Shown piece by piece: positions 1-64,000 of a stretch of DNA of 64,000 nucleotides; positions within the stretch are counted from its first letter, which is position 1, and every line of letters begins with the position of its first letter. This DNA comes from an uncultured Acidobacteriota bacterium (GTDB lineage Bacteria; Acidobacteriota; Blastocatellia; RBC074). The DNA is taken from positions 704,001 through 768,000 of the forward strand of contig CAWCKY010000004.1 in the NCBI GenBank assembly GCA_963796275.1, given 5' to 3'. Position numbers and translations under genes: made by a program. A model generated the notes under the pieces. That model ran no database searches. It was not told the origin of the DNA and worked only from the letters and a program-made list of their open reading frames with translations.

Positions 1-59
1 CTCCCCCAAAAAACCGAACCCACTCCCACCACAGAACGCTACGGCAAGGAAAATAAGAG

Positions 60-785
60 ATGAAATGCGCTTACCATCCAACAAAAATCGCGAGCGCGCG
101 CTGCAGTTCGTGCGAAGGTCACCTCTGCGCTGCCTGTGATCATCGGATAAAGGGGTATCCCTATTGTCAGGATTGCATCGTCGCAGGCATCGAAATGTTG
201 CGGGTTAGCGCTCCCCAACTCCGCGGCGTAAAAGCGCGCGCCCGGGGGAAATCGGCGCTGATCGCCCTCATACTCGGCCTTATTCCGGGCCTCGGGGCGG
301 CATACAACGGGCAGAACGTCAAAGCCCTGGTCCACTTCGTTGTCACGGTAGGACTATGGACGCTCGCCGATACATTCCACTCACCGCTCGGGATTTTCAT
401 CGCTCTTTCAGGTGCGGCTATATATTTTTATTCGCTCTACGATGCATTTGCGTCGGCGAAGCGTCATTCGGCCGGAGTAGATATGGAGGCGGAAGAGGAC
501 AGGCTCAGACAATTCTTGCGTGAGCGAACACTCGCGTGGGGTAGCCTGTTGGTTGGAATCGGCACTCTGGCAATCCTGAATCGCTATTTTCCGAATCAAG
601 TCCACAGCCTCTGGCCGCTGCTGCTGGTGGCGGCTGGAATTTATATCATCCTTCGCGGATATCAGCGCGAAGGAGAGAGTAGCAATACCGGCTATCGTAC
701 CCCGCCACCTTCCGTGATTCCGCCGTCGATTTATGATCGCTCAACGAGCGACCTCGCGCAGGCTGAGAGCAGGTACGACCGTTAG
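60..785 (+). CDS. B-box zinc-finger membrane protein with LiaF/DUF5668-like C-terminal TM segments
   Basis: N-terminal CxxHP...CxxC...LCxxC...YCxxC pattern, followed by several TM helices (IPGLGAAYNGQ; WPLLLVAAG). Confidence 0.75.
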   Translation: MKCAYHPTKIASARCSSCEGHLCAACDHRIKGYPYCQDCIVAGIEMLRVSAPQLRGVKARARGKSALIALILGLIPGLGAAYNGQNVKALVHFVVTVGLWTLADTFHSPLGIFIALSGAAIYFYSLYDAFASAKRHSAGVDMEAEEDRLRQFLRERTLAWGSLLVGIGTLAILNRYFPNQVHSLWPLLLVAAGIYIILRGYQREGESSNTGYRTPPPSVIPPSIYDRSTSDLAQAESRYDR

Positions 786-804
786 TAGATGGTCGTCGAT
801 GTCA

Positions 805-860
805 ATTGTTGATAAGGAAGAATCTTCTTTCACTATCAACTCTCAACTATCAATTCTCGA
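805..860. repeat. Heptamer (ACTATCA/ACTCTCA-type) tandem/inverted repeat element
   Basis: ttgttgataag...cactatcaactctcaactatcaattctc; same family as 27820-27901. Confidence 0.5.
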
Positions 861-875
861 CTAGCAACCGAAGAG

Positions 876-2291
876 ATGTTCAAACGAATCGTCACATTGC
901 TATTGGGAATCGGGCTGATCGGTGTCGGTCTGCTATTTTTTATCGGGCAGGAGCGGCACTACGCCGTCGAGATACTGACCCGGTACTGGCCTCTATTTTT
1001 GATCATCGCGGGATTGGTCAGGGTCACCGGCTACCTCATCGACCGTCACCCGCGATCCCCCCTCGGTGGAATGATCATCATAGCGTTGGGTGGGATACTA
1101 CTTTCGGCCAATCTGCGGGGTGAGCAGTCTATCATTCGGATTTTCGGCCATTATTGGTTCTGGGTGTTATTGGCATTGATCATTGGCCGGATCCTACATC
1201 AGTACACACATCGACTCGAAGACGGTCCCCGGCCGGCGGCATTCTCGGTTGCCGCGATAGTATTAATGATGTTCATAGCCGGCAGCGGGCTGGCAGCCAA
1301 TTATCTGGCGAAAAAGGCGCAAAATGTATCACCTATGAATCTGGGCGCAGCGCATATCGGTGACTTGCGGGATTACGTCTTTGGGAGGCAGGTGGCTATC
1401 GAAGACGAACCGCCGCGGACCTTTGCCCTGGCACCAGATTCACGGTTGATCGTCGATGGCACGAATGGCGACGTGGAAATCGCTGCGGCCGACCAAGCAC
1501 AAGCCAGCGTGCGTATTATCAAAAGGATAAGGGCTCTCGGTGACGACGAGGCCCGGGCATTCGCACCAAATATCCAGCTGCAAATCTACCAGGATGGCGA
1601 TGACCAGCGAATCGGCGTCAGGGCTTCGTCCGAATTGAAGCAGGATTTCAGCACCTCGATACTATTGGTTCTCCCGCGAAACATCGAACCAGATGTCGAG
1701 GTGATCGATTGCAGCGGGTCGGTCAAATTAACCGGCCTCAAAGGCGATCACACCATCCGTAACGGGCGGGACATCGAAGTGAGAGACCACACGGGCCGCG
1801 TCAGGATAGAGAGCCCGCGGGGTCTGGTCGAGCTCAGACAGATTCACGGCGGAATCGAACTGGTCGACGCCCGTACCGGCAGCGTCACTATTGAAGACCT
1901 TGATGGCCCCGCATCGATCGATACGAGAGGTGATGTTACCGTTCGGAATTTCCACGATATCATCAATGTCAGTACGGCGGACGGCACGATCAGGCTTGCG
2001 ACAAACGGAAGGGTCGGCGCAGATATCAAAGCGATAACCGATAAGGGCCGAATAAACCTCTCCCTCCCGGATGACACTGGCTTCCGTCTCGATGCCGAGA
2101 CGTATCGCGGCCGCGTCCGAGTGAGCGGTTTTAACCGGATCAATCTCCAACGAAGCAGCCGGTCTAACGCCCTCGGATACAATGTTTCGAACGCTGCACC
2201 CAATGTCATCCTGCGCGCGAAAAATGGCGATATCCGGGTGCAATCTGCTGATATGAGGATCGCCAACCGGGAAAATAATGGAGATAAATGA
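876..2291 (+). CDS. Membrane-anchored DUF4097 (adhesin-like beta-strand repeat) protein
   Basis: N-terminal TM helices including YWPLFLIIAG; C-terminal repeated beta-strand units (NGDVEI, SGSVKL, DGTIRL, NGDIRV). Confidence 0.75.
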   Translation: MFKRIVTLLLGIGLIGVGLLFFIGQERHYAVEILTRYWPLFLIIAGLVRVTGYLIDRHPRSPLGGMIIIALGGILLSANLRGEQSIIRIFGHYWFWVLLALIIGRILHQYTHRLEDGPRPAAFSVAAIVLMMFIAGSGLAANYLAKKAQNVSPMNLGAAHIGDLRDYVFGRQVAIEDEPPRTFALAPDSRLIVDGTNGDVEIAAADQAQASVRIIKRIRALGDDEARAFAPNIQLQIYQDGDDQRIGVRASSELKQDFSTSILLVLPRNIEPDVEVIDCSGSVKLTGLKGDHTIRNGRDIEVRDHTGRVRIESPRGLVELRQIHGGIELVDARTGSVTIEDLDGPASIDTRGDVTVRNFHDIINVSTADGTIRLATNGRVGADIKAITDKGRINLSLPDDTGFRLDAETYRGRVRVSGFNRINLQRSSRSNALGYNVSNAAPNVILRAKNGDIRVQSADMRIANRENNGDK

Positions 2292-2509
2292 TTTATATGG
2301 CTTTTATCTTTAAAATTCTTGCCCTCATATCTTCGCTCGTGAGCACCATCTATCTGATCATCTGGGGAGTTCGTAGCGGCCTGCTGGTTATAGCGACGAT
2401 CTTCGGCCTGGTAAAAATTATAATCTTGCTGGCTTTTTTCACCCTGCTCGTGTATATTTTCTATCTAATGTTGCCCTCAAAAAATCGCCCCTCCCCCAAA
2501 GAAAGCTGA
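2288..2509 (+). CDS. Small hydrophobic membrane protein
   Basis: 73 aa with two TM stretches; ATGA overlap with the previous stop codon. Confidence 0.55.
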   Translation: MIYMAFIFKILALISSLVSTIYLIIWGVRSGLLVIATIFGLVKIIILLAFFTLLVYIFYLMLPSKNRPSPKES

Positions 2510-2670
2510 TTAATCCATTTTACGATCTCGCCCGTACGTGCAAGTGAAGATCAGCGGCCCTATCCACGCTGTGAAAAATCGGCGCTGGTAACCCATTAAA
2601 TTTTCCGACCCGTAAATATCGATGTGCAATTAGTTTTGCTTGCAAGAATAATATTGCAGCGATTCACAAG

Positions 2671-2701
2671 TTAACATCTATTTAACAATTCCGATTATGC
2701 T
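2671..2701 (+). promoter_or_regulatory. OmpR/PhoB-type direct repeat (TTAACA-N5-TTAACA) plus -10 TATGCT upstream of the globin gene
   Basis: TTAACA at 2671-2676 and 2682-2687 (11-bp period); TATGCT at 2696-2701. Confidence 0.45.
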
Positions 2702-2752
2702 GTCTGCGCCATCTGTTGTAGACAGTCTAACCCCACTTGGAGGCAAATACAG

Positions 2753-3277
2753 ATGATGAATTACAAGACTCTGGTAATGAGCTTTGCATTGGGGGCAGCG
2801 TTTTCCGTCACATCGCTGGCCCAAGACACTAGAACACTTTATGAACGACTGGGCGGACAGACCGCTGTTTCAGCAGTGGTTGATGAATTTGCTGGTATCG
2901 TACTCAAAGACGACCGCATCAACAGGAAGTTCTCAAAAAGCGATCCGACACGTCTCGTCACAAACCTCAAAGCATTTGTGTGCAGCGCGACTGGCGGACC
3001 TTGCGCATATAATGGCAGGGACATGAAGACCTCGCACAAGGGCATGGCTACGACCGCCGGCGAGTTCAATGCGCTGGTAGAGGACCTGGTTAAGGCTCTC
3101 GATAAATTCAAAGTTCCAGAGCGCGAAAAGAACGAACTGCTCGGCGCGTTGGGCGGGTTGAAGGGCGACGTAGTTGAAGTCGAATCTCAAGCTACCGGAA
3201 CCGAACTGCCCAAGAAGTTCGATCCAGCTCCGCCGCTCGGCGAGAAGGACAAAAAGATCAAGAAGAAGAAGAAGTAA
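2753..3277 (+). CDS. Group I truncated hemoglobin (GlbN-like) with Sec signal peptide
   Basis: TLYERLGG, GGPCxYxGRDMxxxH (proximal His), FxALVEDL motifs; N-terminal signal ending SLA-Q; GGAGG RBS. Confidence 0.88.
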
Positions 3278-3454
3278 ATTAGTTCATATATTTTTCTTTA
3301 ATGGTTCGCAAGTATCTGCTTCAGCCGGAAGGTTATGGTTATCAGGCTATCGCGGCTGGAATAGTTACACGAATGAGAACCTTTCATCGATTATAATGGG
3401 TAGGACAGGTTACTAACTTGTCCTACCCATTTTTCATTCTTAACCGAGGGAAAT

Positions 3455-3826
3455 ATGAAAAACAGTATAACAATGAAACTTCTCCCGATCGTATGGCTGC
3501 TTCTCTGTTCGATAGCAACGCTTCCCGATCAAACGATCCGATCGGCGGTCTCGGCTCAATCGAACAACCAAATATCTATCACAAACAGCAAGTTCGAACC
3601 GAAAAAGTTAACTGTGACTGAAGGTACCACAGTGACATGGAGCAATTCTGAAGGTGTCCACACTGTTAAATCAGATACAGGCGCATTCGTCTCAGCGACT
3701 CTGAGCGCCGGCGACAAATTCACCTATCAGTTTACCAAGGCCGGGTCCTACCCCTACCACTGTACTTTTCACGGGCAAAAAGAAGGGCATGGGATGGCAG
3801 GAACGATAGTTGTAAAGAAGAAGTGA
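3455..3826 (+). CDS. Secreted cupredoxin (plastocyanin/amicyanin family)
   Basis: FEPKKLTV..GTTVTW, H-TV, and YHCTFH...GMAGTI type-1 copper ligands. Confidence 0.88.
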   Translation: MKNSITMKLLPIVWLLLCSIATLPDQTIRSAVSAQSNNQISITNSKFEPKKLTVTEGTTVTWSNSEGVHTVKSDTGAFVSATLSAGDKFTYQFTKAGSYPYHCTFHGQKEGHGMAGTIVVKKK

Positions 3827-3831
3827 GCGGT

Positions 3832-3916
3832 ACAGGAGACAGAAAGTCGGAAAAATAAAATCTCTATTGATCTAACAAAAAGTTTCACACTTCAGCCTAA
3901 CATTTTCTGTCTCCTG
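3832..3916. terminator. Inverted repeat after the cupredoxin gene (terminator or REP-like)
   Basis: caggagacagaaa ... tttctgtctcctg arms. Confidence 0.4.
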
Positions 3917-3995
3917 AAATCCGACCTCACACAGCTAGTCAAAAGATAATCGCCTTAACGATGCCATCGCGTTTCAGATCGCGCTCAGAGATCGC

Positions 3996-4067
3996 GTTTG
4001 GAGTTCCGCGTTTACGCGGTCTTCTTTTCGATTAATTTTCTGACCGCCTGAAGGCGTAACTCCGAAC
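3996..4067. repeat. REP/REPIN family A (GTTYGGAGTTCCGC-NTTNAN-GCGG), inverted pair
   Basis: gtttggagttccgcgtttacgcggtc ... gaccgcctgaaggcgtaactccgaac; recurs at 16565 and 59776. Confidence 0.8.
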
Positions 4068-4191
4068 GGTTGTCGATCGACTCGCGTGTCAAAAATGTTT
4101 GTTAGCAATCACTGGAAAAGCTCGTTTTGCCAGATCGAAAAGAGATTGTCGGTAAATTCGGAGAGGAGGTGTTCAATACAGCAACCGATGG

Positions 4192-4842
4192 TCACTTATC
4201 CAGCGGGAGGATTCCCCGTTTCAGAGCATAACGAACTAGCTCCGCGTTATTCTGCACACCCAGTTTTCGCATCAAATTTGCGCGATGCCCTTCGGCTGTC
4301 CTGGGGCTGATGAAGAGTTGTTGCGCTATCTCTATACTGGTGCGGCCCTCGGCCACCAACTGCAGGACTTCACGCTCACGCGTCGTCAGCAGTTCATAAG
4401 GATCGTTGGAAACCGACTCGAATCTCTGAGCATACAACTCGAGTTCTCTTTCGGAGAGCGGCGGACTGAGATATCGTCTACCTGCCGCGACTTCACGTAT
4501 TGCTTGTATCAGATCTGTGGCTTGAGAATCTTTGAGCACGTAGCCGGTCGCGCCATTCTTGAGCGCTTCCAGAACATACGAGTCATCGGTGTACATTGAA
4601 AGGATGACTACCTTGGTTTGCGGTAAGCTCTTCGTTACTTGCCGTGTAACCTCCAATCCGTTGAGGCCCGGCATCATAACATCGGTGATCAGAACATCCG
4701 GTTTCAATCTGATGGCTAAACGTACTGCTTCGAGCCCATCTCCCGCCTCGCCAACCAGGTGGAAGTTCTGCTCACTTTCTAAAAGAGCTCGTAAACCCTG
4801 CCGGACGATGGGATGATCATCAGCCAGCATAATGTTTATCAT
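4192..4842 (-). CDS. NarL/LuxR-family DNA-binding response regulator
   Basis: ADDHPIVRQG, DVMMPGLNG and GYVLK receiver motifs; LTTREREVL...ISPRT..HRANLMRKL HTH. Confidence 0.95.
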   Translation of the reverse strand: MINIMLADDHPIVRQGLRALLESEQNFHLVGEAGDGLEAVRLAIRLKPDVLITDVMMPGLNGLEVTRQVTKSLPQTKVVILSMYTDDSYVLEALKNGATGYVLKDSQATDLIQAIREVAAGRRYLSPPLSERELELYAQRFESVSNDPYELLTTREREVLQLVAEGRTSIEIAQQLFISPRTAEGHRANLMRKLGVQNNAELVRYALKRGILPLDK

Positions 4843-5708
4843 CTGAGTATGGTTGTTTCCTTAGCCTCAGCTTCTTTTTTCTGCTTTTTCTCCGCTTCCC
4901 TCTTCTGCAGCAAGGTAGATGCCTGCTCGTTGAGCTTCAATGCTATCTCACCCAATTCTTTGCGTTTTACCGGATCCTTGGTCAACATCTGACGCTCGCG
5001 ATAGAGCAATCCCTTGTAGAATAATGAATTACTATCCTCCGGGTCTTGTTCTAAAGCCTTCTCGATAAACTCGAGGCCTTTGGTGACGCAATCCTCCGAT
5101 TTCCGCTTATCCGCCAGCGCTGCGGGATAATCCATATCACGGTAATGCCAGACGTCGCTTGCATTGGTCTTATTCTGGTACCGATTAGTCTGGTCGTGCG
5201 AACAATTGAAGTATCTGACTGCGATGTGATAGTAGCTGGTGAGCCGGGTCTCCTTAGAGGAGCAGCTATCCTCCGCCCGCTTCAATATCCAGGTGCGCCA
5301 GGAGTCATTATCACTCAGGTCATCGTAGATGACTGCGATATTACTGATGGCATTGTCTCTGTTCGTACAATTGCTGCCGGAGAGAGATAGAGCCTTCTCA
5401 AAAACCTGGAGCGCTTGATTCGCAATCTCCTTCTTCTTGCCCTCGTCTTTATCCTGTTCCTTGTAATCCCTGACCAGGGTCGCTCCATAATAGAGCCAGG
5501 CTACCGAGTTGGAGGGATCGTATTCAGTAGCTTCCAGGAAGAAAGTTTTGGCCGCTTCCCTGTCTCCCGTGTTGAATTTAAGAACACCCTGGTTGAGCTT
5601 ATCCTTGGCCAGGACTTTACGTGCATAATCGCAACCGGAACCGAATAAGGCGAATGCCACGATTCCGGCTAAGACGAACGCGGATGATATATTTCTCAAG
5701 AGTTTCAT
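4839..5708 (-). CDS. TPR-repeat lipoprotein
   Basis: Likely start 5708 (MKLLRN...FGSGC lipobox); TPR-like helices (AWLYYG, LEFIEKALEQDP..SLFYKGLLY). Confidence 0.75.
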   Translation of the reverse strand: MKLLRNISSAFVLAGIVAFALFGSGCDYARKVLAKDKLNQGVLKFNTGDREAAKTFFLEATEYDPSNSVAWLYYGATLVRDYKEQDKDEGKKKEIANQALQVFEKALSLSGSNCTNRDNAISNIAVIYDDLSDNDSWRTWILKRAEDSCSSKETRLTSYYHIAVRYFNCSHDQTNRYQNKTNASDVWHYRDMDYPAALADKRKSEDCVTKGLEFIEKALEQDPEDSNSLFYKGLLYRERQMLTKDPVKRKELGEIALKLNEQASTLLQKREAEKKQKKEAEAKETTILR

Positions 5709-5736
5709 AGTTACTCTGACCACAAAATGAGCTGGC

Positions 5737-6171
5737 TCACTGATCGAGGCCTTCAATCTGAAGGCCGATGGGCTGTGCCCCCGTCTTTTTGACTACGTCT
5801 ATCACTTTAACAACTTCTCCGAACGGAATCCCGGTCGGAGCTTTGATGAATACCGACCGGCGATCCAGCGGACGTTTATCGATATTAAAGAAGAGCCGTT
5901 CGTAGAGCAGCGGCAGCCCTTTCAACTCCTCTGTGTTCAGTTTGTAGACGTCACCTTCCCTCGGGACTATCACAACGAGGGCTAACACATCGGGTTGTAC
6001 ATCAGGCTGATTCTCAGGTGGCTTCTCCGGTATCTTCGCTTCGAACCGGTGCGGTTTCTGTGGGCTGATCACCATGAAGATGATCAACAACACTAACAAG
6101 ACATCGATCAGAGGCGTCATATTAATGTAAGGGGTTGCTTCAGTCTGACTCCCCCCACCGCCCATTGCCAT
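5737..6171 (-). CDS. exbD: Biopolymer transporter ExbD/TolR
   Basis: INMTPLIDVLLVLLIIFMV signature. Confidence 0.9.
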   Translation of the reverse strand: MAMGGGGSQTEATPYINMTPLIDVLLVLLIIFMVISPQKPHRFEAKIPEKPPENQPDVQPDVLALVVIVPREGDVYKLNTEELKGLPLLYERLFFNIDKRPLDRRSVFIKAPTGIPFGEVVKVIDVVKKTGAQPIGLQIEGLDQ

Positions 6172-6215
6172 GGTTTTTCTCCTTTTCGCTAAAAACTTTC
6201 AACAGGGTGAGATTA

Positions 6216-6665
6216 TTACTCCTGCCTCTTCCTCTCAGCCACGAGCCCGATCTGTTGAATACCGGCCTCACGTATCGCGTTAACTACCTCCACAATCTCA
6301 CCATAATTCACATTGGTTCCACCTTTGATGTAGACGATGCGCGGGACGCCTTCAGGAAGCTTCTGAACGAGAGAATCGATCGTTGAAACCAAACTGTCTT
6401 TTCCCTGTACCTGGTCACGATTTACGTAATAGATACCGTCTGTCGGGATCGAGACTATTATGGAATCCTCTCTCGTGATGTTATCGTCCTGATCGGGATT
6501 ATCGCCTCTCGGCAAAGTCACCGCCACGCCTTGTTGAAGCAGCGGAGTAACGACCATGAAGATAATCAGCAAGACGAGCATGATATCGACCATCGGTGTG
6601 ACGTTGATATCCGCTGCAAGGCTACCTGCTGCCCCTCCCTGTGATCCTGCTGGACCCATGCCCAT
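6216..6665 (-). CDS. exbD: Biopolymer transporter ExbD/TolR (second copy)
   Basis: INVTPMVDIMLVLLIIFMV signature; ATG at 6665 follows a GGAGG RBS. Confidence 0.9.
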   Translation of the reverse strand: MGMGPAGSQGGAAGSLAADINVTPMVDIMLVLLIIFMVVTPLLQQGVAVTLPRGDNPDQDDNITREDSIIVSIPTDGIYYVNRDQVQGKDSLVSTIDSLVQKLPEGVPRIVYIKGGTNVNYGEIVEVVNAIREAGIQQIGLVAERKRQE

Positions 6666-6830
6666 AACTAATTCCTCCAAAGAATATATGCGTCAGGTTG
6701 TCTTATAAACGACATCGAATAAATGACATCGGACTATGACATCGACCCTCAAACCTGGAGACCGAAACCCGGACTCCAGGCCTGAGTATAGAACCAACCC
6801 TACTGAAGGACTCTTATCAAGAGTGGAGGC

Positions 6831-7586
6831 TTACCGCCTGCCACGTTGTTTGAGGAAGAAATCGATCAACTCCGCCGAAGAGTTATCCATTTCCACCACA
6901 AAATTATCTACTTTGCTGACGAAGTAGTTGAAGAGCCAGACTGCCGGCACAGCCACCGCAAGTCCGACGGCCGTGGTCACCAGGGCCTCGGCGATGCCGC
7001 CCGCCACTGACGAGAGTCCGGCTGATGCCGTCTGCTTCATTCCGACGAATGCGTTGATGATTCCAAACACAGTCCCGAACAAACCCACGAACGGCGCGGT
7101 CGAGCCGATGGTGGCCAGGCCGGAAAGGCCGCGTTTGAATTCGGATACCTTGATCGCTTCCGCCCGCTGGCAGGCCCGTTTGGATGCGTCTATCACGTCT
7201 CCCGATAGATCGGTGGCCATCTGGTGGGCGCGGAATTCCTGCAGACCCGCATTGACGACCATCGCGAGATGACTCTTCTTGTATTTATCCGAGAGCGCGA
7301 TCGCTTCATCGATCTTCTGACTTCTGAGCGACGTTGCAACTTTCGGCGCGAACTCGCGCGATTGACTCCTCGCCGCGCTGAATGTCAGATAGCGCTCGAC
7401 CATGATCGCTATCGACCACATCGACATAATCAACAGAATGGCAAGCACCACGCGCGCCACCCATCCCATGTTTCGCCAGATACCCGGCAACGACCAGTCG
7501 AAAACCTCCGCTCCTTCAGGTTCCTGTAAAAACATGAATGCGAAAGGAGCTACCGATAACCAGATTTGACTTAGCAAAATCATCAT
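6831..7586 (-). CDS. exbB: MotA/TolQ/ExbB proton channel protein
   Basis: LATIGSTAPFVGLFGTVFGII and GIAEALVTTAVGL motifs; ATG at 7586 follows GGAGG. Confidence 0.92.
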   Translation of the reverse strand: MMILLSQIWLSVAPFAFMFLQEPEGAEVFDWSLPGIWRNMGWVARVVLAILLIMSMWSIAIMVERYLTFSAARSQSREFAPKVATSLRSQKIDEAIALSDKYKKSHLAMVVNAGLQEFRAHQMATDLSGDVIDASKRACQRAEAIKVSEFKRGLSGLATIGSTAPFVGLFGTVFGIINAFVGMKQTASAGLSSVAGGIAEALVTTAVGLAVAVPAVWLFNYFVSKVDNFVVEMDNSSAELIDFFLKQRGRR

Positions 7587-7861
7587 GATTCTGAAATCCT
7601 CCAATTGAGTGGTTAGTAAACTTTGATTACTCTAAAAGCCAACAACCTTAACGTCCGCCTCAACGTCCGTCAGATCGTGTCGATGGCTTTGAAACTTACA
7701 GGCTTCATCTGCACCTGCTTTGACACCGCCAGGAGTATTTATGTTCCGGGGTAGCTCTCCGGGCATTCCGCGCACCATACAGACAGAGCGATGTGGTATG
7801 AGCAATAAACAATAAATATGAGCGATCTATCGGAATAAACTGGCAGCGAGACGCTCTGAAA

Positions 7862-7928
7862 ATAGACGGGATTTACCGAAAATTCAAGATTCACACTGAT
7901 CAAAAAATCCGGTAAATCCTGTCTATTT
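7862..7928. terminator. Long inverted repeat between tonB and exbB (GACRGGATTTAC REP-like family)
   Basis: atagacgggatttaccg ... cggtaaatcctgtctat; a related half-copy sits at 15381 (tagacaggatttacagg...ttcaagattcac). Confidence 0.55.
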
Positions 7929-8018
7929 CAATATTCTTCATAATTCATTCTTCTAGATATATACGCCTCAATGCGTCATCCGCGTGCTTATACGCGACTT
8001 ATATAAAGAACGACGGCA

Positions 8019-8793
<775 letters not shown>

Positions 8794-9119
8794 TTGCCGA
8801 TGGGCGGGAGAGTCACTACTCCCGATAAAATACCATCTACCTGAACAGATATTGTATTTATGAAATTATTTATTTGAGGCGAATTGCCTCTCACCGAACC
8901 ATTGCTACAGCACTCCGGCCCGTAGCTCCACTTCCCTACAGTTCAAATACAAATATATCCACTTAAACTTGCGAGTTGGACAAGGGTCATTCCAGAAATG
9001 AATCACGCCTTAGTCCAAGCACCCGCTTGTTGAACTGCAAGACTTCGACTTGCTCTTTATTTTCCAGTGACAATCCTGAGTACAACTATAGTTTTATAGA
9101 AGGGTCAGCAACGATTTGG

Positions 9120-9148
9120 AGTCTACTATCTGAATTTATTCCAGTCAA
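9120..9148 (-). promoter_or_regulatory. sigma70-type promoter TTGACT-N17-TAGACT upstream of tonB
   Basis: -35 at 9148-9143 and -10 at 9125-9120, 17-nt spacer. Confidence 0.55.
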
Positions 9149-9205
9149 GACATCTTACAAACTTTTGTTAGAGCTGACTACAAATTTATCTTTATCTGCC
9201 CTTCT

Positions 9206-10618
9206 TTATCTGCCTTTCTTTCGCGGCTTGCGTCGTGCGGTTGACACGCCTGCAGCGGCCAGCATCTGAGGCGTTACTCCCGCAGACCCGACTTCCGAAG
9301 TCACCCCCGACGTCGGTCTGGACGAAGGCTTGGGAGACTCGACGACCGCCGCTCGCACTCTGCCTCTCCAACCTTCCCACCACAGCATCACCGGGCTCGC
9401 GATGTAAACGGTGGAGTAGGTGCCGACGACCACTCCGATGAACAGAGCCCACGAGAAGCTCCTCAGAACTTCGCCCCCGAAGAGCACCAGTGCGAGGACC
9501 GTCAGAAAGGCAGTCCCGTTGGTAATAACCGTCCGCGACAAGGTCTCATTGACCGCATCGTTTGTGATCTTGACCAGACCTTCCCGCCGTTTGGTCCGCA
9601 TTATTTCGCGGATGCGGTCGAAGATAACAATCGTGTCATTCATCGAGAATCCGACCAGCGTGAGCAATGCGGCGATCACCGTCAGATTGACCTCCCACTG
9701 CATGATCGAGAAGATGCCGAGCGTCAACAAAACGTCGTGGAAGACCGCCGTGACGCCACCGATGCCATAGCCCCACGATTTGAACCGGAAAGCGACGAAA
9801 ATCAGTATTCCCGCGCATGCGAAGAGGGTAGCGTAGATCGCGCGATTGCGGAGCTCGCTGCCCACCTGCGGGCTCACCGCCTCGGTACTCTTGATGGCGG
9901 CCTCCCCGGCGAAGAAGTTCTGATCAAACGTCGGCCCGAGTTGCGGGTCGATGCCGCTCAGGTTCTTGATCTCGTCAATGCTTCCGATCAACCCGCTTCG
10001 ATCTTTTTCGCGGTAGTCGACGATCCGGTTAGCGATCTCTCCGTAACGCTCGTCGGCTGATTGTTGACCGCCCGCCCCAAGCTTGAGCGGGTCCAGCTCC
10101 AACAGCTTGGCCTTCAAATCGGTCCGCCCGATAGCGTTGATATCGGTTTTATTCTGCGCGACCGCGGGATCATTGAGCGAGGCAAGCGCAGCGCGAATTA
10201 TCTTCCCGCCGTAGTCCGCGTCGTCCACCGCACTGGCCGCAGTCTGTGATTGCGGCGTGGCAGACTGATCTTTCTCGATCTGCGGTTTATTAGGCAAGCG
10301 GATGAGCACCTCATTCTTAGGCGCCCGGCCGATCTCGTCGCCCACCGGCTGAATGGTGATTTTCTCGCCTTGAATTCCCTGTTTTTCGATCGCCTCGCGG
10401 ATCACCCCGGGGTTCGGAGTCTGCTTGAACTTCGCGTTCACAATGGTGCCGCCCGAAAAATCGACGCCCATATTGAATGGATGGGTGTTAGGGTTGCCAT
10501 CCAGAGCGCGCCACGCAATCGATGCCAGGCCGAGCAATAACACGCCACACGAGATGGCGATGCATATCCATTTCTTGCTCAGGAAATCGTAATTCGTCTG
10601 TTTGAAAATCTCGATCAT
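9206..10618 (-). CDS. secF: Protein translocase subunit SecF (with enlarged periplasmic domain)
   Basis: GVDFSGG, VSPQVGSEL, FHDV and GFSMNDTIVIFDRIRE motifs; follows secD. Confidence 0.95.
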   Translation of the reverse strand: MIEIFKQTNYDFLSKKWICIAISCGVLLLGLASIAWRALDGNPNTHPFNMGVDFSGGTIVNAKFKQTPNPGVIREAIEKQGIQGEKITIQPVGDEIGRAPKNEVLIRLPNKPQIEKDQSATPQSQTAASAVDDADYGGKIIRAALASLNDPAVAQNKTDINAIGRTDLKAKLLELDPLKLGAGGQQSADERYGEIANRIVDYREKDRSGLIGSIDEIKNLSGIDPQLGPTFDQNFFAGEAAIKSTEAVSPQVGSELRNRAIYATLFACAGILIFVAFRFKSWGYGIGGVTAVFHDVLLTLGIFSIMQWEVNLTVIAALLTLVGFSMNDTIVIFDRIREIMRTKRREGLVKITNDAVNETLSRTVITNGTAFLTVLALVLFGGEVLRSFSWALFIGVVVGTYSTVYIASPVMLWWEGWRGRVRAAVVESPKPSSRPTSGVTSEVGSAGVTPQMLAAAGVSTARRKPRKKGR

Positions 10619-10625
10619 AAGCTTA

Positions 10626-12284
10626 TTAGATGCTGATAGTCTCCGCCCTTCTTCCCCCGCGGTTGAGCACCCAGAGGAACATGGTACGCGAGACGAAGAC
10701 TGCAGTGAAGAGGTTCGCCAACAGACCGATGACGAGGGTTACCGCGAAGCCGCGAATCGGACCGGTGCCGAACAGGTAGAGGATCGCCGCCGAGACCACG
10801 GTGGTCACGTGCGTATCGATGATCGTCACGAAGGCTTTGTTGAAACCCATCTCCATCGAGGCCGATGCAACTCTGCCCACGCGCAATTCGTCGCGGATCC
10901 GCTCGAAGACCAGCACGTTGGCGTCCACCGCCATACCGATGCCGAGAATCACACCCGCGATGCCGGGCAACGTCAGGGTTGCGCCGAACGCGGCGAGCCC
11001 CGCCAGCAGAAGCAATAGGTTGAGAATGAGCGCGATCACGGCATTGAGACCGGAGAGTCGATAGTAAAAGAGCATGAAGCCGGCCACGAAGATCACGCCG
11101 GCGATCAGGGCTATCATCCCCTGTCTGATAGAGTCAGCCCCCAGCGATGGGCCGACGGTTCGCTCCTCGAGATACGCGATCTTTGCCGGCAGGGCGCCTG
11201 ACCTGAGAACCAACCCCAGGTCTTCGGCCTCCTCCCGCGTGAAATTGCCCTCGATCTGGCCGCTGTCAGAAATTCTGTTTTTAATTACAGCCACACTCAT
11301 AAGCTGACCGCCCAGGTCGACGGCGAGGTAGTTGCCGATATTCTTCTCGGTCCATGCCCCAAATATCTCATCGGCTCCCGGCTTGATGCTGAAGGAAACG
11401 TGATGGCCCAGGCCTTGCTGTGAAGGTACGCCGCGCGCATCGCGCAGGTCTGACCCGGAGATGATCGGTGTTTTCTCGAGAATGTAGTACCCCTGATTTA
11501 CGCGCCCGTCCGAGCGCTTTTCATTCAGCGGCAGAACCTCGCGGTCGCTGGGGATCGTTCCACCGAGCGAAGCAACCGCCTCTTCCATCGTGGGATAAAG
11601 CTGCGTACCCGGAACGACCGCTTTCAAGGATAGTTTGGCTTCGACCTTCAGAAGCTCCTTGACCCTCTCGGGATTATCGACGCCGGGCATCTGCACGAGA
11701 ATCTGATGATTCTCCTGGCGGCCGTGCAATTGGATAGTCGGTTCAGCGACCCCGAATTGATCGATTCGCTGTTCAATGATCCGTTTCGCCTGATCGGTCG
11801 CTTCGCGGCGGAATAGATCGGCGGCTGAATTTATGAGCTTGAAACTCACCGTCGGCGGAGAGTCGCTTTGCGTCACTTCCCAGATATCGCTGCCGAATCG
11901 CGGCAGCAACTTGTCTTTGATCTCGGTTTGTCTACTCGCATCGGGAGTCTCGACCACCAGCAGACCATTGGCCACTACCTTGACATCTTTGAATGGGATG
12001 TTCTCTTTCCGCAGCTCGTCGACCGCTTTTTGACGATTGCTCTCAGTGATCGATCCGATATATTCGTCGGCCTTGACCTGCATCAAAAGATGCGTGCCGC
12101 CACGAAGGTCGAGCCCGAGCCGAATATTCTCGGAAAGATTTTGTTTGAGCTTCGCCGGTCTGAAAAAATCGGCTGCCTGTCTCTTATATTCTTTCGGTTT
12201 ATGCCAGGGTCCGAACAAGATGACGAAACAGCTGAGAGTAACAATAACAATTGCGAGTGTACGTGTACGAATATTTTTGCCCAC
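10626..12284 (-). CDS. secD: Protein translocase subunit SecD
   Basis: LGLDLRGG, RIDQFGVAEP, LRSGALPA, TVGPSLG, GMAVDANVLVFERIR motifs. Confidence 0.97.
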   Translation of the reverse strand: MGKNIRTRTLAIVIVTLSCFVILFGPWHKPKEYKRQAADFFRPAKLKQNLSENIRLGLDLRGGTHLLMQVKADEYIGSITESNRQKAVDELRKENIPFKDVKVVANGLLVVETPDASRQTEIKDKLLPRFGSDIWEVTQSDSPPTVSFKLINSAADLFRREATDQAKRIIEQRIDQFGVAEPTIQLHGRQENHQILVQMPGVDNPERVKELLKVEAKLSLKAVVPGTQLYPTMEEAVASLGGTIPSDREVLPLNEKRSDGRVNQGYYILEKTPIISGSDLRDARGVPSQQGLGHHVSFSIKPGADEIFGAWTEKNIGNYLAVDLGGQLMSVAVIKNRISDSGQIEGNFTREEAEDLGLVLRSGALPAKIAYLEERTVGPSLGADSIRQGMIALIAGVIFVAGFMLFYYRLSGLNAVIALILNLLLLLAGLAAFGATLTLPGIAGVILGIGMAVDANVLVFERIRDELRVGRVASASMEMGFNKAFVTIIDTHVTTVVSAAILYLFGTGPIRGFAVTLVIGLLANLFTAVFVSRTMFLWVLNRGGRRAETISI

Positions 12285-12619
12285 TATTTCTTCTCCTCGG
12301 GACCCTCCTGCAGGCCTGTGACGGAGGATCGCGCGACTTCGATCCGCACGACCGGGTTCTCGGAAATCTTGAGGACAAGCTTCCGCTTGTCATCGTTCAG
12401 GCTGACGATTGTCCCGTAGATCCCCCCGCCGGTAACAACCTTATCACCAGGCTTGAGGTCATTGAGCATCTGATCGATGGCGCGTTGTCGTTTACGCTGC
12501 GGAATGATGATCAGAAAGTAAAATAGCACAAAGACCATCAGCATCGGGATCAGTAATTGGAACAGGCCACCACCAGCACCTGTTTGGAACAGAAGCAGAA
12601 CGATTTGTTGTGACATCAC
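12284..12619 (-). CDS. yajC: Preprotein translocase subunit YajC
   Basis: FYFLIIIPQRKRQ...LKPGDKVVTGGGIYGTI; lies between tgt and secD. Confidence 0.95.
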   Translation of the reverse strand: MMSQQIVLLLFQTGAGGGLFQLLIPMLMVFVLFYFLIIIPQRKRQRAIDQMLNDLKPGDKVVTGGGIYGTIVSLNDDKRKLVLKISENPVVRIEVARSSVTGLQEGPEEKK

Positions 12620-12663
12620 CGGGCGGGTTCAACCTTTTCTTCAAACGATATTTGATTTCACCG

Positions 12664-13818
<1,155 letters not shown>

Positions 13819-13924
13819 TGAATGTTGGGAATGATAAACAGGGCAAATAGAAAAGGAACCACGAGAACCACCATTCTGCCCAAATCCATAGACAGATAAA
13901 AAATGTATCTGCTGCGGTCGATCT

Positions 13925-15310
13925 TCATTTTTTTCTGCTCCGCTGTTTGATGCGGATCGGAGTTGCGAAGAAATCGAATGACTCGCGCAGGCGATTGATC
14001 AAGTATCGTTCATAGGAGAAATGGATTTTGGTCTTCGTCCCGCTCGTGAAAAGAACGAAGGTCGGCGGCCGCGTACCCGCCTGCGTCAGATACAGAACCT
14101 TCAATCTGTGGCGAGATGAAATGGTCGCCTTCGGTTGTTCGAGGTGCTCGTGAAAGAATTGGTTCAATTCGCCGGTCGGTATCCGCAGGTTGCGCGCCCG
14201 ATTCGCCTTCGCAATCAGAGCCGGCAATTTCAATACTCGTTGCCCGGTAAGTGCAGACACGAAGGCGAGGGGCGCATATTCGAGAAACTTCATCGCATCA
14301 CGAATCTTTCTTTCGTACTCATTGACGGTGTAGGTATCCTTCTCGATTACATCCCATTTATTTACGACGATTATGAGCGAGCGGCCAGCCTCGTGAGCAT
14401 AGCCGGCTATATGAGCATCGAGGGCGGTCACGCCTTCGACTGCATCGATCAATATCAGCACGACATCGGCCCGCTCAATATGTTTGCGGGCCATGACGAC
14501 CGAGAGTTTCTCGGCCATCTCGCTGGGCTTGCCTTTGCGGCGCATGCCGGCGGTGTCGATCACTCGAAGCCGGAGCGCGCTGCCATCTTCGTCGTGGGTC
14601 TCGAAGACGCTGTCGACTGCGTCGCGGGTGGTGCCCGGGATGGGCGTAACTATCACGCGCTCTTGACCCAGAAGTTTATTGATCAAGGAAGATTTGCCTA
14701 CATTAGGCCGGCCGATGATCGCGACTTTTATCTCGTTCCGATCCTCTGCTATCAACTCGACCTGAGGCAACTGTTCGATGACGGCATCGAGGAGCTCGCC
14801 CATCCCCGCCCCGTGTTCGGCCGAGACCGGAAAAACATCGGCGAATCCGAACCGGTGGAATTCGGCCGCGTGGTCGGCGACGCGCGCCGTGTCGGCTTTG
14901 TTGGCCACCACGAAGACTGGTTTAGCGAGCGTCCGCAAGATTTGCGCGAGTTCTTCATCGAGGGGAGAAATTCCATCCCGAACATCGACGATGAACAATA
15001 GCAGGCCAGCTTCATCGATCGCCGCGCGCGCCTGCTTGAAAATGTTTAAGGGGATCACGGCCTCGTCATCGGGGACTATGCCGCCTGTGTCGATCAGCCT
15101 GAAAGCGGTACCCTGCCATTCGGCTTCGCCATAAATCCGGTCGCGCGTGATCCCCGGCAGGTCGCCGACAATTGATCGGCGCGACCCGATAATACGGTTG
15201 AAAAGAGTCGATTTTCCGACATTCGGGCGGCCGATTATGGCGACGGCGGGCAGCCTGGCGTTCCCGGTCTTAGATTTTTCCTCAGATTCCTGTGGTGCGA
15301 CTTGCGTCAT
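13925..15310 (-). CDS. der: Ribosome biogenesis GTPase Der (EngA)
   Basis: Two GRPNVGKS P-loops, DTGG/DTAG, NKAD/NKWD, C-terminal KH-like domain. Confidence 0.98.
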   Translation of the reverse strand: MTQVAPQESEEKSKTGNARLPAVAIIGRPNVGKSTLFNRIIGSRRSIVGDLPGITRDRIYGEAEWQGTAFRLIDTGGIVPDDEAVIPLNIFKQARAAIDEAGLLLFIVDVRDGISPLDEELAQILRTLAKPVFVVANKADTARVADHAAEFHRFGFADVFPVSAEHGAGMGELLDAVIEQLPQVELIAEDRNEIKVAIIGRPNVGKSSLINKLLGQERVIVTPIPGTTRDAVDSVFETHDEDGSALRLRVIDTAGMRRKGKPSEMAEKLSVVMARKHIERADVVLILIDAVEGVTALDAHIAGYAHEAGRSLIIVVNKWDVIEKDTYTVNEYERKIRDAMKFLEYAPLAFVSALTGQRVLKLPALIAKANRARNLRIPTGELNQFFHEHLEQPKATISSRHRLKVLYLTQAGTRPPTFVLFTSGTKTKIHFSYERYLINRLRESFDFFATPIRIKQRSRKK

Positions 15311-15460
15311 AATAACTCTTGCATTATCACTATCGTCATAACTCTTGCATTATAGCTATCGATAAAACTATCGATAAATTTAGACAGGATTTACAGGTTT
15401 TTCAAGATTCACCTCGATCCGTTTTTCCTGACAAATGATGTCTATACCAAGGAGAATGAA

Positions 15461-16450
15461 ATGTGCAACCCGAAACTCTTCCCTGCACTGCTGCTCGTTT
15501 TCTTGATCCAGGCAACGGCATTGTCTCAGAACAATGATGCTAAGGCCACCGAGATTCTCAACCAGGCGCGGGCAGCGATAGGCGATCAAGCGAAGTTGAA
15601 TTCACTGCAAAGCCTATCGTTTTCCGGGGCCTCGCGACGCGTGTTCGGCGAGCGCGAGGTGAACGGCGAAATCGAGTTTGAATTGTTGATGCCCGATAAA
15701 ATTAAACGTACCACCACGATCTCATCTGTGTTCCCGGGAACTGATGCTACAACGACCGAAGTTATCAACGGGGACCAGGTGTGGTTCGACTTCATTTCAA
15801 GTAATCCACCGGGAGCCAACGGCCCCGGGGGCGGCCCGCGCGGTCGCATGGGAGGTCCTGGCGGCCCGGGAGGCCCGATCGGGCCGGGAGGAGGCAATCC
15901 GGAAGCGCGCCAGAATATTACCCGCACCGACATTCTTCGGATGTTGCTCGGTATTCTGGTTATCGCACCTATAAAGGCGGATTACTATTACGCCGGCGAA
16001 GCGAAAGCTCCGGATGGGACGGCCCACGTGATCGAGGTCAAAGGGCCGGGCCATTCCGTTTCGCGGGTTTATGTCGACCAGAAAACGCATCGGGTCCTGA
16101 TGGTCAGTTATCGCGGCAGAAATTTTCAAATGATACGCGGCGGTCGAGGTGGCTCTCCCGGTCAAGACCAGGAGCAGGAGCAGGGGCAGGGGCAAAGACA
16201 GGAACCGACGCCGGAAGAGATCGAGAAGAGGCGAAAAGAGAGAGCAGAACAGATGGCCAAGATTCCCGAGGTCGACATTTTCATACGCTTCGGAGAATAC
16301 AAGAACGTCAACGGCCTCAACTTACCTCATCTGATCACGCGTTCGACGGGGAGCAATATCAATGAAGAGCTGACGATCGATAAATACAAGATAAATCCCA
16401 AGCTCAACCCCGACAGGTTTGTAAATCAGGATAAAGAAAAAGCTCCATAG
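15461..16450 (+). CDS. Secreted hypothetical protein with Gly/Pro- and Gln-rich linkers (possibly LolA-like/sorting fold)
   Basis: Signal peptide; AAGGAG RBS; ends F.EYK.VNG..LPH...YKINPKL.PDRF. Confidence 0.7.
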   Translation: MCNPKLFPALLLVFLIQATALSQNNDAKATEILNQARAAIGDQAKLNSLQSLSFSGASRRVFGEREVNGEIEFELLMPDKIKRTTTISSVFPGTDATTTEVINGDQVWFDFISSNPPGANGPGGGPRGRMGGPGGPGGPIGPGGGNPEARQNITRTDILRMLLGILVIAPIKADYYYAGEAKAPDGTAHVIEVKGPGHSVSRVYVDQKTHRVLMVSYRGRNFQMIRGGRGGSPGQDQEQEQGQGQRQEPTPEEIEKRRKERAEQMAKIPEVDIFIRFGEYKNVNGLNLPHLITRSTGSNINEELTIDKYKINPKLNPDRFVNQDKEKAP

Positions 16451-16564
16451 AGGGATTTCCCAAAACACAAGGGGGAACAAAAAGCACGAATCCTCTCGTT
16501 CGTGGTTTTTGCCTTGCGTGTTGCCCGGCGTTCAGGCAGTCAGAAATCGCGTGCGGAAGGGAAA

Positions 16565-16628
16565 GACCGCGTAAACGCGGAACTCCAAGCGAATTCTCGA
16601 ACGATGTTCGGAGTTCCGCCTTCAGGCG
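16565..16628. repeat. REP/REPIN family A copy
   Basis: gaccgcgtaaacgcggaactccaa ... gttcggagttccgccttcaggcg; lies between convergent genes. Confidence 0.8.
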
Positions 16629-16659
16629 CGGTGATCCCCCGATCTGGGTAGCGTATGCT

Positions 16660-17706
16660 TCAATGGACTTGCAATTCTTCTCTGACCTTCATCACGCCGC
16701 GCACCATATTCTGTAATTTCATGCGCGCAGCCCAGCGCGCAGTCTGGCTCAAACCGCAATCCGGCGCGAACGACAATCGTTCGGGCGGCGCATGTTTCAA
16801 GCATAAGCGCACCCGATCGGCGACATCATCGGCTCTCTCGATGTAATAACTCTTCACATCGATAATGCCGACCGCAACGTCACGCCGTTCGGCAATTTGT
16901 TTGATAATTTCGATCTCGGCAAATTCGCGGCTCGCCATCTCGAGGTGTAGCTCATCGACGTCGATCTCGAGAAAGGCGGGAATCATCGGCGCATAACTCC
17001 GCCGTCCGACCGCGCGGCCTTTGTAGTTGCCGAAGCAGAGATGGGTCGAAAGCCTGCACCGGCCGACCACCGGCGCCACGGTACGATTGAAAATCTCCAC
17101 GAAGCGCCGCGGGTCTTCCCGGTGCGCGTAGCAGCTCATCGAAGGCTCATCCACCGTGATCTCACGGCATCCGGCGGCAACCAGAGCTTCGAGTTCAGCG
17201 CGCACGATCGGCAACAGAGCCTCGGCGACGGCATAACGATCGGGATATCGTTCGTTCGGAACGAGTCTTCCGCTCAACGTATATGGCCCCGGTACGCTGG
17301 CCTTGAGCGCCGGACCGAAAGGGCCGGAAATTGCGAGCCGCTTGAGACGCTGCCACTCCTCGACGACGCCGAGACCGCGCGCGGCCTTCAATTCGCCGGT
17401 TATCCGGTGTCTGCCGCGCTGATCGTGCGCCGGCGGCCCGAAACGGCGGGCCTGTCCCCTTTCTATTTCCAGCCCTTCCACAAAGCCATAAAACGATAGA
17501 TTGAAATCGAGCCGCGTCTGCTCGCCATCGCTTATGACATCCAAACCAGCCGCGATCTGATCGTGGATCGCCGCAATCACAGCATCTTCCTGCAATTCAA
17601 TCCGGTCATCTACCCCGAACCGGTCGAGATGCGAACAGGCGAATTCGAGCCATCCCGGAAACGGGTAGCTGCCGATGACTGTGGTTCGTAGTGGTCTCTC
17701 TTTCAT
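16660..17706 (-). CDS. Cobalamin-independent methionine synthase II family (MetE C-terminal-like, Zn) protein
   Basis: TTVIGSYP, GLDVISDGEQTR, PGPYTL, VDEP, HLCFGN and PDCGL motifs; single barrel only. ATG at 17706; the ORF track starts at 17724. Confidence 0.88.
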   Translation of the reverse strand: MKERPLRTTVIGSYPFPGWLEFACSHLDRFGVDDRIELQEDAVIAAIHDQIAAGLDVISDGEQTRLDFNLSFYGFVEGLEIERGQARRFGPPAHDQRGRHRITGELKAARGLGVVEEWQRLKRLAISGPFGPALKASVPGPYTLSGRLVPNERYPDRYAVAEALLPIVRAELEALVAAGCREITVDEPSMSCYAHREDPRRFVEIFNRTVAPVVGRCRLSTHLCFGNYKGRAVGRRSYAPMIPAFLEIDVDELHLEMASREFAEIEIIKQIAERRDVAVGIIDVKSYYIERADDVADRVRLCLKHAPPERLSFAPDCGLSQTARWAARMKLQNMVRGVMKVREELQVH

Positions 17707-17831
17707 TCGATAAAAACGCCTCAATCAAAAGTTATAAGAATCCGACAAAAACGAAATGCCGCGGAACAAACGGAACATCACAACATTTCGTCGTTTCGTC
17801 TCGTTTATTTTCGTAATTCACTCCGAGGCTA

Positions 17832-18627
17832 TCAGCTTATGCGCCATCCCGCGTCAACTGTCATCACCTCACCGGTGACAAAACGAGATTCATCGCTCAA
17901 TAAAAACAGGGCTGTGCGCGCGACATCCTCCGGTTCCAGCAAATCCTCACTGAGCGGCTGTTTAATCTTAATGAATTCGAGTATCTCCTGATTCTGTTGC
18001 GCGCGTTCGCTCATCGGCGTGCGCGTGAGGGCGGGCGCGATGGCGTTGACGCGGTATCTTGTGCGGCGCATAGTAGGCCGCCATCGCCTGAGTCAATCCG
18101 ATGATCGCGCTCTTGCTGGTCGCATAGGCATGCGCGGCGAAAAATTTCGGCTCGGGCGAAAAAGCCAGAACGCTCGCCATATTTAAAACAGTTCCGCGGA
18201 ATCCGCATTCATTCACCGTTTGATTGAGCATTACGCGAACGACCTCGCGGGACATCAGAAACGTGCTCTTGAGGTTTGTCTCTATCGTGATATCCCACCC
18301 CGCTTCGCTGCAGTCGTGCAGAGGCCCGTCGCCGAATCTGCGGCCGCTGATTCCGGCAACATTGAAGAGAGCATCGATGCGTTCGTAGCGCGCTACGCAT
18401 CGTTCGACAGCATCAGCCACTTCATCGCTGCGCTTCAGATCAGCCACGTGATACGCGCATCCGAGCTCGCCGGCGAGCGCCCGACAACCAGGCTCGTCCT
18501 GGCCGGCTATGAAGACCTGCGCGCCTTCGCTCACCGCCAATCTGGCAGTGGCGGCGGCTATGCCGGTCGACCCGGTGATCAAACAAATCTTGTTTGGTAG
18601 CCTTTCCCTCATCCCTTCTCTCCTCAC
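17832..18627 (-). pseudogene. SDR-family oxidoreductase split by a +1 frameshift near 18054 (real or consensus error)
   Basis: ITGSTGIA, NVAGISG and YATSK lie in one frame; RVNAIAP...VTGEVMTVDAG in another. AAG ATA C CGC GTC AAC has one extra base. Confidence 0.85.
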
Positions 18628-19394
18628 CGATAGAGATGCGCCTGGCTGCGCCGATATGCCTCGTAGAAGCGTTCGAGTTGCTCGGCCGCCCGAGTATCGC
18701 CGACGAACTGATGGCTGGGCAACAGAACGGGCTCAACGCCGCGCTGCACGAGTAACTCAGCGACGCGGCAGCGCAACATATTGATGATCATTCCGCCATT
18801 GACGGTCGAAGTGGGTCCTGTGCGCCACTCCAGGCCTTCGAGCTCAACCACACAATCGCCCGGCGGAGAGCAGTTGTCGATCACCACGTCGGTCACGTCG
18901 ATCAGTTTTTTGCCGGAAGAGTGTGCCGGAACGGACTGCTCGCAATGCAACCGCGAGCAGATTCCGATCACGGGCAATCCGCGTTCACGCGCGCCCATCG
19001 CCATCTCGACTACGACCGGGCGGATGCCGCTCGTTGAAATAACGATGAATGCATCGTGAGGGCCAAACTTAAAGCCCTTCAATATCTCTTCGGCATAGCC
19101 TTCATATTTCTCCAGATATAGCGGGGCGCGCAGGCCGTTCGCGCCGACGATGGAGGCGTGATTCGAAAGCGAGAGTTCAACGAGCGCCACCCACCCCACG
19201 TAACATCCCTGACGCGGCGTCATCTCTTCGCACATCATGCGCGAGTGTCCGTTGCCGAAGAGGAAGACCAGGCCGCCCTGGGCGATGCTACCGGCGCAGA
19301 TTTCCGCCGCTCGCTCGATATTCCCGAGCTGGTTTTCGCGTATCCGATTTAAAAGCGAAATGGTTTGGTCGAAGTAATTAATTCCTGCATTCAT
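18624..19394 (-). CDS. SIS-domain sugar isomerase family protein
   Basis: FGNGHS, ISTSG, HSSGKKL, VIDN..PPGD and GPTST motifs. Confidence 0.88.
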   Translation of the reverse strand: MNAGINYFDQTISLLNRIRENQLGNIERAAEICAGSIAQGGLVFLFGNGHSRMMCEEMTPRQGCYVGWVALVELSLSNHASIVGANGLRAPLYLEKYEGYAEEILKGFKFGPHDAFIVISTSGIRPVVVEMAMGARERGLPVIGICSRLHCEQSVPAHSSGKKLIDVTDVVIDNCSPPGDCVVELEGLEWRTGPTSTVNGGMIINMLRCRVAELLVQRGVEPVLLPSHQFVGDTRAAEQLERFYEAYRRSQAHLYR

Positions 19395-19550
19395 AAAGAT
19401 AAAATCAGGGCAAAAACAAAAACACAGAGATCGATTTGTGGATTATATGGGTAAACCAGATTAACAGCGGGAACAAAAGGTTGCGTATGATCTCTTGGTC
19501 GTTGTCCTGTTGTTCCCCATTGAAAGAAGCCATCTTCGGCTCCTCCAGCT

Positions 19551-20621
<1,071 letters not shown>

Positions 20622-20697
20622 AGTTATGTCTTTCCTCGACCGTCTGATCTATTCGAGTATAATCAATTTAGAAAAATTTGGCTCCCAGGAAAACCCG

Positions 20698-22071
20698 ATG
20701 AAAATGCATCTTCTCCTTGTTTTTGCTTTGTATATAGGTTTTATCTCCATAATCGCATCACCCGAGCGGCCACAAACAGCCGGGGCTCAACAATCTGGCA
20801 GAATCAAAGCTCTCGTCGGCGGCACGTTGATCGATGGTTACAGCGGCATGCCGCTGCGCAACAGCGTGGTCATCATTGAAGGCGATCGCATCAAATCCAT
20901 CGGCCAGGCAGGTGCGCTCGCTATCCCGGAGGAGGCCGAAGTGATCTCGACCGAAGGAATGTCAGTAATGCCCGGGCTCTGGGATATGCACGTGCATTTG
21001 ATGATCAACGGCCACAGCGACTATGCGCATTGGGATAAAACCTATCCGCCGATCTTCGGTTCGGTGATCATGCCATCCTCTGCTAAACAACTGTTGTTGG
21101 CGGGTGTCACGAGCGCGCGCGATCTGGGCGGACCTTTGAAGGAGAGCATCGCAGTGCGCGATGCGATCAAGGCGGGCAAGCTCCCCGGCCCGACGATCTA
21201 TGTTTCGGGGCCGTTCATTCAACATGAACCTTACCCCGGGACTGAACAGTTCCGCTGGGGCGTGAGCGGCGCTGACGATGCGCGCGCGAAGGTCCGCAAA
21301 CTGGCGGTAGCTGGGGTCAATTGCATCAAGTTGATCGACCAGGATCAGATGACCATGGATGAGGTTCGCGCCATAGTGGACGAGGCGCACAGGCATAAGC
21401 TACCGGTGGTCGCTCACGCGCACCGGCCGGAAGAGATACGGCGCGGGTTGCAGGTGGGCGTCGATTGTTTCGAGCACACGGGTCTTTCATCCGCCCCCGA
21501 ATATCCAGCGGATGTCATTTCTATGATCCGCGAGCGGACGTCCCAGATGAGCCGGGGACCGCTGTTTTGGACGCCGACGATCGAAGGGCTGTTCAACTAC
21601 GAGTACATCCGCGACAACCCCGAACAATTGGACGATCCGGCCTGGCAAGAAGGGCTGCCACCCAATATCATCGCCGACATCCGGCAGTCTATCGCGCACC
21701 CGGACCGTTTAAGCTATTTTCAACTCAATCCGATTCGCCGCCCTACCCTGGCCAGGAAATTTCATCAACTACGCGAATCGGGAGTTGTTCAATTGATCGG
21801 CACCGACAGCGGCATCCCTATGAAGTTCCACAGCTCGTCGACGTGGAGAGAACTAGATGCCTGGGTGAATATTTTGGAGGTCGACCCGATGCTGACAATT
21901 CGCGCGGCTACCTATTGGCCGGCCGTGGCGATGAAAGCGGAGAAAGACTACGGAACTATCACCGAAGGCAAGTATGCGGACATCATTGCCGTGCGCGGCG
22001 ATGTGCTGCGTTATATTGCGCTGCTCCAGCGCGTGGACATAGTGATCAAACACGGAGTGCGGTATAAATAG
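20698..22071 (+). CDS. Secreted amidohydrolase family protein
   Basis: PGLWDMHVH, GVTSARDLG, AHAH, EH and GTDSG motifs; signal peptide from ATG 20698. Confidence 0.9.
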   Translation: MKMHLLLVFALYIGFISIIASPERPQTAGAQQSGRIKALVGGTLIDGYSGMPLRNSVVIIEGDRIKSIGQAGALAIPEEAEVISTEGMSVMPGLWDMHVHLMINGHSDYAHWDKTYPPIFGSVIMPSSAKQLLLAGVTSARDLGGPLKESIAVRDAIKAGKLPGPTIYVSGPFIQHEPYPGTEQFRWGVSGADDARAKVRKLAVAGVNCIKLIDQDQMTMDEVRAIVDEAHRHKLPVVAHAHRPEEIRRGLQVGVDCFEHTGLSSAPEYPADVISMIRERTSQMSRGPLFWTPTIEGLFNYEYIRDNPEQLDDPAWQEGLPPNIIADIRQSIAHPDRLSYFQLNPIRRPTLARKFHQLRESGVVQLIGTDSGIPMKFHSSSTWRELDAWVNILEVDPMLTIRAATYWPAVAMKAEKDYGTITEGKYADIIAVRGDVLRYIALLQRVDIVIKHGVRYK

Positions 22072-22128
22072 TTTTCAGTTTTCAGTTGTGTGGTCTCGCT
22101 TGAAACCGAGAACTGAGAACTGAAAACT
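22070..22128. repeat. Heptamer hairpin element family (AGTTTTC)n-GTCTCG-(ACTGAAA)n
   Basis: Inverted heptamer arrays around a GTCTCG core; other copies at 22956, 23256 and 61274. Confidence 0.75.
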
Positions 22129-22147
22129 ATTTTCCGAGGAGTGTTTG

Positions 22148-22942
22148 ATGGATATGTCAGGCGGCTATGATGCGCGTGCATTCGTGGCGGAGCTCTATGA
22201 CTATGTTACGCCATACCATAACCGGCAAGACGCTGCATTCTTTGTCGAGATGGCGCGCCAATCGTCAGGCCCGGTGTTGGAAGTCGGATGCGGAACCGGG
22301 CGCGTTTTGATTCCGACTGCGCAGGCGGGTATCGAGATCACAGGACTGGATCTCTCTTCTTCGATGCTATCGGTTTGCCGTGATAAATTATCGCGTTTAC
22401 CTCAAGTCGTCCAAGAGAAAGTACAACTCCACCATGCTGACATGCGTAAGTTCGATCTCGGACGGGAGTTCCAACTCGCCACCATACCTTTCCGCCCATT
22501 TCAACATTTAACCACCGTTGAAGATCAACTTTCCTGTCTGGATTGCATTCACCGCCATCTCGCGCACGAGGGAAGATTGGTCCTCGATCTTTTCAATCCT
22601 GCACTAAAATTCCTGATCGATGACGATGCTTCGGCCGAAATATTAGATGTTCCGGAGTTTGTTATGCCCGATGGCCGGAAGATCACCCGATACCACCGAA
22701 TAGCTGCGAGAGACCTGTTTAATCAGATTCAAGATGTGGAACTGATCTATTACGTTACTCACGCGGATGGACGCGTTGAGCGATTGTTGCACGGTTTCCC
22801 CATGAGGTATCTGTTCAAATTCGAGGTTGAACATCTATTGGCACGATGCGGATTCAAAGTAGAACACGTATATGCTGATTACGACTGGAGTCCTTATGGA
22901 TCAAAATACCCTGGCGAATTGATCTTCGTCGCTAAGAAATGA
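22148..22942 (+). CDS. Class I SAM-dependent methyltransferase
   Basis: VLEVGCGTGR, GLDLS..ML and ADMR.FDL motifs. Confidence 0.92.
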   Translation: MDMSGGYDARAFVAELYDYVTPYHNRQDAAFFVEMARQSSGPVLEVGCGTGRVLIPTAQAGIEITGLDLSSSMLSVCRDKLSRLPQVVQEKVQLHHADMRKFDLGREFQLATIPFRPFQHLTTVEDQLSCLDCIHRHLAHEGRLVLDLFNPALKFLIDDDASAEILDVPEFVMPDGRKITRYHRIAARDLFNQIQDVELIYYVTHADGRVERLLHGFPMRYLFKFEVEHLLARCGFKVEHVYADYDWSPYGSKYPGELIFVAKK

Positions 22943-22955
22943 AACAGCATAAAAA

Positions 22956-23327
22956 CAGTTATCAGTTTTTAGTTTTCATTTGGGAGGTCTCGATAAGCAA
23001 CTGAAAACTAAAAACTGATAACTGATAACTGATAATTGCGACGGCTCAGCCTCTTCGCCGCGTTAGCGGTGATGCCCTCTTCGCCGCGTTAGCGGTGATG
23101 CCCTCTTCGCCGCGTTAGCGGCGGTTGATTGTAGCCGTGGGTTTTAACCCACGGGAGGCTTGAAGGATATTCCCGCGTCGCGTTAGCGACGCCTGAATCC
23201 AATCGTCTGACGCGACGTGAAAATCTACCGCCGCTAACGCGGCGAAGAGGCTGAGCAGTTAATTTCAGTTTTTAGTTTTTTGCTGAGCTGTCTCGATAAG
23301 CAGCTGAAAACTAAAAACTGATAACTG
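22956..23327. repeat. Composite repeat cluster: heptamer hairpin, then a 213-bp element with 26-bp terminal inverted repeats, then a second heptamer hairpin
   Basis: Perfect IR at 23044-23069 / 23231-23256; internal 26-bp tandem unit (two full copies plus a partial third); GTAGCCGTGGG-TTTTAA-CCCACGG REP. Confidence 0.8.
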
Positions 23328-25199
23328 TTATGGCAAAGCGAAGGCAATAAACGAATCGCCCGACTTCGTCTGCAACTTCCCTCCTCCGCCCGCTGCAATA
23401 ACGACAAACTGTTTGCCCCTGACTTCATAGGTGCACGGCGTCGCATAACCACCTGCGGGAAGCTGGTGCTCCCACAATACCTTGCCAGACCCCTTGCCGA
23501 ACGCGCGAAACTTTTCGTCCTTTGTGCCTCCGATAAAGATCAACCCACCCGCGGTAACTATCGCGCCACCTAAAGTTTCGGTCCCGGTCGGCGGGACGCC
23601 GCGCTCGCTCAGTTCCGCATATTCACCCAATGTCACCCGCCAGCGAATCTCGCCGCTATTGAGATCGATGGCGTTCAACATCCCCCAGGGAGGTTTGACC
23701 GCGGGATAACCATCTTGATCGACGAAGCGATCATAACCGCTGATGCGATAGGGATGCGGTTTACCCGGCGTCGGAATCAAATTCATCACGCGCGGAATAT
23801 TGTTGGTATTCGCGTAGAGCAGACCGGTCTCCGGATCGAAAGCTGCTCCCGCCCAACTGAACCCTCCGTGAAGCCCCGGCAACACGATTGTGCCCTTCAC
23901 GCCGATCGGCGTGAAGATCGGCCCGAGGCGCAATGTCTTTAGTCTCTCGAGCACGTATGCGCGCGACTCTTTCGAAATGTCGGTTACCATCTCTTCCGTG
24001 TATCTCTGCGGGACTAGCGGCGGCGGTTTAACCGGAAATCGCTGCGTCGTCGCTGCCTGCTCGCCGGGCACGTCTGAGGCGGTAACAGGGCGTTCGACGA
24101 TGTCGAACAGCGGATTGCCCGTCACGCGATCGAACAGAAAGAGATGACCGGTCTTGGTGACCTGCGCGACAGCATCGACCTGCCGGCCTGAGTGATTTAC
24201 CGCCACCAGAATCGGCGGCGCGGGCAGATCGTAATCCCAGATGTCGTGTTTGATGATCTGGTAATGCCAGATGCGTTTGCCCGTGCGCGCATCGAGCGCC
24301 ACGATCGAATTGGCGAAAAGATTGTCGCCGTGCCGGTCTCCGCCATAAAAATCGAAAGCCGCTGAACCCAATGCGACAAAGGCCATTCCGCGCTGAACGT
24401 CTACGGTGACGCCGCTCCAAGGGTTCGCTCCGCCGCGGTCCCGCCACGAATCGCCTTTCCAGGTCTCATTTCCGAACTCGCCGGGTCGCGGGACGGTATG
24501 AAAGCGCCAGAGCTCTTTCCCAGATCGCAGGTCGAAGGCGCGCACATCCCCGGGGGCAGAGGGTCCAGGCCCTTCTCCGACCGAAAATCCGACGATGACG
24601 CTATCTTCAAAGATCGCAGGCGGCGATGTCGCGCCGTAAGTAGACTGGCTCAGATCGCGATCCATCCCTCGTCGCAGATCGAGAGCGCCGTTTTCGCCGA
24701 ACTTTGAATCAGGCTTGCCGGTGCGCGCATCGAGCGAGATCAAACGGCCATCGCTCGTTGCCATCACTACTCGGGCAAAGCTTTTCCCCTGTTTGCCCTG
24801 TTTGCCCTGTTCGCCCTGCCAGTAAGCCAAACCGCGATTGACGCCGCCGCCGGCAGCATAGATTTTCGACGACTGAAGCTTCGAGAACGGGTCGAATTTC
24901 CAGATCTCGCGGCCCGTCGCCGCATCGAGCGCGACGACTTTTGCTTTTACCGTGGTGAGATACATTACTCCGTCGACGACGATCGGCGTGCATTCGATAG
25001 TGGTCTGGTTGCCCCCATCTCCGGTGTGATAAGTCCAGGCGGGTTTCAAATCTCTGACATTGCTTAGGTTGATCTGCTTGAGCGTCGAATAGCGCATCCC
25101 TCCTCTATCATTGCCATAGTTAGGCCAATCGGCCTGCGCAAACACAGTTGAGCAAAAAGAGAATAGAAAGAGGAATATCAAAGAGGCATTTATTTTCAT
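23328..25199 (-). CDS. PQQ-dependent dehydrogenase (glucose/quinate/shikimate family)
   Basis: WPNYG, ECTP, VNRG, W.FHTVP.PGE, HDIWDYD and KPPWG...IDL motifs; signal peptide. Confidence 0.92.
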   Translation of the reverse strand: MKINASLIFLFLFSFCSTVFAQADWPNYGNDRGGMRYSTLKQINLSNVRDLKPAWTYHTGDGGNQTTIECTPIVVDGVMYLTTVKAKVVALDAATGREIWKFDPFSKLQSSKIYAAGGGVNRGLAYWQGEQGKQGKQGKSFARVVMATSDGRLISLDARTGKPDSKFGENGALDLRRGMDRDLSQSTYGATSPPAIFEDSVIVGFSVGEGPGPSAPGDVRAFDLRSGKELWRFHTVPRPGEFGNETWKGDSWRDRGGANPWSGVTVDVQRGMAFVALGSAAFDFYGGDRHGDNLFANSIVALDARTGKRIWHYQIIKHDIWDYDLPAPPILVAVNHSGRQVDAVAQVTKTGHLFLFDRVTGNPLFDIVERPVTASDVPGEQAATTQRFPVKPPPLVPQRYTEEMVTDISKESRAYVLERLKTLRLGPIFTPIGVKGTIVLPGLHGGFSWAGAAFDPETGLLYANTNNIPRVMNLIPTPGKPHPYRISGYDRFVDQDGYPAVKPPWGMLNAIDLNSGEIRWRVTLGEYAELSERGVPPTGTETLGGAIVTAGGLIFIGGTKDEKFRAFGKGSGKVLWEHQLPAGGYATPCTYEVRGKQFVVIAAGGGGKLQTKSGDSFIAFALP

Positions 25200-25293
25200 T
25201 GTATGATGCGATGTGGAGGGGAGAACCGGAGGCTGGAGGCTGGGGTTAGAGCCACGAATAGAGAACCCCGGCCCCAGCCGATTCTTTTCTAGC

Positions 25294-26610
25294 TTATCTC
25301 GACGATTGCAGGACTTCGACGGGCTTATCGGTCACTCGTTCCGTTGCCTCGTTGAAATAGATCGCTTTGCCTTCTCGATAAGATTGAACGGCCATACCGA
25401 TCGTCGTCATCGCTTTGTAAGCCGTTAAGGCATCCAGGACCGGTTTCTCACGGGATTTGATGCAACCCAGGAAGTTCTCCATATGACTTTCACGCGGGCC
25501 GGTTTCGATGACCAATTCCTGCTTACCCCACTTCTCGACGAAGGTCTTCTTGGCAATCCCCTCGGCGGTGACGGTGATGTGTTTGACCTTCCCCTCGAAG
25601 CGGCCATCGGGAACCATCATGATCGTGCCTTCGTGACCGCGCACGAGACCCGGGATATGCTGGCTGTTGGCCAGCGATGAGCTGAGAACGAGCGAATGAC
25701 CTTTCGGGAATTCGGCGATGAGGTGGAAAGTGTCCGGCACTTCACGGCCATCCTTAAAAACGTAAATTCCTCCGGATGCCATCACTTTCTGCGGGAATTG
25801 CGGTTCGCCCCAGCAGATATTGAGCGGCGCGACCACGTGATAGAAAAGGTCCGTCGCGATGCCTCCCGAATAGTCCCAATACTTGCGGAAGCGGAAGAAT
25901 CGATCCGCGTCGAATGCGCGCTCCGGGGCGGAACCCAGCCACATCTTCCAATCGATGAAGCCTTCTCCGCCGGCATCAGGCCCCGCCTCAGGATCGATCG
26001 GCCAATTCCATTCCCCTTCCTTCGAATTGCGATGATACGAACCCTGGCTCATCAGCAACTGGCCGATCATCCCATCCTGTATCGCTTTGCGCGCTTTCCA
26101 CCACTGATCGCTCGAAGTCGTATGCGATCCCACCTGGACGATGCGCCTGGTCGCCTTCTGCGTCTCGTAGACGGCCTTCGCCTCCTCGACGGTGCGCGTC
26201 ATGGGCTTCTCCAGATAGATATCTTTACCCGCTTTCATCGCCTCAATCGCCATCTGCGCATGCCAGTGGTCCGGTGTCGCGATGACCACGGCGTCAATAT
26301 CCTTGCGATGAAGGACTTCGCGGTAATCGAGGGTGGTAAATTCGGCGCCGCTCACCTCTTTCGCCTTGGTGACTCGCTTACGATAGACATCGCAGACGGC
26401 GACCACCTGGGCGGGCCGTGATGTTTTACCGACCTCCATCACCCATCGTAAGACGTCGCTCCCACGTCCGCCGACACCGATGATGCCGACGTTGATGCGC
26501 TCATTTGCGCCGAGAATTCGCGTGTGCGCATTGCGAGGGGACACTGTCGTGGCGCCGGCGGCGACGAGGCCAGCCTTGACGAATCGTCTTCGTGCGATTT
26601 TGTCACTCAT
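25294..26610 (-). CDS. Tat-exported Gfo/Idh/MocA oxidoreductase
   Basis: ARRRFVK Tat signal; [16 protein letters not shown] and EKPM motifs. Confidence 0.92.
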
Positions 26611-26878
26611 AAATTTCTCCTAAGCTTTGGGGACAACAGACGGCGTGATATTACAATTGCCGTTCCTTCAGATCAACTGAATCTTAGAAACCGAGCCAGA
26701 TGGTGCGATTAAAAATAGTTCTGACACTGGAGACCGCTATGAGATGGGACTCAGACTACCCGACTATCTCGGAGGTCTTGAAGTTGCGAAAACTAGCTAA
26801 TTGTTCTATTTTTCGCAGAGCAACCCGTAATATCTAAAATCTGTAATCAATACATTGGTGTTGTCGAGTTCTCACAAA

Positions 26879-26918
26879 CTCATATCAACTCGTATCAACT
26901 TGTATCAACCTGTATCAA
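26879..26918 (+). repeat. Four 10-bp tandem repeats (CYYRTATCAA) directly upstream of the RBS
   Basis: ctcatatcaa ctcgtatcaa cttgtatcaa cctgtatcaa, followed by GGAG. Confidence 0.7.
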
Positions 26919-26930
26919 GGAGACAAAACA

Positions 26931-27791
26931 ATGACCACCTTCTCCCGTCGCGATCTGCTCATGACCGGCGCGCTGGCTGCTGCCGCAATCCCGACCGTCA
27001 ACCTGTCGTCATTTGCTGCGCCCGCGACTGAAGAGACCGATCCATGGCTGGGCCTGAAGATCGGCGTCGCAACCTACACCGTACGCGAGCTGCCCATTGA
27101 AGAGGCGATCAAGGCCATACAACGAGTCGGATTGAAATACATTTCGATCAAGAATGTAAAAAACCACATCGATCTCAGTCATACGCCCGAGGAGCGCAAG
27201 CAGCGCGCGCAGATGTTCAAGGACGCCGGCCTGATTCCACTGAGCGTCGGCAACGTAGGGATGAAGAATGACGAAGCCGATATCCGCCGCGCTTTCGAAT
27301 ATGCCCGCGACGTCGGCGTTACGACGATGGTCTGTGCGCCGCAGAAAGACTCTATTCCGATCCTCGACAAGATGGTCAAGGAATTCGACATCAAACTCGC
27401 CATTCACAATCACGGGCCGGAGGATAAGCAATTCCCGTCACCATACGACGTATGGAAGGCCGTCGAGAAATACGACAAGCGCATCGGCCTCTGCATCGAC
27501 GTCGGCCACACCGCCCGCGCAAACGTCGATCCGGCCGAGTCCATAATTAAATGCAGCGCGCGTCTTTACGACGTGCACATGAAAGACATCTCCGCGCTCG
27601 GCAATCGCAATACGCCGATCGAAGGCGGACGAGGAATACTCAATACTAAATCTATTCTCGCCGCCCTGCTGAAGATCAAGTACAAGGGCCTGGTCGGTTT
27701 TGAATATGAAAAAGATGCGAAGGATCCGGTGCCCGGACTGGCCGAATCGGTGGGCTACACCAGAGGAGTGCTCGCCGGATTGAAATCGTAA
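26931..27791 (+). CDS. Tat-exported sugar phosphate isomerase/epimerase (AP-endonuclease 2 / IolE-like TIM barrel)
   Basis: SRRDLL Tat signal; AIHNHG, CIDVGH, HMKD and EYE motifs. Confidence 0.9.
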
Positions 27792-27819
27792 AACAGCTGA
27801 GAAAGCAGTTGTAAAACCA

Positions 27820-27901
27820 GTTGATAGTTGATAATTGTATAGTTGATAGTTGCGCTTCGCTCCCGAAACCAAACAATCAACTCCAAACTATCAACTATCA
27901 A
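27820..27901. repeat. Heptamer hairpin (AGTTGAT)n...(ACTATCA)n between convergent genes
   Basis: gttgatagttgata...caaactatcaactatcaa; probably a bidirectional terminator. Confidence 0.7.
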
Positions 27902-27909
27902 CCTACCAA

Positions 27910-29259
27910 TTATAGGGCGCCGTTCTCCCACGGTCCCCAGATCGCGAGAGTGATACCGGGAGTCTGGATGTTGACGAACAACGTCTCGCCATCTGGACTG
28001 AAGGTTGCTCCGGCGAATTCGGATCCCGTGAACCCCGGTACCGTATTCATTGCGAATTTGAAAATCTCTCCGCGCCTCGTCAAACCGTGGAGGAATTCTT
28101 GACCGCCACCGTCCTCACAGAGCACCAATCCCCCACCCGGGCTGACGCAGACGTTATCGGGACTATCGAGCACATCGGCGCTCGGCGATTCAAAGAGCAG
28201 CTCCAACTCGCCCCCCGATCTGCCTCGGGGCGTGTATTGCCATACTTGTCCGCTCCCGACATTGCCGCCGTTGGTTGAGATGAAAAAGACGCTCCCGTTG
28301 CCATACCATGCGCCTTCCAGCCTCGTGAAGATGGCTCCACCTTTGGCAGCTCCCTGTTTGTAGACAGCGAGGGGATCCGTTTCGGCATTGGCGGGATCGG
28401 GATCATCGATATCCACCCAGGTGACGCGCAGAGGCTCTTGCGGCTGCTGGCCCGTCCTCGTGTCGTAGTTCGGCTGATCTTTGATCGCCAGCATCTGCAG
28501 ACGGCCGCCTGCCGCGAGCTGTTTCCGGCGGCGTGGAGTGTACCGATAGAACCCGCACTCCGGATTTCGGTCTTCAGTCTCATAAACAATGCCCGTGTGG
28601 GAATCGATGGCGATGGCCTCGTGAACGAAGCGTCCCATCGCTTTGATAGGAACCGGAATGACCGTGCGGTTGGATTTCGCGGATACTTCAAAGACATATC
28701 CGTGAGGTTTACTTAAGCCGCTGGCGAGCCCCGCAACCGTCTCTTCGCACGTGATCCATGAATCCCAGGGCGTTCGGCCTCCGGCGCAGTTGGTCAGCGT
28801 TCCACTGATGCTGACGAAATCCCTGATCGGCAATCGCGTATCCGGATCGATGATAAGCGTGGTGGTTCCGCCGCCGGTCATCATGTCATAGGCTCTCGAT
28901 GGATCGATAGCAGCGCCCGCCCCCTCCTCGTGATTGCGAACCAACCTGATCTTGCAGTCGTCGTCTTCGAAAGCTGCCATTCCATCGTGTGACCCCGGCG
29001 TCGGTCTGCCATCTGACATAATCGTGCCGGTCCTTCCGAACGCGTTGTATTTGAATCCCGCGGGCAGAGCCAGGAGAATCTCACCGGTATTTTCTGAAGG
29101 CGTGGGTATGAGCTCTCCGTAATCCCCCGCACGCTCGTCCTTCTTCTTATGATGATCGTTCGTTGCCGCCAATGCGCCACGCGCGGCGAAGCTTTGCATC
29201 GCCAGTGCAACTCCCGTCGTCTGAACAGTCCGACTCAAAAATTTTCTGCGATTTATCAT
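27910..29259 (-). CDS. phoX: PhoX-family (DUF839) alkaline phosphatase, Tat-exported
   Basis: NRRKFL Tat signal; LVRNHE, NCAGG.TPW...TCEE, GRFVHEA, PDN and CEDG motifs. Confidence 0.85.
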   Translation of the reverse strand: MINRRKFLSRTVQTTGVALAMQSFAARGALAATNDHHKKKDERAGDYGELIPTPSENTGEILLALPAGFKYNAFGRTGTIMSDGRPTPGSHDGMAAFEDDDCKIRLVRNHEEGAGAAIDPSRAYDMMTGGGTTTLIIDPDTRLPIRDFVSISGTLTNCAGGRTPWDSWITCEETVAGLASGLSKPHGYVFEVSAKSNRTVIPVPIKAMGRFVHEAIAIDSHTGIVYETEDRNPECGFYRYTPRRRKQLAAGGRLQMLAIKDQPNYDTRTGQQPQEPLRVTWVDIDDPDPANAETDPLAVYKQGAAKGGAIFTRLEGAWYGNGSVFFISTNGGNVGSGQVWQYTPRGRSGGELELLFESPSADVLDSPDNVCVSPGGGLVLCEDGGGQEFLHGLTRRGEIFKFAMNTVPGFTGSEFAGATFSPDGETLFVNIQTPGITLAIWGPWENGAL

Positions 29260-29774
29260 ATGCCTCCTACGAATGATAAGTTGTTCGATTACTTTTCCGT
29301 GAATTTTACAGTCGTCTTGGTTAAACCGGCGGTACCCAGTTTAACCGTGAGTAAAGAATCGAGTGGAATGAAAGAAGCCTGTGTAACAGATTATATTTAA
29401 ATATTGATCAGGAGCGCGTAAAATCTCTGTAAAATTAAGAAGTAGTAACCGGCGAGTTTCAGCTTTCAAATAGCAAATAGAAGTTAAAATCGCCAGCTTT
29501 ATACAGCATCCGGCTCATATCGAATTATGGTTTTTAAATCCCCCGCGACGCCCGCCGCGCAGCCAATCCCCCTTCGTTTTGTAACTTTTTTGTGATTTTC
29601 ATCGTGGTAGATGGCATGTTTTGGAGGTCTCCATTCACTGAAGAATTGAGAAGGATACTTCAGAATGGATTCACAATTGTGGTTAGATTGGCTTCTCCAC
29701 CAGCTGTGCCTTTGTTGAAGACATCTAAATCCGGGAGGAGTGGCAAAGAGCTCATTCGAGGAAGGAAATTGTAG

Positions 29775-31259
29775 ATGGCTGGTTCGTACAAGCCCGGTCC
29801 CCTAGGCCGGGATCCAGAGATTCAAGATTTGAATGATGGAACGTTGATCCGGAGACTATCGCCATGTCCTGGACCCATTGGAACCAAGGCCGCTTCGATT
29901 GCCGGCTGCCGAGGTAATCCTACCGTCTCTTCACTCACCACACCGCCCTTCCGCAGGAGAGCTTCACGAAGTACGCCGCAAGTACTGCGGCAAGGAAGTC
30001 GAGGTTTAGATGTTCAAAAACTTCAAAGGCTGATCAATGCACGCTTGACACCGACACCGAATCTCACTATCGATGGCGTTTTCAGCCCTTCCACTCATCA
30101 AGCGGTGCTCCAGTACCAACAAGGTATCTCCCTTCTTGCTGACGGAATCGTAGGGAAGGACACCTGGTACTACCTTTTGAAGGGTGACAGGGCCACTGCC
30201 CGTCCAGTATCTGTTCTGAATATGCAATCTACCGTCGGTGGACCGAATGCTATTCCGAGGAGCCCTACAGCGTCTCAGCCGTCCACCGCTGCGCCCTTGT
30301 TCGCGGTAGCAGGGGGAGTTTGGGAATGGCCTCTGGAAGATAAATTCGCTGAGGTTTTGCATCGTACTCTGGATAAGCTGCCTGGCAGCATGCGTCACGA
30401 ATTCGAAGCGCTCTTGCGCCCTACCAGTCTCGCGATCATGGCGGGTATTCTGGTTATTTGGGCGGGATCACATGCGTTCGGCGTCGGGGAAATTGTCGAT
30501 GTCATACTTCTGGTTGGGGGGGTATTTTACCTCGGGATGGCTGTTTTTGATGTCGCGGGAGAGTTAGGCGATTTTCTTGTCGTAACGTCCACCGCAGAGG
30601 ATGAAAATGATCTCGATGAGGCAGCATCACATTTGGCGAGAGCGATAGCCATCATCGGTGTCGCCGCCTTCATCGCGCTGCTCACAAAGTTTATCAGAGG
30701 AAGAGGGGGCAAGAGCGCCGCTGAGGAGACTTCACGGAAGCCGTCAATGACCGAGCCATCGCCTGAAGCAGCTCGTCCAAAATCTTATGCGAAATCGATG
30801 CCCAGGCCCAAGACTGCGAGGAAGGTTCCCCCCGGTCACACAAAACCGACCGGATCACCGGGCGGGAAGCCCACAGGCAAGCGCACAAAAATCCGCGATC
30901 GGGATGACCCGGACACCAAGCGGTCCTTGCAACGGGAAAACGATTCCGCCGACGTGCTGGCGAACGCGGGATACAGGGTTGAACAGAACCCGAAGGTGCC
31001 CGGTGGTAAGAACCCTGACTATCTAATCGAGGGGAAGCGATTCGATAACAAGGCTCCGAAGACCGCGCGCCCACGAAATGCCGCGAGCGAGATGGAGGAA
31101 GCAGTTAATGAGGGGCAAGCCGACCGAATCGTGTTAAATCTTGAAGACAGTCCGATTCAACTGGGCGCGATGAAGAAGCAGTTGGACGACTGGCAGATCG
31201 AGGGGCTCAAGGAAGTAATCGTCATCAAGGATGGGCAGGTCATTCCCTTCTGGCCCTAA
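29775..31259 (+). CDS. Polymorphic toxin: PG-binding domain, hydrophobic helical region, CdiA-C-like PD-(D/E)XK nuclease (putative tRNase)
   Basis: LRQGSRG.DV..LQ...DG.F...T..AV..YQ....ADGIVGKDTW (PG_binding_1); C-terminal ENDSADVLA..GY.VEQNP...NPDYLIEG..FD.KAP...QA.RIVLNL. Confidence 0.8.
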   Translation: MAGSYKPGPLGRDPEIQDLNDGTLIRRLSPCPGPIGTKAASIAGCRGNPTVSSLTTPPFRRRASRSTPQVLRQGSRGLDVQKLQRLINARLTPTPNLTIDGVFSPSTHQAVLQYQQGISLLADGIVGKDTWYYLLKGDRATARPVSVLNMQSTVGGPNAIPRSPTASQPSTAAPLFAVAGGVWEWPLEDKFAEVLHRTLDKLPGSMRHEFEALLRPTSLAIMAGILVIWAGSHAFGVGEIVDVILLVGGVFYLGMAVFDVAGELGDFLVVTSTAEDENDLDEAASHLARAIAIIGVAAFIALLTKFIRGRGGKSAAEETSRKPSMTEPSPEAARPKSYAKSMPRPKTARKVPPGHTKPTGSPGGKPTGKRTKIRDRDDPDTKRSLQRENDSADVLANAGYRVEQNPKVPGGKNPDYLIEGKRFDNKAPKTARPRNAASEMEEAVNEGQADRIVLNLEDSPIQLGAMKKQLDDWQIEGLKEVIVIKDGQVIPFWP

Positions 31260-31275
31260 GGAAAGGAGCAGAACA

Positions 31276-31716
31276 ATGTCAATCAGTTATACACTTAGGA
31301 TATCAGGGCAGACACAGTTCAGCGAACTGGCAAAACGGCTCTGCAGCGTGCCGGAGTACCAGCAAGCCGCCGAAGGCATTATCGTCCCCGGTCTGCAAGT
31401 ACATATCGACCCGGTAAGTCCACTGGAGATAGAGATGATCGTAGAGGAGTTTGGGTTTACGCCCACAGCATGTGTGTCGTTTCGTTGGGACAAGGAGACC
31501 GAACTTGTGTCGGTGCGCACCAGCTTACTGCGGGGATGCGTTGCCCTATTGGAAGGCAACACTGACGACGCCGTCCTGTTGTTCAATGGCGAGATCGTCA
31601 TTTTGCTGCGCCGAAACGGCAGACTCGTGCTCAACCCGTTGGAGGGATTCTGGACTGATGAGATGCTTAAGGTGATCCCTGCACCTATCGAGTTCGAGTC
31701 CCTCCCGAGTATCTGA
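31276..31716 (+). CDS. Cognate immunity protein (SitI3-like)
   Basis: Directly follows the toxin with an AAGGAG RBS; MSISY.L...EEFGFTPT..VSFR.DK...DAVLLFNGE...LLRR.G.L.LN resembles SitI3-type immunity proteins from recall. Confidence 0.7.
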   Translation: MSISYTLRISGQTQFSELAKRLCSVPEYQQAAEGIIVPGLQVHIDPVSPLEIEMIVEEFGFTPTACVSFRWDKETELVSVRTSLLRGCVALLEGNTDDAVLLFNGEIVILLRRNGRLVLNPLEGFWTDEMLKVIPAPIEFESLPSI

Positions 31717-31834
31717 TCTCGGGCATCGTCGCTCGAACACCAGAGATGATCGAGGAGATCAATCAACGGGTGGAGTCCTGCGCGAGCAGGCTTGAACGTA
31801 ATTGACGCGACATCGCGTCGCACCACGTTGCGCG

Positions 31835-31948
31835 CTATTCATATCTCAGCGCTACTATCGGATCGACTTTCGCCGCCCAGCGCGCAGGAGCCGGCTTCTT
31901 GAACGACATCCGCAGACCAAAGCGCACGTAATGAAAGAAGCTTCGCAT
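31835..31948 (-). CDS. 37-aa 'mini-ADOP': ADOP permease N-terminus fused in frame to an ADOP C-terminus (microprotein or deletion remnant)
   Basis: AGGAGG RBS; MRSFFHYVRFGLRMSFKKP-A-PARWAAKVDPIVALRYE*. Compare [19 protein letters not shown] and [17 protein letters not shown] in this window. Confidence 0.75.
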   Translation of the reverse strand: MRSFFHYVRFGLRMSFKKPAPARWAAKVDPIVALRYE

Positions 31949-32212
31949 CAAATACCTCCTGAAGATATTGGATAATTGATAATTCGTGTACACCGTGGCA
32001 ACAATTTATACGAATTATCTTATACGAATTTGCCATTATCCATTCCTTTCCTTTCTATACCGATTACTAACTCAACCAAATCGCGTGCCAATCATTCTGA
32101 TCGTTCAAATGTTGTTGTAGCTCGATTTAAGATAATGATTCAGGCTCAAACGCATCACCCGTGGTGCATTTCCGGGAATGGTGTTTCCCATTATCCGATA
32201 AGCAGGTTTTTC

Positions 32213-32269
32213 TTGCCGAAGCCCGTCAAATCTATATACAATGCCCGCGGTGTTCGGCGTTAGGGTAAG
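32213..32269 (+). promoter_or_regulatory. sigma70-type promoter TTGCCG-N18-TACAAT plus conserved GGCGTTAGGGTAAG motif
   Basis: Same layout as 55855-55911, upstream of the paralogous gene. Confidence 0.55.
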
Positions 32270-32373
32270 CGATCGATCTTTCGACTCACAAAGTACCCAC
32301 TTAAATGGTGAAGCGGCCTCGGCGTAATTTCTTATTCTTCATCCGAGATGCTCAATATCCAGGAGCGGCGTCA

Positions 32374-33474
32374 ATGTTCAGCCTCACGCGCATCTTCCTA
32401 ACCGGCGTCATAAATTTGCTATTTTTCGTCATCGTTTGCGCACAGAGTCCCTCGGTGCGCACGGCCTCGATCAGCGGGCGCGTCGCAGTCGGTGGGAAGC
32501 CGGCAGGCAATGCCAGGGTGACTGCAGTCGAGGTCGAACCGAAAGTTAATGGCGCCAGAACCATCCAAGCTAATGGGCGCGAGGTCGTCGATCGGCTCGG
32601 GTATAAAACTACGACCGATGCGGATGGCAGCTATCTTTTTACAAGCCTGCCGGCGGGGCGATATAAGATATCGGCAATGACACCGGCGTACCTGCCCGAG
32701 GATAGAGATCAGCTGGACACTGGCGAACGACAGATAACTTTAGACGAAGGCGAAGCCCGCAAGCAGGTGGACTTCGCCTTGATACGCGGCGGAGTGATTA
32801 CGGGGCGTGTGACCGATGCCGAGAGCAGGCCCCAGATCAGGGTGCGCGTCAAGTTGACCCTATTGCTCGATAATGGGCAAGAAAACGAGGTTTGGCACGA
32901 AAGGCAGACGTTTACAACCGATGACCGCGGAATCTATCGAGTCTACGGCCTGCGAGCGGGACGATATATCGTCGGCGCGGGAAGCGAAAACATATCCAAT
33001 GGCAAAAAGTTTGAACTGACCTATCATCCGAACACGACCGATGCGGCACAGGCACGGATCATCGAGGTGAAAGAGGGGGGCGAGGTTGAGGGGATCGATA
33101 TCAAACTGAGGAATGCCGAAAAGACTTATGAAGTCGTGGGCCGGCTGATCGATGCGGAGACCGGAAAGGCAGTCCCGGAAATCAGAGTCTTTTGCCATAA
33201 GGTGACGGGGCCGGAAGATAACTCCGGGGGTAGCACCGTGTCGAGCGCGTTAACCGACATTCAGGGCAATTTTCGCATTACCGGAGTGAGACCAGGTAAA
33301 TACAGAGCGATATTGTGCTGGTGGGATGGAGACAATCCCAGCAAGCTTTACGACTTGAATATCGCCGATGCCGACCCGCAAATAGACTCGCCGCGTATGC
33401 GATGCCGGCTCGCCCTCCAGCTTCGCACCCACGCTGAACGGGCCTTGCCGCTGGGTGTCAGGTCCAAATGCTGA
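32374..33474 (+). pseudogene. 3'-truncated carboxypeptidase-regulatory-like domain protein (paralog of 55973..57658)
   Basis: Close similarity to the 561-aa paralog up to GKYR (~33305); then it reads into the antisense of the convergent gene. Confidence 0.7.
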
Positions 33475-34053
33475 CGAGACATCGCCGATCCGGACACGCG
33501 CGTCAACTGCGTAGCTATTCCCTTCCGGCAACCGAAGAGTGATCTCGCCGATGCTCGCGGTCGCCTGGATGTCGCCGGAGACGTTGGTGACACTCACTTC
33601 GCCGATGCCATGCTTGATAAACAGCGTGCTCTGGCGTGGTACCCTGATGATGTAGTTGAGGTTGAGATTGGTCTTCCCGCGAAACATCCGCGCCGGCGTC
33701 CACGACGGATATTTTGTATATATAACCAGCATCGCGTTTTCTTCAACCAGCTCCATCGCGACTTTGACCCGCTCCAACTCCTTTCCCGCTTTAGCGAGGT
33801 CCTTTGGCTCGTACTTCTTCTGGGTCTTCTTCGTAACAGTCAGCTCGACTTCATCTTTGTCCCAACCCTCCACTTTGACCGAACCATAGGAATCTACAAT
33901 CTGAATCGTGCCCTTGGCGCCGAATTCAAGACTCTGTTTTGTAGTTGACTCCGCATCGCGCTTTTCGACGGTCTGGGCAGGAGATGATGGACAGAGCGCC
34001 AGCCAACAAAGGAAAAGAAAAATCTGGGAGATCATTTGGCGGTTGATTCGCAT
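33250..34053 (-). CDS. Secreted DUF4097-like beta-strand repeat protein (native 3' end apparently lost)
   Basis: Signal peptide from ATG 34053; GSVKVEGWDK.EV, GIGEV.V..V.GDI and VGIGDIQV motifs; the tail reads through antisense of the neighbouring gene. Confidence 0.75.
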   Translation of the reverse strand: MRINRQMISQIFLFLCWLALCPSSPAQTVEKRDAESTTKQSLEFGAKGTIQIVDSYGSVKVEGWDKDEVELTVTKKTQKKYEPKDLAKAGKELERVKVAMELVEENAMLVIYTKYPSWTPARMFRGKTNLNLNYIIRVPRQSTLFIKHGIGEVSVTNVSGDIQATASIGEITLRLPEGNSYAVDARVRIGDVSSAFGPDTQRQGPFSVGAKLEGEPASHTRRVYLRVGIGDIQVVKLAGIVSIPPAQYRSVFTWSHSGNAKIALNVG

Positions 34054-34100
34054 AACTGATTGCTCCATTGCATATGGAAAGCTGTAATAAAGTTCTTTCA

Positions 34101-34185
34101 GCCCGGTAACTACTTCGTAAACATGAAGTTTTTTATGGATTTCCGGGCCCCCTAAAAAACATGGTTTACGAAGTGTTTACCGGGC
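34101..34185. repeat. ~30-bp-arm imperfect inverted repeat
   Basis: gcccggtaactacttcgtaaacatg ... catggtttacgaagtgtttaccgggc. Confidence 0.6.
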
Positions 34186-34256
34186 TATCCGAATTGCAAC
34201 GTGTTCCGGTCTTGCCTGCTACAATTACGCAACAATGGAATGCGAAAGGTGCAAAT

Positions 34257-36713
<2,457 letters not shown>

Positions 36714-36915
36714 AGGTACTCCTTGATAACAGCTTCTTGGGAAGAAGATTCATCACATATCCCGGAAATGTCGCTCACCTGCGCGCCCTAACAGGCCACT
36801 CCCGAAGACGGGTTGATCGGACAATTCAAAAGGATGAAAGTAGATGCCATTTCAGGGTTTGTTTCTGGTAATAATTTGATCTACTTCTCCGTGTTCCACG
36901 CGTTTCTTATTTTCC

Positions 36916-38289
36916 CTATTTCGCCGCCAGATCCAGCGCCATCAGGACGCGGCGATCCCGTATGTAGAGCGTCGAGCCTGAGAGAGTCGGGGGCGTCCAG
37001 GCCGTGCGTTGGAGCAGAGACTCCCTGGCCATCACCTTAAATCCTCCCGGCCCCAGTTCGACCAATGCCAGCGCTCCATCCTCGTCCAGCAGTATCGACT
37101 TTACGCCCACTCCCAGCAGATGCGCTTTCGCAAAGCCGCGTTCCTGCCAGACCACCTGACCGCTCCGCATATTCACGCACGTCATAAACGCAGGACCGTT
37201 ATAACCGCTCGATAGGTACAGATAATTGCCATTCCGGATCACCGTGCCGAAATGTGATTGCAGCTTCTGGTTGTACCACAGCTCCTTCACCGTCGTTTTT
37301 CCACCCGACTGATGCAACTCGAGCACGCGACTTCCGTGGTTGTATGCGGAGGAGATGAATAAGAGATTCCACGGCGCCCAGACCGGCGTGCTGACCGCTA
37401 TCCCGTGCTGCGTCGGGTGGGGATGCCGCCAAAGCAACTGGCCGTTATCCGGGCTGAAGCCGATCGCCTCGGAAGCCATCAGCGCGACTACCTGCGGCTG
37501 CCCGTCCACATCGATCAAGATAGGCGACGAATAGGCATTTCCTGAATCCATACTCTTCCAGAGGACCGAGCCATCGCTCTGTCGCAGGGCGAACGCCGCA
37601 CTGTTACGCCCGCCCGCCAGAAAAATCAGGGTATCCTTGTAAGGCAACGCATGGCAGGAATATCCGAAGACCAGATGCGTTCCACCGAACTCTTTATAAA
37701 TGTTTTTTGACCAGACGGGCCGCCCAGTATTTTTATCGAGAGAATGTATCTGTCCAATGCCGCTGGCCGTCACCAGCCTGTCCCCGATGACCTGCGGCAT
37801 CGCATACGGGCCAGGCCCAACCCCTTCGGAGTAAGCGTTCGTAAACGGAGCTTCGTATGCATACTCCCACACGGTCTTGCCCGTCCGCGCATCGAGCGCC
37901 GTGACGACATCCTTCGATCCTCGCCGGAAAGCGGTATAGAGCGTCGCTCCTTCGACGGCTACTCCCGAATAGCCGTCACCGAGATCGCGGCTCCAGAGCT
38001 TGCGCGGCCCCCCGGCCGGCCAGGAAGAAGGAAGCTCCGTAGCAGGCACGATGAAATCGCGCCCACGCCCGCCCCACAGAAGCCAATCGCCCGCCGGAGA
38101 GATTCTGGCGCCCGTTTCTGTTTTTTGCCGCGATTGGTCGGATACACGCGGTTTCTGACACAGAGCTTCAATCGGCCGGGCTAAGGTAAACAGCCCGACA
38201 CCTATAATCGCTAATAGTAATTGCGTTCCGGTTAGACTTGCGGCTCGAACGCCACGCTGGCATTGTTGTTTGTACAGCTCGTTGGTCAT
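36916..38289 (-). CDS. PQQ-binding-like beta-propeller (BamB-like) protein
   Basis: W..WGG..R, LWSR.LG.GYS, ALDA.TGK.VW, YSSP and WTPP..SG..LYIRD; likely start 38289. Confidence 0.88.
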   Translation of the reverse strand: MTNELYKQQCQRGVRAASLTGTQLLLAIIGVGLFTLARPIEALCQKPRVSDQSRQKTETGARISPAGDWLLWGGRGRDFIVPATELPSSWPAGGPRKLWSRDLGDGYSGVAVEGATLYTAFRRGSKDVVTALDARTGKTVWEYAYEAPFTNAYSEGVGPGPYAMPQVIGDRLVTASGIGQIHSLDKNTGRPVWSKNIYKEFGGTHLVFGYSCHALPYKDTLIFLAGGRNSAAFALRQSDGSVLWKSMDSGNAYSSPILIDVDGQPQVVALMASEAIGFSPDNGQLLWRHPHPTQHGIAVSTPVWAPWNLLFISSAYNHGSRVLELHQSGGKTTVKELWYNQKLQSHFGTVIRNGNYLYLSSGYNGPAFMTCVNMRSGQVVWQERGFAKAHLLGVGVKSILLDEDGALALVELGPGGFKVMARESLLQRTAWTPPTLSGSTLYIRDRRVLMALDLAAK

Positions 38290-38380
38290 ATGTGAGTCCT
38301 TTTCTATCGATGTTTCTCGATCATTGCCGCGAACGGTAGTAAGCGTAATTTCCACAAATGTCTCTTGTCCCCCGTCACAA

Positions 38381-40878
38381 TTATTCGGATCGCAGAGAGA
38401 TCATCGGATCAACTTGCGCGGCGCGCCTCGCCGGCAGATAACAGGCTGCGAGCGCCACGATCGCCAGCGACAATGCGACGCCAACGAACGTGGCTGGATC
38501 GGTAGAGCTCACGCCATAGAGCAAGCCCGACATCAAACGAGTCAGGGCGAACGCCCCGATCCAGCCTGTGCCGACGCCGGCGATGACGAGAACCATTCCC
38601 TGTCCCATTACGAGCCTGAGCACATTGCCAGCCCGAGCTCCCAGCGCGATGCGAATCCCGATCTCGTGCCTCCGTTGCACAACGGAATAGGAGACCACGC
38701 CATAGATCCCGACCACTGCCAGAACGGCCGCCAGGATCGATAGCAGGTTCAGCAGGAGCGCGTTGAAGCGCGGCCGCGCGAGAGCATCCGAGACGCGCTG
38801 CTCCATCGTCATCACACTCATGATCCCCTGGGCGGAATCCAGCGCGGCCACTTCGCGACGCGCCATCGCAATAAACGGCGTGGGATCGGAGTCGGTTCGA
38901 ACCGTCACATAAGCGAGCGGATAAGAGGATTGCCGGTATGGCAGATAGACATTCCAGCGAACCTCTTTCAGATCGCGCAAGCGCGCATCTCCCGCGACTC
39001 CGACGATCGTGCACCATCCCTGACCGCCGATATTGATGCGCTTGCCTATCGCATCGACTCCCGGAGCGAAGATGCTGCGCGCCATCGTCTCGCTGATGAT
39101 GACCGCCTGTGGCGCGTGCCCGTCATCATGCTCGGTGAACTCGCGCCCGGCAGTCAGCGGAACGCCGATCGATCGCATGTAGTGCGGCGTGATGTATTCG
39201 CAGTTCAGCACCGCATTGCGCGTCACCTCATCCGGCGGTTGCCCCTCGGCCAGAAATCGCGCATTCACCCCGATCGGCCCCTCCAGCGGGCGAATAAGGG
39301 CGGCGCCGGCCGCAACCACTCCAGGCTGCTCCTCGAGGCGTTCGAGCAGTTGCTGAAAGAAATCTCTGGACTTCTCGACGCCCGGGTATCTATCGCCATG
39401 CAATTGAAGTTGGAATGTCAGTACGTTGCGCGGATCGAATCCGAGATCGACCTGCTGTAGATTCAAGAAGCTGCGAGAAGCGAGCCCGGCGCCGATGAGC
39501 AGCATCAACGTTACGGCGATCTGAGCGACTACCAGAGCGCTGCGCAGGCGATTACCCCGCAGCTCTCCCCCGACCCTGCCGCCGCCGGCGTTGAGGGCAT
39601 CGCTGAGATTGACCTTCGAGGCGATGAGCGCCGGGGCAAGCCCGCAAACAAACGCCGACAGCAACGCGATGCCACAGGTGAAGAGCAGCGCCGGAAGATC
39701 GATCTCAACCGCCTCGATGCGCGGGATGTCTGCCGGGATAAAGCCGGAGAATAGATCTACCAGCCAGAAAGCCAGCAGAATTCCCAATCCGCCCCCGGCG
39801 ACCGCCAACACAATGCTCTCGCTCATCAACTGGCGTATGAGCAGACGGCGACCGGCTCCCAACGCAGCCCGCAACGCCAACTCGCGTCGCCGCGAGGTTG
39901 CACTGGCCAGCATCAGATTGGCGATATTGGCGCAGGCGATCAAAAGCAGCAGCGCCGTGGCAGACAGCAACAGATAGAGCGCAGGACGCGCGTCACCGAA
40001 GATATGGGTAGCCAGCGGCTTGATGACAGACCGCTCATCGCTCGCCTTCATCTCGGGATATTGGGCGGCAACCCGCTTGATGATCGTGTCGAGTTCGGCT
40101 TGCGCCTGCTCCAGCGTCACCGACGGTTTCAATCGCCCGATAACCTGGAGAAACCCTATGCGACTCTCGACCAGCGCTTTTCCGCTGGTGGCCGAGAGCG
40201 GAACCCATAGATCGATCCCTCTGGGAAATTCGAATTCCGGAGGCATCACACCGACGACAGTGAAGCCGATATCGCTGAGCGTGAGCGCCTGACCGGCCGG
40301 ATTGCGCCTCGCTGCCGCTTCCAATGACGCCTGAGTTCCACCATCGTTGAGCGTGATCATTTGCCCGATCAAATCGGGATCGGAATTGAATCGACTCCGC
40401 CACAGGCGATGGCTGATGACTGTCACACTCGCTGCGCCCGGACGATCTTCGCCTGCCGTGAAGGCGCGTCCCAAGATCGGTTTGACGCCAAGCGCGGGAA
40501 AAAATCAGACGAGACCCGGGCGCTCTGGATTTGCATGGGTTCACCTCGCCTTGTCAACGTATAGCCAAAGCCATAAACCGACGTAGTCATTGCCGCGAGA
40601 TGTTCAAAAACCTGACTTTGGCTTCGCCATTCGTTAGATTCCGGAATAGATAGTTCGACGAACGAATGGTTGGTGGTTGCCTCACTCTTCCACGCGACGA
40701 CCAATTGCTCCTGTTCGCTGAACGGCAACGGGCGCAAAAGTACCGCCTGCACCACGCTGAAGATCGCCGTGTTCGCTCCGATGCCGAGCGCCAGAGTGAG
40801 GACCGCGATCAGAGTGAATCCCGGTCTCTTCAATAAAACACGAACACCATAACGCAGATCGTGAAGGAAACTTCCCAT
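38381..40878 (-). pseudogene. ADOP-family ABC permease split by a -1 frameshift at ~40495-40504
   Basis: 5' ORF ([11 protein letters not shown]...) and 3' ORF (GRAF...VDPMISLRSE) join as [14 protein letters not shown] if one base is restored next to the T6/C3 run. Confidence 0.88.
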
Positions 40879-40950
40879 CAACCGCCTCCTCGGGAAAAGC
40901 ATGGAGTTTCGCCTGATATCTTTGAAAAATTAATTACATCCCGCCTTCCC

Positions 40951-41144
40951 GCCGCGTAGCGGTAGGCTGAACTTAAGTCGGCGTTTCAATGCCATGCCAT
41001 TACTCATCCCAGATATTTGCAGCACCCGAGTTCCATAGCCCGGAAAATATAACGGGCATTGAGTAGAATCGACCGTCGTGATGGTCACGGCATATAAAAT
41101 CAGCCCGCGAATGCGGGCGACAGAATAAAGCCCACTACGTGGGC
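40951..41144. repeat. REP-like palindromes, family B (AGCCCRCGNANYGGGCGAYAG) and related
   Basis: agcccgcgaatgcgggcgacag and agcccactacgtgggct; same family as 50771-50872. Confidence 0.6.
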
Positions 41145-41513
41145 TGACTTCGTGCATAACTTTTGGTTATGACAAGGTTTTCAACGCCAAGTGGAACCCC
41201 ATGCGCTCATCATCGCTTCAGGGCACCCGACAACAGAAACGGCGCCTCCAGAAACTGTAAAATGTTTTATATAAACCAAGTCGCGTGCCAACAATTCTCG
41301 CCGTTTAATTGTTGTTCCGGCTGGATTTGAACAAACGCTGCAGAGACAAAGCGGCTGTAAATTGTTCATTTGTGGGAATGTTTTTTCCCATTAACGACCA
41401 CTGACCTTTCGGCCACATTGGAGTATCGGGCAGATGAAGGGGACCAACTTGAGCTACTTATGAAAGTATCTTGGTGCGGCCGATCAAAGCAACCAGCTGA
41501 ACACCACGTGCTA

Positions 41514-41567
41514 TTGACATTCTATATGAGCAGGCCGTAGGCTCTCCTACAGAAAATCTGTAGGAGA
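41514..41567 (+). promoter_or_regulatory. Promoter TTGACA-N18-TAGGCT with overlapping perfect palindrome TCTCCTACAGA-AAA-TCTGTAGGAGA (candidate PadR-type operator)
   Basis: -35 at 41514-41519; -10 at 41538-41543; 11-bp arms at 41543-41553 and 41557-41567. Confidence 0.7.
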
Positions 41568-41607
41568 TGAAGATCGAGAGCGTGTTAGCAACAACCGAAA
41601 GGAAAAT

Positions 41608-44256
41608 ATGCCACTGACACGTCGCCTGACCAGCCTTTGGCGCAACCTGTTCCAGAAAGATCGACTTGATCGAGAGCTGGCGGAAGAGATTCGCGTTCAC
41701 CTGGAGATGCTCATCGATTTGAAGATCGAGGAGGGGCTCGATCCGGCGGCGGCTCGTCGCGCGGCCTTGATCGAGTTAGGCGGTGAAGATCAGGTAAAAG
41801 AACGCGTGCGGGAGGCAAGGATGGGGCAGCAATTGGAGGCATTGTTGCTCGATTTGCGCTTTGGCGCACGAATGTTACGCAAAACACCCGGATTCACGAT
41901 AATGGCTATCCTCATGTTAGCGCTGGGCATCGGTGCGAACACAGCGATCTTCAGCGTCGTGAACGCGGTCCTGCTGAGGTCGCTCCCCTATCGGGATACT
42001 GAACGTCTCGTGCTGGTCAGTTATACCTGGATGAATCTGGCAATCCACACCGCTTCGGTGGAGGAGTTTCTGGAATGGCGCGATCGGGAGAACGTGTTTG
42101 AACAGATCGCCGCGTATAAGCCCGATTTCATCGATCTGTCAGGAATCGGCGAACCGGAGCGGTTGGCTGCGGCACTGGTCTCCGCCCATCTCTTTGCGAC
42201 GCTCGGCGTCACGCCAGCGCTAGGTCGCGACTTCATCTCAGCAGAGGGCGAGGACGGCGGCCCGCCGGTTGTGATTCTGAGCGATGCATTGTGGCGGCGC
42301 CGCTTCGGCAGCGATCCGCAAATGATTGGCCGGGCGATCACGCTCGGAGGTCAAAGCCGGACAGTCATCGGAATCATGCCGCCTGGGTTTCGGCACCCGG
42401 AAGATACCGAGCTATGGATACCGCTCGCGATCAATCACCAACAATCCGCTGAGATATATGCGATCGGGCGCCTCAAGCGAGGGGTGACGCAGGAAGCAGC
42501 CAGGGCGGATTTGTCGGTCATTCTCGAGCGGCGGCGGCCGGTCTCTCCCCGCCGCTATGCGGACTCGCAGGTCAGGATAATCGGGCTGAACGAGAGCCTC
42601 GTCGCCAATGTACGTTTGTCCTTGCTGGTGCTTTTCGGAGCGGTCGCATTTGTTCTTCTCATCGCGTGTGCCAATGTCGCGAACCTGCTCCTGGCGCGTG
42701 CGGCAGTCAGACAAAAGGAGGTGGCGATCCGTGCGGCATTGGGAGCCGGGCGACTGCGCCTCGTGCGACAGCTACTGACCGAGAGTTTGATGCTCTCGCT
42801 TGCCGGTGGCACTGCCGGGCTGTTGTTGGCCCACTGGGTCGTCAAACTGCTCGTGTCGATGAGTCCAGCCGGAATCGTGCGCATCGAGGAGAGCGGCGTG
42901 GATGGCCGGGTGCTCGGTTTCACCTGTGTAGTGGTAGTTTTGACGGGCATTATCGTAGGCATCTTTCCCGCGCTGCAAACTTCGAAGACGGACATCAATG
43001 AAACGCTCAAGGCGCAGCCCGCGGCAGGAAGCCCACGATCCATGCGGGGCGTGGGCCGGGCGCTTCCGGCATTGATGATCGCCGAACTCGGGCTTGCACT
43101 GGTTTTACTCGTCGGCGCCGGGCTGATGATCAAGAGCTTCCTGCTTTTGATGACTGTTCCCAAAGGGTTTAATCCCGATGGCGTCCTGACGCTCAAGGTC
43201 GCGCCCAGCTTTGTCAAATACCCGAACGGATCGCCCCAACGCGGCGCGTATTACCAGGAAGTACTCGATCGCGTTCGATCCCTGCCCGGAATTCAGTCGG
43301 CGGGGCTGACCACCAACGTTCTCCCGTTCAGCGGAATACGCCGCATCGGATATTTTCAGATCGAAGGGCGAGCCACATTTAAACCGAGTAAGGAACACCT
43401 GGTCGCTCTCAGTTTCATCAGCCCCGATTACTTTCAAACGATGGGCATCCGGATTATTGCGGGGCGGCCATTCGATACACGAGATGGCTCAGCAGCGCCT
43501 AAGGTCGCAATCATCAGTCAAGAGATGGCGGAGCGCTACTTTCCCGGAGAGAGCCCGATCGGTCATCGGTTAGTCGGTGAACCGTTCTTGACGATTGTTG
43601 GAGTGGCGGAGGACGCGCGTCTTTATGGTTTGGAAAAAGAGATTTCTCCTGAATTTTATATTCCATACACACAAATTCTGAATGTGTGGGGAAACCTTCA
43701 TCTGGTTGTGCGAGCCGCCTCCAGTCTAAATAATCAAACCAATTCATCTGCCCTGGCAAATCGGGCGACCTCCATTCGCGATCAGGTGCGCGGTATCGAC
43801 CCGGGTGAGCCGGTCAGCCAGATCGTTACGATGGACGAACTCCTGTCGAATTCGGTCGCCGGGTGGCGCTTTCAGATGCTTCTGCTCGGAGTTTTTGCAG
43901 CGTTGGCCATGGTCATCGCGACGGTAGGCATTTACGGCGTCATATCGTATGCCGTCAATCAAGGAATGCGTGAGATCGGCATTCGGATGGCGTTGGGCGC
44001 GCAAGCGAGCGATATCGTGCGGATGGTGATCCGGCGGGCAATGGGTATCGCGTCGATCGGGGTGGCGCTGGGGTTGGTGGCGGCGCTCGCCCTGACGCGC
44101 GTGCTGAAGAATTTACTTTTCGGTGTCAGCCCGACCGATCCAGCGACCTTCGCGCTCATCGCATCATTACTGATCGGCGTCGCCCTGATTGCGAGCTATC
44201 TGCCCGCGCAGCGTGCGACCAAGGCGGATCCAACAACTGTATTGAAAAGCGAATGA
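41608..44256 (+). CDS. ADOP-family ABC permease with N-terminal permease-prefix domain
   Basis: [14 protein letters not shown]......GL....ARRAA..ELGG..QVKE prefix plus the usual ADOP motifs. Confidence 0.95.
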
Positions 44257-44323
44257 TTATTCGGTGTGATTCACCGATGATTCATCTGTATGCGCCTCGA
44301 TAATTAGGTACTATTTTCGTCGG

Positions 44324-45103
44324 CTATTCCACAGACAATTTATCTGAAAATCCCAGTTTGCGCCCTATATCGCGACCCTTCACCGGGACCAGTTGCCTAT
44401 GTTCCAGATGCAATTGGGTAAATGCCAGCAACATCAGATAGACGGCGCTGAAGAGAAGCGTGAACAGTCCGGAGAAGGCAATAGTTTGTAAATGCTCCAT
44501 CGGATGAAACAGACCTGCCAGCAACCCGTAAAACAAACTTTTCGGATTGGCCAACACGTCCCAGCTATTCAAGCGCAGAAAGCGTCCGACGTATAAGCCG
44601 AAACCATTCAGCGCCAGCACTCCTACCACGAATAACCAGCTGGCCGCATCTCCCACCGCCCTACGTACCAATAACTGCATCAGAAACAGAGATACCAGGC
44701 CGAGAAAACATCCGGTCCAGGCGAAGGTTACCAGCGTGATGAGATCGTACCAGAGCGGCACGCCGGGGTACGGCCTTAGATGAATAATGTCTGTGACGAG
44801 ATAGGGCGCGTTGGGTAGAAATAGCAGCCAGAGCACCGAAAGACCGATGATCGGCGGCCATCGAAGGCGCGTCGGCCACCGGTTCAGATTGTACGCGGTA
44901 AAAGCGCCCAACGCCGGCAGCCACGCGAGAAAGAGATTCCAAACCAACCAGTTCTGCGCCGAGTTGCGGTAATGCCATGCACGCAGGACGAGCAACCCGA
45001 GGCAAAGCGCAGTCGCGAATCCGAGCGAGGCGAGCACTGTCAGTTGTCTTTGGTAGCTTTGATAATCGGCGAACGAAGAAGCAAGTTTGAAACGTGTGAT
45101 CAT
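44324..45103 (-). CDS. DUF1361 family membrane protein
   Basis: WNLFLAWLP, WLLFLPNAPY.VTD..HL and G.YVGRFLR.NSWD motifs. Confidence 0.88.
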   Translation of the reverse strand: MITRFKLASSFADYQSYQRQLTVLASLGFATALCLGLLVLRAWHYRNSAQNWLVWNLFLAWLPALGAFTAYNLNRWPTRLRWPPIIGLSVLWLLFLPNAPYLVTDIIHLRPYPGVPLWYDLITLVTFAWTGCFLGLVSLFLMQLLVRRAVGDAASWLFVVGVLALNGFGLYVGRFLRLNSWDVLANPKSLFYGLLAGLFHPMEHLQTIAFSGLFTLLFSAVYLMLLAFTQLHLEHRQLVPVKGRDIGRKLGFSDKLSVE

Positions 45104-45255
45104 ATAGAGCTATTCTGTCATCACCGTTTCATTTGTGCCAGCACCATTTTCCGGTATCTTCGCTGCCATACTCATCATGCACGCCCTGGGCACGGCCATG
45201 GGCATGCCCTGGACAAAGAACATAAAACCGACAGACACAATACGGCAAACGCCTA

Positions 45256-48200
45256 TTAATTAACGTATGGAATGGTAATCAATGATTGTTGTCCGTTGGT
45301 CATGCTCGCACTGGTCCGCAACTGGATTGCCTGCGTGCCCAGGACCGCCCAAACCTCGATTCGCACTCTCCCGTTGGTCAGATTGGCAAAGCTGCCGCTG
45401 GCGGACAGCAGCCCGTTCGCATGCGTATATGCCTCCCAACCGCTTATGTCATTGGTAGCGAAATATCGATACGTCTCGACCCGGTCGAATGTCCCATCTC
45501 CGGTGAAATCGTAGCTGACGCGTACCTGGACGGCATCTCCCACGTGGGCGCCGGGATCTACATAGAGCGTGAACTGGGTACTCCGAGTGGGATCGAAAGC
45601 GGCAGTGAGACCGCTGACCGTGTAAACCAGCGAGTTTGCGGGCATTCCGTCGTGATTGGCTCCACCCGCGCCGGGAATAGTATCGGTCAGGGCGCCAGCG
45701 CCAGGTGTCGCGGAGAGCTGACCGGATGTGCCCACCGCCGCACCGTCGAGGACGTAGAGTGAGTTTGAGAAAGCTGTCCCTCCCCCGCTCACCTGCACGT
45801 TATCGAAAGATGAGGCATTCAGGCACCCGGCGGCATGGCTCGTCACCGCCAGACCGATGAAGACCTGGGCAGCCATGCTGATCGTGGTCGTTCCCACCTG
45901 CGTCCATGTCGAGCCATTCGATGACCTGTGGGCCGTGATTGTGTTGCCGCTGCGATTGAGGCGAACCCAGGCTGGAACTCCTGATGCCCCGCCTGAAGTG
46001 TGGGTGCTCAATCCGTTGGTCGACGTTCGCTGCTGGAAGGCCAGCCCATTGCCGGGAGTTACAGACATAAGCGCGTGTTTGGAGCCGGATGCCAGCGACT
46101 CACGGATCATGACTCCAGCCTTCGCCCATGGATCCGTACTTTGCACAGATGTCACCCTGGCGACTATCTGACCGTTTCCGATCAAGGACTGGTAGACGAA
46201 CTGAAAGCCATCTGCCGTTCCCCAGATATCGGCCCCCGCCCCCCTGACGGTGAAGGTGCCGGAGGAGTGGCTCGCAGATCCGGCCGCCCCCGTTGAGCCC
46301 ACGTCAGCGTTCTGCCAGAGGCTGGGCAGTCCCCCGCCGCCGCCGCCGCTGGGGAGCGTAGTGGCTCCGGCCTGGTTCGATGGAGAAGATGAACCCGCTG
46401 TGTTGACCGCCGTCACTCGGTAGAAGTATGCCGTCGACGCGGCCAGCCCTGTGTTGGAGTAAGCGGTTCCTGTAATCCCGCTTGCAATCTGGTTGCTGGG
46501 CGATGGAGTGAACCCGCTGGCGGTGCCGCGGAAAACGTTATATGTCGCCCCCGACGTCGCCGATGCCGTCCAGGTCAGATTGATCGATGAACTGGAGACC
46601 GCGACGGCGCTCAGGTTGGCTGGCGGTGACGGAACCGATGGCTGAGATGCGCCATTATCCGACACCTGCGCTCCCGCCGGAACAGTGAGCGAGGCGCCAT
46701 CAGAAAAGTTCACCGTGACGCTGCTCCCGCTGGGATTGAATGCCACATGGGTCACAACACCGGAGCTCGGATTTCTAAAGACTGCGTAGAATGGCCAGTC
46801 GGCTGTCACCGCGGTGTGAACGCGTCCCAGAGCCGCTAAACTCTGAAGCCACGCATACTGGTGCGCCCGCGTTTCACCATCTTCCGTAAATGTGGTGTTG
46901 TTCCAACGATTGATCGCATCTGCCGGATCGAAGAAAGCTTCATACATTTGCATCAGGTCTGGCCAGTCCGGGAGTCCGCCTCCGCTCAAGTTCAACACTT
47001 CGTTGAAATTCCTTTGGCTGTACGCCGGATCGCGTCCCAGGTAGAGCGAGGCCCCGGTGAAGGGCAGGAACTGTATCCCGTGCGCGAATCCGGGCTGTGC
47101 GCCGAACCAGGTCGCCGTATCAGATTTCGCATCGAATAGGTTCGTGATCTGTGTCCGATTGAAACCCGCCGGGAATGTGTTCACCGAGCCGGCGTTAAAC
47201 CAGTAATAGAATGCCGCATTGGTCTCCTGCGTGTAGAGCCAGATCCCGGCGTCACGCAGCTGTGTGTTACCCGTGAGCGCACCGAACATTATCATGCCGG
47301 CCCACGCGTTGATCGCCTCTGAGGTCGATTCCTCATTGCCTCCATCTCCGAAGGGCGCCTGCCCCGATGCCCACGAATGGCCCGCGTAGACATCGAAATT
47401 GCGCAAGAAGGGAAACAGGCTGTCGCCCCGTTCGATACTGGCGATATCGCGAAGGAGCAGATCGACCATCCCGCCCCAATTGTTCGATGAAATCCAGTTG
47501 CGATCGTAAAGCCCCACCATTGCTGCCGCTTGAATCCAGTAGCCATAATGAAAATGGTGGTCGACCAGCGCGGTGTCGCTGCCGAAACTTGCCGGATATC
47601 CGATCAGGCTACCCCAATTATCATCGTAATAGAACAGCCTTGTACTCTTGCCGTTGGCATTGAACCAGCTCTGCAACTGTCCCTTGAGGCTGTCGAGCAA
47701 ACTGTTGAATGCATTCTGATCGCTCGCTTGAGCGATGGGAAGCAGTTGGGCGATTCGATTCAGCTGCTTGCCCAGGAAATAGGTATCCCCGGCTGTGAAA
47801 TGATTGCCTTCATTGACCACGCTGTTGAGCAAACCCTGCAGGGTGGCTGCGTTGTAGTTGGCTGTCCGCGGCAAATAGGGGAGGATGCCGTTGAAGGTGT
47901 CGACGGTCGTAAAGGAGGTGCTGCTCAAGACCCTCATCGGGCCACGAGGGCTGGCATAGGTGAAGGCGGTATTGATGGGTCCCTGCAGGGCTGCATATTG
48001 ATGGGGATACAACGCCATGAGAAAGCCCTGACTCACCCCGTCCATCGATTGCGTTGTGACGGTGTAGGTCGTGCTCACCCGGCTGTTGTTCTGATCGTAA
48101 TCCCAACTGACGGCCGTATCGATCGGGAACGAGAAGGCTCGGCTGGCGAAAGTGCTGAGCGCCGATTGATTGGGCAGAATGGCCAGAGAAAAATAGGTGG

Positions 48201-48873
48201 CACCGCCCGCCAGGTGGCAGGTCAGAGTGGTCGTACCGATTCCACTCCAGGTGCTGCCACTCGGACCAAATAGTCCATAATTGTTGCCGGCGATGCTGAC
48301 GCCGAGAATGTTGCCGTTATTGGCGAAGATCGTGGGCTGACCGCTAAACGTGACCGTCGGGTTGCTGCCATTCGTCCTGACATAAACGAACGGCATGCCG
48401 CGGCCGACGCGAGTCGTCATGGGCCCGAAATTGAAATCGACTGCCCAATCACTGAAGTCGCTAACATTCACCACTCCGGCATTCAGACCCGTCACACCCA
48501 CCGTCAAATCCGGCTGAAATGGCTTATTGAACCAGGTCCCATTATTGTTGACGGTCGGATAGTATCCGGCAACTAATCCGTTTGCGGTCACCTGAATCGA
48601 GAGCGGCTCCGGAAACATGTAGATCGGGCCGGGAGCGAATCCGAGCGGGCTCCAATACTTAGAAGTCCAAAACTTGTGGGTCGGAATCGCGCCCCCATGT
48701 GTTTGATAGATCGTGCTCTGAGGAGCCGCCGCTCCCGCCGGCACCACCGTCGTATAGCTCCCCGCACCCGCTCCCACCGTCTGAGCGCTGACTGTGCCGG
48801 AGCAAATCCATAATGTTAGAAATAGCAAAGCAGACCGGCCGATGTTAAATGGGACAAAGTATCGCTGATGCAT
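45256..48873 (-). CDS. Secreted GH81 endo-beta-1,3-glucanase with FN3, ConA/DUF1349-like and C-terminal accessory domains
   Basis: Signal peptide; DHHFHYGY, R.FD.Y.GHSWA.G and NEESTSEA catalytic region; FN3 (PPANLSA....SSINLTW); GAGADIWGTAD.F.FVY module. Confidence 0.9.
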   Translation of the reverse strand: MHQRYFVPFNIGRSALLFLTLWICSGTVSAQTVGAGAGSYTTVVPAGAAAPQSTIYQTHGGAIPTHKFWTSKYWSPLGFAPGPIYMFPEPLSIQVTANGLVAGYYPTVNNNGTWFNKPFQPDLTVGVTGLNAGVVNVSDFSDWAVDFNFGPMTTRVGRGMPFVYVRTNGSNPTVTFSGQPTIFANNGNILGVSIAGNNYGLFGPSGSTWSGIGTTTLTCHLAGGATYFSLAILPNQSALSTFASRAFSFPIDTAVSWDYDQNNSRVSTTYTVTTQSMDGVSQGFLMALYPHQYAALQGPINTAFTYASPRGPMRVLSSTSFTTVDTFNGILPYLPRTANYNAATLQGLLNSVVNEGNHFTAGDTYFLGKQLNRIAQLLPIAQASDQNAFNSLLDSLKGQLQSWFNANGKSTRLFYYDDNWGSLIGYPASFGSDTALVDHHFHYGYWIQAAAMVGLYDRNWISSNNWGGMVDLLLRDIASIERGDSLFPFLRNFDVYAGHSWASGQAPFGDGGNEESTSEAINAWAGMIMFGALTGNTQLRDAGIWLYTQETNAAFYYWFNAGSVNTFPAGFNRTQITNLFDAKSDTATWFGAQPGFAHGIQFLPFTGASLYLGRDPAYSQRNFNEVLNLSGGGLPDWPDLMQMYEAFFDPADAINRWNNTTFTEDGETRAHQYAWLQSLAALGRVHTAVTADWPFYAVFRNPSSGVVTHVAFNPSGSSVTVNFSDGASLTVPAGAQVSDNGASQPSVPSPPANLSAVAVSSSSINLTWTASATSGATYNVFRGTASGFTPSPSNQIASGITGTAYSNTGLAASTAYFYRVTAVNTAGSSSPSNQAGATTLPSGGGGGGLPSLWQNADVGSTGAAGSASHSSGTFTVRGAGADIWGTADGFQFVYQSLIGNGQIVARVTSVQSTDPWAKAGVMIRESLASGSKHALMSVTPGNGLAFQQRTSTNGLSTHTSGGASGVPAWVRLNRSGNTITAHRSSNGSTWTQVGTTTISMAAQVFIGLAVTSHAAGCLNASSFDNVQVSGGGTAFSNSLYVLDGAAVGTSGQLSATPGAGALTDTIPGAGGANHDGMPANSLVYTVSGLTAAFDPTRSTQFTLYVDPGAHVGDAVQVRVSYDFTGDGTFDRVETYRYFATNDISGWEAYTHANGLLSASGSFANLTNGRVRIEVWAVLGTQAIQLRTSASMTNGQQSLITIPYVN

Positions 48874-49157
48874 GGTTCCTCCTGATTTTCGTTAATTGAC
48901 GGTGGTTGATGTCGGTGGTTGATGGATACATCCTCGTCGTTCTTAATAGTGACAGGTGACAAGTGACAAGAACTATTTTTATAATGCCGATCTAATGCCG
49001 CGACGAAAATGTATCGCATAAATGTATCGCACACGAACATAACTATGTGGATGCAAGAACTGTCAACGACATTACAGTTACGTAACAGATAGAAAACAGT
49101 TATGAAGTGACAATTACGGATAAAAACACGGCAATTTAACTCTGGAATGACAAATAT

Positions 49158-50501
49158 ATGTTGACAGCAGGGATAACTGGCGCAGCCTCTCCGGCGCCGA
49201 CGGCTCAGGAGATTAGGGGCCTGCTGGAAAGAATTCTCAGCAGCAAACAATTCGCTAATGCGCCGAAGAAGCAAAAATTCCTCCAGCTGATCTGTGAGAC
49301 ATACATGGCGGGGCGGGCGGATGAGTTGAACGAGTATCTGATTGGGTACGAAGTATTCAATCGTCATGACACTTATAATCCTGCGCTCGACCCGATCGTT
49401 CGCGTCGGGGCTCACGAGTTGAGAAAGAAACTGGAGCATTACTACAAGAGCGAAGGGAAAAATGACGAGATCCTACTTGAAATTCCGGTCGGGAGTTACA
49501 TCCCTATCTTCACTCGGCGTCCCCTAGCATCGGAAACGATCGAGCCTGCCCAAGCGCCCAGTGCTCCCCCCGTTTCACCCATACGCCTCGGGATGTCCTG
49601 GTTCACCTTGATCGGTTTGGCATTTATCCTTTTGATCGTGGCGGTCATCTTGCTGGCATCCTCCAACCGGCAGTTACGACAGCAAATTAAAGAAGGTGTT
49701 CCGCCGAAGGAACTCACGGAGAATTATCGTCTGATCTGGGAGCCTTTCTTGAAGGATGGGTCTCCGACCCTGGTTGTGCTGAGCAATCCCACCGTCTATC
49801 GTTTTTGGAACAAGGCTGATCCTGACTCTTTGTCCTCCATATCCATAAATCTCACGGCGGCAGAGACCGCCGCTTTGGCAAAGACGCTCGGACGCGAACA
49901 ATTTGCCCTGAAGAATAATCTGCTGCCGCGGCTCGTACCCTCCTCCGACGAATATACCGGCCTCGGTGAGGCTGTCGGGCTCTATCGAATCGCTACGCTT
50001 TTCACGGGAATCGGCCGGAATATAAGGCTGAAGCAGAGCCGGACAGTCAGCGCCGAAGACTTGAAGAATAACCACGTAATTATGTTGGGAAGTGTCTGGG
50101 TCAACGAATGGTCGGGGAAGGTCTCGATCAAAGAAGATTTCGTTAGCAGCGCGGGCGGGACCATCCTGAACAAGAATCCGCTACCGGGAGAGCAACGAGA
50201 ATACAGCGCCAAATTCGATGGAACGACCGGTAGGCTGATCGAAGACTATAGCTTGATCACCATCAAGCCCAACATCTCGGATAAGCATACGGTTCTGGTG
50301 CTGGCCGGCACTCACAGCGAGGGGACTGAAGCTGCAGCCGAGTATTTAACCGGCGAGGATCGTTTAGCAGCCCTCAACCAACGGCTACTCGCATTTGATC
50401 CCACTCCCCCTAAATACTTTCAGGTCTTGCTTAAGGTCGCCATCGATAACGGGATTCCTACCACTATCTCGACCGTAACAGTTCACAAACTTCACTACTG
50501 A
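49158..50501 (+). CDS. Membrane-anchored putative regulator (cytoplasmic wHTH-like N-domain, one TM, extracytoplasmic domain)
   Basis: LERILSS..F...FL......LNEY.IG.EVF.R...Y.P..DPIVRV...LR.KL..YY...EIP.GSY.P.F; TM WFTLIGLAFILLIVAVILLA. Confidence 0.75.
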   Translation: MLTAGITGAASPAPTAQEIRGLLERILSSKQFANAPKKQKFLQLICETYMAGRADELNEYLIGYEVFNRHDTYNPALDPIVRVGAHELRKKLEHYYKSEGKNDEILLEIPVGSYIPIFTRRPLASETIEPAQAPSAPPVSPIRLGMSWFTLIGLAFILLIVAVILLASSNRQLRQQIKEGVPPKELTENYRLIWEPFLKDGSPTLVVLSNPTVYRFWNKADPDSLSSISINLTAAETAALAKTLGREQFALKNNLLPRLVPSSDEYTGLGEAVGLYRIATLFTGIGRNIRLKQSRTVSAEDLKNNHVIMLGSVWVNEWSGKVSIKEDFVSSAGGTILNKNPLPGEQREYSAKFDGTTGRLIEDYSLITIKPNISDKHTVLVLAGTHSEGTEAAAEYLTGEDRLAALNQRLLAFDPTPPKYFQVLLKVAIDNGIPTTISTVTVHKLHY

Positions 50502-50717
50502 TTGAGAAATCAGACAAGAGCCATCGGCTCTTGCCACAATGTTGACCAATATCAGTTTCGTATTTCATGCACACAGCTACTGCGGTATTCAGACGGAGAA
50601 GTAGATATCAATATCGCATTCCAGCCGCATTAGCCTTTAGGAGCGCAGCGATTGCGCTGCAAGGATTGAGCTTAGCCCGGCCTTGATGGTTTTTGAAAAA
50701 ATAATCTAACCATAATG

Positions 50718-50756
50718 CATTACCTAAATGCATTACCTAAACAATCATTACCTAAA
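50718..50756. repeat. Three copies of CATTACCTAAA
   Basis: Copies start at 50718, 50731 and 50746. Confidence 0.6.
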
Positions 50757-50770
50757 CTTTCGTCGAAATG

Positions 50771-50872
50771 AGCCCACGTAGTGGGCGATAGCATAAAGCC
50801 CGGGGTGGAGCCGAAGGCGTAACCCTGGGTTGGTCAACACCAAATCGCACGAGCCCACGAAGTGGGCGACAG
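50771..50872. repeat. REP/REPIN family B
   Basis: agcccacgtagtgggcgatag ... agcccggggtggagccgaaggcgtaaccctggg ... agcccacgaagtgggcgacag. Confidence 0.75.
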
Positions 50873-50974
50873 ACCTCGAATTTGCGCGCCTTGATCCCGA
50901 ACTCAGCCGCCCGTTTCACGTCACGAACCATATATTTATGACGCACTCAGACTTCGCCTCCACCCTGGGCTGGG

Positions 50975-51996
50975 CTATATTCGCGTCTTGTCTGGGTGCA
51001 GCGTCAGTCCGGCTTGCGCCGTCCATTGCTGCACCAGCTCCAAGGCGTTTTGGGCTTCAGCTTCGCTGCGGCACAGGATCACGAAGTCATCGGCATAGCG
51101 CACCATCTCGAATCCGGCCGGCTTGCCATCAGCTGGTCCAGCGGATCGAGATAGATGTTAGACAGCAGCGGACTGATCACTGCTCCTTGCGGCGTCCCTG
51201 CTTCTGGCTTCCAGCTCTTCGCCAGCTCGCTCCAGGACTCCCTGTTTGAGGATACTTGCTGATCAAGCTCCAGCACTCGCCCGTCAGCGACCTTCTCCTC
51301 ACTCGCGGCATCAGCAACTGCTCGTGCGGAATCGTGTCGAAGTAGCTTTTCAGGTCGGCGTCGACGATCCACGTGTATCCTTCCTTGAGCAGTTGATCCA
51401 CTCGTCGCAGCGCATCTTTGCAGCCTCGTCCGGGTCGGAACCCATAGCTGTGTTCGGCGAAGTCCCGTTCGAAGATCGGTTCGATGACGTGGCCGCAGCG
51501 CCGTCTTGCACCACTCGGTCGCGCACCGTCGGTATACCCAGCGGTCGCTTCTCCCTGCTTCCTGGCTTGGCGTATCCATTCCCGCCGTACTCGCTTGCGG
51601 TTGATAACTCCCTTCCTGCAGCTGTTCGCGACAGTTGCTCAGGTTCTGCTTCCAAGTCTGCTGCTCGAACATCTCTATCGTCTGATGGTCTACTCCGGCC
51701 GCTCCGTCGTTGGCTTTCACTTTCGCAAACGCCGCCGCTACAGCATCCGCGGCGCGTACGACCTTATCTATCAGGCTGAACCATTTGCCTCCTTTTACCC
51801 CCTCTTCGAGGGCCGTCAACATCCGTTCCGTCCAGACCGCAGGTTCGACCCAGCCCAGCGGGCGCTGGATTTCTCCGGCTTGTTTAGCTTCTCAGGCACT
51901 GCCGCCGGTCTGTGTTTCCTTCGTGTCGGTCGTTCACGTCTCCACCTTCCTGCGCTCCCTTCGCTCCACTCCCGTTACGGAGCTTCATCGCTACTG
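50975..51996 (-). mobile_element. ltrA: Degenerate, doubly truncated group II intron (RT/maturase pseudogene plus part of the ribozyme DII/DIII region)
   Basis: Spread across frames: VWTERMLTALEEGVKGGKWFSLIDKV, KRPLGIPTVRDRVVQ, VDADLKSYFDTI, GTPQGAVISPLLSNIYL, RYADDFVI, LHPDKTRI. The 5' gtagcgatgaag...ggagcgaaggg resembles DIII. Confidence 0.9.
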
Positions 51997-52180
51997 TCGC
52001 GCGCTTCGCGGCCGATTCGGCGGCAAAGATGAGATGGAAAGATTATTTTTTCAAAGACCATCAAGACCGGGCTAATCCTCAATCGCCGCTATTGCGGCTT
52101 AGGAAATAACTCTTTATGCAACTGAAAAACGCTATTAATCTATAGCTGAGGAAAATCGGCACATCGCAAAACAGCGTTAA

Positions 52181-53398
52181 TCACATGAAATTCCGCGTAT
52201 GCAATCCAGCAAGCTCTGCAGCTTCCGCATCGCCGAATCCCAGCTTCTCCAACCGCCCCTTACGTCCTGCGTGCATTTCAGTCTTCAACATTTGCACATG
52301 AGCATAGCCGGCGGCAATATCCTGCGGTCTCCACGACCCCGCCGCCAGCAGAATCAACGCTTCAAACACCTCTTCGTTCAGTCCAGCAGTCTGGGCCAGC
52401 GCCTCGTGCCGCCTGGTGATGGCCATCGCCAAACGCTCGCGTAACGCGGGGTCACCCGCGAGCTGGTACTGCAAATGGCCGACGCCGAATGCCACGTGGC
52501 GTGCTTCGTCCTGCGCCACCAACCGAACGATCTCGCGCGTGAGCGGATCGGGCGCTCGTCGTTCCAGAAACCAGAGCAGGTTCAGAAACGTCCCTTCGCC
52601 CAGCACCGAAAGCAGAAACGATGCTAGCGCGAAGTCCGGCTCATCCAACAGCGTCTTGAGCGATTGCTGCCCGCTTACTGTAGATAAGCCCAGCTCTCTG
52701 CCGCGCAACGCCGCGCGGCGCGTGAAGACCTCGACGTGGCGTGCTTCATCCGCGATCTGTATGGCGAGCAATTGCAGGACTTCCCGAAAATGCGGATGAA
52801 TTTGGGCTATGAAGCGGGCCGGCACCTGCAATGCCGCATTCTCGTTCTCGATGAGATAGGTCATCACCTGGACGACCGCCTGCTCCACCTCTTCATCAAG
52901 CTCGAACGGCTCATCCCATTTAATCGCGGTCTGTGGATTCCATTGCGCAGCAGCCGCCTGCGCATAAAGTTTCGGGGCATTCTCGGCCCAAACCTGCTCT
53001 TTCGTCTGAAGAACATAGTGAAAAGCCGGCCCACCTGCTTCGACCGCGGCCCCGCGTGCGGCGAATCCCCAGTTGGCCGGCGGAGTCGCATTCACCGCAC
53101 CATCCACCCGCGCGTCGGCCCAACCCGCTCGCTCGGCCTGCCGCCAGCGCCCGTCCGCCGCGGCTCCGCGCACAATCCAGGCGACGAACCGATCATCTCC
53201 ATCCACATATTCATGCCCCTGCGCACGACACCAGCCGCGCAGATGCACGGCAAAATCCGGAGCGGCGGCGCGCACGCCGAGCCTGCCGCCGGCGGGCAAT
53301 TCGCGCAAGGCCCTTTTGAGAAGCATATGCGCGCCGGAGGCGAATGAGAGCGCCTCAATATCGATAATCCGAGATGGTGATGTTTCCGTGGTCGTCAT
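52181..53398 (-). CDS. TusA/SirA-like N-domain fused to a ferritin-like diiron-carboxylate domain
   Basis: ID...L.......LKRALR.LP.G..L.V......LRGWCR.QGH lacks the TusA CPxP; E..E/DEARH and EG.F/DEARH diiron ligand pairs. Confidence 0.8.
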   Translation of the reverse strand: MTTTETSPSRIIDIEALSFASGAHMLLKRALRELPAGGRLGVRAAAPDFAVHLRGWCRAQGHEYVDGDDRFVAWIVRGAAADGRWRQAERAGWADARVDGAVNATPPANWGFAARGAAVEAGGPAFHYVLQTKEQVWAENAPKLYAQAAAAQWNPQTAIKWDEPFELDEEVEQAVVQVMTYLIENENAALQVPARFIAQIHPHFREVLQLLAIQIADEARHVEVFTRRAALRGRELGLSTVSGQQSLKTLLDEPDFALASFLLSVLGEGTFLNLLWFLERRAPDPLTREIVRLVAQDEARHVAFGVGHLQYQLAGDPALRERLAMAITRRHEALAQTAGLNEEVFEALILLAAGSWRPQDIAAGYAHVQMLKTEMHAGRKGRLEKLGFGDAEAAELAGLHTRNFM

Positions 53399-54236
53399 AA
53401 AACTTCAACTCCTCCACGGCCCGTTCTAGCATCTGATAGCCGGTAATGCGCCCGGGCCTCCACGCCTTCAATCCCTCCAGGTCAAGCAGCGGGCGAACCT
53501 CCGCATCATCGTAAGACATTCCCAGCAACAACTCGCGAAAGCGGTTCATAGGTTCGCGCGGCGCGTCATCGAGCGCGGTGAAATTGCAATGATCGTATGG
53601 AGCGGTCTGTGCCAGCACGCGCGTCGCTCCCGCCGGCAGCGTCCCTTCGTTGATAAATAGCAGGTGATTAGCGTCGATCATACAGGCAGCATCCACAGCG
53701 CCGGCAATCAGGGCGCGCGCTGCATCGCGCTCTCCTCCGATGTGATCTCCGTGTTTGCCGACCAGCATGTCATAGCGCACCACTTCGCAATCGACAAAGG
53801 GGTGCCCCCCATTCGCCCGCAAGTGAGAGAGCGGCAAAAGCGTGGCCTGCGGCGAATCTAACGCGCCGACGCCGATCTTCTTTCCCTTCAAATCTGCGAT
53901 GGATTGAATCGGTGAATCCGCTTTGATCACGATGACCGAAGTCAGGTTCTGATCCGTATCGCGCATCGCAATAGCTTCGGCTCGCTTCCCATGCGATCTG
54001 GCCAGCCGTTCCGCTCGCACCCACGCCAGCGGCGAGTTCCAGGCGATATGGAAGTGCCCCGCGAGATGCGCCTCGACCTGGCGCTCATAGTTTGAATAGA
54101 GCACATAATCAAAGGCCAAACCGTTTTTATTGAACCATCCTTTAAATCCTTCCCAGATAGTGACCACTTTCGGATCGTAAGCAACAGCACCAAGTATCAA
54201 AGTTTCGTTATTCATAATAAATTTGTGGTTAACCAT
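53355..54236 (-). CDS. PhnD/SsuA-fold solute-binding-family protein without signal peptide
   Basis: LGAVAYDPKVVTIW, SVIVIK.DS.I..IADLKGK.IG.G..DS...T; no hydrophobic N-terminus. Alternative start 54215. Confidence 0.82.
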   Translation of the reverse strand: MVNHKFIMNNETLILGAVAYDPKVVTIWEGFKGWFNKNGLAFDYVLYSNYERQVEAHLAGHFHIAWNSPLAWVRAERLARSHGKRAEAIAMRDTDQNLTSVIVIKADSPIQSIADLKGKKIGVGALDSPQATLLPLSHLRANGGHPFVDCEVVRYDMLVGKHGDHIGGERDAARALIAGAVDAACMIDANHLLFINEGTLPAGATRVLAQTAPYDHCNFTALDDAPREPMNRFRELLLGMSYDDAEVRPLLDLEGLKAWRPGRITGYQMLERAVEELKFYDDHGNITISDYRY

Positions 54237-54280
54237 AATTTCAATGAATTCAAGAGAAATCAGAGCTCAACCGACAATCA

Positions 54281-55420
54281 TTAAAAAAGCGGCAGGCCCG
54301 TTAGCGACTTGCCGATGAAATCGTAGAGCGCGTCCGCGGTCGGAGCCATGACGACCGAGGCGCGCGCATCGCGAAAGTTCCGCTCCACGCCGATTTCCTT
54401 TCGGAATGCCGCGCCGCCGCACAGCCTCATCGCGAGATCGGTAACTTCCGTGGCGATCTCGCCTGCTGCGGCTTTGCTTTCGAGCACCCTCATCATCGCG
54501 TCCGCGCGTCCGCTTGCGAGCGCGGCGAGCGCGTCATCCAACAATGCTCGCAGGAGGTCGACCTTGATCTTCATCTTCGCGAGATATGCGCGATTAATCG
54601 GCTGGTCGGCCAGCGTCTGGTTGAGGTGCTCATAACGCGTCGTCGTCAGGTGTGTGATGGTCTTCTGGAGCGCCGCCTCGCTGATGCCGAGCGAAATGGA
54701 CGCGCTCATCAACTGAAAATAAGGCAGGACGGTTCCCATCATAATCTCGAAGCCCTGCCCATCCGCGCCGAGTATCGCATTCGCGCCGACGATCACGGCC
54801 TCCGCCTGCACGGGCGACGAGTGATTGCCGCGCATGCCCATTCCGTTAAAAGGCGCGTTGATGCTCAATCCCGCGGCATTTGCCGGCACCAGCCAGATCG
54901 TGCTCGCGCCATCGGCCGCTAACGGCTTACTCGACCAGACGTACGAATCGGCCTGCCCGGCGGATGTCGCCCAGCTCTTCTTGGCGTCCAGACGCACGCC
55001 GTTATCCGCTCTGATCGCCGTGCTCAGCGGCGCCCAGAATTGGCTGCGCGAACCGCTCTCGGAGAAAGCGAGCGTAGTGATATGTTGGCCGCGCGCTACG
55101 TCTGCACGCACGTCGCGCGGGCCGAACGCTTCGATGACGGCCGCGCCGCAATAATGCATGCAAACGATCATCGCCGTCGAAGCGCATTCGCGGGAGATGC
55201 GCTCGACCACCTGCACGGCGGCGCGATGTCCTTCGCCCAGACCGCCGATATTCTTGCTGCTGATAAGACCCAGCAGACCGGCTTGTCCCATGGCCGTCAG
55301 CGCGGCGCGCGGAAAAGCGCCGGAGCTATCTGTTTCAGCGGCCGCAGGCGCGATGATTTCTATTGAAATGCGCTCGATTAGCTCGAGCCAGGAAGGTGCA
55401 TTCGTGGCTACCATATACAT
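54281..55420 (-). CDS. Acyl-CoA dehydrogenase family flavoprotein
   Basis: FP......MG..GLLG, LAFSE.GS.S, K.W.TS, GM.GN.S, CGG.AF...VER.FRDARA motifs; GGAGG RBS. Confidence 0.92.
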   Translation of the reverse strand: MYMVATNAPSWLELIERISIEIIAPAAAETDSSGAFPRAALTAMGQAGLLGLISSKNIGGLGEGHRAAVQVVERISRECASTAMIVCMHYCGAAVIEAFGPRDVRADVARGQHITTLAFSESGSRSQFWAPLSTAIRADNGVRLDAKKSWATSAGQADSYVWSSKPLAADGASTIWLVPANAAGLSINAPFNGMGMRGNHSSPVQAEAVIVGANAILGADGQGFEIMMGTVLPYFQLMSASISLGISEAALQKTITHLTTTRYEHLNQTLADQPINRAYLAKMKIKVDLLRALLDDALAALASGRADAMMRVLESKAAAGEIATEVTDLAMRLCGGAAFRKEIGVERNFRDARASVVMAPTADALYDFIGKSLTGLPLF

Positions 55421-55497
55421 AACCTCCGCCCGGATAGACTGATGTCTTGTTGTATAGCTCTGGCTTCGGAGCCCACGCGCTCCCAGGAGGCGAGTGA

Positions 55498-55560
55498 CTA
55501 ACGAAGGCAGGAGAATCGCATCACGTGCGATTGTGGATTAACTCATCGGTAGAATCCCAT
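55498..55560 (-). CDS. Candidate leader peptide MGFYR(UGA)VNPQSHVMRFSCLR*, or 5-aa MGFYR* without readthrough
   Basis: AAAGGA RBS 5 nt before ATG 55560; in-frame TGA at 55545-55543; hairpin AATCGCA-CGTGA-TGCGATT starts 11 nt after it; TAG at 55500-55498. Confidence 0.45.
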
Positions 55561-55598
55561 ATGATTCCTTTATTCGTACTTAAAGTGGATGAGAAGTG

Positions 55599-55627
55599 AT
55601 GGTATACGAGAAGAGTGTGAAAAACAA
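55599..55627 (-). promoter_or_regulatory. sigma70-type promoter TTGTTT-N17-TACCAT for the leader and acyl-CoA dehydrogenase operon
   Basis: -35 at 55627-55622 and -10 at 55604-55599. Confidence 0.45.
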
Positions 55628-55830
55628 AAAAGCCTGGATCGTCGCGTTGAATTAGCCGTATATCTTTGGCCTTTGCAAAATAAATGCAACACCATAAATC
55701 CCCCCCGAGGTAGTCGGTCGATCGTTAAGTCCCAACCTAACTGATCCTCTTTTCACCAATCCCGCCCATTCCGTCGGTGGTTTTCGTGAAAGATGCTGCT
55801 TCACGCGAAAATTCAGGCAATGATAAGCCT

Positions 55831-55911
55831 ACTACCTAACGCCATATTTTTTTCTTGCACCTGTGGTAAAAACCTTTGTAAAATTATCGAGTTGGAAGGC
55901 GTTAGGGTAAG
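55831..55911 (+). promoter_or_regulatory. Promoter TTGCAC-N18-TAAAAT flanked by inverted CCTAACGCC / GGCGTTAGG
   Basis: -35 at 55855-55860; -10 at 55879-55884; IR arms at 55835-55843 and 55898-55906. Confidence 0.55.
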
Positions 55912-55972
55912 TAATACGTTCTTTTCGATTCGCTCGAGATCATTTCAAATCGAACTCTTCGTCTGAGGAGCC

Positions 55973-57658
55973 ATGTCAATGATTCACCTCGCACGCATCA
56001 TTCTTCCCGGCATCATCAATTCACTATTTTTCGCCGTCATCCTTGCCCAGAACCCGTCTGTGCGCACGGCCTCGATCAGCGGGCGAGTGACGGTCGATGG
56101 AAAGCCGGCGCCCAACGGCCTGGTGACCGTGGTCGAGGTCGATCCCAAAATAGAAGGCGCTCGCATCATTCAATCGAACGGCCGCGAAGCCGTCGATCGG
56201 CTCGGATATAAAGCCACGACCAATGGGGATGGCAGCTACCTTCTCACCGGCTTACCGGCAGGACAATTTAGAATTTCGGCTTTATCGCTTGCATACGTAC
56301 CGGATGATAAAGCTCAGGATGAAGCAGGCACAAAACAGATAACGTTGGACGATGGCGAAGCACGCGAGGATGTGGACTTCGCGTTGATACGAGGCGGGGT
56401 GGTTACGGGCCGCGTCACTGATGATGAGAACAGGCCTCAGATCGGGAGGACTGTCAGGTTGACCCTTCTGCTCGACGATGGTCAGAAAAGAGAGGTTTCC
56501 CGGAGAAGAGGACAATCGTTTGAAACCGATGACCGCGGCGTTTTTAGAATCTACGGCCTGCGAGCAGGACGATATATCGCCAACGCGGAAGCCGAGAACT
56601 ACAGATTGGATGGTAAGAAGTTTGAACTCACCTATCATCCGAACACGGCCAATGAAGAGCAAGCACGAGTCTTCGAGGTTAAAACTGGGAGCGAGATTGC
56701 GGGCATCGATATCAGGTTGGTGAATCTCCCGAAGACCTATGAGATCCTGGGCCGAGTGACTGAAGCTGAGAACGGAAAGCCAGTCCCGCAAATCAGGGTC
56801 TATTGCAGAGCGGTGACGAAGCCAGAGGATATATATGGCAACGGTGTGTCGGACGGGCTAACCGACCTTCAGGGCAACTTTCATATGGCCGGTTTGAAAC
56901 CGGGTAAATATAGAGTCGTCTTGAACTCTAGGAATTCTGATCATCCTTTCTATGGCGAGGGTAAATATTTCGAGATAAATAGCGAGAACGCCAGTGGAAT
57001 CGATTTTATAGTCAACCGGGGCGGCACAGTCAGCGGAGTGGTCGCATTTGAAGGCGGCAAAGACAGATCAATCGAAGCCAAACTCTATCAAACCCAGGTT
57101 TGGATGATCGTCACGCGCGATCTCGGTAAAGGGCCTAAGACGGAAGCAACAAATTTCTCACAGCTTTCTCCGGACGGGAGCTTTCACTTCATCGGATTAC
57201 CACCGGGAAAACTGCGTTTAGGTTTTTTGAACAGCAATGGCCCATTCTTCGTGCTTCGCGTTGAACGCGACGGTATCGTACAAACCGATGATATCAATGT
57301 CGGGCCCGGAGAGAACATCTCTGGAGTAAAGCTCATCACCGCGCACGGCGACGGAGTTATTCGCGGTGAGGTGAAAGTCACGGGTGGAACGCTACCTGAG
57401 AACTGCGATCTCTCTGTTATGGCCAGGCTGATCGGTCAAAGTTTCGGCCAGCCAGTGAGGGCCGACGGGAAGGGCAGATTTCTGATCGAGGGGCTACTAC
57501 CCGGCGAATATAGCTGGGAAATAAGTTACTCGCTTAAACCCGGAATGAGGACGACGCAGTCGGTTGTCGATCAAAATGTTTATGTCAGAAGCGGAGCCGA
57601 TACCACTGCCACCATTACACTGAACCTGAACGGTAAGATCAATAGAGCCGATAAATGA
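55973..57658 (+). CDS. Secreted carboxypeptidase-regulatory-like repeat protein
   Basis: Signal peptide; repeated ISGRV / GGVVTGRVTD / TDDRG.FRIYGL.AGRY units. Confidence 0.85.
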   Translation: MSMIHLARIILPGIINSLFFAVILAQNPSVRTASISGRVTVDGKPAPNGLVTVVEVDPKIEGARIIQSNGREAVDRLGYKATTNGDGSYLLTGLPAGQFRISALSLAYVPDDKAQDEAGTKQITLDDGEAREDVDFALIRGGVVTGRVTDDENRPQIGRTVRLTLLLDDGQKREVSRRRGQSFETDDRGVFRIYGLRAGRYIANAEAENYRLDGKKFELTYHPNTANEEQARVFEVKTGSEIAGIDIRLVNLPKTYEILGRVTEAENGKPVPQIRVYCRAVTKPEDIYGNGVSDGLTDLQGNFHMAGLKPGKYRVVLNSRNSDHPFYGEGKYFEINSENASGIDFIVNRGGTVSGVVAFEGGKDRSIEAKLYQTQVWMIVTRDLGKGPKTEATNFSQLSPDGSFHFIGLPPGKLRLGFLNSNGPFFVLRVERDGIVQTDDINVGPGENISGVKLITAHGDGVIRGEVKVTGGTLPENCDLSVMARLIGQSFGQPVRADGKGRFLIEGLLPGEYSWEISYSLKPGMRTTQSVVDQNVYVRSGADTTATITLNLNGKINRADK

Positions 57659-59412
57659 ATCGATCGATATACCTTTTCATCATCCTGCTTATGTTAATCG
57701 CCGGCACGGGAGCCACGAAGCCTGCCAGTGGTCGTAAAGACGAGCTTTTCCGGAATGGGGTGATCACGGGCCGTGTGATCTTGGAGGATGGAAGCCCTGC
57801 TGAAGGTGTGCGAGTCAGTATCATGAGAGTCGGTATAAAACAGACATCCTTGCATCATTCAATGCAAAACTTCAGCACCGACAGCGAGGGCAATTTTAAA
57901 GCGACGGGTCTCGTGCCGGGGGTTTACAATTTGTATGCCTCCCTCGCAGGGTACGTGACAGCTCCCACTCCTGGCGCATCGCCCCTACACCGCATCGGCG
58001 AACACGTGACGATCAACCTGGTTAAGGGTGGGGTGATCACCGGCGTCGTGACCGATGTGCGTGGCGAGCCGAAGATCGGCGAGTACGTCTACGCGTGCAG
58101 GGTACGTGACGCCGAAGGGAGTCCTTTAATTGAGGGACGACGCACGTACTCCGTGGGTGCTAATACAGACGACCGGGGCATTTACCGCATCTACGGCCTC
58201 AATCCCGGCAGTTACATACTCAGAGTCAATGCTGGATTGGGCGCCTCTGCCGGAGGTGCTCAATTACAAAACGGTTCCCCGACCTATCATCCATCGTCGA
58301 CGCGCGGCGGCGCCACCGAAATTACCGTCGATGCCGGTGAGGAGGTCACCGGCATACACATTCAGTTTCGCAGTCAGCCGGGGTACGCGGTTACCGGGAT
58401 ATTTTCAGGTGAAATCGAGACGGATAATCCAGGCAATGGGCCGAGGGTGGCTTTGTTAAATATCAACAGCGGGCAGATCGAATCTGAAAGTTACGCCAGT
58501 AATTCGAATCGCTTTGTATTCTACGGCGTGCCGGATGGTGATTACGAAATATTCGCGCACCGGTATTCTCAATTGCGAGGCAATGCAGGCGCATCGTCGG
58601 TCCGCATCCAGGTCAGTGGCGCAGACGTGACCGGGATCGAACTCAAACTCTTCATGCTCAGTTCGATCAGCGGCCGCGTCTCGATTGAGCATTCATCAAC
58701 TTCCTGTCAGAGCGAAGAGAAGCTCGGGGTCGAAGAGCTATATCTGTCAGCCGAGAGTATCGAACCGAAGAAACAATCTAAAAACCCTTTCTTCGCATGG
58801 GATGATTACCGGTTCAATTCACGCACCGGAGTGTTGAATGAGAAGCGGGAGTTCGCTTTGAACAATCTCGAGCCGGGGCGTTATCGCATCGTGGCCGATC
58901 TACCCCGGGAGAACTGGTACGTTCGCGCCATCAATCAACCGGCGCCGGGAAAAACGAAAAGCCCGATCGACACTTCACGCGCCGGCATTGCGGTAAAGCG
59001 AGGAGAAAATCTCTCAGGGGTAGAGGTCATCGTCGCCGAGGGCGCCGCGAGTTTGAGCGGCCGCATCGTCTTTGCCGACGAACTTCAATCGAAAACCAGC
59101 GAGAGACCGCTATCGCGTTATCGCGTCCATTTAATCCCGGCGGAGAGCACGGCTGCCGAGAATCTCCTGCGATATTTCGAAACGCCCGCAGGTTCGGACG
59201 GAACGTTCGCCTTCAAAAAGCTGGCGCCGGGTAAGTATTGGATATTGGCGAAGCAGTTGCCCGATGGCGAGTCGGTTGAAGGTCAAACGAAGCCGGCGGC
59301 CTGGGATGCGGACGAACGCGCGAAAATGCGACGCGAAGCGGAGAAGAATGTTATTGAACTTCAGCCGTGCCATCGAGTGAATGACTATGTCTTGCGTGCG
59401 AATCTACGATGA
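57655..59412 (+). CDS. Secreted carboxypeptidase-regulatory-like repeat protein (second, coupled)
   Basis: ATGA overlap with the previous gene; ITGRV, TDDRGIYRIYGL.PG.Y and L.PGKYW motifs. Confidence 0.85.
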   Translation: MNRSIYLFIILLMLIAGTGATKPASGRKDELFRNGVITGRVILEDGSPAEGVRVSIMRVGIKQTSLHHSMQNFSTDSEGNFKATGLVPGVYNLYASLAGYVTAPTPGASPLHRIGEHVTINLVKGGVITGVVTDVRGEPKIGEYVYACRVRDAEGSPLIEGRRTYSVGANTDDRGIYRIYGLNPGSYILRVNAGLGASAGGAQLQNGSPTYHPSSTRGGATEITVDAGEEVTGIHIQFRSQPGYAVTGIFSGEIETDNPGNGPRVALLNINSGQIESESYASNSNRFVFYGVPDGDYEIFAHRYSQLRGNAGASSVRIQVSGADVTGIELKLFMLSSISGRVSIEHSSTSCQSEEKLGVEELYLSAESIEPKKQSKNPFFAWDDYRFNSRTGVLNEKREFALNNLEPGRYRIVADLPRENWYVRAINQPAPGKTKSPIDTSRAGIAVKRGENLSGVEVIVAEGAASLSGRIVFADELQSKTSERPLSRYRVHLIPAESTAAENLLRYFETPAGSDGTFAFKKLAPGKYWILAKQLPDGESVEGQTKPAAWDADERAKMRREAEKNVIELQPCHRVNDYVLRANLR

Positions 59413-59543
59413 CCATCTTAAAAACCCCGGATCACGAACTGTTCTCCCTCTGCTTCACCGGCCAACTGCCAGTACTCCAGAGGCAATTGAGTGAAGCGTG
59501 TGCAAAATTAAAGTCCAACAGAATCAATCAATTGTCTCGTATC

Positions 59544-59686
59544 AGCGCCGGAGGCGCGTAATGTCTATAGTTCACGATCCTAACCATAACCCGAGCTCCG
59601 GAGGAGCGATATATGACATGTCGCTCCTCCGGAGCTCGTGAATCTTTGGTAATCGAATACTATAAACATAAAGCGCCTCTGGCGCT
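59544..59686. repeat. REP/REPIN family C (GAGCTCCGGAGGAGCGA...TCGCTCCTCCGGAGCTC)
   Basis: Nested inverted repeats; outer arms agcgccggaggcgc...ctata / ctataaacat...gcgcctctggcgct. Confidence 0.7.
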
Positions 59687-59775
59687 CGAAGATGTTGATT
59701 CCAATGAACTTTTATTTGCACTGTCTTAAATTGAGTAAAAGCCAGCAACAAAGGAAAGACACAACTGAACCTATT

Positions 59776-59940
59776 GTTTGGAGCTCCGCTTAAGCGGTCA
59801 GAACGATACGTGCGGAATGGAAAGACCGCGTAAACGCGGGACTCCAAACACAGGCTCTCTCAGTTCGGAGTTCACGCCTTCAGGCGGTCAGATCATCACG
59901 CGCGGAATAAAGAAGACCGCGTAAACGCGGAACTCCAAAC
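59776..59940. repeat. REP family A, two tandem REPIN units
   Basis: Four palindromic units in alternating orientation. Confidence 0.8.
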
Positions 59941-59951
59941 ACAGGCTGTCA

Positions 59952-61253
59952 TCACCGTTTAATTTGTGCCAGCGCCGTTTTCGGTATTTTCGCTACGATG
60001 CTGACTTGCGTGCCGACCAGATCGGCTACATCGTACCTCACCGCAAACCCCATGATCATCGCCGATTCAGTCGAATTCAGCTTGTAGTCGACTTCGAGCC
60101 AACGAGCCATATCGGTCGTCGCGCGCTCCAATGCCTGATCGAGCGAGCCTCCGATTCCGATCGCCATTATATATTCCGAGTTCTCGGCCCGCGGCGTGCC
60201 GATCGGTTTCTCAGAGATCACATCGACTGTGAATTCGAACTCCATCGAGGTTTCCAGCGCGTCCCCCGTCAGTTCGCCATCACCCTGCGCGGCGTGGCCA
60301 TCGCCCATGAAGAGCAATGCGCCTTCGTAGAATACCGGAAGATAGACTGTCGTACCTTCGCGAATCTGGTTGTAGTCCATATTGCCGCCGAAGACGCCTG
60401 AATCCCCCGTCCTGATCACATTTCCGCCCGGCGGGGCGACTCCCACGCAGCCGAGCATCGGTTGCAGCGGAACTGTGAAGCTCTTAAGTGGATCGGTCGG
60501 TTGTTCGAGATAAGCGATCCCCTTCTCTTTGTCGAGCTTCCAGCGGCTGTTGAAGTTCTGCGCGCGTTTCAGGTTCATCAAGTATCCGGGACCGAGCGCA
60601 TTGCCCACGATCCCCTGCCCGCTCTGCGCCCAGTCACGGTTGGTTCGAACGCGATTCAATTTGACCACCAGAGTGTCGCCCGGCATCGCGCCTTCGATGA
60701 AGAACGGGCCGGTCAACGGATTACCGCCCAATGATCGACGGACGGACTTTTCATCCGTGCCCCCGGCGTCGACGCTCCTGGTTTTCACTGTGTCGCCCGG
60801 AAATATCCGCAGCGCTGGCGCAATGGCATGAGAAAATGTGCGATGGAATTCGGTCGGAGTAAAAGTGTGGGTGCGCGGTCCGCCTTCCGGCCTGACCGCG
60901 GGCCGGCGTGCGCTCCACTGAAGCTTGATTCCGCCCCAGTCGCCATCGCCCTTCAGGGAACTGTCCTGAACTCGCCCCGTGTAGGTGGCCTCCACTCGCC
61001 CGTCGGGTGTCAGCCATTTCAATGTAATGACCGAATCGTCGATTGTGCCCTCGATCTTCGATGGGCCGGCGTTGCCTGTGATCTTGTTGTCTGTGACCTG
61101 CAAGTTCAGGTGGTGAGTGTGGGTTTCATCGTGAAATCGCTCGAACAAAATCCATGCTCCCGAGATGTCATCGCGTTTCGCGGCGGTCGACTGCGCAAGT
61201 GAAGACTGAGACATAAGACCGACCAAAAATAATGTACCCAGAATACGCAACAT
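59952..61253 (-). CDS. Acetamidase/formamidase family protein with signal peptide and N-terminal beta extension
   Basis: NPLTGPF.IEGA.PGD.L, GGNMD and GDGHAAQGDGE motifs. Confidence 0.9.
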   Translation of the reverse strand: MLRILGTLFLVGLMSQSSLAQSTAAKRDDISGAWILFERFHDETHTHHLNLQVTDNKITGNAGPSKIEGTIDDSVITLKWLTPDGRVEATYTGRVQDSSLKGDGDWGGIKLQWSARRPAVRPEGGPRTHTFTPTEFHRTFSHAIAPALRIFPGDTVKTRSVDAGGTDEKSVRRSLGGNPLTGPFFIEGAMPGDTLVVKLNRVRTNRDWAQSGQGIVGNALGPGYLMNLKRAQNFNSRWKLDKEKGIAYLEQPTDPLKSFTVPLQPMLGCVGVAPPGGNVIRTGDSGVFGGNMDYNQIREGTTVYLPVFYEGALLFMGDGHAAQGDGELTGDALETSMEFEFTVDVISEKPIGTPRAENSEYIMAIGIGGSLDQALERATTDMARWLEVDYKLNSTESAMIMGFAVRYDVADLVGTQVSIVAKIPKTALAQIKR

Positions 61254-61273
61254 ATATCCACCTCCTCAAGAAT

Positions 61274-61340
61274 AGTTTTCAGTTTTTAGTTTTAGTTGGG
61301 CGGTCTCGATCGGCAACTAAAAACTAAAAACTGAAAACTG
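61274..61340. repeat. Heptamer hairpin element with GTCTCGAT core
   Basis: agttttcagtttttagttttagttg ... gtctcgat ... caactaaaaactaaaaactgaaaactg. Confidence 0.75.
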
Positions 61341-61347
61341 ATTTAAG

Positions 61348-63834
61348 TCACTCTTCCCGCAGCGCGATCGTCGGGTCGAGCTTCGCCGCACGGAGCGCCG
61401 GCAATCCCGATGCTATTGCTCCTATGATCAAAAAGAGCATTGCCATTGCTGCGAATGTAACCGGGTCGGTCGCTTTGACTCCGACCAGCATGCTGCTCAT
61501 CGCGCGCGTGAAGCCGAATGCCGCGACCATCCCGATTGCGATGCCTATCATACTCAGGTGCAGTCCCTGTCCGACCACCAGTTTGAAGATGCTTTCCGGC
61601 GTCGCGCCGAGCGCCATCCGGACGCCGATCTCCGACGTTCGCTGCCGCACGACGTTCGACAACACGCCATACAGCCCGATGCTAGCCAGTAGCCCCGCGA
61701 TGACCGCAAAAACGCCGATGAGCAGGAGCGAGAAGCGCGTATTCGTCTGCGCCCGTTTCACCAGCGCTTCCATCGGCTGCATTTCGGTGATCAGCAGGCT
61801 CGGTCTGAACTTTGCGACCTCGGCGCGAATCGCCGCGGCGTACTGCGCCGGGTCGCCCTTGGTGCGAACACCCCAGTAGGTGGCCAGGCGTCTCATATTA
61901 AATCCATTGGTAAAATAGACCTGTTCGCGCCCGGGCTCAGCCAGCGTTGTTTGGCGCTGATGGGCGACGACGCCGATCACTTCGACCCATTGCGGCTCCA
62001 CTGAGGCAAAGCGTACCAGAATCCGCTTCCCGACTGCAGATTCGTTGGGAAAGGCCTTAGCCGCGAAAGACTGGTCGATGATCGCTACTTTCCTCTCCGG
62101 CGTATCGTCCGCTTCGGTGAATACGCGTCCAGCAATGAGCGGCGTGCGGAGCGTTTCGAAGTAACCGGGAAGTACGACCTGCCAATCAGCCGCCTGAAAC
62201 TTGCTCGGATCGGAGAGCGCCTCCGCCATACCCCATCGGAGAGGACTGAACCCTCCCGCAAGCGGGAACGGATAGGAGGCCGTCACGTTTTCGACGCCAG
62301 GCAGCGCGCTCAACCGCCCGTGGAGATCGCGCATGAAAGCGGCGCGCTCCTGCGGCTGGCTCAGATTGCCGGCGCCAAGCAATTGAAACGCGAGAACATT
62401 GTCCGGATCATAACCCAGGTCGATTCGCTGCAATGCGATGAAGCTGCGGATCATCAGGCCCGACCCGATAAGTAATATGAACGAAAGCGCCACCTCTGTA
62501 ACGACCACGGTATTGCGCAGCCATCGCCCGCCTCCCAGCCCGCCCGTGCGACCGATGCCGCGCAGGATGTTCATCACATCCGGCTTCGATGCCTGCAATG
62601 CCGGCGGGAGGCCGAAGATGACGGCCGCCGCCAGCCCCGCCAACGCCGTAAATGCGAGCACAACCGGATCGATCGTAATCGAACCGAGGCGCGGCAAGTT
62701 CGCGGGCGCGATGGCGAGCAGTTGACGGATGCCATACCACGCCAGTCCGAGTCCGAGGAGCGTGCCGGCTCCCGCCAGCAGCAAGGCTTCCACCAGCATC
62801 TGGCGGACCAGGCGCCACCAGCTCCCGCCGAGCGCCGCGCGTATCGCGAGCTCGCGTCGGCGCTGGGACGCCCGCACGAGCAATAGATTTGCCACATTCG
62901 CGCATGCGATGAGCAGAAGAAAGACCACCGCGCCGGTCAGGGCGAGGATGGCGGGTCGAACCTCTTCGACCAGATACTGATGCATCGGCTCCAACCGGAT
63001 ATGGAAGCCAGCGCCCTCCAGTATCGTGTCGCCCTTTCTTTTCTCAGCTCCGACCACATCGCTTTCGGCCTGCGCCTGCTCGATTGTCGCACCTTCTTTT
63101 AAACGGCCGATCACTCGATGAATTACCATGTACCGGTTGGCGGTATCGTAAGTGAGGCGTGCGGCATACCAGATGTCCGGCGTGCGTTCCTCATTCAGCC
63201 TTGGCGGAAGTAGCAGCTCGAACTCCGGCGCCAGCACACCCACGATCAGAGGGCCGCTGCTTCCGCCACTAAACATGCGGTTGCCGATAATGGCTGTACG
63301 CCCACCGTAGCGCTGTTGCCAGTATGAGTAACTGAGGATTGCGATGGTCGGCGTCCCTGGCACGACGCCCGCCTGTTGTTCCGGTTCTTGCGGAGGTGGC
63401 GGTTCACCATCCGCTTCCACAAAATCACGGCCAAAGGCTATTCGCGCGCCGAGCAGCCGGAAGAAGTTGGGCGTGACCGATGCAAAACTGATCTGCTCAC
63501 GCGTGCCATCCTCCTTTGTGATGGTGGTGCGGCTAGTATAGACGCCAGCTACGCTCTCAAACGTCGTCTTCGTCGCTTTGCGAAAGTCGATGAAATCGGT
63601 GTTTGAAAACCGCCAGTCTTTAACATTGCGCTTCCTCATTTCCACATCAGCAAATACCAGCCGATCAGGATTTTCATAGGGAAGCGGCCTGAGCAGCACA
63701 ACGTTAGCGACGCTGAAGATGGCCGTGTTCGCGCCGATGCCGAGAGCGAGCGTGATAATGGCGATCAAGGTGAAGGCCGGCGACTTCACCAGCATCCGTA
63801 CGCCGTAGCGCAAGTCTTGCCACAAGGTCTGCAT
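61348..63834 (-). CDS. ADOP-family ABC permease
   Basis: [15 protein letters not shown] start at 63834 after a GAGGAG RBS; standard ADOP motifs. Confidence 0.95.
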
Positions 63835-64000
63835 ATTTCTCCTCTGGGAGGCGCCTGGGTACGCATCGCTCCAGCGTGCGGCGTTCCAGACGGCGGATTT
63901 ACACGTTTCACAATGAGGCAATGATCACAAGTTGGATAGTCGAGCCGCTCACCTACTCATACCTCAACGCGATTATCGGGTCCACCTTCGTCGCCCGCCA

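Follow-up and report, generated by a model that had tools for sequence, protein, structure and literature searches.

A conserved UGA-containing leader ORF with a SECIS-like hairpin precedes an acyl-CoA-dehydrogenase-like operon in soil Acidobacteriota and may act as a selenocysteine-sensing switch

On contig CAWCKY010000004.1 of an uncultured Acidobacteriota bacterium, an operon encoding an acyl-CoA-dehydrogenase-like (ACAD-like), an SBP-like and a TusA-like/di-iron protein is preceded by a short ORF (uORF) with an in-frame UGA and a hairpin resembling a bacterial SECIS element. Is this leader a conserved element, and could it report selenium supply to the genes downstream? The locus lies in a 64,000-nt stretch of DNA (positions 704,001 to 768,000 of the contig; the window), for which a preliminary description had proposed a selenium-sensing translational switch. 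All of the elements listed there (promoter hexamers, ribosome-binding site, ORF, 7-bp stem, CGTGA loop, anti-Shine-Dalgarno (anti-SD) and GGAGG) are present on the minus strand, and the leader is laid out as follows:

55599-55627, minus strand: promoter-like hexamers TTGTTT (55627-55622) and TACCAT (55604-55599) with a 17-nt spacer, read from the sequence
55582-55591, minus strand: conserved box, here CATCCACTTT, between the -10 hexamer and the leader Shine-Dalgarno (SD)
55566-55571, minus strand: SD of the leader ORF, AAAGGA, 5 nt upstream of the ATG
55498-55560, minus strand: leader ORF, 20 codons plus TAG (55500-55498), MGFYR-U-VNPQSHVMRFSCLR
55543-55545, minus strand: in-frame UGA at codon 6, candidate Sec codon
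55514-55532, minus strand: P1, SECIS-like hairpin with a perfect 7-bp stem and the 5-nt loop CGTGA
55496-55510, minus strand: 5' strand of P2 (RNAalifold helix), formed by the final uORF codons including the TAG stop
55477-55491, minus strand: P3 hairpin, anti-SD CCTCC (55490-55486) paired to an SD-like GGGAG strand
55460-55474, minus strand: 3' strand of P2 (GGGCTCCGAAGCCAG), whose alternative partner is the 3' strand of P3 (helix P4)
55423-55427, minus strand: SD of the ACAD-like gene, GGAGG, target of the anti-SD

In the window copy the P1 stem begins at nucleotide 11 after the UGA and the loop begins after 17 nt. The anti-SD lies 8-12 nt 3' of the TAG, and 86 nt separate the end of P1 from the ACAD SD. 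With Sec at the UGA the predicted leader peptide is MGFYRUVNPQSHVMRFSCLR.

The window belongs to a family of soil bacteria; a covariance model identified one leader copy each in 12 of the 87 genomes of this family, and 0 copies in 112 genomes from other families of the same class. Eleven of these copies precede the same operon and the twelfth (locus L064) is the remnant of an operon deletion; conversely, the leader is missing from 7 of 17 orthologous operons. When 401 sampled genomes of the phylum were searched with a corrected sequence pattern allowing up to 2 mismatches, we obtained 9 matches in 8 genomes versus 11 with the reversed control, and the only exact match was the window's own copy. 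Neither this search nor that of the 112 genomes returned a copy from outside the family, and contigs of three soil DNA runs yielded fragments only and nothing further on the leader. Among 6000 random TGAs of one contig (C3), none was followed by a stem of at least 7 bp at the same spacing with G[G/T] in the loop. Under a slightly looser definition 1026 of 335,167 TGAs genome-wide carried a hairpin, so the hairpin by itself is no proof. In the 9.46-Mb genome the full architecture (a short SD-led ORF, a TGA with hairpin, an in-frame stop, no long ORF spanning it and, within 400 nt downstream, a long ORF) has a single occurrence, this locus; a search under that definition thus revealed no regulon. 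The preliminary description had kept chance as an alternative; conservation together with covariation across 12 genomes settles this point and, on comparative grounds, the leader is a conserved element and not a chance occurrence.

The UGA-containing ORF is conserved as well. An ATG followed by 12 nt and a TGA at codon 6 is found in all 12 copies, whereas the codons in between vary (codon 2 is AGA, AAA, GGA or CGT), and TAA, TAG or TGY replaces the TGA in none of the 12. A purine-rich SD-like run lies upstream of the ATG in all 11 copies with upstream sequence (in L027 it is cut off by the contig end). The consensus fold leaves the stretch between this SD and P1 unpaired and the UGA lies outside every predicted helix, yet the SD, ATG, TGA and their distance are kept in all copies. 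An in-frame stop follows 13-16 codons past the TGA in 12 of 12 copies (TAG in 11, TGA in the remnant L064), falling inside P2 in all 11 intact loci. The sole change in TGA-to-stop length, 6 nt in L051 and L064, keeps the frame. At the unpaired codons 7-10 the entropies of the three codon positions (3.32, 1.83 and 4.25) are in the order expected for coding; the frame after the UGA is not distinctive, the two other frames also being mostly stop-free. The leader peptide matches no Pfam or NCBIfam family.

An alignment of orthologous leaders had been suggested as a check, with stem covariation and exchange of UGA for a Cys codon as the expected signs. The first is found, as described below, whereas the second is not: since no copy has a Cys homologue of codon 6 (TGY in 0 of 12), the classical Sec/Cys test could not be passed. 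The idea that the Cys codon of the leader might add sulfur sensing is not borne out either. That column encodes Cys in 6 of 12 copies, Arg (CGC) in 4 and other residues in 2, and 3 of the 12 leader peptides have no Cys at all. Pair 83:141 of helix P2 is UA in 5 copies, CG in 3 and UG in 2; the T-to-C change in the Cys codon is thus compensated in P2, indicating that the constraint there is on RNA structure and not on the amino acid.

The P1 hairpin is supported by covariation. Of its 96 cells 94.8% are paired, compared with 17-47% in slid controls; 6 of 8 pairs changed on both sides (16 cells in all), and 5 cells hold G-U pairs. This combination of pairing, double-sided changes and G-U cells fits only an RNA of the minus strand. 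The published bSECIS model specifies a loop of 3-9 nt, a stem of 4-16 bp and a UGA-to-loop spacing of 16-37 nt (PMC13188914, Fig. 2 legend), with G as the first or second loop nucleotide, mostly as N1-G-[G|U]-N-N2, and a minimum free energy of -7.5 kcal/mol or lower (PMC13188914). P1 falls within these limits for loop, stem and spacing and carries the G[G/U] in 12 of 12 copies, bearing out the SECIS-like geometry first noticed in the window. The loops have 3 or 5 nt and the stems 6-9 bp; the loop G is an invariant column, followed by G in 7 copies and U in 5. From the UGA it is 10-11 nt to the start of the stem, or 16-17 nt in L051 and L064, and 17-18 nt to the loop in 10 copies and 24 nt in 2, so that both the uORF and the hairpin spacing, whose lack of conservation was to count against the switch, are conserved. 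The bare contiguous stem reaches -7.5 kcal/mol or lower in 9 of 12 copies and -6.2 in the window; the published criterion may apply to a longer element. P1 is also within 1-2 nt of the geometry of the family's own fdhA SECIS (7-8 bp stem, loop GUC, GUU or GGUCU, spacing 18-19 nt). An Rfam search of 55000-56400 with E up to 10 placed no family in the leader and gave no match to SECIS_2 to SECIS_5; as a control, SECIS_3 found the fdhA SECIS of the same genome at 62.3 bits. Like bacterial SECIS elements of the fdhF/fdhA type, P1 lies 3' of an in-frame UGA inside an ORF, with a G[G/U] loop at 17-24 nt. Unlike the genes that carry those elements, the host ORF here has 20 codons, no Cys homologue and no enzyme function, and sits in a 5' leader.

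A Sec-sensing leader would need the Sec machinery, the presence of which the preliminary description had marked for checking. The genome encodes selA (559.8 bits), selB (335.9 bits) and selD (358.7 bits, with one in-frame TGA), as well as a tRNA-Sec, which scores 62.6 bits and is also called as tRNA-SeC by ARAGORN. The selB score exceeded the cut-off in all 12 leader genomes; since 76 of the family's 87 genomes have the gene, this co-occurrence is uninformative.

How might decoding of the UGA be passed on to the operon? Downstream of P1, P2 (RNAalifold columns 82-96 with 128-142, 12 pairs) is 92.4% paired with 5 pairs changed on both sides, and it encloses P3, the hairpin holding the anti-SD (columns 106-111 with 115-121, 91.7% paired, double-sided changes in 4 of 6 pairs). 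Taken jointly, P1, P2 and P3 have 92.7% of their 259 cells paired and double-sided changes in 15 of 26 pairs, compared with 32-40% and 2-5 pairs in slid controls. The alternative helix P4 is paired in 88.9% of 90 cells versus 18-54% when slid, a count biased towards P4 because the helix was drawn from L046. The anti-SD past the TAG is conserved, and it is complementary to the GGAGG of the ACAD-like gene, with which pairing had been proposed earlier. Cognate anti-SD/SD duplexes average -15.3 kcal/mol versus -13.5 for swapped ones (permutation p = 0.03, kin not being independent). From modelling and covariation, the leader is predicted to form two mutually exclusive structures, P2+P3 versus P4 with anti-SD:SD, one of which overlaps the leader ORF. 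In constrained folds with the SD forced open, the minimum-energy fold was P2+P3 in 9 of 11 loci; once the 3' end of the uORF was blocked, the post-stop stretch paired with the SD window in all 11. Between these constrained states the energy difference is -7.1 to +3.8 kcal/mol. Blocking the uORF 3' end did not shift the ensemble accessibility of the SD consistently: it fell in 4 of 11 loci, rose in 2 and stayed the same in 5. There were 0 intrinsic terminator-like sites in 55380-55990, suggesting that the output is probably SD occlusion.

We consider the chances evenly balanced that the element is a cis-acting Sec-recoding leader of the ACAD/SBP-like/TusA-di-iron operon that senses selenocysteine-decoding capacity. 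A ribosome would initiate on the 20-codon leader ORF and, on arriving at the UGA of codon 6, would have P1 at its mRNA-channel entrance in SECIS geometry. If SelB-GTP-Sec-tRNA(Sec) is present, the UGA would be read as Sec and the ribosome would proceed for 14 more codons into the 5' strand of P2, which carries the UAG; if it is absent, release factor 2 would stop the leader after 5 residues and leave P2 intact. With P2 intact, P3 would keep the anti-SD CCUCC held by the SD-like strand. With the 5' strand of P2 occupied by the ribosome, its 3' strand would pair with the SD-like strand (P4) or, in some loci, fold on itself instead, and the released anti-SD could then pair with the ACAD SD. Ample Sec would turn the operon OFF and Sec shortage would turn it ON. 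This is opposite to the preliminary description, in which read-through switched the operon on: in the constrained folds an occupied uORF 3' end frees the anti-SD for the SD, and read-through probably switches the operon off. The sequence elements and their conservation, the covariation of P1, P2 and P3, the fit to the SECIS model and the Sec machinery of the genome are established; Sec at the UGA, formation of the alternative folds in the cell and the direction of the switch we infer.

The genes under the putative control of this leader are the following:

54281-55420, minus strand: gene 1, acyl-CoA-dehydrogenase-fold (ACAD-like) protein, 379 aa, matching all four Pfam ACAD domains
53355-54236, minus strand: gene 2, SBP-like protein (Phosphonate-bd / NMT1 fold), 293 aa, PF12974 at 108 bits
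52181-53398, minus strand: gene 3, fusion of a TusA-like N-terminal domain with a ferritin-like (AurF / R2lox-like) di-iron domain, 405 aa

The best NCBIfam match of gene 1 is NF049984 (Rv1679 family; 395.7 bits, under the 600-bit cut-off), and gene 2 scores 240.5 bits against NF049985 (Rv1680 family), under its 400-bit cut-off, and just 52 bits against TIGR04553, a putative selenate SBP with a cut-off of 250. The Pfam matches of gene 3 are weak and below the gathering score; in its nearest Atlas clusters, of hypothetical or ferritin-like proteins, 17-27% of members carry AurF, and it adjoins genes 1 and 2 wherever the contig permits. Searches of Pfam, NCBIfam and the Atlas clusters demonstrated no selenium link for any of the three proteins.

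The main rival to the Sec-sensing leader, already named as an alternative in the preliminary description, is a 5-codon leader ORF, M-[R/K/G]-[F/Y]-x-x, in which the UGA is always a stop. P1-P3 would then form a structured leader unrelated to selenium, acting through release-factor-2-dependent termination, ribosome pausing, or a bound protein or ligand. Conservation of the peptide is indeed highest at its N-terminal residues, where both AGA and CGT encode Arg, while the peptide past the hairpin is unconserved (L045, SRRRGASSSRIR, versus PQSHVMRFSCLR in the window). The lack of Cys variants (0 of 12) and the openness of the other frames are likewise consistent with a short ORF, and the Sec-sensing leader predicts the same outcome in the absence of selenium. 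A 5-codon ORF leaves unexplained, however, why codon 6 is TGA in 12 of 12 copies although it lies outside any helix, why the SECIS loop signature and spacing recur in 12 of 12 with fdhA-like geometry, and why the single indel keeps the frame and the in-frame stop lies inside P2 in the 11 intact loci. We regard the 5-codon ORF as unlikely, though worth serious consideration.

Improbable to our minds is that P1 serves as a SelB-binding operator, with Sec insertion itself not being the signal; SelB-GTP-Sec-tRNA bound to P1 would block or stall the leader ribosome or remodel the RNA. P1 does fit the SECIS model, and there is a precedent in E. coli, where a SECIS-like hairpin in the selAB 5' UTR, 3 nt from the SD that it controls, binds the SelB complex and represses selAB (Thanbichler and Bock 2002, as summarised in PMC13449736). 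Both leaders would use a SECIS-type hairpin for regulation by the Sec-decoding machinery and not for synthesis of a selenoenzyme. According to that summary, however, the E. coli leader has no uORF and no UGA and is a SelB repressor site for the Sec-synthesis genes themselves, whereas here the hairpin follows a UGA in a predicted ORF, the operon is non-sel, and P1 is far from the regulated SD, 57-168 nt (the distance from uORF stop to ACAD start across loci) plus the rest of the uORF separating it from the ACAD start. Nor does an operator account for the conserved ATG and UGA, the 12 nt between them or the stop within P2.

Quite improbable, too, is a free-standing 20-residue selenopeptide, redox-active or a RiPP-like precursor, working with the operon enzymes. 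Its start, SD, UGA and SECIS-like hairpin are conserved and always linked to the same operon, but the residues past position 9 track the RNA helices and show no peptide pattern, 3 of 12 copies lack a Cys partner, and the peptide belongs to no Pfam or NCBIfam family. The RiPP-like precursor raised in the preliminary description is unlikely because no RiPP maturase (radical SAM, YcaO, lanthionine synthetase or similar) is encoded by the three operon genes or the divergent neighbour and because 7 of 17 orthologous loci have the operon without the ORF. We assign a similarly low probability to a non-coding structured RNA, a riboswitch or protein-binding leader in which the ATG, TGA and TAG are kept for RNA reasons only. 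Three covarying helices and alternative folds typical of expression platforms would suit such an RNA, but the unpaired SD-to-P1 stretch still keeps its SD, ATG, fixed 15-nt distance and TGA, and no Rfam family matches. Finally, a DNA palindrome acting as a transcription-factor operator, or a chance hairpin, can practically be dismissed: the arms in the window form a perfect inverted repeat and hairpins after a TGA are common (1026 sites), but across the 12 genomes the arms change sequence while keeping their pairing (16 cells changed on both sides), the G-U pairs of P1 would be A-C mismatches on the opposite strand, and the full architecture is unique in the genome.

Among regulatory leaders, trpL and hisL are leader-peptide attenuators, and the erm and cat leaders exert translational attenuation by SD sequestration. 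Like these, the Sec-sensing leader would have a short ORF at which the supply of one charged tRNA chooses between exclusive folds that govern downstream expression. Unlike trpL and hisL, its sensing codon would be a stop recoded by means of SelB and a SECIS instead of a run of sense codons, and no intrinsic terminator is present. The principle of trp operon attenuation is set out in PMC3892789, which also describes selenium-dependent transcript elongation at fdhF(Sec) of Treponema primitia: when UGA is not read as Sec, the ribosome becomes uncoupled from downstream events. According to the T. primitia authors, no attenuation device relying on a rare amino acid had been reported from nature (PMC3892789). 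In both cases selenium supply would control expression through translation of a UGA/SECIS; the T. primitia site lies inside a selenoenzyme gene and acts on its own mRNA, whereas here a dedicated leader would act on non-selenoprotein genes. Our literature search found no description of such a UGA-recoding leader switch. It is possible, if somewhat short of an even chance, that the leader is a natural Sec attenuator, in which the supply of SelB-Sec-tRNA is read at the leader UGA/SECIS and passed via an anti-SD switch to a non-selenoprotein operon.

For the sensing of selenium status by bacteria, the printed examples that we found are the SelB-binding E. coli selAB hairpin and T. primitia fdhF(Sec) elongation. 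If correct, a Sec attenuator would bring the 21st amino acid within the range of ribosome-mediated attenuation, offer a compact and testable reporter of Sec-decoding capacity, and point to a selenium-starvation response in soil Acidobacteria. The ACAD/SBP-like/TusA-di-iron operon might then be a selenium-sparing or selenium-scavenging pathway, and an uncharacterised three-gene operon related to mycobacterial Rv1679/Rv1680 would be flagged as selenium-regulated.

Conservation extends upstream of the leader ORF. The promoter-like hexamers are weak, matching 7 of 12 consensus positions by our own count, and TTGTTT/TACCAT was absent from the output of a consensus promoter scan. The stretch around TACCAT (TCGTATACCATCAC) is repeated in related loci, including the leaderless L025 and L026. 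Variants of the CATCCACTTT box occur in L025, L026, L029, L045, L046 and L060, and the box is retained even at loci without the uORF.

The leader on the minus strand, immediately upstream of the ACAD-like first gene of a three-gene operon, had been described as a candidate selenium-sensing translational switch. A sequence reading of the minus strand across 55200-55900 recovers all of the elements on which that description drew:

55627-55622 and 55604-55599, minus strand, promoter-like hexamers TTGTTT and TACCAT with a 17-nt spacer
55571-55566, minus strand, AAAGGA
55560-55498, minus strand, 20-codon ORF, MGFYRUVNPQSHVMRFSCLR with TGA read as U
55545-55543, minus strand, in-frame TGA of the leader ORF
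55532-55514, minus strand, P1, a perfect 7-bp hairpin with loop CGTGA, starting at the 11th nt past the TGA
55500-55498, minus strand, TAG stop of the leader ORF
55490-55486, minus strand, CCTCC (anti-SD)
55423-55427, minus strand, GGAGG of the ACAD gene

The promoter hexamers are weak and absent from the listing of a consensus scan, and the same scan found no intrinsic terminator in 55380-55990. In related loci the sequence surrounding the -10 hexamer (TCGTATACCATCAC) is conserved together with a CAYYCACTTT box that comes after it (55582-55604, minus strand). Both are kept upstream in loci L025, L026, L029, L045, L046 and L060, even though L025 and L026 have lost the leader ORF, and may represent a core promoter with a start-site-proximal operator.

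The preliminary description allowed for chance, and a hairpin after a TGA is indeed unremarkable alone: 1026 of 335,167 TGAs satisfy an intermediate test, and 3.9% of random TGAs a loose bSECIS-like one. Strict hairpin geometry was found at 0 of 6000 random TGAs, and the full leader architecture occurs once in the genome, at the leader locus. That the leader is not a product of chance is settled by conservation with covariation. Across 12 sequences P1 is paired in 94.8% of 96 cells, compared with 17-47% in slid controls, and six of its eight pairs are changed on both sides (16 cells). The published model of bacterial SECIS elements (2026 review, PMC13188914, Figure 2 legend) allows loops of 3-9 nt and upper stems of 4-16 bp, places a G within the first two loop positions (mostly N1-G-[G/U]-N-N2), sets the UGA-to-loop distance at 16-37 nt and asks for a minimum free energy no higher than -7.5 kcal/mol. 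Loop size, stem length, loop G and spacing agree with this model in all 12 leaders; ten are spaced at 17-18 nt and the other two at 24 nt. The energy, computed for the bare stem only, is at or below -7.5 kcal/mol in 9 of 12 and is -6.2 in the window's copy. The hairpin geometry is very close to that of the fdhA SECIS elements of the family, which have stems of 7-8 bp, loops GUC, GUU or GGUCU and a spacing of 18-19 nt (four fdhA genes and two paralogues). No Rfam SECIS family matched the leader, a miss given little weight because the SECIS_3 model, which scores 62.3 bits on the genome's fdhA, also takes in coding sequence surrounding the fdhA hairpin.

Conservation extends to the reading frame. 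Mean column identity in the leader alignment is 62-66%. An ATG, exactly 12 nt and a TGA are found in 12 of 12 copies, and codon 6 is never TAA, TAG or TGY in any of them. Of the two evolutionary signatures proposed earlier, stem covariation is seen, and the exchange of UGA for Cys is not, with no Cys variant among the 12 copies. The TGA lies outside every predicted helix. In all 12 an in-frame stop follows 13-16 codons past it; the 11 intact loci use TAG, and a remnant locus uses TGA. The TGA is preceded by M-[R/K/G]-[F/Y]-x-[R/N/S/T], in which AGA and CGT both serve as Arg codons, depending on the copy, and is followed by V, I, M or F. Variation in the unpaired codons 7-10 is 3.32, 1.83 and 4.25 bits by codon position, an order that, in this small sample of related sequences, is as expected of coding sequence. 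The sole length change between TGA and stop, a 6-nt insertion in L051 and L064, keeps the frame. Past residue 9 the 'peptide' tracks RNA helices; four stem pairs changed compensatorily in L045 and L060 give very different amino acids.

RNAalifold predicts a second helix, P2, between the end of the uORF (its last codons, stop included) and GGCUCCGAAGYCRG about 30 nt downstream, and within it a hairpin, P3, in which the anti-SD GCCUCY is paired with an SD-like GGAGCGC strand. Together P1, P2 and P3 are paired in 92.7% of 259 cells, with 15 of 26 pairs changed on both sides (32-40% and 2-5 pairs in slid controls). The suggestion that the Cys codon could sense sulfur is rejected, since the T/C difference giving CGC at this codon is one compensated P2 pair. 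A competing helix of the P3 and P2 3' strands, P4, is paired in 88.9% of 90 cells (18-54% when slid), a count that leans its way, the helix having been drawn from L046. We folded the region that begins with the last six uORF codons and ends at the ACAD start, using two different constraints. With the SD window held open, the minimum-energy fold was P2 plus P3 in 9 of 11 loci. With the uORF 3' end unavailable, mimicking a translating ribosome, in all 11 loci the post-stop stretch paired (4-11 of 12 nt) with the SD window of the ACAD gene, enclosing P4 or a hairpin of the P2 3' strand alone. Little energy separates the two folded states (-7.1 to +3.8 kcal/mol). Cognate anti-SD/SD duplexes range from -7.2 to -20.7 kcal/mol with a mean of -15.3, versus -13.5 for swapped partners (permutation p = 0.03, from related loci that are not independent), and the cognate partner ranks first in 3 of 11. 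Ensemble SD accessibility with the uORF 3' end blocked was lower in four of 11 loci, higher in two and unchanged in five, with no consistent shift.

On these models the leader resembles a translational attenuator built of five strands. A ribosome stopping at the UGA would leave P2 and P3 intact and the ACAD SD free, and one reading the UGA as Sec would enter P2 and pass the anti-SD to the SD. Ample Sec is then predicted to repress, opposite to the earlier proposal that readthrough turns the operon on. The predicted direction of the switch is weakly founded: ensemble accessibilities shift inconsistently, and some of the anti-SD would be hidden under a ribosome that has halted at the UAG. What stands of the earlier interpretation, shorn of Cys sensing and of a fixed direction, is a Sec-recoding regulatory leader, the best reading and one whose chances we put at about even. 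Its main rival has a uORF of 5 codons, terminated at the UGA every time, ahead of a structured leader; this accounts for the conserved N-terminus but leaves unexplained the exclusive use of TGA, the SECIS signature and the location of the stop inside P2. A DNA operator at P1 is out, since five of its cells are G-U pairs, which only RNA of the minus strand can form.

On the best reading the leader would combine known kinds of element, a SECIS and a leader-peptide switch. Full-text literature searches for bacterial leaders or uORFs with a Sec codon returned nothing relevant, and the word 'leader' is absent from the 2026 selenoproteome review (PMC13188914). Of the three nearest described systems, one is found in E. 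coli, where a SECIS-like hairpin that binds SelB lies 3 nt before the SD of selA (PMC13449736). The second comes from Treponema primitia, where elongation of the fdhF(Sec) transcript depends on selenium; the authors of that study call rare-amino-acid-based attenuation unreported in nature (PMC3892789). Classical leader-peptide attenuators are the third.

A lack of Sec machinery, the first objection anticipated in the preliminary description, does not apply: selA (559.8 bits), selB (335.9 bits), selD (358.7 bits) and tRNA-Sec (62.6 bits; ARAGORN also calls tRNA-SeC) are all in the genome. Co-occurrence with selB is uninformative, since selB is found in 76 of 87 family genomes, including 12 of 12 leader genomes. 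Two genes outside the window, in the same genome (G000), each with one in-frame TGA, probably encode selenoproteins:

C6:913900-916929, minus strand, fdhA, one in-frame TGA then a hairpin
C7:302299-303228, plus strand, selD, one in-frame TGA then a hairpin

A genome scan for TGA plus hairpin gave 52 sites with long open frames on either side of the TGA, G000 C4:674190 and C3:1533370 (both plus strand, outside the window) among them. The open frames run, for instance, to 103 + 431 codons at a site with a 9-bp stem or to 226 + 304 codons, and some of the sites may be further selenoprotein genes.

Counting the window's own genome, an ACAD orthologue is present in 9 of 61 relatives (E 1e-60 or better) and 16 of 87 family genomes (1e-120 or better). 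The leader ORF lies upstream in 10 of the 17 orthologous loci read and is missing from seven (L025, L026, L030, L050, L052, L031 and L032). A leader covariance model found exactly one copy per genome in 12 of the 87 family genomes, adding L060, where the ACAD gene is truncated by a contig end, and L064, where the operon is deleted down to the final codons of gene 3. The model had no match in 112 genomes from nine other families of the class, and among 401 genomes drawn from the whole phylum the strict pattern gave nothing beyond its reversed control. One genome flagged as unpublished, G004, contributes only to denominators and the selB count in the family tallies.

In the remnant L064 (G478:C32:179962-180102, minus strand) the deletion covers the ACAD gene, the SBP-like gene and most of the di-iron gene, and the leader directly abuts the last ~30 codons of gene 3; its UGA and hairpin are intact and its stop is shifted two codons upstream. 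L025 (genome G006) and L026 (G020), from the same genus as the leader-bearing L027, L045, L046 and L060, carry operons with 80-82% ACAD identity and without uORF and hairpin, and L025 retains the promoter box and a CCGAAGCC fragment. From their sequences both look like natural leader deletions, and their genomes could act as comparison strains.

The operon itself consists of three genes, none with a demonstrated selenium link:

54281-55420, minus strand, gene 1, acyl-CoA-dehydrogenase fold, best NCBIfam match NF049984
53355-54236, minus strand, gene 2, SBP-like protein, NF049985 match
52181-53398, minus strand, gene 3, TusA-like N-terminus (weak match) and ferritin-like (AurF/R2lox-like) part

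Gene 1 scores 395.7 bits against NF049984 (Rv1679 family, NCBIfam), under the 600-bit cut-off, and gene 2 scores 240.5 bits against NF049985 (Rv1680 family), under the cut-off of 400, and only 52 bits against a 'putative selenate SBP' model. The closest Atlas clusters to gene 3 are unnamed ferritin-like proteins. Gene 3 is present in 16 of 18 genomes searched, adjoining genes 1 and 2, and all three are linked in relatives wherever contigs allow; the divergent neighbours of the operon are CarboxypepD_reg-type proteins. The gene 1 frame has two ATGs six nt apart, at 55420 and 55414 (55406-55420, minus strand). ACAD orthologues align from the second (ATGG...), and the true start may be 55414. Directly 3' of the operon, a 247-aa ORF (51079-51822, minus strand) has a weak reverse-transcriptase match (PF00078, E = 2e-4, under the gathering score) and may be a piece of a group II intron or retron.
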